Shown here: positions 1 to 42,569 of the stretch, one piece after another | Position numbering within the stretch: position 1 is the stretch's first letter | How the letters are laid out: each line of letters begins with the position of its first letter | Assembly: GCA_963659655.1 (NCBI GenBank) | Contig: CAVKVE010000001.1 | Span: 48,337-90,905 of the forward strand | Length of the DNA: 42,569 nucleotides | From: Bacteroidaceae bacterium | Lineage (GTDB): Bacteria > Bacteroidota > Bacteroidia > Bacteroidales > Paludibacteraceae | Direction: 5' to 3' | The notes under the pieces: generated by a model | The model's input: only the letters and a program-made list of their open reading frames with translations | The model's database searches: none | What the model was told of the DNA's origin: nothing | Made by a program: the position numbers and the translations under genes

Positions 1-147
1 ATACAATTCGAGGTATTCAACCTGGTGGATTGGAAAAATGTGAATTCGTACTTCTGGGTGACAGATGCATACAATCAGTCGTGGGCAAGCCCAAACTACC
101 TGACCGGACGGCGATATAACCTGAAAATAACGGTAGATTTGAAGTAA
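1..147 (+). CDS. 3' end of an outer-membrane beta-barrel gene (TonB-dependent-receptor-like C-terminus), cut by the window edge
   Basis: Frame 1 is open from nt 1 to TAA at 145-147. It reads IQFEVFNLVDWKNVNSYFWVTDAYNQSWASPNYLTGRRYNLKITVDLK*, an aromatic-rich alternating beta-strand pattern typical of receptor C-termini. Only 48 aa are visible. Confidence 0.4.
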   Translation: MQFEVFNLVDWKNVNSYFWVTDAYNQSWASPNYLTGRRYNLKITVDLK

Positions 148-158
148 CAGTCACAAGG

Positions 159-230
159 TTTCCTATGCCGCAAGCGGCAAGAAAAAAGGAATGAAAATAG
201 AATTTCGTTTTCCTCTATTTTTCGGGAGCG
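159..230. repeat. Dispersed intergenic sequence blocks, copy 1 (block A 168-192, block B 209-224)
   Basis: CCGCAAGCGGCAAGAAAAAAGGAAT (168-192) and TTTCCTCTATTTTTCG (209-224) recur almost exactly at 38007-38030 and 37962-37977, in the opposite order. Confidence 0.8.
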
Positions 231-309
231 ACAGCGAACAGAAAAAGTACACATATAGCGACCAAGGGATGCGAACAGGGGAAATGCAACAGGTCAGAGA
301 CCCCGCATG

Positions 310-344
310 TTAATTGTTAATTATTAATTGTTAATTACTAATTG
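310..344. repeat. 5 x 7-bp AATT-core heptad array ending 4 nt before the mutS ATG
   Basis: TTAATTG TTAATTA TTAATTG TTAATTA CTAATTG, then ATCC and the ATG at 349. Confidence 0.9.
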
Positions 345-348
345 ATCC

Positions 349-2982
349 ATGGCAAAAGAGAAGGAACAAGTGACTCCGATGATGAAGCAGTTTCGGGACA
401 TCAAGGCACAATACCCTGATGCGATGCTGCTATTCCGCTGCGGGGACTTCTACGAGACCTACTGCGAAGACGCCGTGCGGGCAAGCAAGATACTCAACAT
501 CACGCTCACACACCGCAGCAATGGTGCGGGAGGCGTCAATCAGATGCAAGAAATGGCGGGGTTCCCCTTCCATGCCTTGGACACCTATCTGCCCAAATTG
601 GTGCGAGCCGGGCTGCGGGTAGCAATATGCGACCAATTGGAAGACCCGAAACTAACCAAGAAGCTCGTCAAACGGGGCGTGACGGAACTCGTAACGCCGG
701 GCGTGAGCTACTCGGACACCACGCTGAGCCAAAAAGAGAACACTTGGGTGGGGTGCCTGCACTACAACAAGCAGACCATCGGTATTGCTTTTCTCGACAT
801 ATCGACCGGCGAATTCCTCGCTGCGGAAGGCACAGACGACTATATTGACAAACTGCTTACGGATTTTGCGCCCAAAGAAGTGCTGTTCCTTCGGGGTAGG
901 AAAGGCGCATTCGAGGAACGATTCGGCAATAAATACTTCACCTTTGAGTTGGAAGACTGGATGCTGACCCCATCGGCGGCGGAAGAGAGGCTGTGCAAAC
1001 TCTGGCAAGTGAAGAACCTGAAAGGATTCGGACTCGAAAAAATGCCCAACGGCGTGGTGGCGGCAGGCGGAATACTGCACTACCTCGACATGACGCAGCA
1101 CCTGCAGACAGGACACATCCAACACCTGAGCCGCATAGAGGAAGAGAAATATGTGTGGCTCGACCGATTCACGGTGCGCAACCTGGAACTGATAGGCGGA
1201 CAGACCGCTGAGAGCAAGACGCTATTCGATGTACTCGACCACACCGTGACACCTATGGGCGGGCGACTGTTGCACCGCTGGATGGCTCTGCCACTGAAAG
1301 ATGTGCGCCCAATACGCAACCGACAGATGGTGGTAGAATACTTTTTCCGCCACCCCGATGAGCGAGAGGCCATCACGGAACAGATAAGCACCATACAAGA
1401 TATGGAGCGCATTGTGAGCAAAATAGCCACCGGGCGGATTGCACCACGCGAGATGTTGCAACTATCGCAAGCACTGCAAGCATTGGTGACCATTCGGGAG
1501 GTGTGTCTGCAGGCGGAGGACAACGAATACCTGCACCTGCTCGGCGAACAGATAGACCTCTGTGAAGCCATGCGGGAGCGTATCTGCCACGATATTCACC
1601 CCACTCCACCCGCTGTGCAGGGGCGTCCGAATGTGATTGCTGACGGTGTGGATAAGGAATTAGACGAGCTACGCGACATACACGCCAACGGAAAAGACTA
1701 CCTGCTGCGCATTCAGCAGCGCGAACAGGAACAGACGGGCATTCAGAGCCTGAAAATCGGCTACAACAATGTGTTCGGCTACTATTTAGAAGTACGCAAC
1801 ACCTACAAGGACCAAGTGCCGCAAGACTGGATCCGCAAGCAGACGCTGGTAAATGCGGAACGATACATCACGCCCGAACTGAAAGAATACGAGGAGCGAA
1901 TCCTCTCCGCCGAGGAACGGATTCAAGTGATTGAGAACCGGCTCTACGGCGAACTGATTGTGGCGCTGTGCGGGTATGTGCCGCAAATGCAGACCGACGC
2001 CAATGTGGTGGCACAATTGGACTGTCTGCTGAGTTTTGCGGCTGCAGCGGCGGAAAATCACTATGTATGCCCCGACATTAACGACGGCCTCGTGATAGAC
2101 ATACGGCAAGGGCGACACCCCGTGATAGAACAACAACTGCCCATAGGCGAGGAATATATTGCGAACGATGTGCTGCTGGACAACAACGGGCAGCAGATCA
2201 TCATCATCACGGGCCCCAACATGGCCGGTAAGTCGGCACTGCTCCGGCAGACGGCACTCATTGTGCTAATGGCGCAGATGGGCTGTTTTGTGCCGGCAGA
2301 GAGCGCAAAAATAGGTATCGTGGACAAGATATTCACCCGCGTGGGGGCGAGCGACAACATCAGCGTGGGCGAATCGACTTTTATGGTGGAAATGAACGAG
2401 GCGGCAAGCATACTGAACAACCTGAGCGAACGCAGCCTCGTGCTATTCGACGAACTCGGGCGAGGCACCTCAACCTACGACGGCATCAGTATCGCCTGGG
2501 CCATCGTGGAATACATCCACGAACAGCGAGGGCACGCCAAGACGCTGTTTGCCACCCACTACCACGAACTCAACGAGATGGAGAAGGCATTCCCGCGCAT
2601 CCATAACTACAATGTGTCGGTGCGGGAAGTGAACGGGAAAGTGATATTCCTGCGCAAATTGGTGCCGGGCGGCTCGGAACATAGTTTCGGTATCCATGTG
2701 GCAGCGTTGGCAGGTATGCCGGAGATAATCGTAGAACGGGCGCAACAGATACTCCGAGAGCTGGAAGGAGAACACAGCAAACAACCTTCGCTCACCCCAA
2801 AAACAGAAGGGGAGAGCCATACGCAGAGCAATGGCGGTATGCAGCTGAGTTTCTTTCAATTAGACGACCCAGTGCTGGAGCAGATACGCGACGAACTGAC
2901 ACGGCTCGACATCAATAGCCTGACACCGTTAGATGCCCTCAACAAACTGAACGAAATAAAGAAATTGGTGGGCGGGAAATAG
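349..2982 (+). CDS. mutS: DNA mismatch repair protein MutS
   Basis: 877-aa ORF. N-terminal mismatch-binding motif [30 protein letters not shown], Walker [16 protein letters not shown] and [12 protein letters not shown]. Confidence 0.97.
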
Positions 2983-3045
2983 CCGCAAAGAGCCATCTAC
3001 GCCCATCGTAACAGTTGCGCTCGACACGAATCAGAGCATACGACA

Positions 3046-3579
3046 ATGAAAAAATGGATGATTCTATCCGCTGCGCTATGGCTCGTGGCAAGCATGGGCT
3101 ACGCAAAGAAATCAATGGTGGTGACAGACGGCGATATATGCTCGCTGCTCGGTCAAGACACGACCGTTTCGGTGGCGTTCGACTACTCGCACACACGCTG
3201 GGAACAAGAGGAGTCGTACAAAGACTTCTGCGGCGATGACTATCAGGTGCGTGTGGACAACTCGCTCACGACCTTCACGGAAGCCTTCAACCGCACGAGC
3301 AAGACGCTGCGGGCGACCAACTCAGGCGAAGCAGCCTATCGAATGGTAGTGGTTGTGGACAACTTAGAACGCAAGCAGGGCATGGTGATGTGGGGACGGA
3401 TGTACATCCGTGTGACGGGACAGATTCGGGTGTTCGATGCCGCCACCAACGAACCTGTGCTGACCGTAACGGTGCAGAACCTGGCAGGTGACGAGGATTT
3501 CGTGCCAAACGACCGACTGAACAAATGCTTCGACAAGCTCGCCACACAGCTTGTGGCATTGGGAAAGAAGTGCAAGTAA
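3046..3579 (+). CDS. Hypothetical secreted protein or lipoprotein
   Basis: 177-aa ORF with signal peptide MKKWMILSAALWLVASMGYA. It is followed by a strong terminator. I recognise no family. Confidence 0.6.
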   Translation: MKKWMILSAALWLVASMGYAKKSMVVTDGDICSLLGQDTTVSVAFDYSHTRWEQEESYKDFCGDDYQVRVDNSLTTFTEAFNRTSKTLRATNSGEAAYRMVVVVDNLERKQGMVMWGRMYIRVTGQIRVFDAATNEPVLTVTVQNLAGDEDFVPNDRLNKCFDKLATQLVALGKKCK

Positions 3580-3598
3580 GCGAACATTACGCAAAAGA

Positions 3599-3634
3599 AA
3601 AGTCCGTATCGCTTTGGCGGTACGGACTTTTTTT
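3599..3634. terminator. Rho-independent terminator between convergent genes (bidirectional)
   Basis: Perfect 10-bp stem AAAGTCCGTA / TACGGACTTT with a 12-nt loop. The right arm runs into a T-run (3628-3634), and A-rich sequence sits on the other side. Confidence 0.7.
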
Positions 3635-3703
3635 ATGTTTCAATGCGTATGAATAGGCTCGAATAGGTAGCTGATTTTTGGAACCTACATAAAAGGCTTG
3701 GCG

Positions 3704-4384
3704 TTATTCTTCGCCCAACAGGTCAGGGCGACGCTCACGAGTGTGACGGATAGACTCCTCGTACAGCCACTCCTCGATTTTCGCCTGATTGCCGGAGATA
3801 AGGATGTCCGGCACACGCCAACCCTTGTATTCCGCAGGGCGGGTATAAACCCCCGGCTCCAACAGACCATCCTGGAACGAATCGTTGAGCGCACTCTCCA
3901 CATCGCCCAGCGCACCCGGCAGCAGGCGCACAATAGCGTCCGTCATAATGGCAGCGGGCATCTCGCCACCCGTCAGCACAAAATCGCCGATGGTATATTC
4001 CTTCGTAATCAGATGGTCACGCACACGCTGATCAACACCCTTGTAATGGCCGCAAAGAATAATGATATTCTCTTTCAGCGACAACGCATTCGCCTCACGC
4101 TGCGTGAAGCGTTCGCCGTCTGGAGCGGTAAAGATAATCTCATCGTAGTGGCGCTCGGAGGTCAGCTTGGTAATGACACGGTCGATAGGCTCAATCTGCA
4201 GCACCATACCTGCGCCAAAACCGAATGCATAATCATCCACCTTGCGGTGCTTGTCGAGCGTGTAATCACGCAGGTTATGCACATAGATTTCAGCCAGCCC
4301 TTTGTCTTTGGCTCGCTGCACAATGGAATGATTCAGAGGCGATTCCAATAGTTCGGGACACGCAGATAGGATGTCAATACGCAT
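3704..4384 (-). CDS. trmD: tRNA (guanine37-N1)-methyltransferase TrmD
   Basis: 226 aa: [29 protein letters not shown]...[16 protein letters not shown]...[14 protein letters not shown]...[10 protein letters not shown], the canonical TrmD layout. Confidence 0.95.
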
Positions 4385-4390
4385 GAGTGC

Positions 4391-4420
4391 TAATGAGGAA
4401 TTATGAATTACGAATTAAGC
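4391..4420. repeat. AATT-core heptad array just upstream of the trmD start (- strand)
   Basis: AATT at 4399, 4406 and 4413 (GAATTAT GAATTAC GAATTAA), with a degenerate unit at 4391-4397. Confidence 0.75.
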
Positions 4421-4446
4421 AATAAGAATGGTATGCATAGGGAACA

Positions 4447-4686
4447 CTATGGTACCGGGTCGTAGCCGGAGCCACCCCACGGATTGCACCGCAGAATCCG
4501 CTTGATACCGAGCCAAGTGCCCTTGAAAATGCCGTACTTCATCACCGCCTCCACCATATACTGGCTGCAGGTCGGCGTGTAGCGGCACGAGGGCGGCGTC
4601 AGCGGCGATATGCAATACCGATAGAAATAGACCGGCAAAAGAAAGAGCTTGCGCAGGAATTTTCTCATGGGTTCGTAGGGATTCAA
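4447..4686 (-). CDS. yidD: Membrane protein insertion efficiency factor YidD
   Basis: 79 aa with [54 protein letters not shown]. Its start overlaps the rnpA stop by 4 nt. Confidence 0.9.
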
Positions 4687-5108
4687 AGGGTTGGTGTCGG
4701 GGTATCGTTGCGGGTGGGTTGGGTCGTTTCAGCGGGTTGGTTCGGGAGTGGTAAGGCAGCCAGCTTGAGCAGAGCCTTGCGCATGGCTTTCTCTATCACG
4801 GCATAGTCCTGCTTCTGCTTGTCCATATAGTTGAACGCCACCTGATAGGTGCGACCGCCCAACAAGTGCTTCTGCAGCCGATACGCCTCACGCATCTGCC
4901 GACGAAGCCGATTGCGATCCACCGCGTGCTTGAACAGCGATTTGGGCGCCCAAATAAGCACCTCCGTAGGCTCAGACGACGGGATATAGGTCACCCTTAG
5001 CGGCCATACGACAAAGCGTTTGCCCGTCTTGTAGAGCGCATCCACTCTGAGCTTTCCGCAGAGTTTCTCGCATTTCGGAAATATGTGCCTCGGGGTGTCC
5101 AAATTCAC
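4683..5108 (-). CDS. rnpA: Ribonuclease P protein component RnpA (start inferred)
   Basis: The C-terminal 140 aa of the 4683..5354 ORF read [32 protein letters not shown]...[13 protein letters not shown]. The ORF-track start would overlap the hemD-like gene by 240 nt. GTG at 5108-5106 lies just after the hemD-like stop (5114-5116) and is the first plausible start. Confidence 0.8.
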
Positions 5109-5113
5109 ACGGA

Positions 5114-5854
5114 TTACTGGTTGTGCTTGCTCAAATAGTCGTCGATGGCGGCGGGAATGGAGCGGAACTCGGGCGAGGGCACCTGAATATCGGCGTGCAT
5201 ACCCAGCTCCTCCAACGCCTGCGCCGTATTTGCGCCAAAAGCGGCCATCACCGTGTCGCCCTGCTCGAAATTCGGGAAGTTCTCGCGAATCGATTTGGCA
5301 CCGGCGGGGGTGAAGAGCGCAATCATATCGTAGTCGAATGCATCCTCGCCCCATTGGGTCGAAACGGTGCGGTACATCACGGCGGGCTTCACCTCAATCT
5401 TGTTTTTGGCGAACATATCCAATTGGTCGGTGTTGTGAATATCCGACAGCACCATCAGATACTTCTCGGTCGGGCGACGATTCATGGTCGGCAGCAAGTC
5501 CTCAAAACGATTGTTGGTGCTGAAAAACACGCGACGCTTGCGGTAGTCGATGTATTTTTGCAGGTAGTTGCCCACCGACTCGGAGATGCAGTAGTAGTGC
5601 ATCGTTTCCGGCACGGTCAGGCGCATCTCCTCGCAGAGGCGAAAAAAATGGTCGGCCGCCAACTTAGAGTTCAAAATGATAGCGGTGTAGTCGGTCGGCG
5701 TGATGTGCTGCTGACGGAATTCCCGCGCATTCAGCCCCTCGATATGGATGAGCTGACGAAAATCGAAAGTTACCCCATATTCCTCCTCCATTTCGGAGTA
5801 GGGATTGCGCTCTGTGGCAGGGCGCGGCTGAGAAATAAGAATCTTTTTTATCAT
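5114..5854 (-). CDS. Uroporphyrinogen-III synthase (HemD) family protein
   Basis: 246 aa starting MIKKILISQPRPATERNPYSEMEEEYGVTFDFRQLIHIEG. By recall, this matches the HemD-like protein found upstream of rnpA in Bacteroidales. Confidence 0.75.
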   Translation of the reverse strand: MIKKILISQPRPATERNPYSEMEEEYGVTFDFRQLIHIEGLNAREFRQQHITPTDYTAIILNSKLAADHFFRLCEEMRLTVPETMHYYCISESVGNYLQKYIDYRKRRVFFSTNNRFEDLLPTMNRRPTEKYLMVLSDIHNTDQLDMFAKNKIEVKPAVMYRTVSTQWGEDAFDYDMIALFTPAGAKSIRENFPNFEQGDTVMAAFGANTAQALEELGMHADIQVPSPEFRSIPAAIDDYLSKHNQ

Positions 5855-5893
5855 AGAATAGTATATTTATCGATTGAATATCAGCGCATAGCG

Positions 5894-6583
5894 TCATACA
5901 ATAATCGCTGCGCACACGGCTATCGCCACTATCGGCAGCACCTCCAGCGTCAGCACATAGAGCAGGATGTAGAGCAACGAGGCCGGCCCGGAATAGAACA
6001 CGCGCACCCATTTGAACAGTATCAGCAGTATCGCCACACCGCACCATACGATGGTGCTCCAGAAAACGACGGCAGTGTTATCCACCGGAATAAGCAGGAG
6101 CAGCATCACAAAAAAACCGGAGCAAATAACCGTCCAAAGACTATCGTAGTGCATCGTGATCAGCGCAAAACGACGACTGATTTGGAAGGTATAATTCACC
6201 CACAGCGTCAGCAGATATTTCAGCGTATCCACCCCAAAAACCACCAGCAGCACGAGCAGATACTTGCTAAACCGAAATTCCTGATCGGACACAAACTCCA
6301 CCTGCCAATGCCCCACCTGCAACATTCCGCCCACATAGCAGAATAGATACACCGCCAACGCAAAAGTCCCCATGCGGAACAGATTGATACACAGCTGCCC
6401 CATGGCGTTGCGGTGCGGGTCGTGATAGGTGCGTTCCACTTTTTGGAACACCATGGCAAACGACCCCAACAGCACACCGGGCTGTATCAGCTCCGACAGC
6501 ACACCGAGCAACAGCAGCCCGAGCAGTGTCCAACTCACCCACGGAGCGGTTTCGGGCGACAATATGTGCGGAACAAAAGGCAT
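5894..6583 (-). CDS. Polytopic membrane protein (DUF4271-like)
   Basis: 229 aa with about 6 hydrophobic spans. The start overlaps the U32 peptidase stop by 1 nt (TGATG). The DUF4271 label rests on recalled synteny with hemD-like genes. Confidence 0.6.
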   Translation of the reverse strand: MPFVPHILSPETAPWVSWTLLGLLLLGVLSELIQPGVLLGSFAMVFQKVERTYHDPHRNAMGQLCINLFRMGTFALAVYLFCYVGGMLQVGHWQVEFVSDQEFRFSKYLLVLLVVFGVDTLKYLLTLWVNYTFQISRRFALITMHYDSLWTVICSGFFVMLLLLIPVDNTAVVFWSTIVWCGVAILLILFKWVRVFYSGPASLLYILLYVLTLEVLPIVAIAVCAAIIV

Positions 6584-7851
6584 CAGTCGGTCGGCTGCAT
6601 GATATATAGTTTATCTCCCCGATGGAGTATTTTTTCTGTTTTCAGCGAGAAATAAGCCCCCTTGCGTATCTCCGTTTTCGGCTCTCCTTTGGCGTTGCGC
6701 AGGTCGTGTGCCACGCATTCGTAAGCCCCTGTCGTCTCGCCCGTCACGAGCAGTTCATCCCCTTCGCATACCTTCTCGGTGGCCTCCACGAAGAATTCCG
6801 CCACCCCGATATTCTTAAAGTAATTGGTACATTTGCCCACATACACCTTCTTGCGGGTGGCACGGCTACCGTAGGTGTGTGTCCATTCGCCCAATCGTTG
6901 CCCCTGATAGTATCCGTCCCAGAATCCACGGTTGAACACACGCGCCAGCCGATTGTTCCAGTCCTCTATTTTCGGCAGAATTATCGCATCGTCGTTGTAC
7001 TCGCCTGCTTGCCAAGCCTCTACGGCCTCTCTGTAGCATGACACCACTGTCTGCACATATTCCGCCCCACGCGCACGCCCCTCAATCTTCAGCACCCGCA
7101 CACCGGCATCGAGCATCTTGTTTAGGAAGTGAATGGTTTTCAGGTCTTTAGGCGACATGATGTATTGGTTATCCACCTCCAGTTCCAGCTCCGATTCTTT
7201 GTCTTTTACGATATAGCCCCGCCGGCACACCTGCATGCAGGCACCTCGATTCGCGCTGTAGCCGAGGTTGTTCAGGCTCAGATAGCACTTGCCCGACACC
7301 GCCATGCAGAGCGCTCCGTGACAGAACATCTCGATACGCATCAGCTCGCCATGCGGCCCCGTGATGTGTTGTTCCACAATGTCACGATGTATCGATGCCA
7401 CCTGCTCCATATTCAGCTCACGCGCCAGCACCACCACATCGGCAAACTGCGCATAGAATCGCAGCGCCTCGGTGTTGGCAATGTTCAGTTGGGTCGATAG
7501 ATGCACCTCCACGCCCACCGACACGGCGTATTGCAGCACGGCAATATCGCTCGCAATAATGGCATCCAACCCCGCTGCTTTGGCGTTATCCACAATGGTT
7601 CGCATCAGCGGCAGGTCTTCGGGGTACATCACCGTGTTGAGCGTCAGATAGGTTTTCACGCCTGCCTCGCGGCAAACGGCGACTATCTTGTGCAGGTCTT
7701 CGGTTGTGAAGTTGGCCGACGACCGAGCGCGCATATTCAGGTACTCGATGCCGAAATATACGCTTGTCGCACCCGCCTCAATGGCAGCAGTCAGCGACTC
7801 CCAGCACCCTACGGGCGCCATTATCTCTATATGTTGATTTTCGTTTTGCAC
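6583..7851 (-). CDS. Peptidase U32 family protein (PrtC/collagenase-like)
   Basis: 422 aa: IEIMAPVGCWESLTAAIEAGATSVYFGIEYLNMRARS...YLTLNTVMYPEDL...CHGALCMAVSGKCYLS, typical of U32. Confidence 0.9.
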   Translation of the reverse strand: MQNENQHIEIMAPVGCWESLTAAIEAGATSVYFGIEYLNMRARSSANFTTEDLHKIVAVCREAGVKTYLTLNTVMYPEDLPLMRTIVDNAKAAGLDAIIASDIAVLQYAVSVGVEVHLSTQLNIANTEALRFYAQFADVVVLARELNMEQVASIHRDIVEQHITGPHGELMRIEMFCHGALCMAVSGKCYLSLNNLGYSANRGACMQVCRRGYIVKDKESELELEVDNQYIMSPKDLKTIHFLNKMLDAGVRVLKIEGRARGAEYVQTVVSCYREAVEAWQAGEYNDDAIILPKIEDWNNRLARVFNRGFWDGYYQGQRLGEWTHTYGSRATRKKVYVGKCTNYFKNIGVAEFFVEATEKVCEGDELLVTGETTGAYECVAHDLRNAKGEPKTEIRKGAYFSLKTEKILHRGDKLYIMQPTD

Positions 7852-7900
7852 GTTTGGAAGGGCTTATGCCCGGATTTAGAGGGACTTTCCCTGTTTAGGT

Positions 7901-8899
7901 CTATTGTTGCAGCAGATATTCGGCTATCTGCACGGCGTTCAGTGCCGCCCCTTTGCGTATTTGGTCGCTCACGCACCAGAAAGTCAGCCCGTTCGGACAG
8001 GTCAGGTCGTTGCGCACACGCCCGACAAACACCTCATCTCGTCCGCTCAAGAACAGCGGCATGGGGTAGGTTTTGCTTTGCGGGTCATCCATCAGCACGC
8101 ACCCTTTGGCGGCAGCAAACGCCTGTTTGGCCTCAGCCGCCGAAACGGGCTTTTCGGTCTCTATCCAGACGCTCTCCGAGTGGGCCCGCAGCGAGGGCAC
8201 GCGCACACAGGTGGCAGACACAGCGATGTCCGAGTGCATAATCTTGCGCGTCTCGTTATACATCTTCATCTCCTCCTTGGTGTAGTCGTTGTCCGTGAAT
8301 ACATCCACCTGCGGTATCATGTTGAATGCCAGCTGATACGGAAATTTCTCCACCGTCACCTTTTCGCCGTTCAGCGCTTGCCGATATTGTGTTTCCAGCT
8401 CTCTCATGGCTTGTGCGCCGGCACCGCTTGCTGCCTGATAGGTAGCCACATGCACACGCCGTATGTGGCTGATAGCCTCAATGGCTTGCAGCGCCACCAC
8501 CATCTGAATCGTGGTGCAGTTGGGGTTGGCAATGATGTTCCGTGGGCGTACCAAGGCATCGGCAGCATTCACTTCCGGCACCACCAAGGGCACATCCGTG
8601 TCCATGCGAAATGCCGACGAGTTGTCTATCAGCACCGCGCCGTAGCGTGTGATGTCCTCCGCATATTCTTTCGATACGGAAGCACCCGCCGAGGCAAAAG
8701 CAATATCCACGCCTCGGAAGGCATCTCCATGCTCCAACAGCTGCACTTTGTGCGGTTGGGCACGGAAAACATATTCGGTTCCGGCACTACGGGCGGAACC
8801 GAATAATCGAAGTTCGGTAATGGGAAATTGGCGCTCATCGAGTACTTTGAGCAATTCTTGTCCAACGGCACCGGAGGCGCCAACTATCGCAACTACCAT
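7901..8899 (-). CDS. asd: Aspartate-semialdehyde dehydrogenase
   Basis: 332 aa. NAD(P)-binding motif [10 protein letters not shown], active-site region [16 protein letters not shown], and SGAG. Confidence 0.95.
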
Positions 8900-8970
8900 A
8901 TTTTTATGTTTTGGAAGTTCGAGAGAGCCTACCTCCGCAAAAGAGGCAGGCTCCCATGGTGAGTAGTCAA

Positions 8971-9168
8971 TTATTGCAGTGCAATAATCGTGTCAGCCTC
9001 AGCCTCCGTGAAGGAGATTTTTCCTTCGCGAGCCAACCAGCCGAGAGCCAGGTTCAATTCAGCTTCTTTGAGTTTGGTTGCTTTTTTCAAAGCCTTCGTG
9101 GTGAGAGCACCGCCTTGCAGTGCATTCCAGATCAGTCCTGCGTTCTCACCGATTTTTGCTGTAATCAT
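8971..9168 (-). CDS. Small winged-helix protein (DUF2582-like)
   Basis: 65 aa: [53 protein letters not shown]. The family assignment is from recall. Confidence 0.55.
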
Positions 9169-9229
9169 ACGACAAAATAGGTTTGTTAGTGAATAATTGT
9201 GGATTGTTAGTAGTGTATGGGGATGAGGG

Positions 9230-10489
9230 TTACTCCTCCCATTTCTTAAATGCCAAACAAGCGTTGTGTCCGCCGAATCCGAAGGTATTGCTCAGCGCAT
9301 AGCGGATGTTGCGGTGTTGTGCTTGTCCAAATGTAAAGTTCCAACTATAATCTATGTTCGGGTCCTCGTCAGCGGGGTCGTGGTTGATGGTCGGTGGCAC
9401 GATTCCGTAGTGCAGTGCCAGCACGGTGGCGATGGCTTCTGCTGCTCCTGTTGCGCCTACCAGGTGTCCCGTCATCGATTTGGTCGAGTCTATATTCAGC
9501 GTGGCTGCATGCTCGCCGAATACGGCTTTTATGGCCTTCAGTTCCGCCAAGTCGCCCAGCGGGGTCGAGGTTCCGTGCGTATTGATGTAGTCGATAGCCG
9601 TCGGCTCTACGCCTGCATCGGCAATCGCCATTTGCATTACTCGGCGTGCCCCGTCGCCTTCCGGGTCGGGTGCGGTGATGTGGAATGCATCCGATGTCAT
9701 CCCTTGCCCCACCATCTCCGCATATATTTTTGCGCCACGCGCTTTGGCGTGTTCCAGCTCTTCGAGTACCAAGCAGCCGGCGCCTTCGCCCAACACAAAA
9801 CCATCTCGTGAGGCAGAGAAAGGTCGGCAAGCCGTTTCGGGCGAATCGTTTCGGGTCGATAGGGCGTGCATTGCATTGAATCCGCCTATGCCTGAGTAGG
9901 TAATATCTGCGTCAGCGCCGCCCGTCAGCAACACATCGGCGTGTCCCAATCGTATTTGGTCAAACGCTTGAGCGATGGCGTGCGAGGACGATGAGCAGGC
10001 GGATGATACGGCATAGCTTTGTCCCTTCAGCCCAAAGTGGAGCGATATGTTTCCTGCCCCTATGCTAAGGATCACTTTCGGTATGTAGAACGGACTGAAA
10101 TAGGGTGTTCCGTCGCCGCGTGAGAACTCGCCCCATTCGTTTTCGAAGGTCTTCAGTCCTCCCATTCCGCTTCCCCATATTACGCCCATGCGTTCACGGT
10201 TTTCTGCCTCCATGTCGAGCCCTGAGTTTTCAATGGCTTCTTTGGCGACCCATACCGAGAATTGCGCATATCGGTCGTATTTGCGAATCTCTTTGCGGTC
10301 AAATAGGCTGCTTGCGTCAAATCCCTTGACTTCGGCAGCAAAGTGTGTCTTGCAGCGGCTTGCGTCAAATTGGGTGATGTTTCCCACCCCGTTTTTTCCG
10401 GCCACCAGTGCGTCCCAATATTCGGGTACGGTGTTTCCGATAGGCGTCAGTGCGCCCAGTCCGGTCACTACTACTCGTTTCAGTTCCAT
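9230..10489 (-). CDS. fabF: 3-oxoacyl-ACP synthase II
   Basis: 419 aa. Active-site Cys in VSSACSSSSHAI, plus NTHGTSTPLGD and SNTFGFGGHNACL. Confidence 0.95.
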   Translation of the reverse strand: MELKRVVVTGLGALTPIGNTVPEYWDALVAGKNGVGNITQFDASRCKTHFAAEVKGFDASSLFDRKEIRKYDRYAQFSVWVAKEAIENSGLDMEAENRERMGVIWGSGMGGLKTFENEWGEFSRGDGTPYFSPFYIPKVILSIGAGNISLHFGLKGQSYAVSSACSSSSHAIAQAFDQIRLGHADVLLTGGADADITYSGIGGFNAMHALSTRNDSPETACRPFSASRDGFVLGEGAGCLVLEELEHAKARGAKIYAEMVGQGMTSDAFHITAPDPEGDGARRVMQMAIADAGVEPTAIDYINTHGTSTPLGDLAELKAIKAVFGEHAATLNIDSTKSMTGHLVGATGAAEAIATVLALHYGIVPPTINHDPADEDPNIDYSWNFTFGQAQHRNIRYALSNTFGFGGHNACLAFKKWEE

Positions 10490-10760
10490 TCCTGTCCCTT
10501 TTCCGGTTCTTCCTCTTTTTTAGTCTTTTTTTCGGTCGTTTCAGCCCTGTCATTTTGTAGCGTATTTGCCTATGGAACAGCCTATTACCGATGGAATACA
10601 CCGACTGATTTTTCTTTCTCTTGGTTGGTATATTTTCCTTTTCGTACGCCCAAAAGTCGGCTTTTTCGTGCGTCTTTTGTCGTACACTTATATATATAGT
10701 TTACGAGCCTACAGTTTTCCCGTACGCTCGTAAATTACGTGTCTTTTTTTGATCGGCAAC

Positions 10761-11003
10761 TTAAGCAAGCGCTCCGGCTACATACTCGATAGCGTCACCT
10801 ACGGTCGAAATTTTCTGGGTATCCTCATCGGGGATCGAGATTTTGAACTCCTTCTCGAACTCCATGATGAGTTCTACGGTGTCCAACGAATCGGCATTCA
10901 GGTCGGTTTGGAAGTTTGCCTCGTTGGTTACTTGGCTTGCTTCAACACACAATTTATCCACGATGATGTCTTTTACCTTCTTTTCGATTTCTTGTTGAGT
11001 CAT
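10761..11003 (-). CDS. acpP: Acyl carrier protein
   Basis: 80 aa with the phosphopantetheine site [16 protein letters not shown]. Confidence 0.95.
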
Positions 11004-11307
11004 AATGTAATATATTTAGTTTGTTTTCTTCGTTTGTTTGGTTGCTGCAGTCTTCTCACGCAACTTACCTTCCGTCAGTCATTTTCTGCAGTTTTCTTCC
11101 ACTATTTACTTCTCCCGGTCATTTTTTCTGCAGTTCCCCTCCGGTCGTTGTTTTTCTTTTTTTGGCACATTGCTTTTAGGCAGGGGCATATTGCTTTTTA
11201 GGCACGAAAAACAAAAACGGCGCAAAATTACTGCTTTTTCGCTGATTATGCAAATTTTACCCTGTTATTTAGCAAATTACGACCTGTTTTTGCGAAAAAA
11301 CCGCATA

Positions 11308-12126
11308 TTATGCACTCCCGTACTGCATATTCTTTCCGTTTATGCAATTTCCGGCGTCGAGCAGCCATTGCCACACCGGCTGCACGGCGACAGAGGTATC
11401 GGGCAGGGCTATGCTATCCGCCTCGTCGTAGGTAATAATACGCAGTTGCCAGTCAGGGTGCTTCGTGGCAAACTGCCGCAGCGGGGCAACCTCCCGTTCG
11501 CGGGTGGCAGGGTCGGACAACGAATAGCATACCTGCACCGCCAAATGCGCATCCGCCACCACAAAATCTATTTCGCGCTCCGCAAGATAATACGACACCT
11601 GCTCCCGCCCATAGAGGCGACAGAGTTGTATGGCAACAATGTTCTCCAGCAGCGACGGAGCATCGTCTATCAAGAACAGATTGAGTATACCATTGTCGAT
11701 AAAATAGTACTTCTTGTTTGACTCCTTATCCGCCAGACGCGCCAATTCGTTCTCTACAGGCAACAGCAACCAAGCGTCCTCGGTAAAGCCGGTATAGTCT
11801 ATCACGGTAGGCACCGAGGTCTGACAGCCCGTAGAGACGACAATGTTCTTCAGTCGGTTGTAGGAAACAGGCTGCTTGACACTCTCTGCCAACTTCTTGA
11901 TAATCATATTGAGTATGCGACTGTTCCGGATGCCGTTGCGGGTACAGATGTCGCCCAAATAGATCTTCTGGTAGAGGCTCGAGAGCATGGCACGCTTCTG
12001 CTTGTAGTCCATAATTTCGGGCAAGCCGCCATAGACAAAATACTCACGGAAGAGGCGCACTATCTCGCTTTTCTCCGCCGTGGAGTACTGCCAACCGTCG
12101 GACAACGACACCCCCTTTGCCTGCAA
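11308..12126 (-). pseudogene. N-terminally deleted DUF4143-family ATPase (AAA_14 domain missing)
   Basis: The ORF begins at a TTG with (F)LQAKGVSL...YFVYGGLPEI...YQKIYLGDICTRNGIRN...KYYFIDNGILN...EIDFVV. That covers the post-P-loop and DUF4143 part only. No P-loop region lies upstream in any frame, and an unrelated HNH fragment abuts it. Confidence 0.6.
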
Positions 12127-12131
12127 AAACT

Positions 12132-12287
12132 ATGGTGAACAATGAGGTTCTCCGTCGCACCACAGCAGATGCATTTGAAATTATCTCGTGTGAGAATTTC
12201 CTGTCTCTTGAGTTTCCATTTCGGGTGTAGCACAAATTGTGCATACGACCCGTGTGTAGTATCTTCTGCTATTATAAGTCGGATATA
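12132..12287 (-). pseudogene. HNH endonuclease fragment (no start codon, truncated after the first HH)
   Basis: My own translation of the - strand gives YIRLIIAEDTTHGSYAQFVLHPKWKLKRQEILTRDNFKCICCGATENLIVHH. This is the W..KR..IL.RDN..C..CG....L.VHH signature. The frame opens straight after a TAA (12288-12290), and the distal half of the HNH motif is absent. Confidence 0.45.
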
Positions 12288-12328
12288 TTAGCTTTTGTCA
12301 GTATGGAGAGGGTTGAAGCGGAGTTAGA

Positions 12329-13147
12329 TTAGTGCTCGTAAATGTCGGCAAGAGTTTTTGCGTCATCTGCCGTTTTCCAGTCAGCCCAACCATTGGAGGG
12401 GCGACCAAGAACATATTCGCTTGCCTGGCTTGGCGTGTTGAAAGGATAGTCTTCTTTCAGCACCAATAAACCTTTTTTAGTTTCAACATGTTGTGTTATC
12501 CACTCATTACGGCGTGCAGGATTATGGAACGAATTGACTGTTGTTGGTTCTATAATGCTATCTTTGAATACGACAAATCGTTTGTTTGCTACATCGTACA
12601 CTCCTTTTGCGTCTGCGCCTTTTGCACAGCAACGGAATAGGATTTCAGATTCTTTTTTTTCCGCCTTATAGAAGATGTTGCAACCTACAAAATCCACAAG
12701 GAACTTGATGTCATCATAGAACTTATCGGCATCGGATTTCATCTCCAAAGTGAGATGTGGTTGCTTGGGGATTTGCTTGTTATCCGACAGTTCAAAACCA
12801 CCCGCTTTTATGGCATCATCTATAGCGCGGTACTCCAGATATTGTACATGTGCATTTGACATTGTGTGAGATGAATCAATAAACACATACGCAATCTCGA
12901 ACTCCTTTTTCTTATGGTCACTAATGCGATGCTTGAAAGAGTGAGATTGCCCGATATAGGCTCGGTATTCACCCATGATAAAGATGTATAGACACGGAGT
13001 GTTTAATTCCTGGAAACTCTTAATGGTTACATCAATATCTGCTTTGGGTATAATAAACATTTGGCACACCTTATTACCAAGAGAAAGCCGTTGCGGTCCT
13101 CTTGTGGTGCCATCAATAAGCAATGTGCGGATTGTTTCAGTTGTCAT
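12329..13147 (-). CDS. GIY-YIG nuclease family protein with a DUF4357-like C-terminal domain
   Basis: LLIDGTTRGPQRLSLGN..., PCLYIFIMGEYRAYIGQSHSFKHRISDH, NAHVQYLEYRAIDDA, then a C-terminal domain with FVVFKDS and FNTPSQASEYVLGRPSNGWADWK. ATG at 13147 (MTTETIR) is preferred over the ORF-track start at 13228, because the upstream gene stump ends 8 nt after that ATG. The region is visibly AT-rich. Confidence 0.7.
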   Translation of the reverse strand: MTTETIRTLLIDGTTRGPQRLSLGNKVCQMFIIPKADIDVTIKSFQELNTPCLYIFIMGEYRAYIGQSHSFKHRISDHKKKEFEIAYVFIDSSHTMSNAHVQYLEYRAIDDAIKAGGFELSDNKQIPKQPHLTLEMKSDADKFYDDIKFLVDFVGCNIFYKAEKKESEILFRCCAKGADAKGVYDVANKRFVVFKDSIIEPTTVNSFHNPARRNEWITQHVETKKGLLVLKEDYPFNTPSQASEYVLGRPSNGWADWKTADDAKTLADIYEH

Positions 13148-13328
13148 TTTTGTCTTTAGGGTTGACCGTTGTCTTGATGATTTTTTCTTCGTCTGTGAGT
13201 TTGTATTTGCTGTAGAGTTGCTCATCAATTTCTGCTACAGACTTTGACCAGTCAATATCTGAATGAACGGTAAAGTCTTGGAGTGGAACATAATTAAATA
13301 CATCTTGCGTAATATGGATGGTACCTTC
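13137..13328 (-). pseudogene. C-terminal stump (63 aa, no start) of the gene once upstream of the GIY-YIG gene, possibly restriction-modification related
   Basis: My own translation gives EGTIHITQDVFNYVPLQDFTVHSDIDWSKSVAEIDEQLYSKYKLTDEEKIIKTTVNPKDKNDN*. The frame opens right after a TAA at 13329-13331. The tail DW.K...EID..LY.KY.LT.EE resembles C-termini I recall from R-M methylase or endonuclease proteins. This is unverified. Confidence 0.35.
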
Positions 13329-13371
13329 TTAAGTTCACATTAGAAGTGCTACAAATGTTTTTCCATTTAAA

Positions 13372-13449
13372 TTACCTATTGAGGTCACCTATTACAGTTA
13401 CTTATTGAGGTTACCTATTACAGTTACTTATTGCGGTTATCTATTTTAG
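13372..13449. repeat. 6 x 13-bp (or 3 x 26-bp) tandem array, iteron-like
   Basis: TTACCTATTGAGG TCACCTATTACAG TTACTTATTGAGG TTACCTATTACAG TTACTTATTGCGG TTATCTATTTTAG. Confidence 0.9.
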
Positions 13450-13474
13450 ATGCAAAGATACACATTTTATTCCG

Positions 13475-13675
13475 CATACCCAAATTTTTCCCTTTTTTCC
13501 CCATTTCCCCTCTCCTCCCTCCCAAAAATTTCCCCCCCCCCCCTTCTCCACCCCCCCACACAAAAAATCCCTAAAAAAATCCAAACTTTCCTTTCAAAAT
13601 TTCCCCTCATTTCCCTACTTTTCCCGAACCACTCCCGAACCAACTCCTTATTTTCCCCTCTTTTTGTTATATATT
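13475..13675. repeat. Strand-asymmetric C/T/A tract: 151 nt with no G (13475-13625), with C12 (13532-13543) and C7 (13551-13557) runs
   Basis: Direct reading finds only two G residues (13626, 13637) between 13475 and 13675. C-runs of 3 or more occur at 13490, 13499, 13507, 13517, 13521, 13532, 13551, 13569, 13603, 13613, 13623 and 13634. Confidence 0.9.
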
Positions 13676-13743
13676 TTTGGTACGCAAATTATGAAAAAGT
13701 TACGAAAAAGCAAAACCCGCTTGCAAGAACCGCAAAATCATTG

Positions 13744-13751
13744 TACCTTTG
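13744..13751 (+). promoter_or_regulatory. Candidate Bacteroidota -7 box (TAnnTTTG) for the beta-barrel gene
   Basis: TACCTTTG lies 92 nt upstream of the ATG at 13843. The identical octamer precedes the antiporter gene at 19088. Confidence 0.4.
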
Positions 13752-13842
13752 TCGTACTATTTGCGGCGAAGCAGTTGCCTATCAGCGCCTTCGGCCACCA
13801 TTGTCAGTAGGCAATCTCCCCGCTCCACTAACCGTAAGACAC

Positions 13843-14676
13843 ATGAAGAAATCGACTCAGATTGCGATGGTATTGTCCGCCATCTGTCTTATGTTTGCAT
13901 TCCCTATGCAGGCAGAAGTTACCGGCCACCGCGGGAATCCCCGTGTCTCCTCCAATCGAAAGGCATGGCGCACCTCTCCCGGCTATGGTGGACGCTACAC
14001 GGCCCGCAATTCCTCCGTCGCACAAGGCCTCAGCTTGTCCTTGAATGCCCTCTACTATTACGGCGACATCGATATGTTGGACCTTGCGTTCCAGCACGGG
14101 TACCAGAAGCAAAACCTTTCGCTCGGCGGCAGCGCCACCTTTGCTTACCTTCACCCGCTTGCCAATAGTGTCAATTGCCGCGTCAGTTTGGGCGGTGGTT
14201 ACCTGCATGGAAACGACAGCGCCCGCCGTTATACCACTACCGACGCGCAGGGGATGAAAGTAGAGCGTTGGATAGGCAAGGGCAGTTTCCGTTCCGGTTT
14301 CGGCGAGGCATCCGTGGGTTTCGAGTGGTTTCCCTTCCCGAGAGCCGGATTTTATATCTACGCCGGGTTGGGGCTGAATGTGAGCGTCATCCACTACGAC
14401 TTCACCAAGTCGAATCGAGGCGAGGGTGTTCGTGTGGGTCTGCTTCCCATGTTGCCGCTCGAGGTGGGCTATAGTATCGATATGACGCATGGTCTGTTCT
14501 TGAGTGCCGTGGTAGCCGTGCATCAGGGTCTTTTGGATGTCCCGTATTGCAATCTTGATGCCTATCCGGTCACCAAGTCCTCCCGTTTCCAGTGGGGCGA
14601 TGGCTATTTTTCGGTAGGTCTTACGCTCGCCTATCGTTGGAACAAGTGCGAGCCTTGCCGCCTGCTGCGCTACTAA
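13843..14676 (+). CDS. Putative outer-membrane beta-barrel protein
   Basis: Internal ATG gives MKKSTQIAMVLSAICLMFAFPMQAEV (signal peptide). This is followed by Gly/aromatic-rich alternating strands (LSLNALYYYGD, GGSATFAYLHP, FYIYAGLGLNVSV, GYFSVGLTLAYRW). The ORF-track extension to 13450 translates the low-complexity C-rich tract and is rejected. Confidence 0.6.
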   Translation: MKKSTQIAMVLSAICLMFAFPMQAEVTGHRGNPRVSSNRKAWRTSPGYGGRYTARNSSVAQGLSLSLNALYYYGDIDMLDLAFQHGYQKQNLSLGGSATFAYLHPLANSVNCRVSLGGGYLHGNDSARRYTTTDAQGMKVERWIGKGSFRSGFGEASVGFEWFPFPRAGFYIYAGLGLNVSVIHYDFTKSNRGEGVRVGLLPMLPLEVGYSIDMTHGLFLSAVVAVHQGLLDVPYCNLDAYPVTKSSRFQWGDGYFSVGLTLAYRWNKCEPCRLLRY

Positions 14677-14757
14677 CCACACTGCACGCACCGCATAAGC
14701 AACCGACTGTAAATCAATTATATTCACAAAAATCCATTTTACGAATTCTACCAAACT

Positions 14758-16011
14758 GTGGCGAACAAGCATAAGATAATCAACGACCCTGTTTTTGGCT
14801 TCCTGCGCATCCCGACCGATTTGCTTTACGAGGTGTTGCAGCACCCTTATATGCAGCGGCTCAGTCGTATCCGCCAGTTAGGCCTTTCCTATTTCGTTTA
14901 TCCGGGTGCCATGCACAGCCGTTTTCTGCACTCCATAGGTGCCATGCACCTTATGAGTGAGGGCATCGATGCCCTGCGTGGCAAGGGCGTTGCCATCAGC
15001 AACGGCGAGGCAACGGGTGCCATGGCGGCTATTCTGCTCCACGACATCGGTCACGGCCCTTTCTCCCATGTGTTGGAGCATACTTTGGTCGATGGCATCA
15101 CCCACGAAGAAATTTCGCTCCTCATGATGGAGCAGATCAATATCGACCTCAGCCATTCGGGCGAGCAGCAGCTTTGGCAGCAGCGTCCGCTCGATGAGGC
15201 CATCGCTATTTTCAAGGACGAGTACCCTCGCCATTTCTTGCACCAGCTCATTTCCAGTCAGTTGGATGTCGACCGTATGGACTATCTCTGCCGCGATTCG
15301 TTTTTCACGGGCGTGCAGGAGGGTCGTGTGGCAAGCGAGCGTCTGCTCAAGATGCTTAATGTGGTGGACGACCGCCTCGTGGTCGAAATCAAGGGCATCT
15401 ATTCCGTCGAGAAGTTCCTCGTGGCGCGTCGTTTGATGTATTGGCAGGTCTATCTGCATAAGACCTCTGTCGCTGCCGAGCAGCACCTTATCAAGATTTT
15501 GGCGCGTGCCAAAGAGTTGGCTCTCAGCGGCAAGGAACTTTTCTGTTCTCCTTCGTTGCACTATTTTTTGTACCATCATGTCACCGCCGCCGATTTTGCC
15601 ATCGGCAGTGAGGCGCTCCGTGAATACGCTTTGTTGGACGATACCGATGTGCTTTCCGCCATCAAAGTGTGGATGTCGTCGGATGATACCGTGCTGCGTG
15701 AGTTGAGTATCGCTTTCACCAATCGCAGCCTTTTCCGTGGCACGCTGTTGGAGCAGCCGCTCGACGAGCAGGACCGCAAGGCCCTTTGCCGCCACTATGC
15801 GGCCGCTATGGGCGTGAGCGAGCATGATGCGGAATACTTTTTCTCCGAGCATGTTTCCACCAGCAACACCTATTCCGAGAAGGACGATTCCATCGACATT
15901 CTCTATGGCGACGGCTCGGTTCGTGACATTGCCTCGGCCAGCGAGATACTCGACCTCGCTTCGCTCACCCGCAAGCCCAAGAAGCTCTACTTGTTCCGTT
16001 TCCGCGCTTAA
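14758..16011 (+). CDS. HD-domain phosphohydrolase (COG1078-like)
   Basis: 417 aa with a GTG start. Motifs IINDPVFGF, HSRFLHSIGAMHL, LLHDIGHGPFSH and DVDRMDYLCRDS. Confidence 0.85.
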   Translation: MANKHKIINDPVFGFLRIPTDLLYEVLQHPYMQRLSRIRQLGLSYFVYPGAMHSRFLHSIGAMHLMSEGIDALRGKGVAISNGEATGAMAAILLHDIGHGPFSHVLEHTLVDGITHEEISLLMMEQINIDLSHSGEQQLWQQRPLDEAIAIFKDEYPRHFLHQLISSQLDVDRMDYLCRDSFFTGVQEGRVASERLLKMLNVVDDRLVVEIKGIYSVEKFLVARRLMYWQVYLHKTSVAAEQHLIKILARAKELALSGKELFCSPSLHYFLYHHVTAADFAIGSEALREYALLDDTDVLSAIKVWMSSDDTVLRELSIAFTNRSLFRGTLLEQPLDEQDRKALCRHYAAAMGVSEHDAEYFFSEHVSTSNTYSEKDDSIDILYGDGSVRDIASASEILDLASLTRKPKKLYLFRFRA

Positions 16012-16136
16012 TTTTTTCCCGTAAACGCTACACCTGTTTTTCAAACGCTGCGTCTATTTTTCAAACGCAACACCTATTTTTCAAACGCAACACCATTTTT
16101 CAAACGCTGCATCTATTTTTCAAAAATAACACCCGC
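16012..16136. repeat. About 6 x 20-bp tandem array between the HD gene and lpxD
   Basis: TTTTTCAAACGCTGCGTCTA / TTTTTCAAACGCAACACCTA / TTTTTCAAACGCAACACCA / TTTTTCAAACGCTGCATCTA, flanked by degenerate units (16012-16036 and 16116-16136). Confidence 0.9.
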
Positions 16137-16218
16137 AAAAAACATCATTAAATAAAAAATCATCATTAAAAATCATACAAAATCGGGGTATTTCCCGAAC
16201 CAACGCCCTACATAGAAT

Positions 16219-17238
16219 ATGGAATTCAGTGCAAAACAGATAGCCTTAGTCTTAGGCGGTAAATTATATGGCGATGAAAATCGCATGGTCAGCGATGTGG
16301 CACCTATAGAGCAAGCCACCGAGGGCAAGTTGTGTTTCCTGTGCGAAGCCAAGTATTTGCCTTACCTCTCCACTACCAACGCCTCTGTGGTATTGGTCAC
16401 CGAGAGTCTTCTTGCCGGAGCTAAGCCGGAGAGCCATGCCGCCGTCGTCGCAGTTGAGAATGCGCGTGGTGCGATGGCGCAGCTGCTCAAGCTTGTGTCC
16501 GATGCCATGAACCCCAAGCGTCACGGTGTGGAGCAGCCGTCCTTCGTCAGTGAAGGCGTTTCCGTGCCGGACGATGCCTATATTGGTGCCTTTGCGTATA
16601 TTGGCAAGAATGTACAGCTCGGCCAAGGCGTGCAGATATACCCGCAGGTGTATATTGGCGACAATGTCCGTATCGGCGATAACACCATCCTCTATGCAGG
16701 CGTCAAGGTCTATCACAACTGTGTTATCGGCCGTGACTGTATCTTGCACGCCGGCGTGGTCATCGGTGCCGACGGCTTCGGATTCGAGCCGGACGCCAAG
16801 GGTATCAACCAAAAGATTCCGCAGATAGGCAATGTAGTCATCGAGGATGATGTGGAGATAGGCGCAAATACCACTATCGACCGTGCCATGATGGGCAGCA
16901 CCCGCGTGCATACCAACGCCAAGTTGGACAACCTCGTGCAGGTAGCCCACAATGTGGAGGTAGGTTCTTCCACCTTTATGTGCGCTCAGGTGGGCGTCGC
17001 AGGTTCTACCAAGATCGGTGCGCATTGCATCCTCGCCGGCCAGGCGGGCGTAGCAGGCCATATCGAGATAGCCGACGGCTGTGTCTTTGGCGCACAGACC
17101 GGCGTGGCAAGCTCGGTGCGCAAGCCGGGCATGTATCAGGGCAGCCCCGCCATCGATGCCATGAATTGGCGCCGCTCTTCGGTGGGTTTCAAGCAGTTGC
17201 CGGAGCTTATCAAGAAAGTCAACGAGCTGCAGAAATAA
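16219..17238 (+). CDS. lpxD: UDP-3-O-acylglucosamine N-acyltransferase
   Basis: 339 aa. LpxD N-terminal domain, then a long hexapeptide-repeat left-handed beta-helix (IGDNVRIGDNTILYAGVKV...IGRDCILHAGVVIGADGFGF). Confidence 0.95.
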   Translation: MEFSAKQIALVLGGKLYGDENRMVSDVAPIEQATEGKLCFLCEAKYLPYLSTTNASVVLVTESLLAGAKPESHAAVVAVENARGAMAQLLKLVSDAMNPKRHGVEQPSFVSEGVSVPDDAYIGAFAYIGKNVQLGQGVQIYPQVYIGDNVRIGDNTILYAGVKVYHNCVIGRDCILHAGVVIGADGFGFEPDAKGINQKIPQIGNVVIEDDVEIGANTTIDRAMMGSTRVHTNAKLDNLVQVAHNVEVGSSTFMCAQVGVAGSTKIGAHCILAGQAGVAGHIEIADGCVFGAQTGVASSVRKPGMYQGSPAIDAMNWRRSSVGFKQLPELIKKVNELQK

Positions 17239-17456
17239 GCAGCCGTACGCACCCGTCGGAATAGCGGGAATTCCCGTAATTTCCTAATTCTGTGTTCATT
17301 GCCCCCAAAAAGCAGAATTTTGGTGCGTTTTTTGCATGTCTGTTTTTTCACGCTTGTGGGTCGATATGCGCCGGCTGCCCCATGCTATCGTAGCAAAATG
17401 GTCAGTCCGATGCCGAGCCCACAGCGGTAATAAGGTCAAATAAGGTACAATTAGAT

Positions 17457-18875
17457 ATGAAACAAACAAAAATCGTTGCCAGCATTAGCGATTTCCGCTG
17501 CGATGTCGATTTCATACGCAGTCTGTTCGATGCCGGAATGAATGTCGTGCGTATCAATACCGCCCACGCCAGTGAGGAGGGTATGCGCCGCATCATTGAG
17601 AACACCCGCAAGGTGAGCAATCGAATCGCTATTTTGCTCGACACCAAGGGGCCGGAGATTCGCACCACGGCGTGCGCTCAACCCATCGAATATCACACCG
17701 GAGATATTGTTAAAATATATGGAAATCCCGAAGCAGAATGCAAGGTAGACGCTATCAATGTCACCTATCGCAACTTTGCGCACGATGTTTCTGTCGGCTC
17801 TCACATCTTGTTCGACGATGGTGCTCTCGATATGCTCGTTACGGACATCCATGGCGATGAGCTGGTTGCCGAGGTGCAGAACGATGGCATTCTCGGATCC
17901 AAGAAGAGCGTCAATGTACCCTGCGCCCATATCGACCTTCCGGCGCTCACCGAGAAGGACATCCATAACATTGAGTTCGCCGCTTCCATGGATGTAGATT
18001 TCATTGCCCATAGCTTTGTGCGTTCCGCAGCCGATGTCCAGGCTGTCCAAGAGGTCATCAACCGCACCGGCAAGGAGATGCTTATCATTTCCAAGATTGA
18101 GAACCAGGAGGGCGTAGATAATATCGATGAAATCATTCAGGCGTCCTATGGTGTGATGGTAGCGCGTGGCGACCTCGGCATCGAGGTACCTATCGAGCGC
18201 ATACCGGGCATCCAGCGTATGATTATCCGTAAGTGCCGTTGCGCTCGTAAGCCCGTCATCGTGGCGACGCAGATGCTGCACACCATGATTCACAATCCCC
18301 GCCCCACCCGTGCGGAGGTCACCGACATCGCCAATGCGGTCTTCTCTCGCACCGATGCGCTGATGTTGTCGGGCGAGACGGCTTCGGGTAAGTACCCCGT
18401 GGAGGCCGTTCGCACCATGGCGCATATCGCCGAGCAGGCCGAGTCGGAGAAAGACTACACCCGTGATATGGAGTTAGGCAGCGGTGACGACGATCCCGTA
18501 CGCGAGTTCTTTGCGCAGTCGGCCATCAAGGCAGCCACCGATTTGGGTCTGAAAGGCATCCTTATCGATAGTTTCACGGGTCGTATGGCGCGTAATTTGT
18601 CGGCTTTCCGTGGTCCTACGCCTATCATGGCGGTCTGCTACAAGGAGACGCTGCTCCGTTCGCTCAACTTGAGTTACGGCATCTATCCCGCCTATACCCC
18701 GGAGCATCTCGACAAGCAGGAGTTGTTCAAACAGACGGCAGCCAAAATGTTAGAGAGCGGTTTTGCCCACGAGAACGACAAGTTGGCTTACCTGACCGGT
18801 GTCTATGAGGACTCCAAGAGCTGCAGCACCTTGCTCGAAATCAACACCGTCAAGGAGGAGCTCACACACCAATAA
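17457..18875 (+). CDS. pyk: Pyruvate kinase
   Basis: 472 aa: TKIVASI, GMNVVRINTAHAS, LLDTKGPEIRT, ISKIENQEGVDNIDEI, MVARGDLGIEVP and MLSGETA. Confidence 0.95.
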   Translation: MKQTKIVASISDFRCDVDFIRSLFDAGMNVVRINTAHASEEGMRRIIENTRKVSNRIAILLDTKGPEIRTTACAQPIEYHTGDIVKIYGNPEAECKVDAINVTYRNFAHDVSVGSHILFDDGALDMLVTDIHGDELVAEVQNDGILGSKKSVNVPCAHIDLPALTEKDIHNIEFAASMDVDFIAHSFVRSAADVQAVQEVINRTGKEMLIISKIENQEGVDNIDEIIQASYGVMVARGDLGIEVPIERIPGIQRMIIRKCRCARKPVIVATQMLHTMIHNPRPTRAEVTDIANAVFSRTDALMLSGETASGKYPVEAVRTMAHIAEQAESEKDYTRDMELGSGDDDPVREFFAQSAIKAATDLGLKGILIDSFTGRMARNLSAFRGPTPIMAVCYKETLLRSLNLSYGIYPAYTPEHLDKQELFKQTAAKMLESGFAHENDKLAYLTGVYEDSKSCSTLLEINTVKEELTHQ

Positions 18876-18897
18876 ACCATTTATATTTTCAAAAACA

Positions 18898-18932
18898 GAC
18901 CGACTAACCCCACCGTTAGCCGGTCTTTTTTT
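18898..18932 (+). terminator. Rho-independent terminator of pyk
   Basis: GACCGACTAAC (18898-18908) pairs with GTTAGCCGGTC (18915-18925) with one mismatch, followed by T7 (18926-18932). Confidence 0.75.
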
Positions 18933-19087
18933 CGTACCGCAGCATCTACATTCCCACTCTACATTTAATTATACACCCCCCCCTTTTTTTGTTCACAAAT
19001 CCTATACAATTCTAAGCAAAAAGTATCGTTTCTTACGATTACGCCTGCACAAAAAGTTCGGCAATTGCAAAAACCGAATATTTTTTG

Positions 19088-19095
19088 TACCTTTG
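19088..19095 (+). promoter_or_regulatory. Candidate -7 box (TAnnTTTG) for the antiporter gene
   Basis: TACCTTTG lies 44 nt upstream of the ATG at 19139. Confidence 0.4.
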
Positions 19096-19138
19096 CGGCC
19101 TATTTTTCGAATTATTCATCCGTAACCATACATATCCA

Positions 19139-20764
19139 ATGCAAGTTGAACTTATTCTTTTGATACTCTCGCTGCTTTTCTTTGCCAGCATTTTCACCGA
19201 CAAGATTGGTTACAAGTTTGGTGTACCGGCTTTGTTGCTTTTCTTGGCTGTCGGTATGTTGTTCGGTCCCGATGGGGTAGGCAAGTTCTTCAACGAGGAC
19301 GGCATGGGCTATATGCTGAGTATCGACTCGGCACAAGCCATCGGTACGGTAGCGCTCTGTATCATTCTGTTTTCGGGCGGTATGGACACCAAGCTCTCCG
19401 AGATTCGCCCCGTTATGGCGCCGGGTCTTACGCTTGCCACCATCGGTGTGCTGCTGACCGCCGTCATCACGGGCGTCATCATTTACTTCATTTTCGGTTG
19501 GCTCAACGCTATCGCCAGCGTCACTATTTGGGTGGCACTCTTGATGGCTTCCACCATGTCCTCCACCGATTCGGCCTCCGTCTTTTCCATTCTCCGCACC
19601 TCGGGCATCGGTTTCAAGCACAACCTTCGCCCCTTGTTGGAGTTAGAGAGCGGCGCCAACGACCCTATGGCGTATGTGCTTACCACCACCCTTATTGGTG
19701 TCGTGACGGCTACGGCCACCGAGATTTCCGGTCTTGCTATCATCCAAACCATTGTCGTTCAGCTCGTTATGGGTGCCTTCATCGGTTTCTTGTTCGGTAA
19801 GGGTATCGTCAATCTCATGCGCAAGGTGCAGCTAAGCAACGAGTCGCTCTATCCTATCATGGTGCTGACGGCTTGTATCTTTATTTTTTCCATCACCTAC
19901 TACCTGCAGGGCAACACCTATTTGGCGGTCTATATCGGTGGTCTTGTCATCGGCAACAGCAAGTTCACCCGCAAGCGCCAGACCCGCAGTTTCTTCGACG
20001 GCCTTACTTGGCTGAGCCAGCTCGTTATGTTCTTGGTGCTCGGTCTGTTGGTTCGCCCGCACGAGTTGCTGCGTATGGAAGTTTGGCTTCCTTGCTTGAT
20101 TATCAGCGTTGTGATGATTGTCATTTCCCGCCCGATTTCCGTTTTCCTTTGCATGATTCCTTTCCGCCAGTTCTCCACGCAGGACAAGCTCATGCTCAGT
20201 TGGGTGGGGCTGAAAGGAGCAGTGCCTATCATTTTTGCTATTCTCTGTCAGGCTTCTCATGTCGAGCATGCCGACCTCATTTTCAATATTGTCTTCCTCT
20301 GCACGCTCGTTTCGCTCATCGTGCAAGGCACCTCACTGTCTGCCATGGCACGCAAGTTAGGTCTTGCTTTGCCGATAACCAACCTCAAAAAACTGCAACA
20401 TTTCGACATCGACTTGCCCGAAGAGATTGAGACTTCCGCCACCGAGATCGAAGTCACTCCGGAGATGTTGCTCATGGGCAACCAGCTCAAATACCTCGAT
20501 ATTCCCGCCAAAACATTGGTCATCATGGTGCGCCGTGGTGAAGATTTCTTTGTGCCTACGGGCAAATCCGAGCTGCAGGCAGGCGACCAGTTGTTGGTCA
20601 TCACCGACAACGATGCGGCCGTAGCGGAGCAGTACCGTATGGAGGCGGCGGAGGAGGAACAGCAGCATTGGGGCGACCAGCTGATCAACAACACGACGGG
20701 CTTTTTCAAAGACCGTTGGCATCGCTTGGTCAACAATATCGGTAAGCACGAGAAAACCAAATAA
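19139..20764 (+). CDS. K+/H+ (cation:proton) antiporter, CPA1/NhaP2-like with a C-terminal RCK_C/TrkA-C-like domain
   Basis: Start taken at the internal ATG (MQVELILLILSLLFFASIFTDKIGYKFGVPALLLFLAVGMLFGPDG). About 12 TM spans, then LVIMVRRGEDFFVPTGKSELQAGDQLLVITD. Confidence 0.85.
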   Translation: MQVELILLILSLLFFASIFTDKIGYKFGVPALLLFLAVGMLFGPDGVGKFFNEDGMGYMLSIDSAQAIGTVALCIILFSGGMDTKLSEIRPVMAPGLTLATIGVLLTAVITGVIIYFIFGWLNAIASVTIWVALLMASTMSSTDSASVFSILRTSGIGFKHNLRPLLELESGANDPMAYVLTTTLIGVVTATATEISGLAIIQTIVVQLVMGAFIGFLFGKGIVNLMRKVQLSNESLYPIMVLTACIFIFSITYYLQGNTYLAVYIGGLVIGNSKFTRKRQTRSFFDGLTWLSQLVMFLVLGLLVRPHELLRMEVWLPCLIISVVMIVISRPISVFLCMIPFRQFSTQDKLMLSWVGLKGAVPIIFAILCQASHVEHADLIFNIVFLCTLVSLIVQGTSLSAMARKLGLALPITNLKKLQHFDIDLPEEIETSATEIEVTPEMLLMGNQLKYLDIPAKTLVIMVRRGEDFFVPTGKSELQAGDQLLVITDNDAAVAEQYRMEAAEEEQQHWGDQLINNTTGFFKDRWHRLVNNIGKHEKTK

Positions 20765-20803
20765 CGAACACAAAAATAAGCAAACTATACTGAACGATTC
20801 GAA

Positions 20804-22330
20804 ATGAAAAAAGTAGTATTCCTAACCGGAGCAACCGGTACGATGGGCTATGCAGGTATGCAGGAGATTTTGAAGTATCCCGACCGCTACACCCTGCGTA
20901 TCATTGCCCGCCCCAGTCAGAAGAACAAGAAACTCCTCGCCCCGCTCCAAGATAAGTTGGACATCGTTTGGGGCGACCTCACTCGATACGAAGACATCCT
21001 TCGTGGTGTCACCGGTGCCGATATTGTGCTGCATGTAGGCGGCATGGTTTCGCCTAAGGCCGACTATCGCCCGAACCTAACCCGAAGGACGAATATCGCA
21101 GCCGCCACCTATATCCGTGACGCGGTCCTTGCTCAGCCGGAGGAGCACCAGCCCCGCGTGGTCTATATCGGCAGTGTGGCCCAAATGGGTGACCGCCGTG
21201 AACCATTGCATTGGGGACGCACCGGCGACCCTATCTGTGTGTCCGCTTACGACCACTATGGCATCACCAAGGCGCGTGCCGAGTATATTCTTACCAATTC
21301 CCCTATCAAGAAATGGGTCAGCCTGCGCCAGTCGGGTATTCTCTACCCCGCTATTCTGAACAATTTTGACCCTATCATGTTCCATGTGCCTATCCGTGGC
21401 GTGCTTGAGTGGGCAACCGTCGAGGACAGCGGCCGTCTTTTGGAGCGTGTCTGCCGTGATGAGGTACCCGAAGAATTTTGGAATCAGTACTACAACATCG
21501 GTTCGGGCAAGGAATACCGTATCAGCAACTACGAATTCGAGCGTTTGCTGCTCGATGCCGTCGGTTGCCCCCGCCCCGAGCAGATTTTCGAGGCGAAATG
21601 GTTCACCACGCGCAATTTCCATGGTATGTGGTATGCCGATGGCGACCGCCTCGAGCAGTACCTGCATTTCCGTGCCAACATTCCTGTCAAAGAGTATTTT
21701 GCCGAGTTGGCTAAGGCCGATAGCATCCCTGCAGCGGTCAAATTTGCGTCTAAGACCAAGATTGCCAAGCTCTTCCCGCACTGCGTCAAACTCGCCATGT
21801 ACTGTCTTGCCCATTCCAAGACGCACGGCACGCAGTGGTGGATTCGCCACAATGTAGAGCAGCGTATCCACGCCTACTATGGCTCTTTGGAGGCGTACAA
21901 GGCGATTCCGAAGTGGAAAGATATGGATCTCAGCCACAATAGCGAGGAGGTTGTTTTGCTCGACCACGGCTACGATGAGCAGAAGCCCAAGAGCTTGTTT
22001 ACCCTCGAGGATATGCAGAAGGCAGCGGCTTTCCGTGGCGGCAAATGCGTATCTACCGAGATGGCGCAGGGCGATTGGGACACTCCTTTGGAGTGGGAAT
22101 GCGCCGAAGGCCATCGTTTCAAGGCTTCCGCCCGTGTCGTTTTGTTGGGCGGCCATTGGTGTCCCGAATGTATGCCTTGGCCGTATCGTGATGAGCCGAA
22201 TCCCCGCCCATGGCAGTGGGATAAGATTGCCCGCGAGAATCCATTCTTTGCGCAGATTTGGGCACCCTTGCACGAGCCGAACGAGGACAACCAGTACGGC
22301 CCCGACATTTTCGATGGTTGGGAAAAATAA
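20804..22330 (+). CDS. NAD(P)-binding SDR/epimerase-family protein with a ~200-aa C-terminal extension containing a zinc-ribbon-like motif
   Basis: MKKVVFLTGATGTMGYAG (Rossmann GxxGxxG). The C-terminus has KCVS...LEWECAEGHRFKASARVVLLGGHWCPEC. Confidence 0.75.
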   Translation: MKKVVFLTGATGTMGYAGMQEILKYPDRYTLRIIARPSQKNKKLLAPLQDKLDIVWGDLTRYEDILRGVTGADIVLHVGGMVSPKADYRPNLTRRTNIAAATYIRDAVLAQPEEHQPRVVYIGSVAQMGDRREPLHWGRTGDPICVSAYDHYGITKARAEYILTNSPIKKWVSLRQSGILYPAILNNFDPIMFHVPIRGVLEWATVEDSGRLLERVCRDEVPEEFWNQYYNIGSGKEYRISNYEFERLLLDAVGCPRPEQIFEAKWFTTRNFHGMWYADGDRLEQYLHFRANIPVKEYFAELAKADSIPAAVKFASKTKIAKLFPHCVKLAMYCLAHSKTHGTQWWIRHNVEQRIHAYYGSLEAYKAIPKWKDMDLSHNSEEVVLLDHGYDEQKPKSLFTLEDMQKAAAFRGGKCVSTEMAQGDWDTPLEWECAEGHRFKASARVVLLGGHWCPECMPWPYRDEPNPRPWQWDKIARENPFFAQIWAPLHEPNEDNQYGPDIFDGWEK

Positions 22331-22382
22331 TCCCTATACGCCCAACATCGTTTCGGCGTAGTCATTTTTCCCCATAATAAAC

Positions 22383-22423
22383 TTTTGGCGTATAGGTAAA
22401 ACATAGTAACCTATACGCCAAAA
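22383..22423. terminator. Perfect 15-bp stem-loop downstream of the SDR gene
   Basis: TTTTGGCGTATAGGT (22383-22397) and ACCTATACGCCAAAA (22409-22423) with an 11-nt loop, followed by TCTTTCT. Confidence 0.55.
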
Positions 22424-22486
22424 TCTTTCTCTCCCCCCCACTCCCCAACCTATTCATACTATATACGACAAGGGGTTGCATAAAAT

Positions 22487-22522
22487 AAGCGTACCGGTCA
22501 TCTCAAAATGACCGGTACGCTT
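22487..22522. terminator. Bidirectional terminator between the SDR gene and rmuC
   Basis: Perfect 15-bp stem AAGCGTACCGGTCAT / ATGACCGGTACGCTT with a 6-nt loop. There is a short T-run on the + side and T/A-rich sequence on the - side, 20 nt beyond the rmuC stop. Confidence 0.75.
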
Positions 22523-22542
22523 TTCATTAAAGTACAATCGAT

Positions 22543-23913
22543 TTATTCCGTCGGTTCTGCCTCACCACCTTCCGGCAGTGCCTCCGCCTCCGAATCCGCA
22601 GCCAACACTTCCGATTTCGCTTTCCGTAGCTTAGCCTTCTTCGTGCTGACAACGCCCAAACTCTTGAGAGCATCCACCCTTCGCAGAAGGTTTCCCGTTC
22701 CATCTACCAGCTGTGCACTCAGCTTCTCGTATGTTTTGCTGACCGTCTGCAGTTGTCCACCCATCGACTGACAGGTCTCTGCCACAGTCTGCACCTTGTC
22801 ATACAGTGCCTCGGCTTGTCGGATGATCTCTTTGCAGTTGTCTTCCTGCCGTGCATTGTGCCAAGTCTGCAGTACAAGATTCAGTGCCAACATCAGGTTG
22901 GTCGGGTTCACTATCACGACCCCCTTCTTAAATGCCTCTTGCCCCAAGCTTCGGTCGTGGTTCATCGCCAGCACATAGCTGCCCTCGTTGGGGACGAACA
23001 TCAGCACATACGAGATCGAGTTCTCCACATACTTCGGGTACTGTTTGTCGGCCAGTTCCTTCACATGGCTCTTCACCGACTCGCAGTTCCGCTTCTCGGC
23101 GTCTTCCCGTTCCGCATCGTTTGCCGCCCCCACATAGTCTTGGTAGGCGGTAAGCGACACTTTCGAGTCGATAATAATGCGTGTTCCGTCCGAGCAGTTC
23201 ACCACCACATCGGGGCGAAGCTCGCAGCCTCGCTTGTCCTTGAAGCTTTTCTGTGGCTCATACTCTATGCCCTCTCTCAGACCGCTGTCCCGCAGAATAT
23301 CGTTCAGCACCTGCTCGCCCCAGTCGCCATGCACTTTTCCTTTGTTTTTGAGCGCCTCAGCCAGGTTGTCGGCTTTCTGCCCCACCTGCTGCGATTGCTC
23401 CATCATGGTCTTGAAGGCGCCCTCCAACGAAGAGGTGTTCTTGTCATACCCCTCTTTGGTTTCTTTGAGCAGGGTAGACATCTGCTCCATGTTCTGCCGG
23501 AGCGGCGTCATCAGTTTTTCGACATGGTCGGTATTGGTTTTCTCCAATTCCTCGGCACGCTGTTTCATGATTTGCTCCGTGGTCTGCGAGAGTTGCGTTC
23601 GTATCAGATCCAGCTGCTGCCGATTCTGTTCCTCCCTACTCTTCTGCTCCTGCACCTTCTCGGCAGCCGCTCTCGCACGCTCCTCTTCCATTTGTTTCAT
23701 CTGAAACGAGCAGGCTAATTTGGCTTTTTCCAGCTCTGTGGTTTGGCTCGCCAATTGTTGGGAGAGCGACTCCTTAGCTTGCTCCAACTTTTCCTTTTCT
23801 GCCTGCCATTGCGCCTGTTGCGCCTCAGCAGATTGGTGCAGGTGCCACGCCAGCAGCCCCAATCCAAGACCTGCTGCCGCAATGCCGATTACAATACCGA
23901 TAAATAATTCCAT
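22543..23913 (-). CDS. rmuC: DNA recombination protein RmuC
   Basis: 456 aa. N-terminal TM, a long coiled coil, then the RmuC nuclease-like core (RPDVVVNCSDGTRIIIDSKVSL...YVLMFVPNEGSY...VNPTNLMLALNLV). Confidence 0.9.
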   Translation of the reverse strand: MELFIGIVIGIAAAGLGLGLLAWHLHQSAEAQQAQWQAEKEKLEQAKESLSQQLASQTTELEKAKLACSFQMKQMEEERARAAAEKVQEQKSREEQNRQQLDLIRTQLSQTTEQIMKQRAEELEKTNTDHVEKLMTPLRQNMEQMSTLLKETKEGYDKNTSSLEGAFKTMMEQSQQVGQKADNLAEALKNKGKVHGDWGEQVLNDILRDSGLREGIEYEPQKSFKDKRGCELRPDVVVNCSDGTRIIIDSKVSLTAYQDYVGAANDAEREDAEKRNCESVKSHVKELADKQYPKYVENSISYVLMFVPNEGSYVLAMNHDRSLGQEAFKKGVVIVNPTNLMLALNLVLQTWHNARQEDNCKEIIRQAEALYDKVQTVAETCQSMGGQLQTVSKTYEKLSAQLVDGTGNLLRRVDALKSLGVVSTKKAKLRKAKSEVLAADSEAEALPEGGEAEPTE

Positions 23914-23919
23914 ATTTTT

Positions 23920-26900
23920 CTATTTCACCTTTGTGCCGAGTACATTGTATATATGCCCGTTGTAGAGAATATATACCTGCCCGTTGCGGAGAACCTTGCG
24001 AGGCTGAGCCATCGTGCCGTCTTGTACGCTCTCCATGTCCGTCTTTTTTGGGTCTCTTACCAAGCGTACAGAGCATCCCCCGCTTCGGATACTTTCGCCC
24101 GAACAATTTACATCCGACTCCGTAAAATGTATGAGGTGTATGCGTTCGGCACTCCCATCCACCGAGATTCCGCAATGGTAACAGCCGATATTCGTCAGGG
24201 TTGTACCTATACGATAGCCTCCTACCGGCAAGAACACCGCTCCGTTTGCTTCCATCAGTGCCCAATCGGCTACCGTGAATGTATTTTCGGTGTAGGTGGT
24301 TGCAGCGGTGTTGTAGGTAATCGATTCCGGCTTATTCCATGTATCGGGCAGGATAACCACTCCGCTAACGCCCACAACAGTGGCGTGGAAATAGAGTGTT
24401 TCCGCATTCTCACGCTTGAAGAACAGGTAGTCCCATTCCGAAAGGGTCGGAGTACGCCATTTGTTCTTGTCCCCGTCTATCTCGTTCGTTCCCCAATCGA
24501 GGAAATCGCCCTGATAGTCCTCTTGATTCTTAGAAGTGCTGATACCCCACGGAGCCACTGCATCTTCGCCGCTCCAGCCGAATAGGTCAATCGTATGGTT
24601 CAGTATCGTGGTCGTGCCTACCGTTTTCACATTGTCCGAACCGATTATATCGAATTGGTTTTCAGCGAACTTCCATACCGAGTGGTCGGTGCATTGCAAG
24701 TTTCCTTGCGAGAAGAACACAGTGCGAGTGCTTGATACTGAGATCGGATACGCATCGTAGCGGCAAGGCAACAAGAATAGTGCCGAGATGGCCACATCGC
24801 TGTTTGGCATCACAAATTGATATGCGCCGTCTTCCGTTTGGGTGACAGCCACCTCGCTTGTCGCAGCCCCCGTTCCTTTCGTTACATGAATCGATTTGAG
24901 GTAGTAGTTTCCATCCGCCTCAGCCGTTATGGTGATTACCTCTCCCGGCATAGCCGTCGTGGCAGAAGCCGAGAGCGTACCACCCTCCGCGGTGCCGAGC
25001 GTAATGGTGTGCGATGCCACATCTTGCACCAAGCGAACAGCCATTCCAATGTAACTATCATCAAAACTTACGCCAATAGTAGATTGAGTGGCAGCAATAT
25101 AAAAGGATGTTACCCCACCTTTTTTGGCTGTTGATGACCAATAGAATCCACCTATATCCAATATGGTAGATGCGCCTGCTCGAGCGGCGGAGGCAGGAAG
25201 GAACACCGCTCCTGCGGCCTCCATCTGCGCCCACTGCGCAAGCGTGTAGGTGTTCACGGTGTAGTCCACCGACACCATCTTGCCTGCTGCGGTAAACGAA
25301 ATACCCTCCGGCGTGGTCCAATCGTCCGGCAGCAGCACGGCTCCGGTCGTACCATTGACCGTGGCAGGTCCATAGAGATCGGTAGCGTTCTCACGCGTCT
25401 TGAGCAGATAGTCCCATTCCAGATAGGCAGGAGTACGCCATGTATTGGCTGCGTCTTTGCCTATCGGATTCGTTCCCCAATCGGTAAATGTGGCATAATC
25501 TGTAGTGGTCGTACTTACTTTGGTAGGAGCATTGCCTGTTCCCCACCCAAATAGGTCTATTTTGTCGGCCAATCCCGAACCACTCCCGAAGGTAGACAGG
25601 TTTTTCGTGCCTAATGTGTCGTATTGATACGCTGCAAACTCCCACGATTTCGTGCTTTGGGTGTATTGCAAGTTGCCTTGAGCGAATACGATCTGCTTGC
25701 CTGCCGCCACGGTAAATGGGTGCATCACATACTGTTGCGGGTAGGCGAACACTGCCGACACCGTCACATTGCCCTGCGGTATGCTGAATCGATAGGTATT
25801 CTCATCCACTTGCGTGAAGATCACCTCCTCTGTCCCGCAGAGGATGCTCAATGAGCGGAGCAAGTACCCCTCATCGGGTGTCGCCGTAATAGTAACCACA
25901 TCCTGATACTGTCCCCTCTGCGTATCAGCTGTAAGCGTACCGTTTTCCGGAGTAGTCACTGTAATGCTGTATAGCGCCACATCCTCCACCAAGCGGACAT
26001 TCCGAGCCAAGTAAGCCGTCGTACCATTGCGTAACATCAACATTTCATCGGTAAAGGATACGGCTATCGGGGCGGATGCCTCAGCCGTCCAATAGCTTCC
26101 GCCCTGTGTCGTTTCCATCGCCGTACCATTGCGCCAGCCGCCCATAGGCAGGAACACCGCGCCTGCGGCTTCCATCTCGTCCCATTGAGCGAGGGTGTAG
26201 GTATTATGCGATGAGTTGTCTTTATTCGCATTCTCGGCGATGGTGGCAGATTTCCATGTCAGTCCGTTCTCGCTGCTTGGGTTGAACACAAGCCCCTGCG
26301 GCAGTTGCCATTGGTCGGGCAGCAGAATCAGTCCTTTCACTCCATCGACCGTACCGAAACCAAAGAGCTTGTCTGCATTGGAACGGGTACGCACGATATA
26401 GGTCCACTCCGCCTGCGTCAGGGTGCGCCAAGTGTCTGCCGCATCCCCGCCTATCTTATTCTTGCCCCAGTCCGCAAAGGTTCCCGAGTAGTCTGCATCG
26501 GTCGTCGAGGTACTCACGCCATACTGTGCCGTGGCGGTGCTACCGCTCCAGCCGAACAGGTCTATCTCTTCTGCCAGTTCCAATGTGCCGGCGTACGGGT
26601 GCGTCATGATGTTGTTTGCCCCTATCGTGTCGTATTGGTTGTTGGCGAAACTCCATACATTTTTGTATGGTTCATAATGCAGGTTACCTTTGGAGAAGCG
26701 CACCGCCTTGTCTGCTGCAACAGAGATGAGTTGCGGCGCATAGTGGCCGTCGCGTACAAATACGGCGGAGATAGTAACTATCGCGTCAGGCATAGTGAAC
26801 TGATATTGATTGTCCGTGCCTGCCACGGGCGTTACCAATACGCTCGCCTGCACGCCCACTACTCCTTTCTTGACCACAACCGTCTTCAGCGAATAGCCTG

Positions 26901-28602
26901 CGTCGGCATTGGCGGTAACGACAATCGTTGTCCCCGGCTCTGCGGGTGTGGTATCTGCGCTTATCGTACCGTTCTCGGTCTGTTGAACGGTTACCGTATA
27001 GGTCGATACATCTTGTGCCAATCGCACAGGGAGTGCAAAGTATCGATATGTCGAGGTGGTTGTAGAAAGGGTCTTCGTAGATGCTTTCCACCATACCGAA
27101 TAGACCGAATTATTGCCTGTGACCTCTGTGCTCGTACGATACCATAAGCCTGTCTTGACGGTGCTACCATCCCTCCAGCCTGCAGCAGGGAGGAATACAG
27201 CCCCGTTCTTTTCCATATCTGTCCATTGCGCATCGGTATAGACATTGACCGTATAGTCGCCGAGGGTATCCACTAATGTGAGTCCTGCCGGTGCCACCCA
27301 CTCATCGGGCAGTACCACCAATCCCTTCGTTGTGCCTACCATCGCAAAGCCGCATAGTTTCTTTGCATTAGGACGATTTTTAAGCAAGAATTTCCACTCA
27401 GCGGAAGACAGCGTCCGATAGGTGCCGGCCGCATAACTCTCGATAGTATTCTGCCCGTAGTCCAACAACGCAGTCAGGCCATAATCCGATTCCTCCTGCG
27501 ATAGCGAGACACCGTATGATACCGTCGAGCCCGTTCCGCTCCAGCCGAACAGGTCGATAGCGTTTTGATTGAGAATCTGCGTTCCCGTGGCGTCAGTCGT
27601 CACATTTGCTTCCCCGATATAGTCCGTCTGTTTCGATGCAAAATACCACTCGTTGGTACTGATGCTGTGCATCAGGTTTCCTGCCGAGAAAAGCACCTGT
27701 TTGCCCGATGTGTTAATGGTTATCGGCTTGGCAACATATTCCCGTGGCATCTCATAGTCTTTCACCAAACGAACCGCATTACCTCGACTCAATGGTGACG
27801 CCGTACCATAAGGGTAGCATGTATATTTGTTTATATACACAAACAAATGGTTGGACGTCGTTAGATATTTCGCCCAATAGCCCGCTTTGTCCAAATCGGT
27901 AACTGCAGTCCCGGTTCTCCATCCCGTCGTAGGCAAAAATACAGCCCCAGCAGCCTCCATAGTTTGCCACTGCGTTGCGGTATATACATTGTCCGTATAA
28001 TGGTTCTCCTTGTTCTCATCCTCGTAGCCATATCCCCATGGCGCTCCAAGTGTCGAACTCGGCGTAAAAGCAGCCCCTGCGGGCAGCACCCAGTCGTTAG
28101 GCAGGATGATGATTCCTGTGACATCGTTCACGGTGGCAAAAGCGAACAGCGATGCCGCATTGGCTCGTTGCCCCAACAGATATTGCCACTCCGGACAGGT
28201 CAGAGAATACCATGTATTGGCTTTGTCCGCACCTATCACATTGTTTCCCCAATCCACAAATACATCATTGTAATCATTCGCATCCGTCGAGGTACTGATA
28301 CCCCAAGCAGCCGGAGCGTAGGTGCTGTAGCCGAACAGGTCAATTTTGTCGGCAAGCACGGTGTTGCCCGTTGCGTCGGTGGTCACATTTGCCTCGCCGA
28401 GCACCTCCCATTGGTTGGCAGCGAACGCCCATGTATAGGTTCCGCTCTGTACGCCGGAGCATTGCAGGTTTCCCGGCGAAAAGACAACTTGCTTAGTGGC
28501 AGCCACCGAGAACGGGTGGGGCGAATAAGCAGACGGAGTTTGTGCCGTTGCACTTAGCAGCACGCATAGCATTACCGTAAGTAGAGAAATTAGCTTTTTC
28601 AT
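23920..28602 (-). CDS. 1560-aa secreted modular surface protein: 5 lectin-like (DUF1566/FISUMP-like) modules plus 3 beta-sandwich spacer domains
   Basis: Signal peptide MKKLISLLTVMLCVLLSATAQ. The block F(S/A)xGNLQ...W(A/S/E/K)FAxNQ...IDLFGW...DWG.N.I...WRT(L/P)...EW.YL...GAVFLPxxGxR...VRLVxD occurs five times. Y(T/S)(V/I)TV...G(T)(I/L)(S/T)A(D/S)...(V/I)(S/T)(I/V)SA(V/L)F domains occur three times. Confidence 0.85.
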   Translation of the reverse strand: MKKLISLLTVMLCVLLSATAQTPSAYSPHPFSVAATKQVVFSPGNLQCSGVQSGTYTWAFAANQWEVLGEANVTTDATGNTVLADKIDLFGYSTYAPAAWGISTSTDANDYNDVFVDWGNNVIGADKANTWYSLTCPEWQYLLGQRANAASLFAFATVNDVTGIIILPNDWVLPAGAAFTPSSTLGAPWGYGYEDENKENHYTDNVYTATQWQTMEAAGAVFLPTTGWRTGTAVTDLDKAGYWAKYLTTSNHLFVYINKYTCYPYGTASPLSRGNAVRLVKDYEMPREYVAKPITINTSGKQVLFSAGNLMHSISTNEWYFASKQTDYIGEANVTTDATGTQILNQNAIDLFGWSGTGSTVSYGVSLSQEESDYGLTALLDYGQNTIESYAAGTYRTLSSAEWKFLLKNRPNAKKLCGFAMVGTTKGLVVLPDEWVAPAGLTLVDTLGDYTVNVYTDAQWTDMEKNGAVFLPAAGWRDGSTVKTGLWYRTSTEVTGNNSVYSVWWKASTKTLSTTTSTYRYFALPVRLAQDVSTYTVTVQQTENGTISADTTPAEPGTTIVVTANADAGYSLKTVVVKKGVVGVQASVLVTPVAGTDNQYQFTMPDAIVTISAVFVRDGHYAPQLISVAADKAVRFSKGNLHYEPYKNVWSFANNQYDTIGANNIMTHPYAGTLELAEEIDLFGWSGSTATAQYGVSTSTTDADYSGTFADWGKNKIGGDAADTWRTLTQAEWTYIVRTRSNADKLFGFGTVDGVKGLILLPDQWQLPQGLVFNPSSENGLTWKSATIAENANKDNSSHNTYTLAQWDEMEAAGAVFLPMGGWRNGTAMETTQGGSYWTAEASAPIAVSFTDEMLMLRNGTTAYLARNVRLVEDVALYSITVTTPENGTLTADTQRGQYQDVVTITATPDEGYLLRSLSILCGTEEVIFTQVDENTYRFSIPQGNVTVSAVFAYPQQYVMHPFTVAAGKQIVFAQGNLQYTQSTKSWEFAAYQYDTLGTKNLSTFGSGSGLADKIDLFGWGTGNAPTKVSTTTTDYATFTDWGTNPIGKDAANTWRTPAYLEWDYLLKTRENATDLYGPATVNGTTGAVLLPDDWTTPEGISFTAAGKMVSVDYTVNTYTLAQWAQMEAAGAVFLPASAARAGASTILDIGGFYWSSTAKKGGVTSFYIAATQSTIGVSFDDSYIGMAVRLVQDVASHTITLGTAEGGTLSASATTAMPGEVITITAEADGNYYLKSIHVTKGTGAATSEVAVTQTEDGAYQFVMPNSDVAISALFLLPCRYDAYPISVSSTRTVFFSQGNLQCTDHSVWKFAENQFDIIGSDNVKTVGTTTILNHTIDLFGWSGEDAVAPWGISTSKNQEDYQGDFLDWGTNEIDGDKNKWRTPTLSEWDYLFFKRENAETLYFHATVVGVSGVVILPDTWNKPESITYNTAATTYTENTFTVADWALMEANGAVFLPVGGYRIGTTLTNIGCYHCGISVDGSAERIHLIHFTESDVNCSGESIRSGGCSVRLVRDPKKTDMESVQDGTMAQPRKVLRNGQVYILYNGHIYNVLGTKVK

Positions 28603-28853
28603 GATAGTATAATTTTTGGATGTATGAATTTACGGACTCTTGGATTCTCGAATTATTAAACAATTGGATTTATGGATTATTATTTGCGACAAAGGTACAA
28701 CATTTATTTAACATAGCCAACACTTCCATTGTTTTTTTGCCACCACACGCTCGTATTTTCCACTTTCTTCTAATGAACATACACCAAGGCAGCCGGTCAC
28801 GATTCGACCGGCTGCCTTATTCCAATCCGTTGTTTCGTATGGTATGCCGCCCC

Positions 28854-31679
28854 CTACATAGCTGCCCGCAGCGTAATACGAATACCGTTGCTTCGCCACC
28901 CTTTCAGTCTGTGCGAGTAGCCGTTTATGTCCGTCGCATCCAAGTGCGTGATACGCCGCACATAATCAATTCGTATAATTCGGAGGATGTTCTCCACGCC
29001 CACCGTAAATTCCATATACGGCATATAGGCGTGCTTCCCGTCGGAGAAGTCGGTGCGAGTAGGAATCACATCTCCATCTATGGTGAACGAGTTGGGCAGC
29101 ATATAGAGTCCCTCCGTCTTCTTTGGGTTGTTGCGGTCGCCGAGCCACCCTGCCAGAATGTGGAACGATGCCACTTCCCGCAGTTTGAGTACTTTGAGCC
29201 CCGGTATGCGGTTGAATATCAAGCCCTTCATGTAGTAGTTCAGGTGCAAATCCACATAGCGGTCGTACATAAACTCCAGCGGCTGCATCATGTTGAACGA
29301 TTTCGGGTCGAGCAGAATCGATTGGTTGGTCATCGGAGCAAACAACTTCGTGTAGGGTACCTTGCTGTCTGTTGCAATATAGCCAAAATCCCCGCTCACA
29401 TCCAAATGCCCAAACGCCGACAGCCAGAACCGTTTCTCGGCGGTGAACTGCATACGGTTGTAGAAATAGTGGTCTTCCAGTATGTAACCCATCTCGTTCG
29501 TAAAACGGAACACGGGCGCATCTTTCCACAAGTTGAACGGCGACTCTATTCCCTGTCGGTTGTTGTAGATATAGCCGCCGGGGCAGTAGCGCAACTGCAG
29601 CGTCCATTGCGCATCGTGGTAGTAGGGCGTTTCCTTGAAGGTATTGTTCATCACATACCGCAGCCGCAGCGGGTGGTCTTGGTCACGCATGGTGCCGTAG
29701 CCGCTCTGCAGCCAAGTCGAGCCGTTGGGTCGGTTGTTCATAAAGTCGAACCAAGTCAGAATAGAGAACTGATTTTCCCACTCTTTCTCGTAGGTCAGCC
29801 GCAGTTTCGCCACATATTGCATCGGCTTCGGCTGATAGTTAAACTTGATGGACATAAAAATGTGGTCACGGTCGAGCACCCGATAGGTCTGTCCCAACTC
29901 TTCGAGGTCATAACTTGCCATAAAAGCAATGTAGTGCCGCAGCGTCTGATAGGGGTGGTACTGTTTGGCGTTGAACGAGTAGAGAGCCGTCACAGCGCCT
30001 TTCACCTGCTTGTCCGCAAAGCCGTATGCAATATATTCGTTTGTAAACCAGTGCTTGTTTTGGTTCGCTGTTGTCATACCGCCCACACGCACACGGCAGC
30101 CCTCCTGCTCGTTGTAGCTGAAGGTCGTGAATATCGGGCCAAAGTCCCACTTACTCGAGTCGCGTTTCGAGGAGGTGGGTATAAACATACAGAGTAGGTC
30201 TTGCGCCGTATAGACCAACCGCCTGAATTTAGGCACTCGCATCAGTTCCACTTGCAGACTATCTACTACCGTTTCCTTTTTGGTCAGCCCTATCGGACGC
30301 AGCGAATCCCAAGTCGCCCGCTTCACCTTATCCGCATCGGGCAGAGTAATTTCCGAGCCGGTCATCACAAACAGGCTGTCGGGAATTGCCGAACCAAGGT
30401 CGTACCTACTGAAGTGCCGCGTCTGCCGAGCGTAGATGTTGTGTCTTGATTTCTTGCTTACGGCAAAGCGTATGTGCGTATTCATCTCCTCCGAGGCCCA
30501 CATACCGTTCTCCAATTGATAGAAGGTCTCCGAGATACTCATGTAGTTCACCCAGTTGAGGTTGATATGCGGCGGAATGTTTATCTTGTATCGTTTGAGC
30601 GCATAGGTCGAATCGTTCACGATATAGAGGTGTCCCGTAAATCCGAAGCTCTCGCTGTTGACCGGCACAAACGCCAAGTCGATACACGGCGTGTCCTCTA
30701 TCAGTACCGTGTCCATGATGTAGTAGTGATAGTAGCTCACCGCGAGCGACGACGACAGCGGGCTAACAAATCGGTTGAGCAGCAGGTTTATATCGTTCGA
30801 GAATATGTTCACGGGCTGGAACAGCGCATTCACATTGTTGTAAATACCGCCGTTGTCGAATAGTTTATCTAATCCTTCCCAACGCTTGGCTTTCACCACA
30901 CGCCGTTCCTTGCGGGGCGAAGCTTGCACATACTCGTCCGCCAGCGTCTCCCGCAGCGATACGGTCAGTATCGAGGTCTGATTGGCTTGCTCCACGGCAG
31001 CGTCTTTGGCGAGCACCACACTATCTACCCGCACGAGCGTAGTATCTCTATTGAGAGCCACGCTGTCTATCTGTACCTTTCCGCTGTCTATCACCAGCAC
31101 GCCGTCTTCTATCAGCATCGTGTCGGTGTAGTTGTATAGAAAGAGAAAGTCCCGCCAGAAAGCGTTCTTGTTCAGGTTGTAGTCAAAAGGTTCTATCGCC
31201 ATCACTAATTTTTCGTAGGTATCGGCTTTGTACGACACACTCCGCCCCACGCGGTTCTTGTCCTTGTTGGCTATCACATTCTTTATCAGTTCCACGGCGG
31301 GGTTGCCCTTGCGGCGATAGTGTTCCCGCTGCCGCTTGGGCTTCACCACCACATCTTGCAGCGCATACACTTCCGGCTCCATGGGCACAAATATCTCAGT
31401 CGCCTCGCCGGGCTTCACGGTGATGACCTTTTTCTTATAGCCCACCATCTGAAAGTACAGCGTTATCAGGTCTTTGTCGTTCTCCAGCGCAAAGTTTCCG
31501 TCAAGGTCGGAGGTGGTTCCGATAGAGGTACCTGCAAACACGATTTGCACAAAAGGCATGGTCTCGCCGGTGTTCACATCCACCACCGAGCCTGTCACGC
31601 GCGTGACAGCCGCCCACGCCGTCGAACCCACGCAAAGCCCGACCAACACACACACCATATAGCGCCACACCTGTTTCAT
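28854..31679 (-). CDS. DUF5686-like outer-membrane protein with an N-terminal carboxypeptidase-regulatory-like domain
   Basis: 941 aa. Signal peptide, then VTGSVVDVNTGETMPFVQIVFAGTSIGTTSDLDGNFAL (CarbopepD_reg-like), then a large beta-rich body ending ...NGIRITLRAAM. Confidence 0.75.
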   Translation of the reverse strand: MKQVWRYMVCVLVGLCVGSTAWAAVTRVTGSVVDVNTGETMPFVQIVFAGTSIGTTSDLDGNFALENDKDLITLYFQMVGYKKKVITVKPGEATEIFVPMEPEVYALQDVVVKPKRQREHYRRKGNPAVELIKNVIANKDKNRVGRSVSYKADTYEKLVMAIEPFDYNLNKNAFWRDFLFLYNYTDTMLIEDGVLVIDSGKVQIDSVALNRDTTLVRVDSVVLAKDAAVEQANQTSILTVSLRETLADEYVQASPRKERRVVKAKRWEGLDKLFDNGGIYNNVNALFQPVNIFSNDINLLLNRFVSPLSSSLAVSYYHYYIMDTVLIEDTPCIDLAFVPVNSESFGFTGHLYIVNDSTYALKRYKINIPPHINLNWVNYMSISETFYQLENGMWASEEMNTHIRFAVSKKSRHNIYARQTRHFSRYDLGSAIPDSLFVMTGSEITLPDADKVKRATWDSLRPIGLTKKETVVDSLQVELMRVPKFRRLVYTAQDLLCMFIPTSSKRDSSKWDFGPIFTTFSYNEQEGCRVRVGGMTTANQNKHWFTNEYIAYGFADKQVKGAVTALYSFNAKQYHPYQTLRHYIAFMASYDLEELGQTYRVLDRDHIFMSIKFNYQPKPMQYVAKLRLTYEKEWENQFSILTWFDFMNNRPNGSTWLQSGYGTMRDQDHPLRLRYVMNNTFKETPYYHDAQWTLQLRYCPGGYIYNNRQGIESPFNLWKDAPVFRFTNEMGYILEDHYFYNRMQFTAEKRFWLSAFGHLDVSGDFGYIATDSKVPYTKLFAPMTNQSILLDPKSFNMMQPLEFMYDRYVDLHLNYYMKGLIFNRIPGLKVLKLREVASFHILAGWLGDRNNPKKTEGLYMLPNSFTIDGDVIPTRTDFSDGKHAYMPYMEFTVGVENILRIIRIDYVRRITHLDATDINGYSHRLKGWRSNGIRITLRAAM

Positions 31680-31770
31680 TCTCTTTCCTACTATTTATTT
31701 CTCTTCGATTGCTTTTATTCTCTCCTATTATTTCACTCTTTTTCGGATTATTTATTCTCTCCGAGTTGCT

Positions 31771-33552
31771 TTATTCTCTTTCGGGTGAGGTGGGTATCGT
31801 TTTCAGTTTCATATTGGCGTCCAGCCCTACCACTACCGAAGCAATTCGCATTTTCTCGCTGTCAAAGCAGTACGCCGAGTCCAACTCTGCGTATTGTATT
31901 CCGCCTAAGTCGAGCAGTGTATGGAATAGATACATGGTGGACATCTTCTTCTCTCGGTTTGCCTCCATCGCAGCCGCCTTTTCGGGGTGCAAGGTCCGAT
32001 AGGCAGTGGAGGTCCAGACAAACAGAGGCACATGGTATTCGTAGTACGAGCCGGAGAAAGTGCCGTGCATCAGCATATTACGGTCGTCGTCCAGCAGGTT
32101 CTCTCCGTGGTCGGACACATAGACCACCACCGCAGGACGCCCCGTCTGCTCCACTTGTTGCAGCACCCCGTCAAGGAAGAAATCCACAAAGCGGATGGAG
32201 TTGTCGTACGAGTTGATGAATATCGACTTCAGGTTCCGGTACGCCGTTATGTTCTCCGCCTTCGTGTCCCGCCATACCAATCCGTTCGTTTGGTCATCTA
32301 TATCCACATTGTCCGACAGCAGTTCGCCGATGTTCATGCCGTTCATATCGGGCGTAAAATACTGAAATCCGTCAGGATAGCGTGACGAGTATTTGAAGTG
32401 GCTGCCTTTGGTGTGCATCACTATCATCTGTCGCTCGTTGCCTTGCCGCAGCACCTCGTGTAGCGGTGTCCATAGCATCGTGTCCACATCTTGCCCAGAC
32501 AGCCCGATGGTTCTGTACTGTTGGTAGTCGCAGGTGGCAGATATGCGTTGCAGAAAGTGGTTGTTAAAACTTTGGTCCGATATCCATGCCGTCTTGTAGC
32601 CTGCCTCAGCATAAGCCTCTACCACCGACTTTTCCCGCATATACAGTTCCTTATTTTCCGGTGTGGCACGCGAGAGCATAAACGGCACCGATACGGTCGT
32701 CAGGTTGGCTATCGAGTAGCAACTGTCGAACGCCACCACTTCTTCTCCTCTTGCGCACAGCAGCGGCGAGGTCTCTCGAGGATAGCCGTTGCGCTGCCAG
32801 TGGTCGTAGCGAGAGGTCTCTCCGATTACCAGCATCACCAGCGTCGAATCATTGCCCTGCACCGAACCAATCCCGAAGCTAAAATCCTCCAGCACCTTAT
32901 TGTGTTGCCGAATGTCGTATGCCATGTCGCTCAAGTGATAGAGATGCAACACAAAGTTTATCGGGCACACCTTCTCTGCACCTGCCCATGCGGTAGGGCG
33001 CGTATCGCGTTGCGTTATTTCAAACTCATTGCGGAATTTGGGCGCCAATCGCAGTGCCACGATGTTCACCTCGAAGAAAAGCAGTATCACCACCAGCGCA
33101 ATCATGCGTGGCTTGAGCGGTGCGATATATTCTTGGGCTATGTATTTGTGGTTCAGCGTAAAATAAACGCCCCATACCAGCAGAAACACAATCGCCGCAG
33201 GCCAATAGGTGGTGCATAGTTCGAAGAACTCCTGCTTGGTTGATTTCAGACAGGTAAATACAAACAGCAGCGAGGTCGTCGCTTGGTACATAACAAGATG
33301 CACCACTTCCACCACCGAGAACACGAACGACAGCGCCGCCACATAGAAGAAGGTGCGCCGCTTGAATACACACAGCCCCAACGCATAAAGAAGCACGCTC
33401 ACCAGCAGATAAATGGCCCGCTGCCCCAAGGTCAGCAGGTCCGTGGCAATGCACACTCCGATAAGGTTGGGCAGTAGCAGAAACACCAGCAGGCAGCCCA
33501 TCACGATTCGTTCGGACCACTTCATGGAATGTTCGTTTTGGGGCTTTGTCAT
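31771..33552 (-). CDS. Phosphoethanolamine transferase (EptA/sulfatase superfamily)
   Basis: 593 aa. About 5 N-terminal TM helices, then a sulfatase-type domain with LVMLVIGETSRYDHW and VVVYVSDHGENL. Confidence 0.85.
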   Translation of the reverse strand: MTKPQNEHSMKWSERIVMGCLLVFLLLPNLIGVCIATDLLTLGQRAIYLLVSVLLYALGLCVFKRRTFFYVAALSFVFSVVEVVHLVMYQATTSLLFVFTCLKSTKQEFFELCTTYWPAAIVFLLVWGVYFTLNHKYIAQEYIAPLKPRMIALVVILLFFEVNIVALRLAPKFRNEFEITQRDTRPTAWAGAEKVCPINFVLHLYHLSDMAYDIRQHNKVLEDFSFGIGSVQGNDSTLVMLVIGETSRYDHWQRNGYPRETSPLLCARGEEVVAFDSCYSIANLTTVSVPFMLSRATPENKELYMREKSVVEAYAEAGYKTAWISDQSFNNHFLQRISATCDYQQYRTIGLSGQDVDTMLWTPLHEVLRQGNERQMIVMHTKGSHFKYSSRYPDGFQYFTPDMNGMNIGELLSDNVDIDDQTNGLVWRDTKAENITAYRNLKSIFINSYDNSIRFVDFFLDGVLQQVEQTGRPAVVVYVSDHGENLLDDDRNMLMHGTFSGSYYEYHVPLFVWTSTAYRTLHPEKAAAMEANREKKMSTMYLFHTLLDLGGIQYAELDSAYCFDSEKMRIASVVVGLDANMKLKTIPTSPERE

Positions 33553-33716
33553 GCCTCTTTGTTTTCGGTTGTTTTTTTCAGTTCGTTACGACAGAATTCG
33601 AGCAGTTTGGTTGCCTCTGCCGCCTGTTCGTTGTATTCCTGCATGCTCAGTCCCTCCGAGTTCTCCAATTGTCGAACGAGGTTTTCGAGCTTTACTATCG
33701 CTTCATCATAATTCAT
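33549..33716 (-). CDS. xseB: Exodeoxyribonuclease VII small subunit (55 aa, below the ORF-track cutoff)
   Basis: My own translation gives MNYDEAIVKLENLVRQLENSEGLSMQEYNEQAAEATKLLEFCRNELKKTTENKEA*. It follows the XseB pattern (helical hairpin, E..L..L..IV..LE.G.LSL.E....). Its TGA overlaps the ATG of the downstream transferase (ATGA). Confidence 0.8.
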   Translation of the reverse strand: MNYDEAIVKLENLVRQLENSEGLSMQEYNEQAAEATKLLEFCRNELKKTTENKEA

Positions 33717-33750
33717 AATTCACAATTCGTAATTCTTAATTCTTAATTAT
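33710..33750. repeat. 6 x 7-bp AATT-core heptad array spanning the xseB start codon
   Basis: AATT at 33710, 33717, 33724, 33731, 33738 and 33745, an exact 7-bp period. Confidence 0.9.
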
Positions 33751-33753
33751 ACC

Positions 33754-35025
33754 TTACCTTCCTTTTCCGTCAATAATCACGCGGATGGTATAGAAAAGTA
33801 TTTTCAGGTCAAGGCGTATAGACATATTCTCCATGTAGGTGATGTCGTAGTTCAGCCGCTCCACCATTTTCTCGATGGTGTCCGTGTAGCCCACCCGTAT
33901 CGGCCCCCAGCTGGTCAGTCCGGGACGGATTTTGTAGAGCAGACAATAGTACGGCGCTTGTTGTACGATTTGTTCGATAAAATAGGCACGCTCCGGTCGC
34001 GGTCCTACGATAGACATATCGCCTCGCAGGATGTTCCACATCTGCGGCAGCTCATCGAGCCGATACTTTCGCAGGAAATGCCCTATCTTCGTGGTGCGAG
34101 GGTCGTTGTCTTGGCTCAGTTGCGGCACACCTTGCTCTGCGCCTACCACCATCGTGCGAAATTTGAGTATTTGGAATGGTACACCATGCAGACCGATTCG
34201 CTCCTGTCGGTATAGGATCGGTCCTTTCGAGGAGCAGGCCACCGCAATCGCCAGTGCCAGATACACAGGCGAGAACAGTATCATAAAGCACAGCGACGCC
34301 ACTACATCGGCGGCACGCTTGATACACAGCCCTTGGTCGCTCATCGTGTGTTCGGTGATACGCACCAACGGTTGGTCTTCTATTTCCACGATTCGAGCCG
34401 CACCCGTCAGCATATCATATACACGCGGCACCACCGAAATCTCCACATCAAGCGGATAGAGTCGGTTGATTATCGCGTATAGTGTTCGCTCGCTTTGGCT
34501 ATGGTCACCCTTCAGGTCGATTATCACCTCATCCACCTCGTTGCGCTGTATCTGTTGCGCCTCGGCTAAGCCGTGAATGGTACGCACGCGTCGCTTCTCA
34601 TGGCGTCGTGATACCAATGTGATAATCACACGCGGCAGCAGACACCATCCGAACTGCAATCCGAATAGCACGAATAGCGACACGATATACCGTGTGTAGT
34701 TTTCCACGGGGTCGTCAATCACTATACCAAAGAAAAAGACCAAGGTGATTACCACCGAGCTGAGCAGTGTTTTGGACAACACATCGGTCAGTTTCCCGAA
34801 GAAGGGCCGAAGGTAGAAGCCGGAAAGATAGTAGAACACCCCGCACACTATCGGATAAATGATGAGGGGTGGGTAGAATTGGAAGGTAGGAATCAGCACG
34901 CTGTCCATATTGAATATATGTCCATCGTACACGAGCCACCTGAACCACAAGAAGCAAAGCCAAACCATCTCCGCTGCGAGTAGGTCTGACACCACATAGA
35001 GTATCTGTTTCTGCCTATGCGTCAT
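33754..35025 (-). CDS. Polyprenyl-phosphate glycosyl-1-phosphate transferase (bacterial sugar transferase, WbaP/WcaJ-like)
   Basis: 423 aa. N-terminal TM helices, then KGPILYRQERIGLHGVPFQILKFRTM...DPRTTKIGHFLRKYRLDELPQMWNILRGDMSIVGPRPE. Confidence 0.9.
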   Translation of the reverse strand: MTHRQKQILYVVSDLLAAEMVWLCFLWFRWLVYDGHIFNMDSVLIPTFQFYPPLIIYPIVCGVFYYLSGFYLRPFFGKLTDVLSKTLLSSVVITLVFFFGIVIDDPVENYTRYIVSLFVLFGLQFGWCLLPRVIITLVSRRHEKRRVRTIHGLAEAQQIQRNEVDEVIIDLKGDHSQSERTLYAIINRLYPLDVEISVVPRVYDMLTGAARIVEIEDQPLVRITEHTMSDQGLCIKRAADVVASLCFMILFSPVYLALAIAVACSSKGPILYRQERIGLHGVPFQILKFRTMVVGAEQGVPQLSQDNDPRTTKIGHFLRKYRLDELPQMWNILRGDMSIVGPRPERAYFIEQIVQQAPYYCLLYKIRPGLTSWGPIRVGYTDTIEKMVERLNYDITYMENMSIRLDLKILFYTIRVIIDGKGR

Positions 35026-35034
35026 GCCCTGAGG

Positions 35035-35613
35035 CTATTTTCGGATAATCTCCACTTCGTTATGAACACCCAACTTTATGATACTGCTCGGCTTCTTCTC
35101 CTCCTCATCGTCCCTGCGGAATTGGCACACATAGTCGGCAGCCGACAGCACGGCTTCGCTTATCTGGCGGTAGTTTTTCGCCGTCGGCTCACCGCTGATG
35201 TTCGCTGAAGTGGATACAATAGGCTTATGCAGCCGCTCACAGAGTGCTTTCGAGAACGGCTCCTCAGTGATTCGTATCCCGACGCTCCCGTCTTCGGCAA
35301 TCAGGTTCTTTGCCAAGTTCTTTGCGCCCGGATAGATAATGGTCAGCGGCCGCTGTCCCTCTGCCGTATCGAGCAAGTCCCACGCCACGGAGGGAATCTC
35401 CTCCACATACCCTTGCAGTTTGCCCACCGCATCGAGCAGCACCAACATCGACTTGGTGTCCGCTCTATGCTTGAGCGCATACACTTTTGCCACCGCCTCC
35501 TCGTTGGTGGCATCGCACCCGATGCCCCACACCGTGTCGGTCGGATACACGATCACGCCGCCTGCCTGCAGCACGCGTACCGCTTCGTCCAAATCCGCTT
35601 TGTCGTACCTCAC
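35035..35613 (-). CDS. tsaC: L-threonylcarbamoyladenylate synthase (TsaC/YrdC family)
   Basis: 192 aa with a GTG start. Motifs VIVYPTDTVWGIGCDATNEEAV...K.R...K.M.VL and PIVSTSANISG. Confidence 0.9.
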   Translation of the reverse strand: MRYDKADLDEAVRVLQAGGVIVYPTDTVWGIGCDATNEEAVAKVYALKHRADTKSMLVLLDAVGKLQGYVEEIPSVAWDLLDTAEGQRPLTIIYPGAKNLAKNLIAEDGSVGIRITEEPFSKALCERLHKPIVSTSANISGEPTAKNYRQISEAVLSAADYVCQFRRDDEEEKKPSSIIKLGVHNEVEIIRK

Positions 35614-35616
35614 TTG

Positions 35617-35668
35617 CTAATTAGAAATTAGGAATTAGGAATTAGGAATTAGGAATGATGAATGATTA
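35617..35668. repeat. AATT-core heptad array ((AGGAATT)n) ending 3 nt upstream of the tsaC start
   Basis: AATT at 35619, 35626, 35633, 35640 and 35647, then degenerate AATG at 35654 and 35661. The core is GAATTAG GAATTAG GAATTAG GAATTAG. Confidence 0.9.
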
Positions 35669-35695
35669 GCCTTATTGCCTCTAAAGCAATCAGGG

Positions 35696-37192
35696 TTATC
35701 GCTTATACTCCTCCCACTTGGTGTTTCGCATATCGCCGCTCTTGAGGAACTCCTCGTGCATAGCGAGTGCGCAACTCAGCACATGCGGTGTATGCGCCGT
35801 CTTTGCCATCGCCAAGTACTCGTTGAGCATCGGACGATACTGCGGGTCTACACAGTGGTCGATTATCGTATGCGCACGCTGTATCGGGCTCTTGCCACGC
35901 AAGTCGGCGATGCCGTGTTCCGTGATGATGACCTTCACACTATGCTCGCTGTGGTCGAGGTGGCTCACCATCGGCACAAAGGCCGAGATACACCCACCCT
36001 TGGCGGTTGACGGCGTAGTATAGATGCTGATGTAGGCGTTGCGGGTGAAGTCGCCCGAGCCGCCGATACCGTTCATCATCTTCGTGCCACAGACATGCGT
36101 TGAGTTGATATTGCCGTAGATGTCGGCCTCCAATGCGGTGTTGATGGTTATCAAGCCCATGCGTCGTGCCACTTCGGGGTTGTTGCTTATCTCCTGCGGA
36201 CGCAGCACAATCTTATCGCGGAAGAAGTCGATATGGTCGATGATGTCTTGCAACTTGTCTGCCCCTACAGTCAGCGAGCAGCCGCTGGCGAACTTCACAC
36301 GCCCCTCCTTCATCAAGCCCACCACCGAGTCTTGAATCACCTCGGTGTACATCTCAAATGCGGGAATATGCTTATTCTCGCCCAATGCACCCAATACGGC
36401 GTTGGCAATGTTTCCTACGCCCGACTGTATAGGCAAGAACGACTGCGGAATACGCCCCTCGCGCATCTCCGTCTCGAGGAACAACGCCACATTTGCACCA
36501 ATCCGTGCCGTCGTGTCGTCTAACGGCGAGAACTTACCTACCTCGTTCGGACGATTCGTGCGTACTACCGCCACAATCTTGGCAGGGTCTACCTGGATAT
36601 GGTCTTTGCCGATACGGTCGGACGGCTTGTAGATAGGTATCTCTCGGCGAGCAGGCGGGTCGAGCGGCTCGTAGAGGTCGTGCAGCCCCCGCATGGTGGC
36701 AGGCATCGCCTCGTTGAGTTCAACGATAATTTTCGGTGCCAATTCACAGAAAGTCAGCATATTGCCCACACCGGCAGTCGGCACGATGACACCCTCTTCA
36801 TCCACATAGCATGCCTCGATAATGGCAAAGTCGGGCTTGCGCAGAAAACCATAGCGCAGGTCTTGTGCCAATTCACTCAAGTGCATATCAAAGTAGTGTG
36901 CACCCTGTGCGTTAAGCTCGGCACGCAGGTCTTTGTTGCCTTGGTAGGGCGTACGGAAATCGATGGCATGCGCACGAGCAAGGGCACCGTCGCAACTATC
37001 GCCGGTGGAAGCGCCCGTATATACGCCTATTTTGTAGGGTTTGCCTTCAGCGTGCAGAGCCTCCGCACGATGAGCAATCGCTGTCGGTACATCTTTCGGA
37101 GCGCCGGCGGGGGTAAAACCGCCCATGCCTACAGCGGCTCCATTGGGTACGAGTAATGCAGCCTCTTCGGCTGTCATAAAAGGAAGTGCCAT
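35696..37192 (-). CDS. Acetyl-CoA hydrolase/transferase family protein (succinate CoA-transferase-like)
   Basis: 498 aa: MTAEEAALLVPNGAAVGMGGFTPAGAPK..., MMNGIGGSGDFTRNA and DHSEHSVKVIITEHGIADLRG. Confidence 0.9.
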   Translation of the reverse strand: MALPFMTAEEAALLVPNGAAVGMGGFTPAGAPKDVPTAIAHRAEALHAEGKPYKIGVYTGASTGDSCDGALARAHAIDFRTPYQGNKDLRAELNAQGAHYFDMHLSELAQDLRYGFLRKPDFAIIEACYVDEEGVIVPTAGVGNMLTFCELAPKIIVELNEAMPATMRGLHDLYEPLDPPARREIPIYKPSDRIGKDHIQVDPAKIVAVVRTNRPNEVGKFSPLDDTTARIGANVALFLETEMREGRIPQSFLPIQSGVGNIANAVLGALGENKHIPAFEMYTEVIQDSVVGLMKEGRVKFASGCSLTVGADKLQDIIDHIDFFRDKIVLRPQEISNNPEVARRMGLITINTALEADIYGNINSTHVCGTKMMNGIGGSGDFTRNAYISIYTTPSTAKGGCISAFVPMVSHLDHSEHSVKVIITEHGIADLRGKSPIQRAHTIIDHCVDPQYRPMLNEYLAMAKTAHTPHVLSCALAMHEEFLKSGDMRNTKWEEYKR

Positions 37193-37205
37193 GATATTAT
37201 GTGTT

Positions 37206-37237
37206 TTATATGTTTCTTTCTATATATGTTTCTTTCT
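37206..37237. repeat. Exact 2 x 16-bp tandem duplication in the CoA-transferase leader
   Basis: TATATGTTTCTTTCTA occurs twice (37206-37221 and 37222-37237), 14 nt from the start codon at 37192. Confidence 0.9.
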
Positions 37238-37285
37238 ATATTACTCGGTCAAAATGCATACATTTTGCCAAAATCATATCGCCTG

Positions 37286-37293
37286 CAAAGATA
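37286..37293 (-). promoter_or_regulatory. Candidate -7 box (TATCTTTG on the - strand) for the CoA-transferase gene
   Basis: The + strand CAAAGATA at 37286-37293 reads TATCTTTG on the - strand, about 95 nt upstream of the start. Confidence 0.35.
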
Positions 37294-37336
37294 CGCATTT
37301 TTCCGCACACCACCAAATCTATTCACAATGTCGGGA

Positions 37337-37434
37337 GTGTGACGAGAGAGTGTGGTGCCGAGAGTATGGCGTCGAGAGCGGTGCGATGAGAGTGAGGCGC
37401 CGAGTGTATGGCAATGAGAGTACGGCATCGAGAA
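37337..37434. repeat. 7 x 14-bp degenerate tandem array (consensus TRTGGCRYCGAGAG)
   Basis: GTGTGACGAGAGAG TGTGGTGCCGAGAG TATGGCGTCGAGAG CGGTGCGATGAGAG TGAGGCGCCGAGTG TATGGCAATGAGAG TACGGCATCGAGAA. Confidence 0.85.
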
Positions 37435-37515
37435 AAGCAGAGTGCAGCAGAGGGGTGACAGAAGCTACTACAACTTCCTACCCCATCGCTGCACTCCACT
37501 CGGAACGGAATAGTA

Positions 37516-37821
37516 CTACAATTTAGCGTACTCCTGCGCAATAACAAAGCCACGAAGCGTCTGGTAACGGGACTGCTTCTTGAACGCTACCTCATACTGC
37601 GCACGCTGCGTGGGGTCGGCAAGCGCCGCCACGGATGCTGCCACCGCATTCTTGAATTTGGTCCTTGCCGCCTCTTCGCTCTCCGAACAAGCCGAAGTGC
37701 GAGGGTTACATACTTGCGAGGTATAGGCCGTATGGCGTACCTGCTTGAAAATGATTTTGGCGTGCTTGCACACCTTTCCCCGTATAGACAAGAACGGGGC
37801 TTCGAGAGTGATCTTACTCAT
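37516..37821 (-). CDS. Hypothetical small basic protein
   Basis: 101-aa ORF (MSKITLEAPFLSIRGKVCKHAKIIFKQVRH...). Its composition looks coding-like and no competing ORF exists. I recognise no family. Confidence 0.5.
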   Translation of the reverse strand: MSKITLEAPFLSIRGKVCKHAKIIFKQVRHTAYTSQVCNPRTSACSESEEAARTKFKNAVAASVAALADPTQRAQYEVAFKKQSRYQTLRGFVIAQEYAKL

Positions 37822-37961
37822 AGTTGTGTTGAATTTTGTTGTGTGTAATTTTATAATGTGTGATTATTACTGTTGCGATAAATCACTGCCGTGTAGTTGT
37901 AAATAGTTGATATTTATGTTCTTATAAGTATTCTTTGATTTTTTCGATTTGAAATGAATGC

Positions 37962-38030
37962 TTTCCTCTATTTTTCGTGAGCATTGCGAGCAGGATGTCT
38001 CATATTCCGCAAGCGGCAAGAAAAAGGAAT
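37962..38030. repeat. Dispersed intergenic sequence blocks, copy 2 (block B 37962-37977, block A 38007-38030)
   Basis: TTTCCTCTATTTTTCG and CCGCAAGCGGCAAGAAAAAGGAAT match 209-224 and 168-192. Confidence 0.8.
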
Positions 38031-38096
38031 AATTGCCAACAGCGTTCGGAAAAAGACGGTGCAAAGGTAGTGGGTTTGCGCAATACGGTGAGTGGT

Positions 38097-38160
38097 TTTG
38101 ACCGGTTCTGAGCGGCTTCGGCATGATTTGAGGGTATTTGACCGATTCTGACACACTTCG
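38097..38160. repeat. Two 24-bp direct repeats spaced 40 bp start to start
   Basis: TTTGACCGGTTCTGAGCGGCTTCG (38097-38120) and TTTGACCGATTCTGACACACTTCG (38137-38160) are identical at 19 of 24 positions. Confidence 0.8.
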
Positions 38161-38242
38161 AGAAGTTCGGAAGAAGGCGTGAGGAAAAAGGATTACACTT
38201 AGAGCATTAAAAGACACAAATTTTCCGGGCGGGATTTGGTGG

Positions 38243-38286
38243 GTAGGTGACCCGTAGGTGACTCGTAGGTGACTCGTAGGTGACCC
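38243..38286. repeat. 4 x 11-bp perfect-phase tandem array GTAGGTGACYC
   Basis: GTAGGTGACCC GTAGGTGACTC GTAGGTGACTC GTAGGTGACCC. Confidence 0.95.
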
Positions 38287-38371
38287 GTGTGGGGAACGAG
38301 GGGAGAAAAGACTATGTATTTTAGCAATACTCGGTTTTCGTAGGCCATATATGATAAAGTTGGTTAATTGT

Positions 38372-38380
38372 GGGGGGGGG
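38372..38380. repeat. G9 homopolymer just upstream of the predicted FHA-operon promoter
   Basis: TGGGGGGGGGT read directly. It ends 25 nt before the TAACTTTG box. Confidence 0.9.
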
Positions 38381-38405
38381 TATTTATAAATACAAATTTA
38401 AGTTG

Positions 38406-38413
38406 TAACTTTG
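38406..38413 (+). promoter_or_regulatory. Candidate -7 box (TAnnTTTG) for the FHA/kinase operon
   Basis: TAACTTTG lies 79 nt upstream of the ATG at 38492, with AT-rich sequence at the expected -33 position. Confidence 0.4.
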
Positions 38414-38491
38414 TAGCGATTAATTTTTTCGCCATAAAAGGTTACTCTTATAGCCATTGAGGACATAAGCTAAAAAAACAGATAAAAACCT

Positions 38492-39088
38492 ATGCGTTGT
38501 ACAGGATGCGGTTGGGAAAATCCCGACACCAACACCAAATGTGAGAAATGCGGGGCAAGCCTGCAGAGTGAAAACCGGAACTATGCCAATGCCCCTGCGG
38601 CAGGCAGTCCGCTAAACAAGACCCGTATCGAGGCGGAAGTATTCCCCGACCTTGCGGCTCCGCAGCCGGTAGCCCCCACTTGCCGTGAGGAAGAGCCTGC
38701 CTCTCCCGTTACTCCTACGCCCCACGCCGTGCATCAAGCGGCTCCTGCGGGCGGCTATCAGGGGACAGTCAATCCGTGGATACAGGTTGCGCCCAAGAGC
38801 CAATGCACACTGACCCCTATTCAGCAGGACACCGATGAGGCTGCGCCGAAAGCCATTTCCTTCAAGGGCGAGCAGCACATCCTCAATCGTGCCAATTTGG
38901 ACGAGGAGAACTACACCATTACCTCCAAGGTGCAAGCCGAACTTACTTGCGAGGACGGCGTATGGTATATTCAGGACGGCAGCCAACAGCAAACCACTTT
39001 TGTCCATGCGGGCAACAAGACCCCTCTCAAAGACGGCGATGTCGTGCTGATGGGCAACCGCCAATTCTTGTTCCATACCGATAAGTAG
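38492..39088 (+). CDS. Zinc-ribbon protein with a Pro/Thr-rich linker and a divergent C-terminal FHA domain
   Basis: N-terminus is MRCTGCGWENPDTNTKCEKCG (2 x CxxC). The C-terminus is GEQHILNRANLD...ITSKVQAEL...WYIQDGSQQQTTFV...LKDGDVVLMGNRQFLF. This follows FHA topology with non-canonical residues at some positions. Confidence 0.65.
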   Translation: MRCTGCGWENPDTNTKCEKCGASLQSENRNYANAPAAGSPLNKTRIEAEVFPDLAAPQPVAPTCREEEPASPVTPTPHAVHQAAPAGGYQGTVNPWIQVAPKSQCTLTPIQQDTDEAAPKAISFKGEQHILNRANLDEENYTITSKVQAELTCEDGVWYIQDGSQQQTTFVHAGNKTPLKDGDVVLMGNRQFLFHTDK

Positions 39089-39092
39089 TGCC

Positions 39093-40385
39093 ATGATAGC
39101 CAATCGATGTGATTATCGTGTAGGCGACAGCATCGGGCATTACCGTGTGCAGAAACAGCTCGGCGAGGGCGCATTCGGCATTGTATATAAGGTGTCGGAC
39201 CTCTCGTCGGGCAGTCCTCTTGCGCTCAAGTTGCTCAAACTATGGTCTATGGAGCCCGAACTGCGTGACCAACTCTCGCAGCGTTTCGACATGGAGTACG
39301 AGACCAGCCGTATCGATAGCCCCTATCTTGTTCATTCGGTGGGCAAAGGCATTACGGAGGGCAACCCCTATATAGTTATGGAGTTCTGCAACGGCGGCGA
39401 CCTCACTTCCGCTCCCCGCAATACCGATTGGACGCTTGTCGCGCGCCAAGTGCTGTTGGGGCTGCGTGCGCTGCACCGACACGGCAAGGTGCATCGCGAT
39501 CTCAAGCCGGAGAATGTCCTGCGCCGAGCCGATGGCACCGCCGTCCTGACTGATTTCGGTATCTCGGGCGACCGCAACCGGCGGCAGACCAAGATGGATG
39601 TACTCGGACGCCCCATGCAGGGCTTTGGCACCTACGCCTATATGCCGCCCGAGCAACTGCAGCTCAAGCGGGGCGAAGCCACCGTGTTGCCCACGACCGA
39701 TATTTTCTCGTTCGGCGTCATGATGTACCAACTGCTGACAGGCAAACTGCCCTTCGGGACGCTCGACAGCGAAGCCGATTTAGTTCTCTATATCAAACGG
39801 GCAAGCGAAGGCGATTGGAATCGCAGTCTGCTCTCGCTCTCTGCGCAGGGGACGACCTTTCTGCCTATCATTGATGGCTGCCTGCGCCCCGACTACAAGC
39901 AACGGTTGCAGTCGGTCGACGAGGTGCTTGCTTTGCTTCCTGCCACAGGCAACCCAATAGCCTCGGATTCCGATGCCGATTTTGGGGCATTTCTCGAAGC
40001 ATTCCAGAACGAACTCGCTATTTCGGGCTATCGTTTGCGTATCATGCAGGGCGAGGAATACGGCAAAACCTACGATCTCCCCGCTCGGCAATCCTGTACG
40101 CTCACGATGGGGCGCAAGAACAGCACCGTGCAGAACACACTCCCTATCGTGGAAGAGCAGAGCACTTACATCTCCCGCCGCCATTGCACGCTCCGCTACG
40201 ACGCTGCCTCCAACCTTTGGCAGATATACGACGGGCAGCAGGACGCCACCGCCTCCAACGGATGGCGGTATTCGCTCAACGGCACTTTTGTCAATTCCAC
40301 CGAGGTCGGTCCCTTTGGCTATTGGCTGCGTGTGGGCGATATCATCTCTATCGGCGATACCAAACTCCGTGTTGAGGCGTATTGA
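39093..40385 (+). CDS. Hanks-type Ser/Thr protein kinase with a C-terminal FHA domain
   Basis: GEGAFGIVYK (G-loop), ALKLLK (Lys), HRDLKPENVL, TDFGIS (DFG) and YMPPEQ. The C-terminal FHA is LTMGRKNS...YISRRHCTLRYD...SLNGTFVNS...VGDIISIGDTKLRV. The gene starts 4 nt after the previous stop. Confidence 0.9.
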   Translation: MIANRCDYRVGDSIGHYRVQKQLGEGAFGIVYKVSDLSSGSPLALKLLKLWSMEPELRDQLSQRFDMEYETSRIDSPYLVHSVGKGITEGNPYIVMEFCNGGDLTSAPRNTDWTLVARQVLLGLRALHRHGKVHRDLKPENVLRRADGTAVLTDFGISGDRNRRQTKMDVLGRPMQGFGTYAYMPPEQLQLKRGEATVLPTTDIFSFGVMMYQLLTGKLPFGTLDSEADLVLYIKRASEGDWNRSLLSLSAQGTTFLPIIDGCLRPDYKQRLQSVDEVLALLPATGNPIASDSDADFGAFLEAFQNELAISGYRLRIMQGEEYGKTYDLPARQSCTLTMGRKNSTVQNTLPIVEEQSTYISRRHCTLRYDAASNLWQIYDGQQDATASNGWRYSLNGTFVNSTEVGPFGYWLRVGDIISIGDTKLRVEAY

Positions 40386-40466
40386 TGCCCGCAGCACCAT
40401 AACCTACCCCTGCTAAAAACAACAGAAAAACAATATACAAATTCAATCTCAAAAAACCAACCCAAT

Positions 40467-41111
40467 ATGAATGCAATTACAGTCGGGCGCAGCCCCGAAA
40501 ACACCATTGTTGTCAGTCCAAACTACACCACCGTTAGCGGACGCCATCTGACCATTACACAAGCCAACGGGCAACTCTACTTGCAAGACCACAGCACCAA
40601 CGGCACCTACATCAATGGGCAATTTGTCCATAACAATCAACAGATTGCCATCACTCCATACGACACCATCACGCTCGGGCGGGAATACCACCTCGATATG
40701 TCAGCCGTCGTGCGTGCATTGCAACCCACTGCCGGCGGCGGGCGAGAAACAATGCTTCGTCAGCCCCAAGAACCGAGGTATGTGGATCCTCCATTCACAC
40801 CGCAGCCCGCAGAAACGCCGCACCGTGCCGAGCCCAAGAACTTGAATTCCTTCAACTGGGGTGCATTTTGGCTCAATTGGCTATGGGCAGTTTGCCACAG
40901 TGTATGGTGGGGATTGCTTGGTTTCATCCCAATTGTCGGCATCATTATTCCCTTCGTGTTGGGATTCAAAGGCAACCGTGCTGCTTGGGAAAAGTTCAGT
41001 GGCACGGCTGAGGAATTCGAGCGTAAGCAAGCAGCATGGAGTAAATGGGGGTGGATTATATTCGTAGTTTCATTGGTTCTCTATATTATAGTTACTTTGG
41101 CAGATATATAA
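40467..41111 (+). CDS. FHA-domain protein with a C-terminal multi-pass membrane anchor
   Basis: ITVGRSPENTIVV...VSGRHLTI...LQDHSTNGTYINGQ (canonical FHA). A Pro-rich linker follows, then hydrophobic spans FNWGAFWLNWLWAVCHSVWWGLLGFIPIVGIIIPFVLGF and WGWIIFVVSLVLYIIVTL. Confidence 0.85.
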   Translation: MNAITVGRSPENTIVVSPNYTTVSGRHLTITQANGQLYLQDHSTNGTYINGQFVHNNQQIAITPYDTITLGREYHLDMSAVVRALQPTAGGGRETMLRQPQEPRYVDPPFTPQPAETPHRAEPKNLNSFNWGAFWLNWLWAVCHSVWWGLLGFIPIVGIIIPFVLGFKGNRAAWEKFSGTAEEFERKQAAWSKWGWIIFVVSLVLYIIVTLADI

Positions 41112-41124
41112 AACCCACCCAACT

Positions 41125-42569
41125 ATGGCACAAACCAACTACAAGCGCACACTGACGGGGTCAGTCGGCGCAGGATTAGGATCTGTATTCTCCGCTAACG
41201 GCAAGAGTTACTACATCTTGGAGCATAAGGTGTCCTCCAAGTACCACCACGCAGGCGAGGCACAAGAGATTATCGTCGATGAGGCAGAACTCGGGCGTGA
41301 CGCCAAATGCCAAGTGCAGTTCGACGAGTCGTTCACTACGGTCAGCCGTCGCCATGCGGCGATTGTGCGTGACGGCGAGAACTGGAAACTCGTGCAATTG
41401 AGCCAAACCAACAAGACTTTCCTCAACGGACACCCCGTCACCTCGGAGTGGTACTTGCAGAACGGCGATGAGATACAACTCTCCGTCAATGGTCCCAAAC
41501 TCGGCTTTATCATTCCACAGGGGGCAAAAGCCAAGACGGGCAGTATTGCGCTCTCTCGCCGCTTGAGCCTATTCCGCCAGCAGGCACTCCGCCCGTACAA
41601 GGCCGCCATGACGGCTATGGCGGTCGTCATCGTGCTGCTGATAGGCGGCGGCACGGGTGTCGGTATTTGGCTCGGCAAGGAAAACGCCAAACTCAAAGAG
41701 GGTGCGGCGCTTACCCAAACGCAAATCAACGAGGCGCAACTGGCACTCGCCGAGGCACAAGCCAAGCAGGCAGATTTGAGCCGCGAACTGAATAAGACCA
41801 AACGCGACCTCACCAAAGCCATACAATCTCTGCCTCAGCAGACCACCGATCCGGAAGCAGTCCCGAAAGTGAATGCTGTTTCCACGACGGGCAACGCCGC
41901 TCTCGACGCCGTGCTGCCTTACATCTACTTTGTCTATATCCGTAAAGTGGAACTCTCCTTCGAGGGGCAAACCAAGACGATAGAGGGTTTAGGCTCCGGC
42001 ACAGGTTTCCTCTTGAGCGACGGCCGCTTTGTTACGGCCCGTCATGTGATAGAGCCGTGGATGTTCCCGTCGGGCGATGACGATACGCAGAACATTGCCA
42101 TCAACGCCATTGCCCACAGTGGCGGCACGGTTAAGTGCTATATTGATGCCTATTCGCCTACGGGCAAGCAACTGCATTTCGTTTCGACCAATGCCAAGAC
42201 CGACCGTTCTTCCGATAAACGCTATGCGTTGGACGGTGGGGCGACTATCGCCATTCCGCAGGAACTCTCTGCCGACTGGGCATCGTTCCGTACGAGCGAG
42301 CAGGGTGGGTTGGCATTCCACAACGCTTTGAGCCGAGAACTGAAGATGACCACCGAACTGCAAGTCTTGGGCTATCCGTTGGGTCTTGGAGCGAACTCGC
42401 CCACCGACATCAGTCCTATCTTTGCGACGGCGCAAGTGGCGAAACAGGGATTGGAGCATGGCATGATTGCCACCACCAATTCGGGCTACGAGCATGGCAA
42501 CAGCGGTGGACCCGTCTTCGCCACTACCACAGACGGCAAACTATTGGTAGTCGGATTGGTTTCTTCCGG
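41125..42569 (+). CDS. FHA - TM - coiled coil - trypsin-like (S1/S1C-type) serine protease; 3' end outside the window
   Basis: Not in the ORF track because no stop falls inside the window. My own translation from ATG 41125 gives MAQTNYKRTL...AELGRDAKCQV...VSRRHAAIVRD...SQTNKTFLNGHPV (FHA). Then TM AAMTAMAVVIVLLIGGGTGVGIWLG, then coiled coil INEAQLALAEAQAKQADLSRELNKTKRDL. The protease part has GSGTGFLLSDGRFVTARHV (His), ADWASF (Asp) and GYEHGNSGGPVF (Ser). Confidence 0.85.
   Translation, partial: MAQTNYKRTLTGSVGAGLGSVFSANGKSYYILEHKVSSKYHHAGEAQEIIVDEAELGRDAKCQVQFDESFTTVSRRHAAIVRDGENWKLVQLSQTNKTFLNGHPVTSEWYLQNGDEIQLSVNGPKLGFIIPQGAKAKTGSIALSRRLSLFRQQALRPYKAAMTAMAVVIVLLIGGGTGVGIWLGKENAKLKEGAALTQTQINEAQLALAEAQAKQADLSRELNKTKRDLTKAIQSLPQQTTDPEAVPKVNAVSTTGNAALDAVLPYIYFVYIRKVELSFEGQTKTIEGLGSGTGFLLSDGRFVTARHVIEPWMFPSGDDDTQNIAINAIAHSGGTVKCYIDAYSPTGKQLHFVSTNAKTDRSSDKRYALDGGATIAIPQELSADWASFRTSEQGGLAFHNALSRELKMTTELQVLGYPLGLGANSPTDISPIFATAQVAKQGLEHGMIATTNSGYEHGNSGGPVFATTTDGKLLVVGLVSS

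Follow-up and report, generated by a model that had tools for sequence, protein, structure and literature searches.

Genes for FHA-domain proteins, a Hanks-type kinase, and an HtrA-like protease head a conserved gene cluster of uncultured gut Bacteroidales

Results

Organization of the four-gene segment

The window analyzed here, a 42,569-nucleotide stretch of DNA from a Bacteroidaceae bacterium, ends with four genes (g1 to g4) that all lie on the + strand and, in the ORF listing, are separated by gaps of 4, 81, and 13 nt, confirming the co-directional arrangement described in the first-pass annotation of the sequence (Table 1). The encoded architectures are Zn-ribbon-FHA (g1), Hanks kinase-FHA (g2), FHA-membrane anchor (g3), and FHA-TM-long helix-HtrA-like protease (g4). 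Each of the four products contains an FHA domain above the Pfam gathering score, and the domains originally assigned from the sequence alone (Zn ribbon, four FHA modules, Pkinase, and Trypsin_2) all held when examined by Pfam, profiles, and AF2/Foldseek. Four neighboring FHA genes are not a chance occurrence, as the same layout is found in dozens of species-level genomes. A sequence scan detected no + strand terminator-like site inside the segment. Upstream of g1, a G9 tract (38372-38380) precedes TAACTTTG (38406-38413), a candidate -7 box by its resemblance to the TAnnTTTG element of Bacteroidetes; in sister contig L001 the poly-G tract is 2 bases shorter and the upstream region is otherwise identical. 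This region is lineage-specific, because homology to the clusters of L004 and L009 begins only at 38485. The genes flanking the segment within the window are of a housekeeping nature (MutS, FabF, pyruvate kinase, and CoA-transferase).

Table 1. Features of the four-gene segment and its upstream region (window coordinates)
Feature	Residues	Position	Strand	Properties and evidence
Promoter region (tentative)		38372..38413	+	poly-G tract, then TAACTTTG; read from sequence
g1	198 aa	38492..39088	+	Zn-ribbon, linker, divergent FHA; soluble; ORF
g1 Zn ribbon	3-24	38498..38563	+	CxxC...CxxC; Zn_Ribbon_1 E 5.5e-6
g1 Thr44 codon	44	38621..38623	+	Thr invariant in 30 relatives, linker otherwise variable
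g1 Thr92 codon	92	38765..38767	+	GTVNPW motif; Thr invariant in alignment of relatives
g1 divergent FHA	about 126-190	38867..39061	+	Pfam, family profile, hhalign
g2	430 aa	39093..40385	+	Hanks-type Ser/Thr kinase, C-terminal FHA; soluble; Pfam
g2 kinase domain	17-273	39141..39911	+	G24xG26xxG29, K46, HRD 134-136, N141, DFG 154-156
g2 FHA	338-421	40104..40355	+	Pfam, alignment of relatives, hhalign
g3	214 aa	40467..41111	+	FHA, variable linker, membrane anchor; accessory; Pfam FHA
g4		41125..42569	+	FHA, TM, long helix, HtrA-like serine protease; open at window end
g4 N-terminal extension	1-45	41125..41259	+	66% mean pairwise identity; modeled as disordered
g4 FHA	56-119	41290..41481	+	Pfam, 59.2 bits
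g4 TM segment	about 160-182	41602..41670	+	one TM; preceded by R146/R147/R152/R156/K159
g4 spacer	183-235	41671..41829	+	long helix or coiled coil, predicted periplasmic; AF2, alignment
g4 protease domain	266-481 visible	41920..42567	+	chymotrypsin fold; Trypsin_2 E 4e-9; no PDZ

Properties of the g1, g2, and g3 products

The FHA domain of g1 is divergent. Pfam recovered a partial match (residues 145-188; 23.3 bits, with the cut-off at 20.7). Aligned by hhalign with an FHA profile derived from g3 and g4 family sequences, the g1 family reached 96.2% probability (E 2.4e-9), and among PDB entries its own profile matched the ZnF-FHA protein ArnA (5a8i, E 9e-12) as well as the FHA domain of Rv1747 (1.6e-5). 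Arg133 and Ser145, which contact the phosphate, are kept, Gln148 takes the place of the usual His, and TT replaces NGT with loss of the usual Asn. A second ribbon (CPxCGYP...CPNC), present in most g1 relatives, has been deleted in the lineage of the window. The PVTPTPH and FTPQPAETPH tracts, earlier put forward as phospho-acceptors, fall in linker columns that are not conserved; conservation is seen instead at threonines T44 and T92 in g1 and T95 in g3. From their conservation, we infer that Thr44 is a candidate phospho-acceptor and that Thr92 is a candidate for both a phospho-acceptor and an FHA ligand.

For g2, Pfam matched Pkinase with E 2.5e-39 and FHA with E 2.7e-10 (41 bits), and no TM segment was predicted. 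The G-loop, K46, H134-R135-D136, N141, and D154-F155-G156 are invariant in 21 relatives, as are the activation-loop residues T166 and T180, and these intact catalytic residues lead us to predict that g2 is an active Hanks kinase. Its FHA domain (hhalign 98.8%, E 8.7e-17) is canonical, with G340-R341, S361-R362-x-H364, and N396-G397-T398, and carries an insertion (DGQW...W).

The g3 protein possesses an FHA domain at residues 4-71 (Pfam E 7.8e-16, 58.7 bits), with invariant phosphothreonine-binding Arg, Ser, His, and Asn residues in the family alignment, and a C-terminus with two or three hydrophobic segments, including residues 139-157 and 196-214. T95, in an RxT context, is semi-conserved (about 15 of 21 sequences). 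Members of this family occur in approximately half of the related loci, sometimes at a different position and with swapped membrane anchors, so g3 is an accessory component. Both g3 and g4 gave sub-threshold Pfam matches to Yop-YscD_cpl.

The FHA-TM-protease g4

The window contains 481 of the 497 codons of g4, with the stop located 16 codons beyond its end; the full-length sequence (497 aa) is present in the 99.3%-identical contig L001. In the N-terminal extension Y6, K7, S13, G15, G17, S20, Y29, and LEHK32-35 are invariant; the extension is a candidate docking or phospho-acceptor segment. The FHA residues G57-R58, S74-R75-x-H77, and N96-x-T98 are likewise invariant. AF2 confidence was low over this region. 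The Arg/Lys residues that precede the TM segment lead to a predicted N-in, C-out topology, and the AF2 model places the segment within a continuous helix (156-235); together these predictions support the earlier proposal that the protease lies across the membrane from its FHA domain. The protease domain was modeled with a pLDDT of about 90, its H307/D384/S460 triad is invariant in relatives, and a Foldseek search with the model retrieved the catalytic domains of HtrA1/2/3, DegP, and DegS (E 6e-9 to 8e-7). Mean pairwise identity was 79% for the FHA domain across 79 relatives, 72% for the juxtamembrane region, 47% for the protease, and 19% for the stalk, which also varies in length. The far greater conservation of the cytoplasmic part is consistent with a partner in the cytoplasm that is conserved and a target in the periplasm that evolves faster. 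We identified 2410 relatives of g4 at E<1e-5, with FHA and Trypsin_2 both present in 120 of the 120 best; at E<=1e-30 the protease family falls into about 405 clusters at 50% identity.

A larger conserved cluster

Rather than the four-gene operon first proposed, the four genes occupy the 5', promoter-proximal end of a conserved cluster that comprises 7 to 14 genes. In the contigs of 99.3% and 88.5% identity, the operon continues with genes for a secreted protein, a PP2C-TM protein, and a kinase-TM protein, and 80+ related loci extend past the protease with a phosphatase, kinases, and secreted or outer-membrane repeat proteins; further metagenome contigs show the same gene order. A membrane-anchored PP2C, foreseen in the first-pass annotation, follows the protease in all 66 related loci with enough downstream sequence, and a second, receptor-type kinase is present in 58 of the 66. 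In 69 of 69 loci the protease is preceded by Zn-ribbon-FHA and kinase-FHA genes (the latter with the g2-type C-terminal domain), bearing out the expected co-localization of homologues. Four components make up the invariant core: Zn-ribbon-FHA, kinase-FHA, FHA-protease, and PP2C. The statement that every protein has an FHA domain stands for the first four genes in the clade of the window and fails for the cluster overall, since g3 is accessory.

The distal part is highly variable and includes paralogous kinases with differing ectodomains. Extra kinases of the kinase-TM-ectodomain type are frequent, with FGE-sulfatase-like, BACON, TPR, or Lcl_C ectodomains, as are secreted or outer-membrane TPR, Sel1, and BACON proteins; accessory genes are overwhelmingly of envelope or sensor types. 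No homology was detectable for the secreted neighbors of the protease. SIR2_2 genes are embedded among the cluster genes in five loci. L010 and L016 contain AbiGi-like genes, L023 and L025 encode TIR_2 proteins at their distal ends, and the L004 cluster has an AbiEii gene nearby. About 10 loci contain a MotA_ExbB protein and a ZorB-like TM-Asp coiled-coil protein between the kinase and the protease, and one (L075) encodes a TssR-like vWA protein. T6SS, RodA/PBP, and vWA/TerY partners, earlier said to be missing, were absent from the 38 kb upstream and from the neighborhoods of related loci.

The named sources of the protease relatives are all MAGs, mostly of Bacteroidales. A pattern scan located the cluster in 176 of 185,579 species genomes, a patchy distribution; 2.9 million viral contigs did not contain it. 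Operons that are 88.5% identical sit in unrelated flanks, and their homology begins 7 nt ahead of the g1 ATG; the L010 cluster is a mosaic; and several related loci have integrase and inverton-like sites upstream. No paper describing the cluster was found, in keeping with the earlier view that no characterized system has this architecture; scattered homologues, a known locus, and failed profiles, named beforehand as findings that would speak against the annotation, were not encountered. The cluster is conserved yet unstudied, and its hosts are uncultured gut Bacteroidales.

Discussion

We favor, with a probability of roughly one half, an envelope signaling complex that is assembled by phosphothreonine/FHA contacts, has periplasmic proteolysis as its output, and is reset by PP2C. 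Its core would comprise the soluble adaptor g1, the soluble kinase g2, the single-pass g4, with its cytoplasmic FHA domain and its HtrA-like protease atop a long helical stalk in the periplasm, and the downstream membrane-anchored PP2C. Extracytoplasmic cues would be sensed by the receptor kinases, which together with g2 would phosphorylate T166/T180 of g2, T44/T92 of g1, and T95 of g3; binding of these phosphothreonines by FHA modules would bring the complex together, or cluster it, at the inner membrane, where g3 may serve as an optional, additional membrane-tethered docking subunit. HtrA-type proteases act as oligomers, and periplasmic proteolysis could be switched on or off when the FHA-protease clusters or changes its conformation. 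Candidate substrates are the secreted proteins encoded directly after the protease or the kinase/phosphatase ectodomains. That phosphorylation gates proteolysis remains our inference. In favor of this reading are the intact catalytic and phosphothreonine-binding residues, the predicted topology, the strict co-occurrence of the core components, the threonines conserved within variable linkers, the lack of a terminator among the four genes, the steep drop in g4 conservation across the membrane, and the prevalence of envelope and sensor types among accessory genes. In YscD/PrgH- and EssC-type proteins, FHA domains reportedly serve as structural modules, not phosphothreonine readers; these precedents and the Yop-YscD_cpl matches of g3 and g4 count against phosphothreonine reading. 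The low model confidence at the g4 FHA domain and the departures from the usual His and Asn in g1 also count against the mechanism.

The main rival, which we regard as somewhat unlikely, is an anti-phage or inter-bacterial defense (conflict) system in which envelope breach is detected by receptor kinases and by sensor proteins of the periplasm or outer membrane, kinase-FHA/PP2C forms a phosphorylation-based toxin/antitoxin switch like KKP or Stk2-type kinases, and the periplasmic protease, joined in some lineages by NADase-type SIR2/TIR proteins, brings about growth arrest or envelope remodeling. The patchy, mosaic occurrence in unrelated flanks, with occasional SIR2, TIR, or AbiGi-like genes, is easier to reconcile with a conflict system than with a housekeeping signaling pathway. 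The restriction to MAGs, the variable distal kinases, the MotA/ExbB-ZorB-like pair, the upstream integrase and inverton-like sites, the AbiEii neighbor, and the architecture that g2 shares with PfkB of the KKP defense/TA module point the same way. However, PADLOC models were unmatched beyond generic kinase, SIR2, and MotA hits, the viral contigs lacked the cluster, the flanking genes within the window are plainly housekeeping, and the accessory genes mostly encode secreted repeat proteins instead of nucleases or other typical effectors. Only about 8 of about 60 loci contain NADase-type genes, so these may be passengers, and the very high cytoplasmic conservation of the core is unlike that of arms-race components.

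Two further readings appear less probable. The part list parallels the actinobacterial FhaA/FhaB-PstP-PknA/PknB envelope-growth and division module, with g1 resembling FhaA as a soluble FHA adaptor, g3 resembling the membrane-anchored FHA proteins FhaB/FipA, PP2C-TM-ectodomain resembling PstP, and kinase-TM-ectodomain resembling PknB. In a Bacteroidales counterpart, which we consider improbable, the protease would replace RodA/PbpA as the envelope output, for example by processing peptidoglycan hydrolases, much as MarP processes RipA. The nearest NCBIfam models for the g3 and g4 FHA domains do include FhaB_Rv0019c, and the protease weakly matches MarP_fam, but the scores fall far below cut-offs (FhaB 43 versus 125 bits; PknB_PASTA 120 versus 450; MarP E 0.0047), and RodA/FtsW, PBP, and PASTA domains were found in no neighborhood examined. 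A housekeeping module should moreover be near-universal and syntenic in the order, whereas this cluster is patchy, sits in unrelated flanks, and appears to be missing from most Bacteroidales of normal morphology. Even less probable is a machine that spans the envelope and serves secretion, surface assembly, or motility, with FHA-TM-periplasmic proteins as a structural ring or stalk (as for YscD/PrgH and EssC), a MotA/ExbB-type stator as energy source in some lineages, and kinases and phosphatase as mere regulators. The Yop-YscD_cpl matches, the long periplasmic helix modeled for g4, the many signal-peptide proteins, the TssR-like protein, and proteins (c6) with BACON and, judged by sequence, a probable C-terminal outer-membrane beta-barrel are compatible with such a device, as is the MotA_ExbB pair. 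The conserved core nevertheless has no ATPase, secretin, pilin, T6SS/T9SS core, or other recognized component, and the MotA/ExbB pair and putative barrel proteins are only accessory. The invariance of the catalytic triad speaks for g4 as an enzyme and not a mere scaffold.

Domain composition and conserved residues of the four FHA proteins

The four genes at the 3' end of the window (g1 to g4) were separated by gaps of 4, 81, and 13 nt, and a simple scan of the + strand revealed no terminator-like site within them. Each product matched the Pfam FHA model (PF00498), with scores of 23.3 (g1), 41.0 (g2), 58.7 (g3), and 59.2 bits (g4) against a curated gathering cut-off of 20.7 bits. The residues that contact phosphothreonine (pThr), i.e., Gly-Arg, Ser-x-x-His, and Asn-Gly, were invariant across the g2, g3, and g4 families and partially retained in the g1 family.

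Coordinates of the cluster genes and of other features in the window and in related loci (L-numbers denote related loci or contigs bearing the cluster)
Feature	Location	Strand	Remark
g1, Zn-ribbon-FHA	window 38492-39088	+	198 aa ORF
g2, kinase-FHA	window 39093-40385	+	430 aa ORF
g3, FHA-membrane anchor	window 40467-41111	+	214 aa ORF
g4, FHA-TM-protease	window from 41125, open at window end	+	481 codons inside window
Start of homology to L004 and L009	window 38485; L004:7321; L009:7318		7 nt before the g1 ATG
Poly-G tract	window 38372-38380		9 bases
11-nt unit GTAGGTGACYC	window 38243-38297		four tandem copies
38-40-nt recurring sequence	window 159-198; L004:7222-7260; L009:7222-7259		inverted in L004 and L009, 97% identity
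Large surface-type protein	window 23920-28602	-	1,559 aa
MotA/ExbB-type loci	L038, L045-L047, L049, L050, L062, L063, L074, L080, L088		e.g., L047:9255-9992, L050:515-1411
SIR2_2 genes	L010:15145-16017; L016:12470-13330; L018; L029; L031		
TIR_2-TM-Cys-rich proteins	L023:21232-21972; L025:20118-20861		
AbiGi-like genes	L010:19251-19853; L016:13607-14278		
TssR-like vWA protein	L075:8861-11344		
Palindromic sites ATCTCTT-N3-AAGAGAT	L038:3717-3903; L047:6057-6256; L056:508-697; L060:1862-2370; L068:7623-7819; L076:7675-7864; L079:1778-1964; L052:2-16		four sites in L060

The g1 protein possesses an N-terminal Zn ribbon (Zn_Ribbon_1 in Pfam) and a C-terminal FHA domain, with no transmembrane (TM) segment detected by hydropathy. 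Its FHA domain is divergent in that Arg133 and Ser145 are kept, Gln148 is found where His is usual, and the Asn-Gly motif is missing. A g1-family profile (30 members) matched ArnA (PDB 5a8i, E 9e-12), its best PDB sequence match, as well as the FHA domain of Rv1747 (E 1.6e-5), and hhalign aligned the family with an FHA profile from the g3 and g4 families at 96.2% probability (E 2.4e-9). A second zinc ribbon (CPxCGYP...CPNC), carried by nearly all other family members at columns of about 115-135 in the g1-family alignment, is absent from g1 of the window lineage.

The g2 protein matched Pkinase (PF00069, E 2.5e-39), and its kinase motifs were invariant in 21 relatives (G24/G26/G29, K46, H134-R135-D136, N141, and D154-F155-G156), as were the activation-loop residues T166 and T180; an APE-like motif, P185-P186-E187, was also invariant. 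The same 21 relatives retained the FHA residues G340-R341, S361-R362-x-H364, and N396-G397-T398, and hhalign matched the g2 C-terminus to an FHA profile with 98.8% probability. Hydropathy indicated no TM segment in g2 and hydrophobic segments at the C-terminus of g3; the membrane anchors of g3-family proteins share no homology with each other.

Conservation is poor overall in the linkers of g1 and g3, and the PVTPTPH and FTPQPAETPH stretches, previously suggested to be phospho-acceptor tracts, both fall in variable alignment columns. Judging from conservation in the alignments, candidate phospho-acceptors are T44 (K-T) and T92 (G-T-V-N-P-W) of the g1 linker, both invariant in 30 sequences, and T95 of g3, which lies in an R-x-T motif found after the FHA domain in about 15 of 21 sequences.

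The g4 protein contains a Trypsin_2 domain (E 4e-9, 37.8 bits compared with a cut-off of 27.6) with an invariant H307/D384/S460 triad, in which S460 is within GNSGGP and D384 sits in a D-W-A motif where HtrA has D-I-A. The FHA residues G57-R58, S74-R75-x-H77, and N96/T98 were likewise invariant. Hydropathy identified a single TM segment (about residues 160-182), and the five Arg/Lys residues that precede it predict a cytoplasmic FHA domain and a periplasmic protease. An AF2 model computed with 29 input sequences was confident over the protease domain (pLDDT about 90) and placed the TM segment and a stalk in one continuous helix (156-235). The pLDDT was below 50 for residues 1-76, with FHA strands modeled only at 46-64, so that the FHA assignment for g4 rests on profiles; residues 1-45 are strongly conserved and were modeled as disordered. 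Foldseek related the protease domain to the catalytic domains of HtrA1/2/3, DegP, and DegS (E from 6e-9, for HtrA1, to 8e-7), and no PDZ match was found in g4, including the full-length version (497 aa, ending 16 residues past the window end) from the near-identical sister contig L001. Mean pairwise identities among 79 g4 relatives were 66% for the N-terminal extension, 79% for the FHA domain, 72% for the juxtamembrane segment, 33% for the TM segment, 19% for the stalk, and 47% for the protease, indicating that constraint is strongest on the cytoplasmic side.

These results uphold most of what the first-pass annotation had read from this region: the four co-directional genes and their spacing were reproduced; the FHA domain claimed for every protein exceeded the Pfam cut-off, with the PDB profile match and hhalign backing g1; the first domain is divergent as described; and g2 is a complete Hanks kinase. 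The trypsin-fold protease proposed for g4 was recovered by profile, triad, and structural comparison, and its placement across the membrane from the FHA domain agrees with the topology predicted from hydropathy and the preceding Arg/Lys residues.

Extent and conservation of the cluster in related genomes

The 5.3-kb contig L001 is 99.3% identical to the window over 37889-42569 and continues with a gene for a signal-peptide protein, starting 28 nt after g4; this protein (family c14, the fifth gene of the window lineage) had no Pfam match. Loci L004 and L009 each share 88.5% nucleotide identity with the window cluster, and the L004 protease is 96% identical. In L004, genes for a PP2C (445 aa), a kinase (479 aa), and a secreted BACON/TPR-like protein come after g1-g4 and the L001-type secreted protein. 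In L007/L008, from a Paludibacteraceae metagenome-assembled genome (MAG), the continuation starts with a PP2C and a kinase, followed by a pair of BACON proteins, one small secreted protein, a TPR protein, the third kinase, and finally a DUF6585 protein. A catalytic domain, a TM segment, and an ectodomain of 110-170 aa, in that order, make up the PP2C and each extra kinase.

Relatives of g4 were detected in 176 genomes in a scan of one genome per species, and we surveyed the loci of the best 80 of these by calling and clustering ORFs, with counts redone by six-frame HMM searches and limited to loci with 3.5 kb or more of sequence on the side in question. Upstream of the protease and on its strand, 69 of 69 loci had a g1-type Zn-ribbon-FHA gene, and 69 of 69 had a g2-type kinase with C-terminal FHA. 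Downstream, a PP2C gene was found within four genes of the protease in all 66 loci, and a further kinase without FHA in 58 of the 66. The same gene order occurred in additional metagenome contigs. On the basis of these counts, the invariant core comprises the Zn-ribbon-FHA protein, kinase-FHA, FHA-protease, and PP2C. The g3 family occurred in about half of the related loci, and g3 is therefore accessory; in some loci it was placed after the PP2C gene, beside a 1,220-aa kinase. An exhaustive profile search at E<=1e-30 returned 405 clusters of g4 relatives (50% identity), nearly all about 500 aa long and matching end to end. The co-localization and the downstream PP2C that the first-pass annotation had anticipated were thus found in every eligible locus. 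Its four-gene operon was too short, as relatives continue with a secreted protein, PP2C, and kinases, and its architecture of four FHA genes describes the window but not the loci without g3.

All hosts among the best 80 of the 176 genomes were MAGs, and no cultured-host name appeared in the homolog searches or the genome scan. By record title, the hosts were mostly Bacteroidales (Paludibacteraceae, Muribaculaceae/Sangeribacter, Prevotellaceae, Bacteroidaceae, Rikenellaceae, Tannerellaceae, and termite-gut symbionts), with a few other Bacteroidota such as Lentimicrobiaceae and lake MAGs, and the cluster was widespread in MAGs from gut, rumen, and termite gut. Several of the records L009, L010, L011, L018, L057, and L079 bear the titles Azospirillum sp. 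CAG:239, Firmicutes bacterium CAG:95, Acutalibacteraceae, or Clostridia, and are probably mislabeled or contaminated bins.

Accessory genes

The Pfam survey of related loci found BACON proteins, some of which end in Phe and, judging by sequence alone, have a C-terminal region that looks like an outer-membrane beta-barrel, along with signal-peptide-bearing TPR and Sel1 proteins, YbjN-like proteins, and small secreted proteins of unknown family. The ectodomains of the extra kinases were FGE-sulfatase-like, BACON, TPR, or Lcl_C. A secreted protein encoded after the protease (family c5) was present in 31 of 66 loci; we rejected its identity as a degenerate protease (hhalign probability of 2.7% against the protease domain) and as a known fold (no PDB or Pfam match).

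A MotA_ExbB protein (E 1e-14) took the place of g3 between kinase and protease in about 10 loci. Its partner weakly matches ZorB and combines a TM helix containing Asp with a long coiled coil and a C-terminal domain; the pair hints at a component driven by the proton motive force. SIR2_2 genes were embedded between cluster kinases in five loci, TIR_2-TM-Cys-rich proteins were encoded at the distal end of two, and AbiGi-like genes occurred in two; these may be effectors of the cluster or passengers of a defense island. A TssR-like vWA protein (TssR_VWA, E 3.9e-19; TssR N-terminal barrel, E 4.7e-8) was encoded downstream of the cluster in L075, the sole T6SS-related gene in any neighborhood (1 of about 87 loci).

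Flanking sequence and possible exchange of the cluster

The 38 kb upstream of the cluster is ordinary chromosome, mostly on the opposite strand, encoding MutS, U32 peptidase, FabF, pyruvate kinase, Na+/H+ exchanger, RmuC, sulfatase, Bac_transf, Sua5, and acetyl-CoA hydrolase/transferase. Homology to the L004 and L009 clusters begins immediately before g1, and the flanks are unrelated (galactokinase/AAA/AbiEii in L004 and L009 versus CoA-transferase in the window). L010 is a mosaic, with a protease 86.5% identical to that of the window, a g1-g2 region of 68.7% identity, and no g3. The sharp boundary and the mosaic suggest horizontal exchange and recombination of the cluster. A scan of 2.9 million viral contigs yielded no relatives, and a phage origin was rejected.

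Paired palindromic sites of 15-17 nt, 156-180 nt apart, were located directly upstream of the Zn-ribbon-FHA gene in eight related loci, with a tyrosine-integrase-like gene just upstream of them in L047, L060, L076, and L079. The site pairs resemble a phase-variable, invertible promoter of the Bacteroidales kind. In the window there were 0 matches at up to two mismatches, and the upstream regions of six extra contigs (L091-L096) were non-homologous and without such sites.

Comparison with known systems

Judged by its parts, the cluster comes closest in its workings to the actinobacterial FHA/PstP/PknB operon and to the threonine-phosphorylation front end of the T6SS, yet it lacks what defines either. 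The actinobacterial operon fhaA-fhaB-pstP-rodA-pbpA-pknA-pknB (M. tuberculosis Rv0020c-Rv0014c) also encodes soluble and membrane-anchored FHA proteins, a PP2C-TM-ectodomain protein, and receptor-type Hanks kinases, and follows the same logic, in which pThr-dependent assembly at the membrane affects the envelope; the PstP-like trait appears in relatives past the window end (PP2C-TM in 66/66 loci, kinase-TM in 58/66). No RodA/FtsW, PBP, or PASTA was found in the window or related loci, and NCBIfam scores were 119.7 bits for PknB_PASTA_kin (cut-off 450) and 43 for FhaB_Rv0019c (cut-off 125). Unlike that operon, which is universal and syntenic, the cluster is patchy and mobile-looking, its proposed output is an FHA-fused periplasmic HtrA-like protease, and one kinase has its own FHA domain. 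The T6SS pathway of Pseudomonas aeruginosa (TagH/Fha1-PpkA-PppA with TagQRST) resembles the cluster in using a receptor kinase, PP2C, FHA adaptor, and periplasmic and outer-membrane accessories as an envelope-sensing front end, but the cluster kinases have no vWA ectodomain. The TagH-family model VI_FHA (TIGR03354) has a cut-off of 120.25 bits, and the best score was 48.2. Neither the 38 kb upstream nor the accessory families most often seen in about 60 related loci included T6SS core genes (TssB/C, Hcp, VgrG, TssK, etc.), and no vWA (TerY) gene of a TerY-P triad occurred among the conserved or common accessory genes; the lack of T6SS core, RodA/PBP, and vWA partners remarked on earlier holds for the 38 kb upstream.

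Individual proteins have closer counterparts. ArnA, an archaellum network regulator of Sulfolobus acidocaldarius that acts inside a kinase/phosphatase network, shares with g1 the order of Zn ribbon, low-complexity linker, and C-terminal FHA; its partner is the vWA protein ArnB, with an archaellum regulon, whereas the cluster has no vWA partner and a bacterial host. The g1 protein may also resemble FraH. ArnA is archaeal and FraH cyanobacterial, and g1 differs by its Gln substitution and absent NG motif. The g4 protease is like HtrA, DegP, and DegS in its chymotrypsin-like fold and His/Asp/Ser triad, and like DegS and MarP in its inner-membrane anchor and predicted periplasm-facing protease, but it differs from all of these by its long helical stalk between membrane and protease and by carrying its regulatory module, an FHA domain, on the cytoplasmic side, where those proteases have a PDZ or peptide sensor in the periplasm. 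Like YscD/PrgH (T3SS) and EssC/EccC (T7SS), the FHA-TM proteins of the cluster have a cytoplasmic FHA, then one TM segment, then a domain that is periplasmic or otherwise extracytoplasmic, with Yop-YscD_cpl scores of 32.3 and 28.5 against the Pfam cut-off of 33.2; unlike those proteins, they keep the canonical pThr-binding residues, and no secretion-system genes accompany them.

PADLOC-DB v2 gave no system-specific match, only generic kinase models (mad6, PD-T4-6) and a weak RT-Protease match, with none for g1 and g3; NCBIfam MAD6 scored 126 bits against a cut-off of 460. Membership in a known defense system was rejected on PADLOC matches limited to generic kinase, SIR2, and MotA. Zorya genes (ZorAB with ZorC/D) were absent from the window, and ZorC and ZorD were absent from the relatives with the MotA_ExbB and ZorB-like pair. 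The KKP module of Pf prophages consists of PfkA (kinase-CSD), PfkB (kinase-FHA), and PfpC (PP2C), in which the kinases are the toxin and the PP2C the antitoxin, and it has anti-phage activity (PMC11341870). The g2 protein has the PfkB architecture, a Hanks kinase with C-terminal FHA, and is similarly tied genetically to a PP2C. The kinase-CSD may define KKP (PMC11341870), and no PfkA-type kinase was found in the gene orders or Pfam survey of related loci; the cluster further differs in gene order, membrane-anchored PP2C, lack of a prophage location, and many extra envelope components. A full-text literature search found no description of this cluster or of an FHA-HtrA fusion acting across a membrane, an absence that is no proof of novelty.

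Proposed function and alternatives

Much work on Hanks kinases, PP2C phosphatases, and FHA adaptors has dealt with Actinobacteria, Firmicutes, and the T6SS of Proteobacteria, and to our knowledge very little has dealt with Bacteroidales, which dominates among the Gram-negative orders of the gut. The strictly co-inherited parts, with their intact catalytic and binding residues, point to Hanks kinase/PP2C/FHA signaling whose proposed output is unusual and whose core is exceptionally rich in FHA domains. We assign a probability of roughly 0.5 to the cluster being a membrane-associated Ser/Thr phospho-signaling complex with periplasmic proteolysis as its output. In the information flow that we infer, along with the substrates and biological role, receptor kinases and the soluble kinase-FHA would write pThr marks, the FHA modules of g1, g2, and g4 (and g3 where present) would read them so that the complex assembles, the FHA-protease would carry the state of the complex across the inner membrane as periplasmic proteolysis, and the PP2C would erase the marks.

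The main rival is that the cluster is a defense or conflict system. This is suggested by its patchy, mosaic, and context-independent distribution, its swappable sensor ectodomains, the embedded SIR2, TIR, and AbiGi-like genes, the Zorya-like stator pair, the inverton-like sites, and the PfkB-like g2, given that kinase-FHA and PP2C in KKP make up a toxin/antitoxin that works by phosphorylation and is active against phage (PMC11341870). We nonetheless judge it unlikely, as PADLOC provides no system-level match, there is no link to phage, the core is very conserved, and the accessory genes are mostly not effectors. An analog of the actinobacterial FhaA/FhaB-PstP-PknA/B growth module is improbable when RodA/PBP and PASTA are missing and equivalog scores lie far under their cut-offs, and a structural role for the FHA-TM proteins in a trans-envelope apparatus is more improbable still. 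A bolder and, in our estimate, doubtful proposal is that the cluster would be an unrecognized class of envelope-spanning, pThr-gated machine, mainly of uncultured Bacteroidales, in which a receptor-kinase array with swappable ectodomains detects envelope attack or surface cues and FHA-mediated assembly fires the periplasmic protease (plus NADase effectors in some lineages). It would then constitute a new anti-phage/anti-competitor immunity or surface-switching system and the first case in which Ser/Thr phosphorylation in the cytoplasm directly gates a protease in the periplasm.

If the phospho-signaling complex operates as proposed, regulated periplasmic proteolysis would be a new type of output for bacterial Ser/Thr signaling, and we found no description of a pThr reader coupled in this way to a protease across the inner membrane. 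Were the conflict-system reading true, major gut commensals would be found to possess a new immunity system made up of multiple genes. Concrete residues for testing are K46, T44, T92, R58, S74, and S460.

Sequence features upstream of g1 and elsewhere in the window

The 1.3-kb spacer upstream of g1 was searched for an RNA element, which was rejected after only a chance miRNA match (E 0.96). The spacer contains the tandem 11-nt repeat, and contigs of the sister assembly GCA_963630965.1 break inside it. The poly-G tract lies about 26-34 nt upstream of TAACTTTG (-7-box-like) before g1 and is 2 bases shorter in the otherwise identical L001, a difference due either to strand slippage or to an assembly error in the homopolymer. 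In L004 and L009, a 38-40-nt sequence that the window has upstream of mutS recurs about 60 nt upstream of the Zn-ribbon-FHA gene; it may have a regulatory role or belong to a family of short dispersed repeats. Unrelated to the cluster, the window also encodes a large surface-type protein with three Flg_new_2 (divergent InlB B-repeat) domains.

Follow-up and report, generated by a model that had tools for sequence, protein, structure and literature searches.

An FHA domain and an HtrA-like protease domain predicted on opposite sides of the inner membrane in a conserved Bacteroidales gene cluster

The main finding of this study is that a previously unlisted Bacteroidales gene, which we call gene D, encodes a membrane protein through which Ser/Thr phospho-signalling is probably connected with proteolysis across the inner membrane. 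Gene D occupies positions 41125..42569 on the forward strand of the 42,569-nucleotide stretch of Paludibacteraceae DNA that we analysed (the window), at whose edge it is cut off after 481 of about 497 codons. Its product carries an FHA domain with the residues for pThr binding and an S1 protease domain with its catalytic residues, separated by one transmembrane (TM) helix and a stalk, and the gene belongs to a cluster that is conserved among relatives. The best explanation, to which we give about an even chance (a probability near 0.5), is that gene D encodes an operon-borne bitopic FHA reader whose periplasmic, PDZ-less HtrA-like protease is gated or positioned by pThr docking. The most informative context, which the earlier note on this DNA left out, is that the operon is a conserved multi-FHA/kinase/PP2C operon.

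Gene D is genuine, and the membrane protein that it encodes is widespread in Bacteroidales and uncharacterised. The frame that starts at ATG 41125 is free of stops for 481 codons plus 2 spare bases up to the window edge, and it was missing from the ORF list because that list excludes ORFs running off the end. In the translation, 459 of the 481 residues (95%) are identical to those of the closest full-length relative, P0001 (497 aa), with zero indels, and the two genes are about 90% identical at the DNA level. These observations bear out the earlier claim of a gene missed by the ORF track and led us to reject a pseudogene or frameshift: no sign of either is present, and P0001 terminates normally 16 codons on, with the C terminus ...GAGRGLGLIVPIAAVK reaching 16 residues past the window edge of gene D. 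Full length is 488-505 aa in relatives of the close clade and mostly 490-600 aa in the wider family. The proposed order of FHA domain, one TM helix, coiled coil and S1 protease is upheld by Pfam, hydrophobicity and heptad periodicity. The suggestion that a PDZ or other substrate-selection domain might lie downstream has to be dropped, because the window lacks only 16 residues, which leave room for none, and full-length relatives stop there.

The predicted cytoplasmic half is the most conserved part of the protein, with a mean major-residue frequency of 0.80-0.89 versus 0.67 for the protease. It opens with a Thr/Ser/Gly-rich tail, MAQTNYKRTLTGSVGAG... (aa 1-26; 41125..41202, forward strand), in which the motif T-(x)-Y-K-R-[ST]-[LF]-x-G-S-[VI]-G-[AS]-G is kept and which has a Thr at residues 2-8 in 352 of 373 family members; we regard this tail as a candidate phospho-acceptor. 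The FHA domain follows (aa ~27-128; 41203..41508, forward strand), with a Pfam match to FHA (PF00498) over aa 56-119 at 59.2 bits against a cut-off of 20.7 (E 5.6e-16), and the family profile matches the FHA structures of GarA, OdhI and Rv0020c at ~1e-5. G57-R58, S74, H77 and N96, whose codons were checked in gene D, are invariant among 37 homologs, and R58, S74, H77 and N96 are retained in 372-375 of 375 members. Judged by these residues, the domain is a canonical FHA domain, predicted to bind pThr, although the AlphaFold (AF2) model of the full-length protein gives this region a pLDDT of only 24-65 despite the strong Pfam match. Between it and the membrane lies a highly conserved basic juxtamembrane segment, ...SRRLSLFRQQALRPYK (aa 129-159; 41509..41601, forward strand; mean major-residue frequency 0.85), which bears the positive charge of the N flank.

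The two halves are joined by one hydrophobic segment at about aa 157-185, with a Kyte-Doolittle maximum of 2.2-2.4, in which we place a single TM helix at aa ~160-184 (41602..41676, forward strand). In 37 of 37 homologs this segment is the top hydrophobic window (maximum 1.84-2.84), the other windows above threshold being found only in C-terminal beta-strands of the protease core, and its hydrophobicity is conserved whereas its sequence is not (0.54). Across the same 37 homologs, K+R and D+E stand at 3.6 and 0.03 on the N side of the helix and at 2.35 and 2.49 on its C side; an N-terminal signal peptide was looked for and is absent in all 37. From hydrophobicity, flank charges and the lack of a signal peptide, and by hydrophobicity and charge rules, gene D is predicted to encode a bitopic inner-membrane protein of N-in/C-out topology. 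By every topology indicator computed, the FHA domain is cytoplasmic and the protease lies outside, as the earlier note had proposed. The PP2C and kinases of the cluster share this layout, their catalytic domain being N-terminal and a single TM helix leading to an outer part at the C terminus, and a diderm envelope is indicated by LpxD, which is encoded in the window. Beyond the membrane come a helical coiled-coil stalk (aa ~185-236) and a flexible linker (aa ~237-265), together spanning 41677..41919 of the forward strand and delimited by AF2 and heptad periodicity. AF2 draws aa 156-235, TM helix included, as a single straight helix of ~80 residues, and heptad periodicity exceeds that of shuffled sequences (mean z 2.56 over 37 homologs). 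Stalk and linker together vary between 72 and 141 residues in length and have the lowest conservation in the protein (0.36). On these models, a coiled-coil stalk of ~50 residues and a flexible linker are predicted to display the protease in the periplasm.

The protease domain (aa 266-481; 41920..42569, forward strand; 16 residues missing) was delimited by Pfam, profile comparison and AF2. Trypsin_2 (PF13365) matches aa 292-473 at 37.8 bits against a cut-off of 27.6, and the motifs TARHV (H307), DWASF (D384) and GNSGGPVF (S460) are invariant among the 37 close-clade homologs; the catalytic codons, all checked, lie at 42043-45 (H307), 42274-76 (D384) and 42502-04 (S460) of the forward strand. 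While the protease half alone gave only marginal matches in a single-sequence search of the PDB (E ~0.02), the family profile matched HtrA1 of Mtb at 5.7e-6 and DegQ at 8.4e-6. The profile comparison sets the Asp and Ser motifs against those of Mtb HtrA1, and the His motif pairs with TNNHV of DegQ, so that the catalytic triad lines up with S1C proteases. AF2 models aa 260-497 as a double beta-barrel chymotrypsin fold with a pLDDT of ~90. Foldseek returned 337 PDB matches for it at E <= 1e-3, those listed being S1-type proteases; the top ones are HtrA1/2/3, DegP and MarP, headed by the protease domain of HtrA1 (E 4.6e-10, with a TM of 0.64 when normalised by target length). No PDZ domain was found in any listed relative. 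Its motifs and profile matches mark the domain as an S1/PA-clan serine protease, HtrA-like.

Four FHA genes stand in a row (Zn-ribbon-FHA, kinase-FHA, FHA-2TM and FHA-TM-protease), of which gene D is the last; all are on the forward strand, with gaps of 4, 81 and 13 nt between them. The cluster begins with gene A (38492..39088; 198 aa), a cytoplasmic protein without any hydrophobic segment in which Pfam finds a zinc ribbon (Zn_Ribbon_1, 5.5e-6) and, at the C terminus, an FHA domain (8.9e-5). Gene B (39093..40385; 430 aa) encodes a soluble Hanks-type Ser/Thr kinase without a TM helix (Pfam Pkinase, 2.5e-39) that has HRDLKPEN and DFG motifs in its translation and an FHA domain at its C terminus (2.7e-10), and gene C (40467..41111; 214 aa) an N-terminal FHA domain (7.8e-16) followed by two C-terminal TM helices, seen as hydrophobic segments at aa 139-170 and 190-214. 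In relatives, a membrane PP2C phosphatase and then membrane Ser/Thr kinases lie downstream of D, and the cluster also encodes secreted TPR/Sel1/BACON proteins that vary between loci. Among 81 loci, D is present in 81, B in 77, A in 75 (upstream of D), the PP2C in 73 and gene C in 31, the last chiefly in the Paludibacteraceae-type clade to which the window belongs; ~75 of the 81 keep the order A-B-(C)-D-PP2C-kinase. Similarity in DNA to related contigs sets in at 38484, 8 nt ahead of gene A, with no synteny further upstream, and the cluster thus behaves as one unit; it is located among housekeeping genes, and its genomic context varies among close relatives. The cluster contains no cell-wall synthesis genes, no secretion-system genes and no MoxR/vWA, nuclease, toxin or restriction components, and an Rfam scan of the whole window gave no match.

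The family to which gene D belongs is large: it forms ~406 clusters when grouped at 50% identity, and 323 species genomes contain relatives, the 80 genomes examined being nearly all Bacteroidales/Bacteroidota MAGs. We sought a cultured or model-organism member, and all named relatives are MAG proteins. Family members carry generic names only, and NCBIfam offers no family-level model, its matches being confined to FHA and protease pieces below threshold. The catalytic triad is intact in 351 of 375 members; the other 24, from at least 8 sequence clusters, keep the FHA residues, from which it appears that proteolysis is not a universally conserved output. Most other clades carry a secreted pseudo-S1 protein beside gene D. 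This protein, Y, is a secreted, degenerate S1-fold protein without the triad that adjoins gene D in 49 loci of other clades. Its signal peptide is present, and its fold was revealed by structure-based search alone: comparing its profile with that of the protease family gave no significant match (1.9% probability), and a sequence search of the PDB gave no match. The slot after D is variable, holding Y, an unrelated secreted protein of 225 aa, or nothing, and a weak HEPN match was seen in one locus.

For the way in which gene D might act, we infer the pThr ligand, an activation that depends on oligomerisation, the direction of signalling and the substrates. The kinases of the cluster would write pThr marks, which the PP2C would remove; these marks would be placed in the juxtamembrane regions of the kinases themselves, in the tails of FHA proteins, or in both. 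Docking of the gene D FHA domain on these marks would recruit the protein into a membrane signalling complex and cluster it there, and the coiled-coil stalk would relay the state of assembly across the membrane. Oligomerisation and allostery act as switches on HtrA-type proteases, which is why clustering may gate or position proteolysis in the periplasm. Likely targets would be the extracytoplasmic parts of the cluster's kinase or phosphatase, or co-encoded secreted proteins. The signal may travel outward, as the earlier note had it, but an adaptor or outside-in role is equally possible, given that the FHA/juxtamembrane half is the most conserved and that protease-dead lineages with an intact FHA domain exist. 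Only tentatively do we suggest the boldest version, in which gene D is part of an undescribed trans-envelope Bacteroidales machine where several FHA proteins, assembling on the cytoplasmic side in a pThr-dependent way, directly gate the periplasmic protease inside-out, with fused and secreted pseudoprotease paralogs as regulatory subunits.

A possible, if rather doubtful, alternative turns the signal around. The main task of the periplasmic S1 fold would then be to bind a peptide or protein of the periplasm, or to be triggered by one, on the model of DegS, which senses OMP C-termini, and the FHA domain would be the output, whose cytoplasmic task is to capture or release kinases in phosphorylated form or FHA partners, with proteolysis secondary or dispensable. 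The high conservation of the FHA and juxtamembrane half agrees with this, as do the recurrent triad-dead lineages that retain R58/S74/H77, and the presence of the triad-less, secreted S1-fold Y next to D in 49 loci suggests S1-S1 binding beyond catalysis. However, in the window's clade neither the triad nor the oxyanion motif GNSGGP varies, and with 351 of 375 members intact, catalysis seems to be under selection in most lineages; a single TM helix and a poorly conserved stalk would, moreover, be a weak conduit for a conformational signal. We consider it unlikely that gene D is an ordinary envelope housekeeping protease, engaged in HtrA/MarP-like quality control or cell-wall remodelling and merely tethered near Ser/Thr kinases by its FHA domain. 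Its nearest folds are indeed HtrA family proteases and MarP, the layout of the cluster resembles the actinobacterial envelope operon, whose order is fhaA-fhaB-pstP-rodA-pbpA-pknA-pknB, and the PP2C-TM and kinase-TM architectures match the PstP and PknB types, but there is no PDZ domain to recognise misfolded C-termini and no cell-wall synthesis gene in the cluster. The ~75 loci in which gene D is strictly accompanied by four FHA domains, two or three kinases and a PP2C likewise speak against a housekeeping role; together with the extremely well conserved pThr pocket of the FHA domain, they argue that the link is a dedicated, regulatory one.

It is distinctly unlikely, in our judgement, that the cluster is a conflict or defence system that senses attack on the surface by phage, epibionts or competitors, with the protease as effector arm, in the manner of Esr or kinase-based anti-phage modules. 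Variability of the slot after D and of the secreted TPR/Sel1/BACON partners would suit such a system, as would the different genomic contexts among close relatives, the weak HEPN match in one locus and a conceptual parallel in the literature (PMC13622651). PADLOC also likens the kinases to mad6 and PD-T4-6 and the protease to the protease domain of RT-Protease_XI (1.9e-9), with genes A, C, X and Y without a match; these similarities are, however, to generic kinase and protease domains and not at system level, and we rejected membership of a known anti-phage system. Also against a defence role, MoxR/vWA, nuclease, toxin and restriction components are absent, and the cluster sits among housekeeping genes and is vertically widespread in Bacteroidales. 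Very improbable is an arrangement with both domains in the cytoplasm, held by a peripheral or re-entrant anchor or by inverted topology, in which the FHA domain would feed pThr-marked substrates to a phospho-degron protease. The bare combination of domains would allow it, but the 25-residue segment with its Kyte-Doolittle maximum of 2.2-2.4 and conserved hydrophobicity, the charge asymmetry of the flanks (+3.6 vs ~0 in 37 of 37 members) and the single straight 80-residue helix in which AF2 embeds the segment all point to a membrane-crossing protein. A long and variable coiled-coil spacer fits a span of the periplasm, and the neighbour of the same fold, Y, has a signal peptide.

The reading that we prefer, pThr docking inside and a gated or positioned protease outside, matters for several reasons. 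Bacteroidales are a dominant gut and rumen order, in which Hanks-type kinase/PP2C/FHA signalling has, to our knowledge, barely been studied, and the bacterial outputs of such signalling that we know of are cytoplasmic enzymes, transcription factors, transporters and secretion ATPases. Here is a large, architecturally constant family that joins a pThr reader, with one TM helix in between, to a protease or pseudoprotease in the periplasm, and that would be a compact connection of cytoplasmic phosphorylation with extracytoplasmic proteolysis in either direction. If the inside-out model is true, it would represent genuine inside-out signalling by a bacterial Hanks kinase system and a new output class in bacterial Ser/Thr signalling; if it is false, gene D would still define a new membrane-anchored, PDZ-less branch of HtrA-like proteases. 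The system is tractable, with the point mutants R58A, S74A and S460A, a defined operon and natural protease-dead variants.

Comparison with known systems shows where gene D resembles them and where it departs. With the HtrA family (DegP/DegQ/DegS and human HtrA1-3; MEROPS S1C) it shares the chymotrypsin-fold protease domain, including aligned GNSGGP serine, TD-x-A Asp and T-x-x-HV His motifs, and like DegS it has an N-terminal TM helix as a tether in the inner membrane and a protease facing the periplasm. Sequence similarity to HtrA is nevertheless remote (profile E ~1e-5, ~18% identity), DegS has few cytoplasmic residues where gene D has an FHA module of 160 residues in the cytoplasm, a coiled-coil stalk of great length is added, and the PDZ domain that defines HtrA is lacking. 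We did not assign gene D to HtrA sensu stricto, as relatives end 16 residues past the window without a C-terminal PDZ domain. MarP (Rv3671c) of Mycobacterium tuberculosis, whose structures 3lt3 and 3k6z are among the structural matches, is similar in being a membrane-anchored, PDZ-less periplasmic S1 protease with a part in envelope signalling or remodelling, but its N-terminal region holds four TM helices and it lacks an FHA domain, whereas gene D has one TM helix; membership of the MarP family (NCBIfam NF033740) was rejected on this count and on a score of 16 bits against a cut-off of 250.

The membrane layout of gene D is that of the inner-ring protein SctD (YscD/MxiG/PrgH) of T3SS, in which an N-terminal cytoplasmic FHA-fold domain precedes a single TM helix, beyond which the C-terminal part lies in the periplasm (PMC3162421). 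What SctD has there, however, is ring-building motifs and no enzyme, and the FHA folds of several SctD proteins lack pThr binding; identity with SctD was rejected, the score for Yop-YscD_cpl (PF16697) being just below the cut-off (32.3 vs 33.2 bits) and secretion genes being absent. The earlier description of the layout as unusual holds in part: an FHA domain inside, one TM helix and a periplasmic domain are known from SctD/MxiG, while a protease as the outer domain was not found described. No description of an FHA-TM-S1 protease turned up in our full-text searches of the literature; an eLife 2021 paper on conflict systems mentions FHA and trypsin-like domains separately only, and a preprint atlas of bacterial kinomes has nothing on Bacteroidota or proteases.

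The cluster as a whole recalls the actinobacterial fhaA-pknB operon and the Esr threat-sensing pathway, which have multi-FHA, PP2C-TM and kinase-TM clusters but belong to another phylum with a monoderm/mycolate envelope and have no FHA-protease fusion. In Esr, FHA "output" proteins with varied effectors, including a Zn-finger-FHA protein, act downstream of a kinase/phosphatase pair (PMC13622651); Esr requires MoxR/vWA and beta-propeller sensors, which the gene D cluster lacks. Similarity to TagH of T6SS (TIGR03354; 29.1 vs 120 bits) and to FhaB-FipA (NF049868; 35.5 vs 125 bits) is confined to the FHA domain, and both identities were rejected. The closest parallel in logic is provided by systems in which a Hanks kinase and PP2C pair and an FHA reader switch an envelope-spanning activity (PMC3953482, PMC5549992, PMC9436818). 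FHA-pThr control acts on a membrane machine in T6SS, via TssL-Fha (PMC3953482), and on the ABC transporter Rv1747 (PMC5549992), and the kinase/PP2C/FHA logic of TssL-pThr/Fha-TagH with PpkA/PppA, of the Rv1747 exporter and of EssC in Firmicutes resembles that of the gene D cluster. The output of these FHA-regulated machines is secretion or transport by cytoplasmic ATPases, whereas that of gene D would be a protease across the membrane.

Gene D, which encodes an FHA domain, a TM helix, a stalk and an S1 protease domain, starts at the ATG at 41125 on the + strand and stays open up to the window's final base (42569), spanning 481 codons and two spare bases with no stop, just as the earlier note had read it. 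Its absence from the mechanical ORF list is due only to the exclusion of ORFs that are cut by an end. Homology searching yielded 2,445 relatives, the best of which (P0001) is 497 aa long and identical to D at 459 of 481 positions with zero indels, which leaves a frameshift or pseudogene scenario unsupported. Because P0001 is complete at this length, D falls short by its last 16 residues only (GAGRGLGLIVPIAAVK). The suggestion that a PDZ domain might follow the visible end proved wrong, since so little is missing and no PDZ or other extra Pfam domain occurs in any of the listed full-length relatives, whose lengths are 488–505 aa within the close clade and, for the most part, 490–600 aa across the family at large.

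Pfam identifies an FHA domain at aa 56–119 (59.2 bits against a cut-off of 20.7, E = 5.6e-16) and a Trypsin_2 domain at aa 292–473 (37.8 bits, cut-off 27.6). The three protease motifs previously quoted are all present, with catalytic H307 in TARHV (codon 42043–45), D384 in DWASF (42274–76) and S460 in GNSGGPVF (42502–04), all on the + strand. In an alignment of 37 homologs, each 48–72% identical to P0001, neither these residues nor the canonical phosphothreonine (pThr)-binding residues of the FHA domain (G57-R58, S74, H77 and N96) vary. When the family profile was compared with the PDB, the N-terminal half matched the FHA structures of GarA, OdhI and Rv0020c (~1e-5) and the C-terminal half matched Mycobacterium tuberculosis HtrA1 (5.7e-6) and DegQ (8.4e-6). 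The triad thus aligns with S1 proteases, the Asp and Ser motifs being in register with HtrA1/DegQ and the His motif pairing with TNNHV of DegQ. The AlphaFold model of the protease part (aa 260–497, pLDDT ~90) retrieved HtrA1, HtrA2 and HtrA3 as top Foldseek matches, then DegP (3mh5), with MarP/Rv3671c also among the matches (best matches: E = 4.6e-10, TM-score ~0.64 per target). Despite its strong Pfam match, the FHA region (AF2 residues 1–130) was modeled with a pLDDT of only 24–65, which may reflect the shallow, low-diversity alignment of 37 sequences. Between the two modules, AF2 predicts a single unbroken helix (aa 156–235) comprising the TM segment and a stalk of ~50 residues, whose heptad periodicity exceeds that of shuffled sequences (mean z = 2.56).

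Topology indicators all point the same way. The 37 homologs each have one strong hydrophobic segment, at aa ~157–186 (Kyte–Doolittle 19-residue maximum 1.8–2.8), and no N-terminal signal peptide; the remaining windows above threshold are only C-terminal β-strands of the protease core. The 15 residues on the N side of the TM helix contain on average 3.6 K+R and 0.03 D+E, against 2.35 K+R and 2.49 D+E on the C side, a bias that under the positive-inside rule predicts an N-in/C-out orientation, with the FHA domain in the cytoplasm, on the side of kinases and ATP, and the protease outside. The placement of the two domains on opposite sides of the membrane, proposed in the earlier note, is therefore well supported as a prediction; the outward signaling that the note drew from it is a hypothesis. 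LpxD, also encoded in the window, marks the envelope as diderm, so that the protease side corresponds to the periplasm.

The genomic context of D went unmentioned in the earlier note, which named D alone among the FHA genes. D is the last of four consecutive genes on the + strand (38492–42569), each with an FHA domain as detected by Pfam: gene A (38492–39088) adds a zinc ribbon, gene B (39093–40385) is a soluble Hanks kinase with HRD and DFG present, and gene C (40467–41111) has two TM helices. The gaps A–B, B–C and C–D are 4, 81 and 13 nt. The Trp-rich C-terminal two-TM module of gene C (40884–41111; FNWGAFWLNWLWAVCHSVWWGLLGF...) has no Pfam match at E ≤ 0.01. In contigs of relatives, the genes downstream of D include those for a PP2C phosphatase and a kinase, each with a TM helix and the kinase also with an outer domain, for an additional tail-anchored kinase, and for signal-peptide proteins with TPR, Sel1 or BACON domains, the BACON domain being fused to an OMP β-barrel in one locus. 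The PP2C and the membrane kinases are laid out like D, with an N-terminal catalytic domain, one TM and a C-terminal outer part, in agreement with the predicted topology. By tblastn across the window and 80 species-level loci, many of which end at contig ends, hits were obtained for D in 81 loci, for B in 77, for A in 75 and for PP2C in 73, and most loci long enough to show a downstream kinase have one of either type.

This cluster behaves as a self-contained unit, as judged from where similarity begins and from its differing neighborhoods. The contigs carrying P0001 show 95% protein identity to the gene D of the window, and DNA similarity to the nearest contigs (L001, L002, L003 and L008; ~89.7%) starts at 38484, 8 nt before gene A, with no upstream synteny: these contigs have GalK, AAA and AbiEii where the window has acetyl-CoA hydrolase, Sua5 and a sugar transferase. 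More distant relatives have the cluster in still other neighborhoods. In the 1.3 kb that precede the cluster lie a short tandem repeat (38243–38288, GTAGGTGACCC x4.2, 94% match), a degenerate 14/28-nt GAGAGTA..GGC repeat (37346–37433) and a sequence matching the −7 promoter consensus of Bacteroidetes, TAnnTTTG (TAACTTTG, 38406–38413), at a distance of 79 nt from gene A. Elsewhere the window carries housekeeping genes (MutS, FabF, Asd, LpxD, pyruvate kinase, RmuC and Sua5). On the − strand, it also encodes a 1,560-aa protein with three divergent InlB B-repeat (Flg_new_2) domains and otherwise unannotated (23920–28602), adjoined by a 941-aa CarboxypepD_reg/DUF5686 protein (28854–31679).

The family is large and conserved in an important bacterial order. 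Relatives occur in 323 species representatives of the genome collection, the best 80 being nearly all MAGs of Bacteroidales or Bacteroidota (among them Paludibacteraceae, Prevotellaceae, Bacteroidaceae, Muribaculaceae, Rikenellaceae and Tannerellaceae), and when 1.84 billion representatives were searched exhaustively with a profile, 406 clusters at 50% identity emerged (E ≤ 1e-30), nearly all of 490–600 aa and with one end-to-end match. Some bins with identities of up to 99% have odd titles—Azospirillum sp. CAG:239 (99%), Firmicutes bacterium CAG:95, Acutalibacteraceae—and, carrying the Bacteroidales cluster, are probably mis-binned or mislabeled MAGs (L008, L009, L010, L014, L016, L017 and L062). 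Source names are limited to "FHA domain-containing protein," "S1-C subfamily serine protease" and "hypothetical protein," and no NCBIfam model covers the D protein.

D seems securely identified as a bitopic protein of the inner membrane that has a functional-looking pThr reader on the inner side and, on the outer side, a PDZ-less HtrA-like protease, and as part of a dedicated kinase/PP2C/multi-FHA operon. Our preferred model, to which we assign a probability of about 0.5, is that the reading of pThr marks by the FHA domain gates or positions the periplasmic protease. The marks would be written by the cluster kinases, erased by PP2C and read by the FHA domain, so that D would be recruited and clustered into a membrane complex whose assembly state the coiled-coil stalk might carry across the membrane. 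Likely targets would be the extracytoplasmic portions of the kinase or phosphatase encoded in the cluster itself, or co-encoded secreted proteins. The N-terminal tail (aa 1–26, 41125–41202, + strand), which keeps the motif T-(x)-Y-K-R-[ST]-[LF]-x-G-S-[VI]-G-[AS]-G and has a Thr within residues 2–8 in 352 of 373 members, is plausibly a phospho-acceptor, by analogy with GarA/OdhI. That D is instead a phospho-degron protease lying wholly in the cytoplasm is highly improbable, as every topology indicator contradicts it.

Under the main rival this logic is reversed: the S1 fold would serve mostly to bind or sense in the periplasm, with FHA as the output. Several observations speak for it. Conservation of D peaks on the cytoplasmic side, with mean major-residue frequencies of 0.80 in the N-terminal tail, 0.89 in FHA and 0.85 in the juxtamembrane region, against 0.54 in the TM, 0.67 in the protease and 0.36 in the stalk, the least conserved region, with TM-to-protease spacings of 72–141 residues among homologs. 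Of the 375 members that reach 430 aa or more, 24 have lost the triad, as exemplified by TARRV...GNDGAPV, by TARQN together with loss of the Asp, and by TARSN. Since these fall into at least eight sequence clusters (among P0134–P0270), pseudoprotease versions arose repeatedly, and all 24 keep FHA R58, S74 and H77. Moreover, in 49 loci (among L035–L087) from most non-Paludibacteraceae clades, the D homolog is directly followed 3' by Y, a signal-peptide protein of ~280 aa (e.g., L059 5983–6819; L068 11535–12410) with no Pfam or PDB sequence match. Its AlphaFold model (pLDDT 82) matches the protease domains of HtrA, Deg and DegS as well as trypsin-like subunits of the Umb1 particle (E from 1.6e-4 for these matches). 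Y lacks a conserved His or Ser and is therefore a secreted pseudo-S1 protein. Against the rival speaks the His-Asp-Ser triad, which is kept in 351 members (94%), including D and its clade, where Y is absent and gene C tends to replace it. We regard the reversed logic as less likely than the preferred model. That D is a plain quality-control protease is doubtful, and a role as a defense or conflict effector more doubtful still, PADLOC matches being generic domain similarity only. The family poses a clear and testable mechanistic question.

D consists of known modules in an arrangement that we did not find described, full-text literature having yielded no description of an FHA-TM-S1 protease or its gene cluster. 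Lacking a PDZ domain, D is outside the HtrA family in the strict sense, and its assignment to MarP, SctD, TagH or FhaB was rejected. The relevant precedents are conceptual only. One is a 2026 preprint on a kinase/phosphatase pair whose FHA "output" proteins are fused to many alternative domains (PMC13622651). Others are the control by FHA-pThr of a T6SS (PMC3953482) and of the Rv1747 exporter (PMC5549992). The same is true of SctD/MxiG (PMC3162421), which has in common with D the layout of an FHA domain inside, one TM and a periplasmic part.
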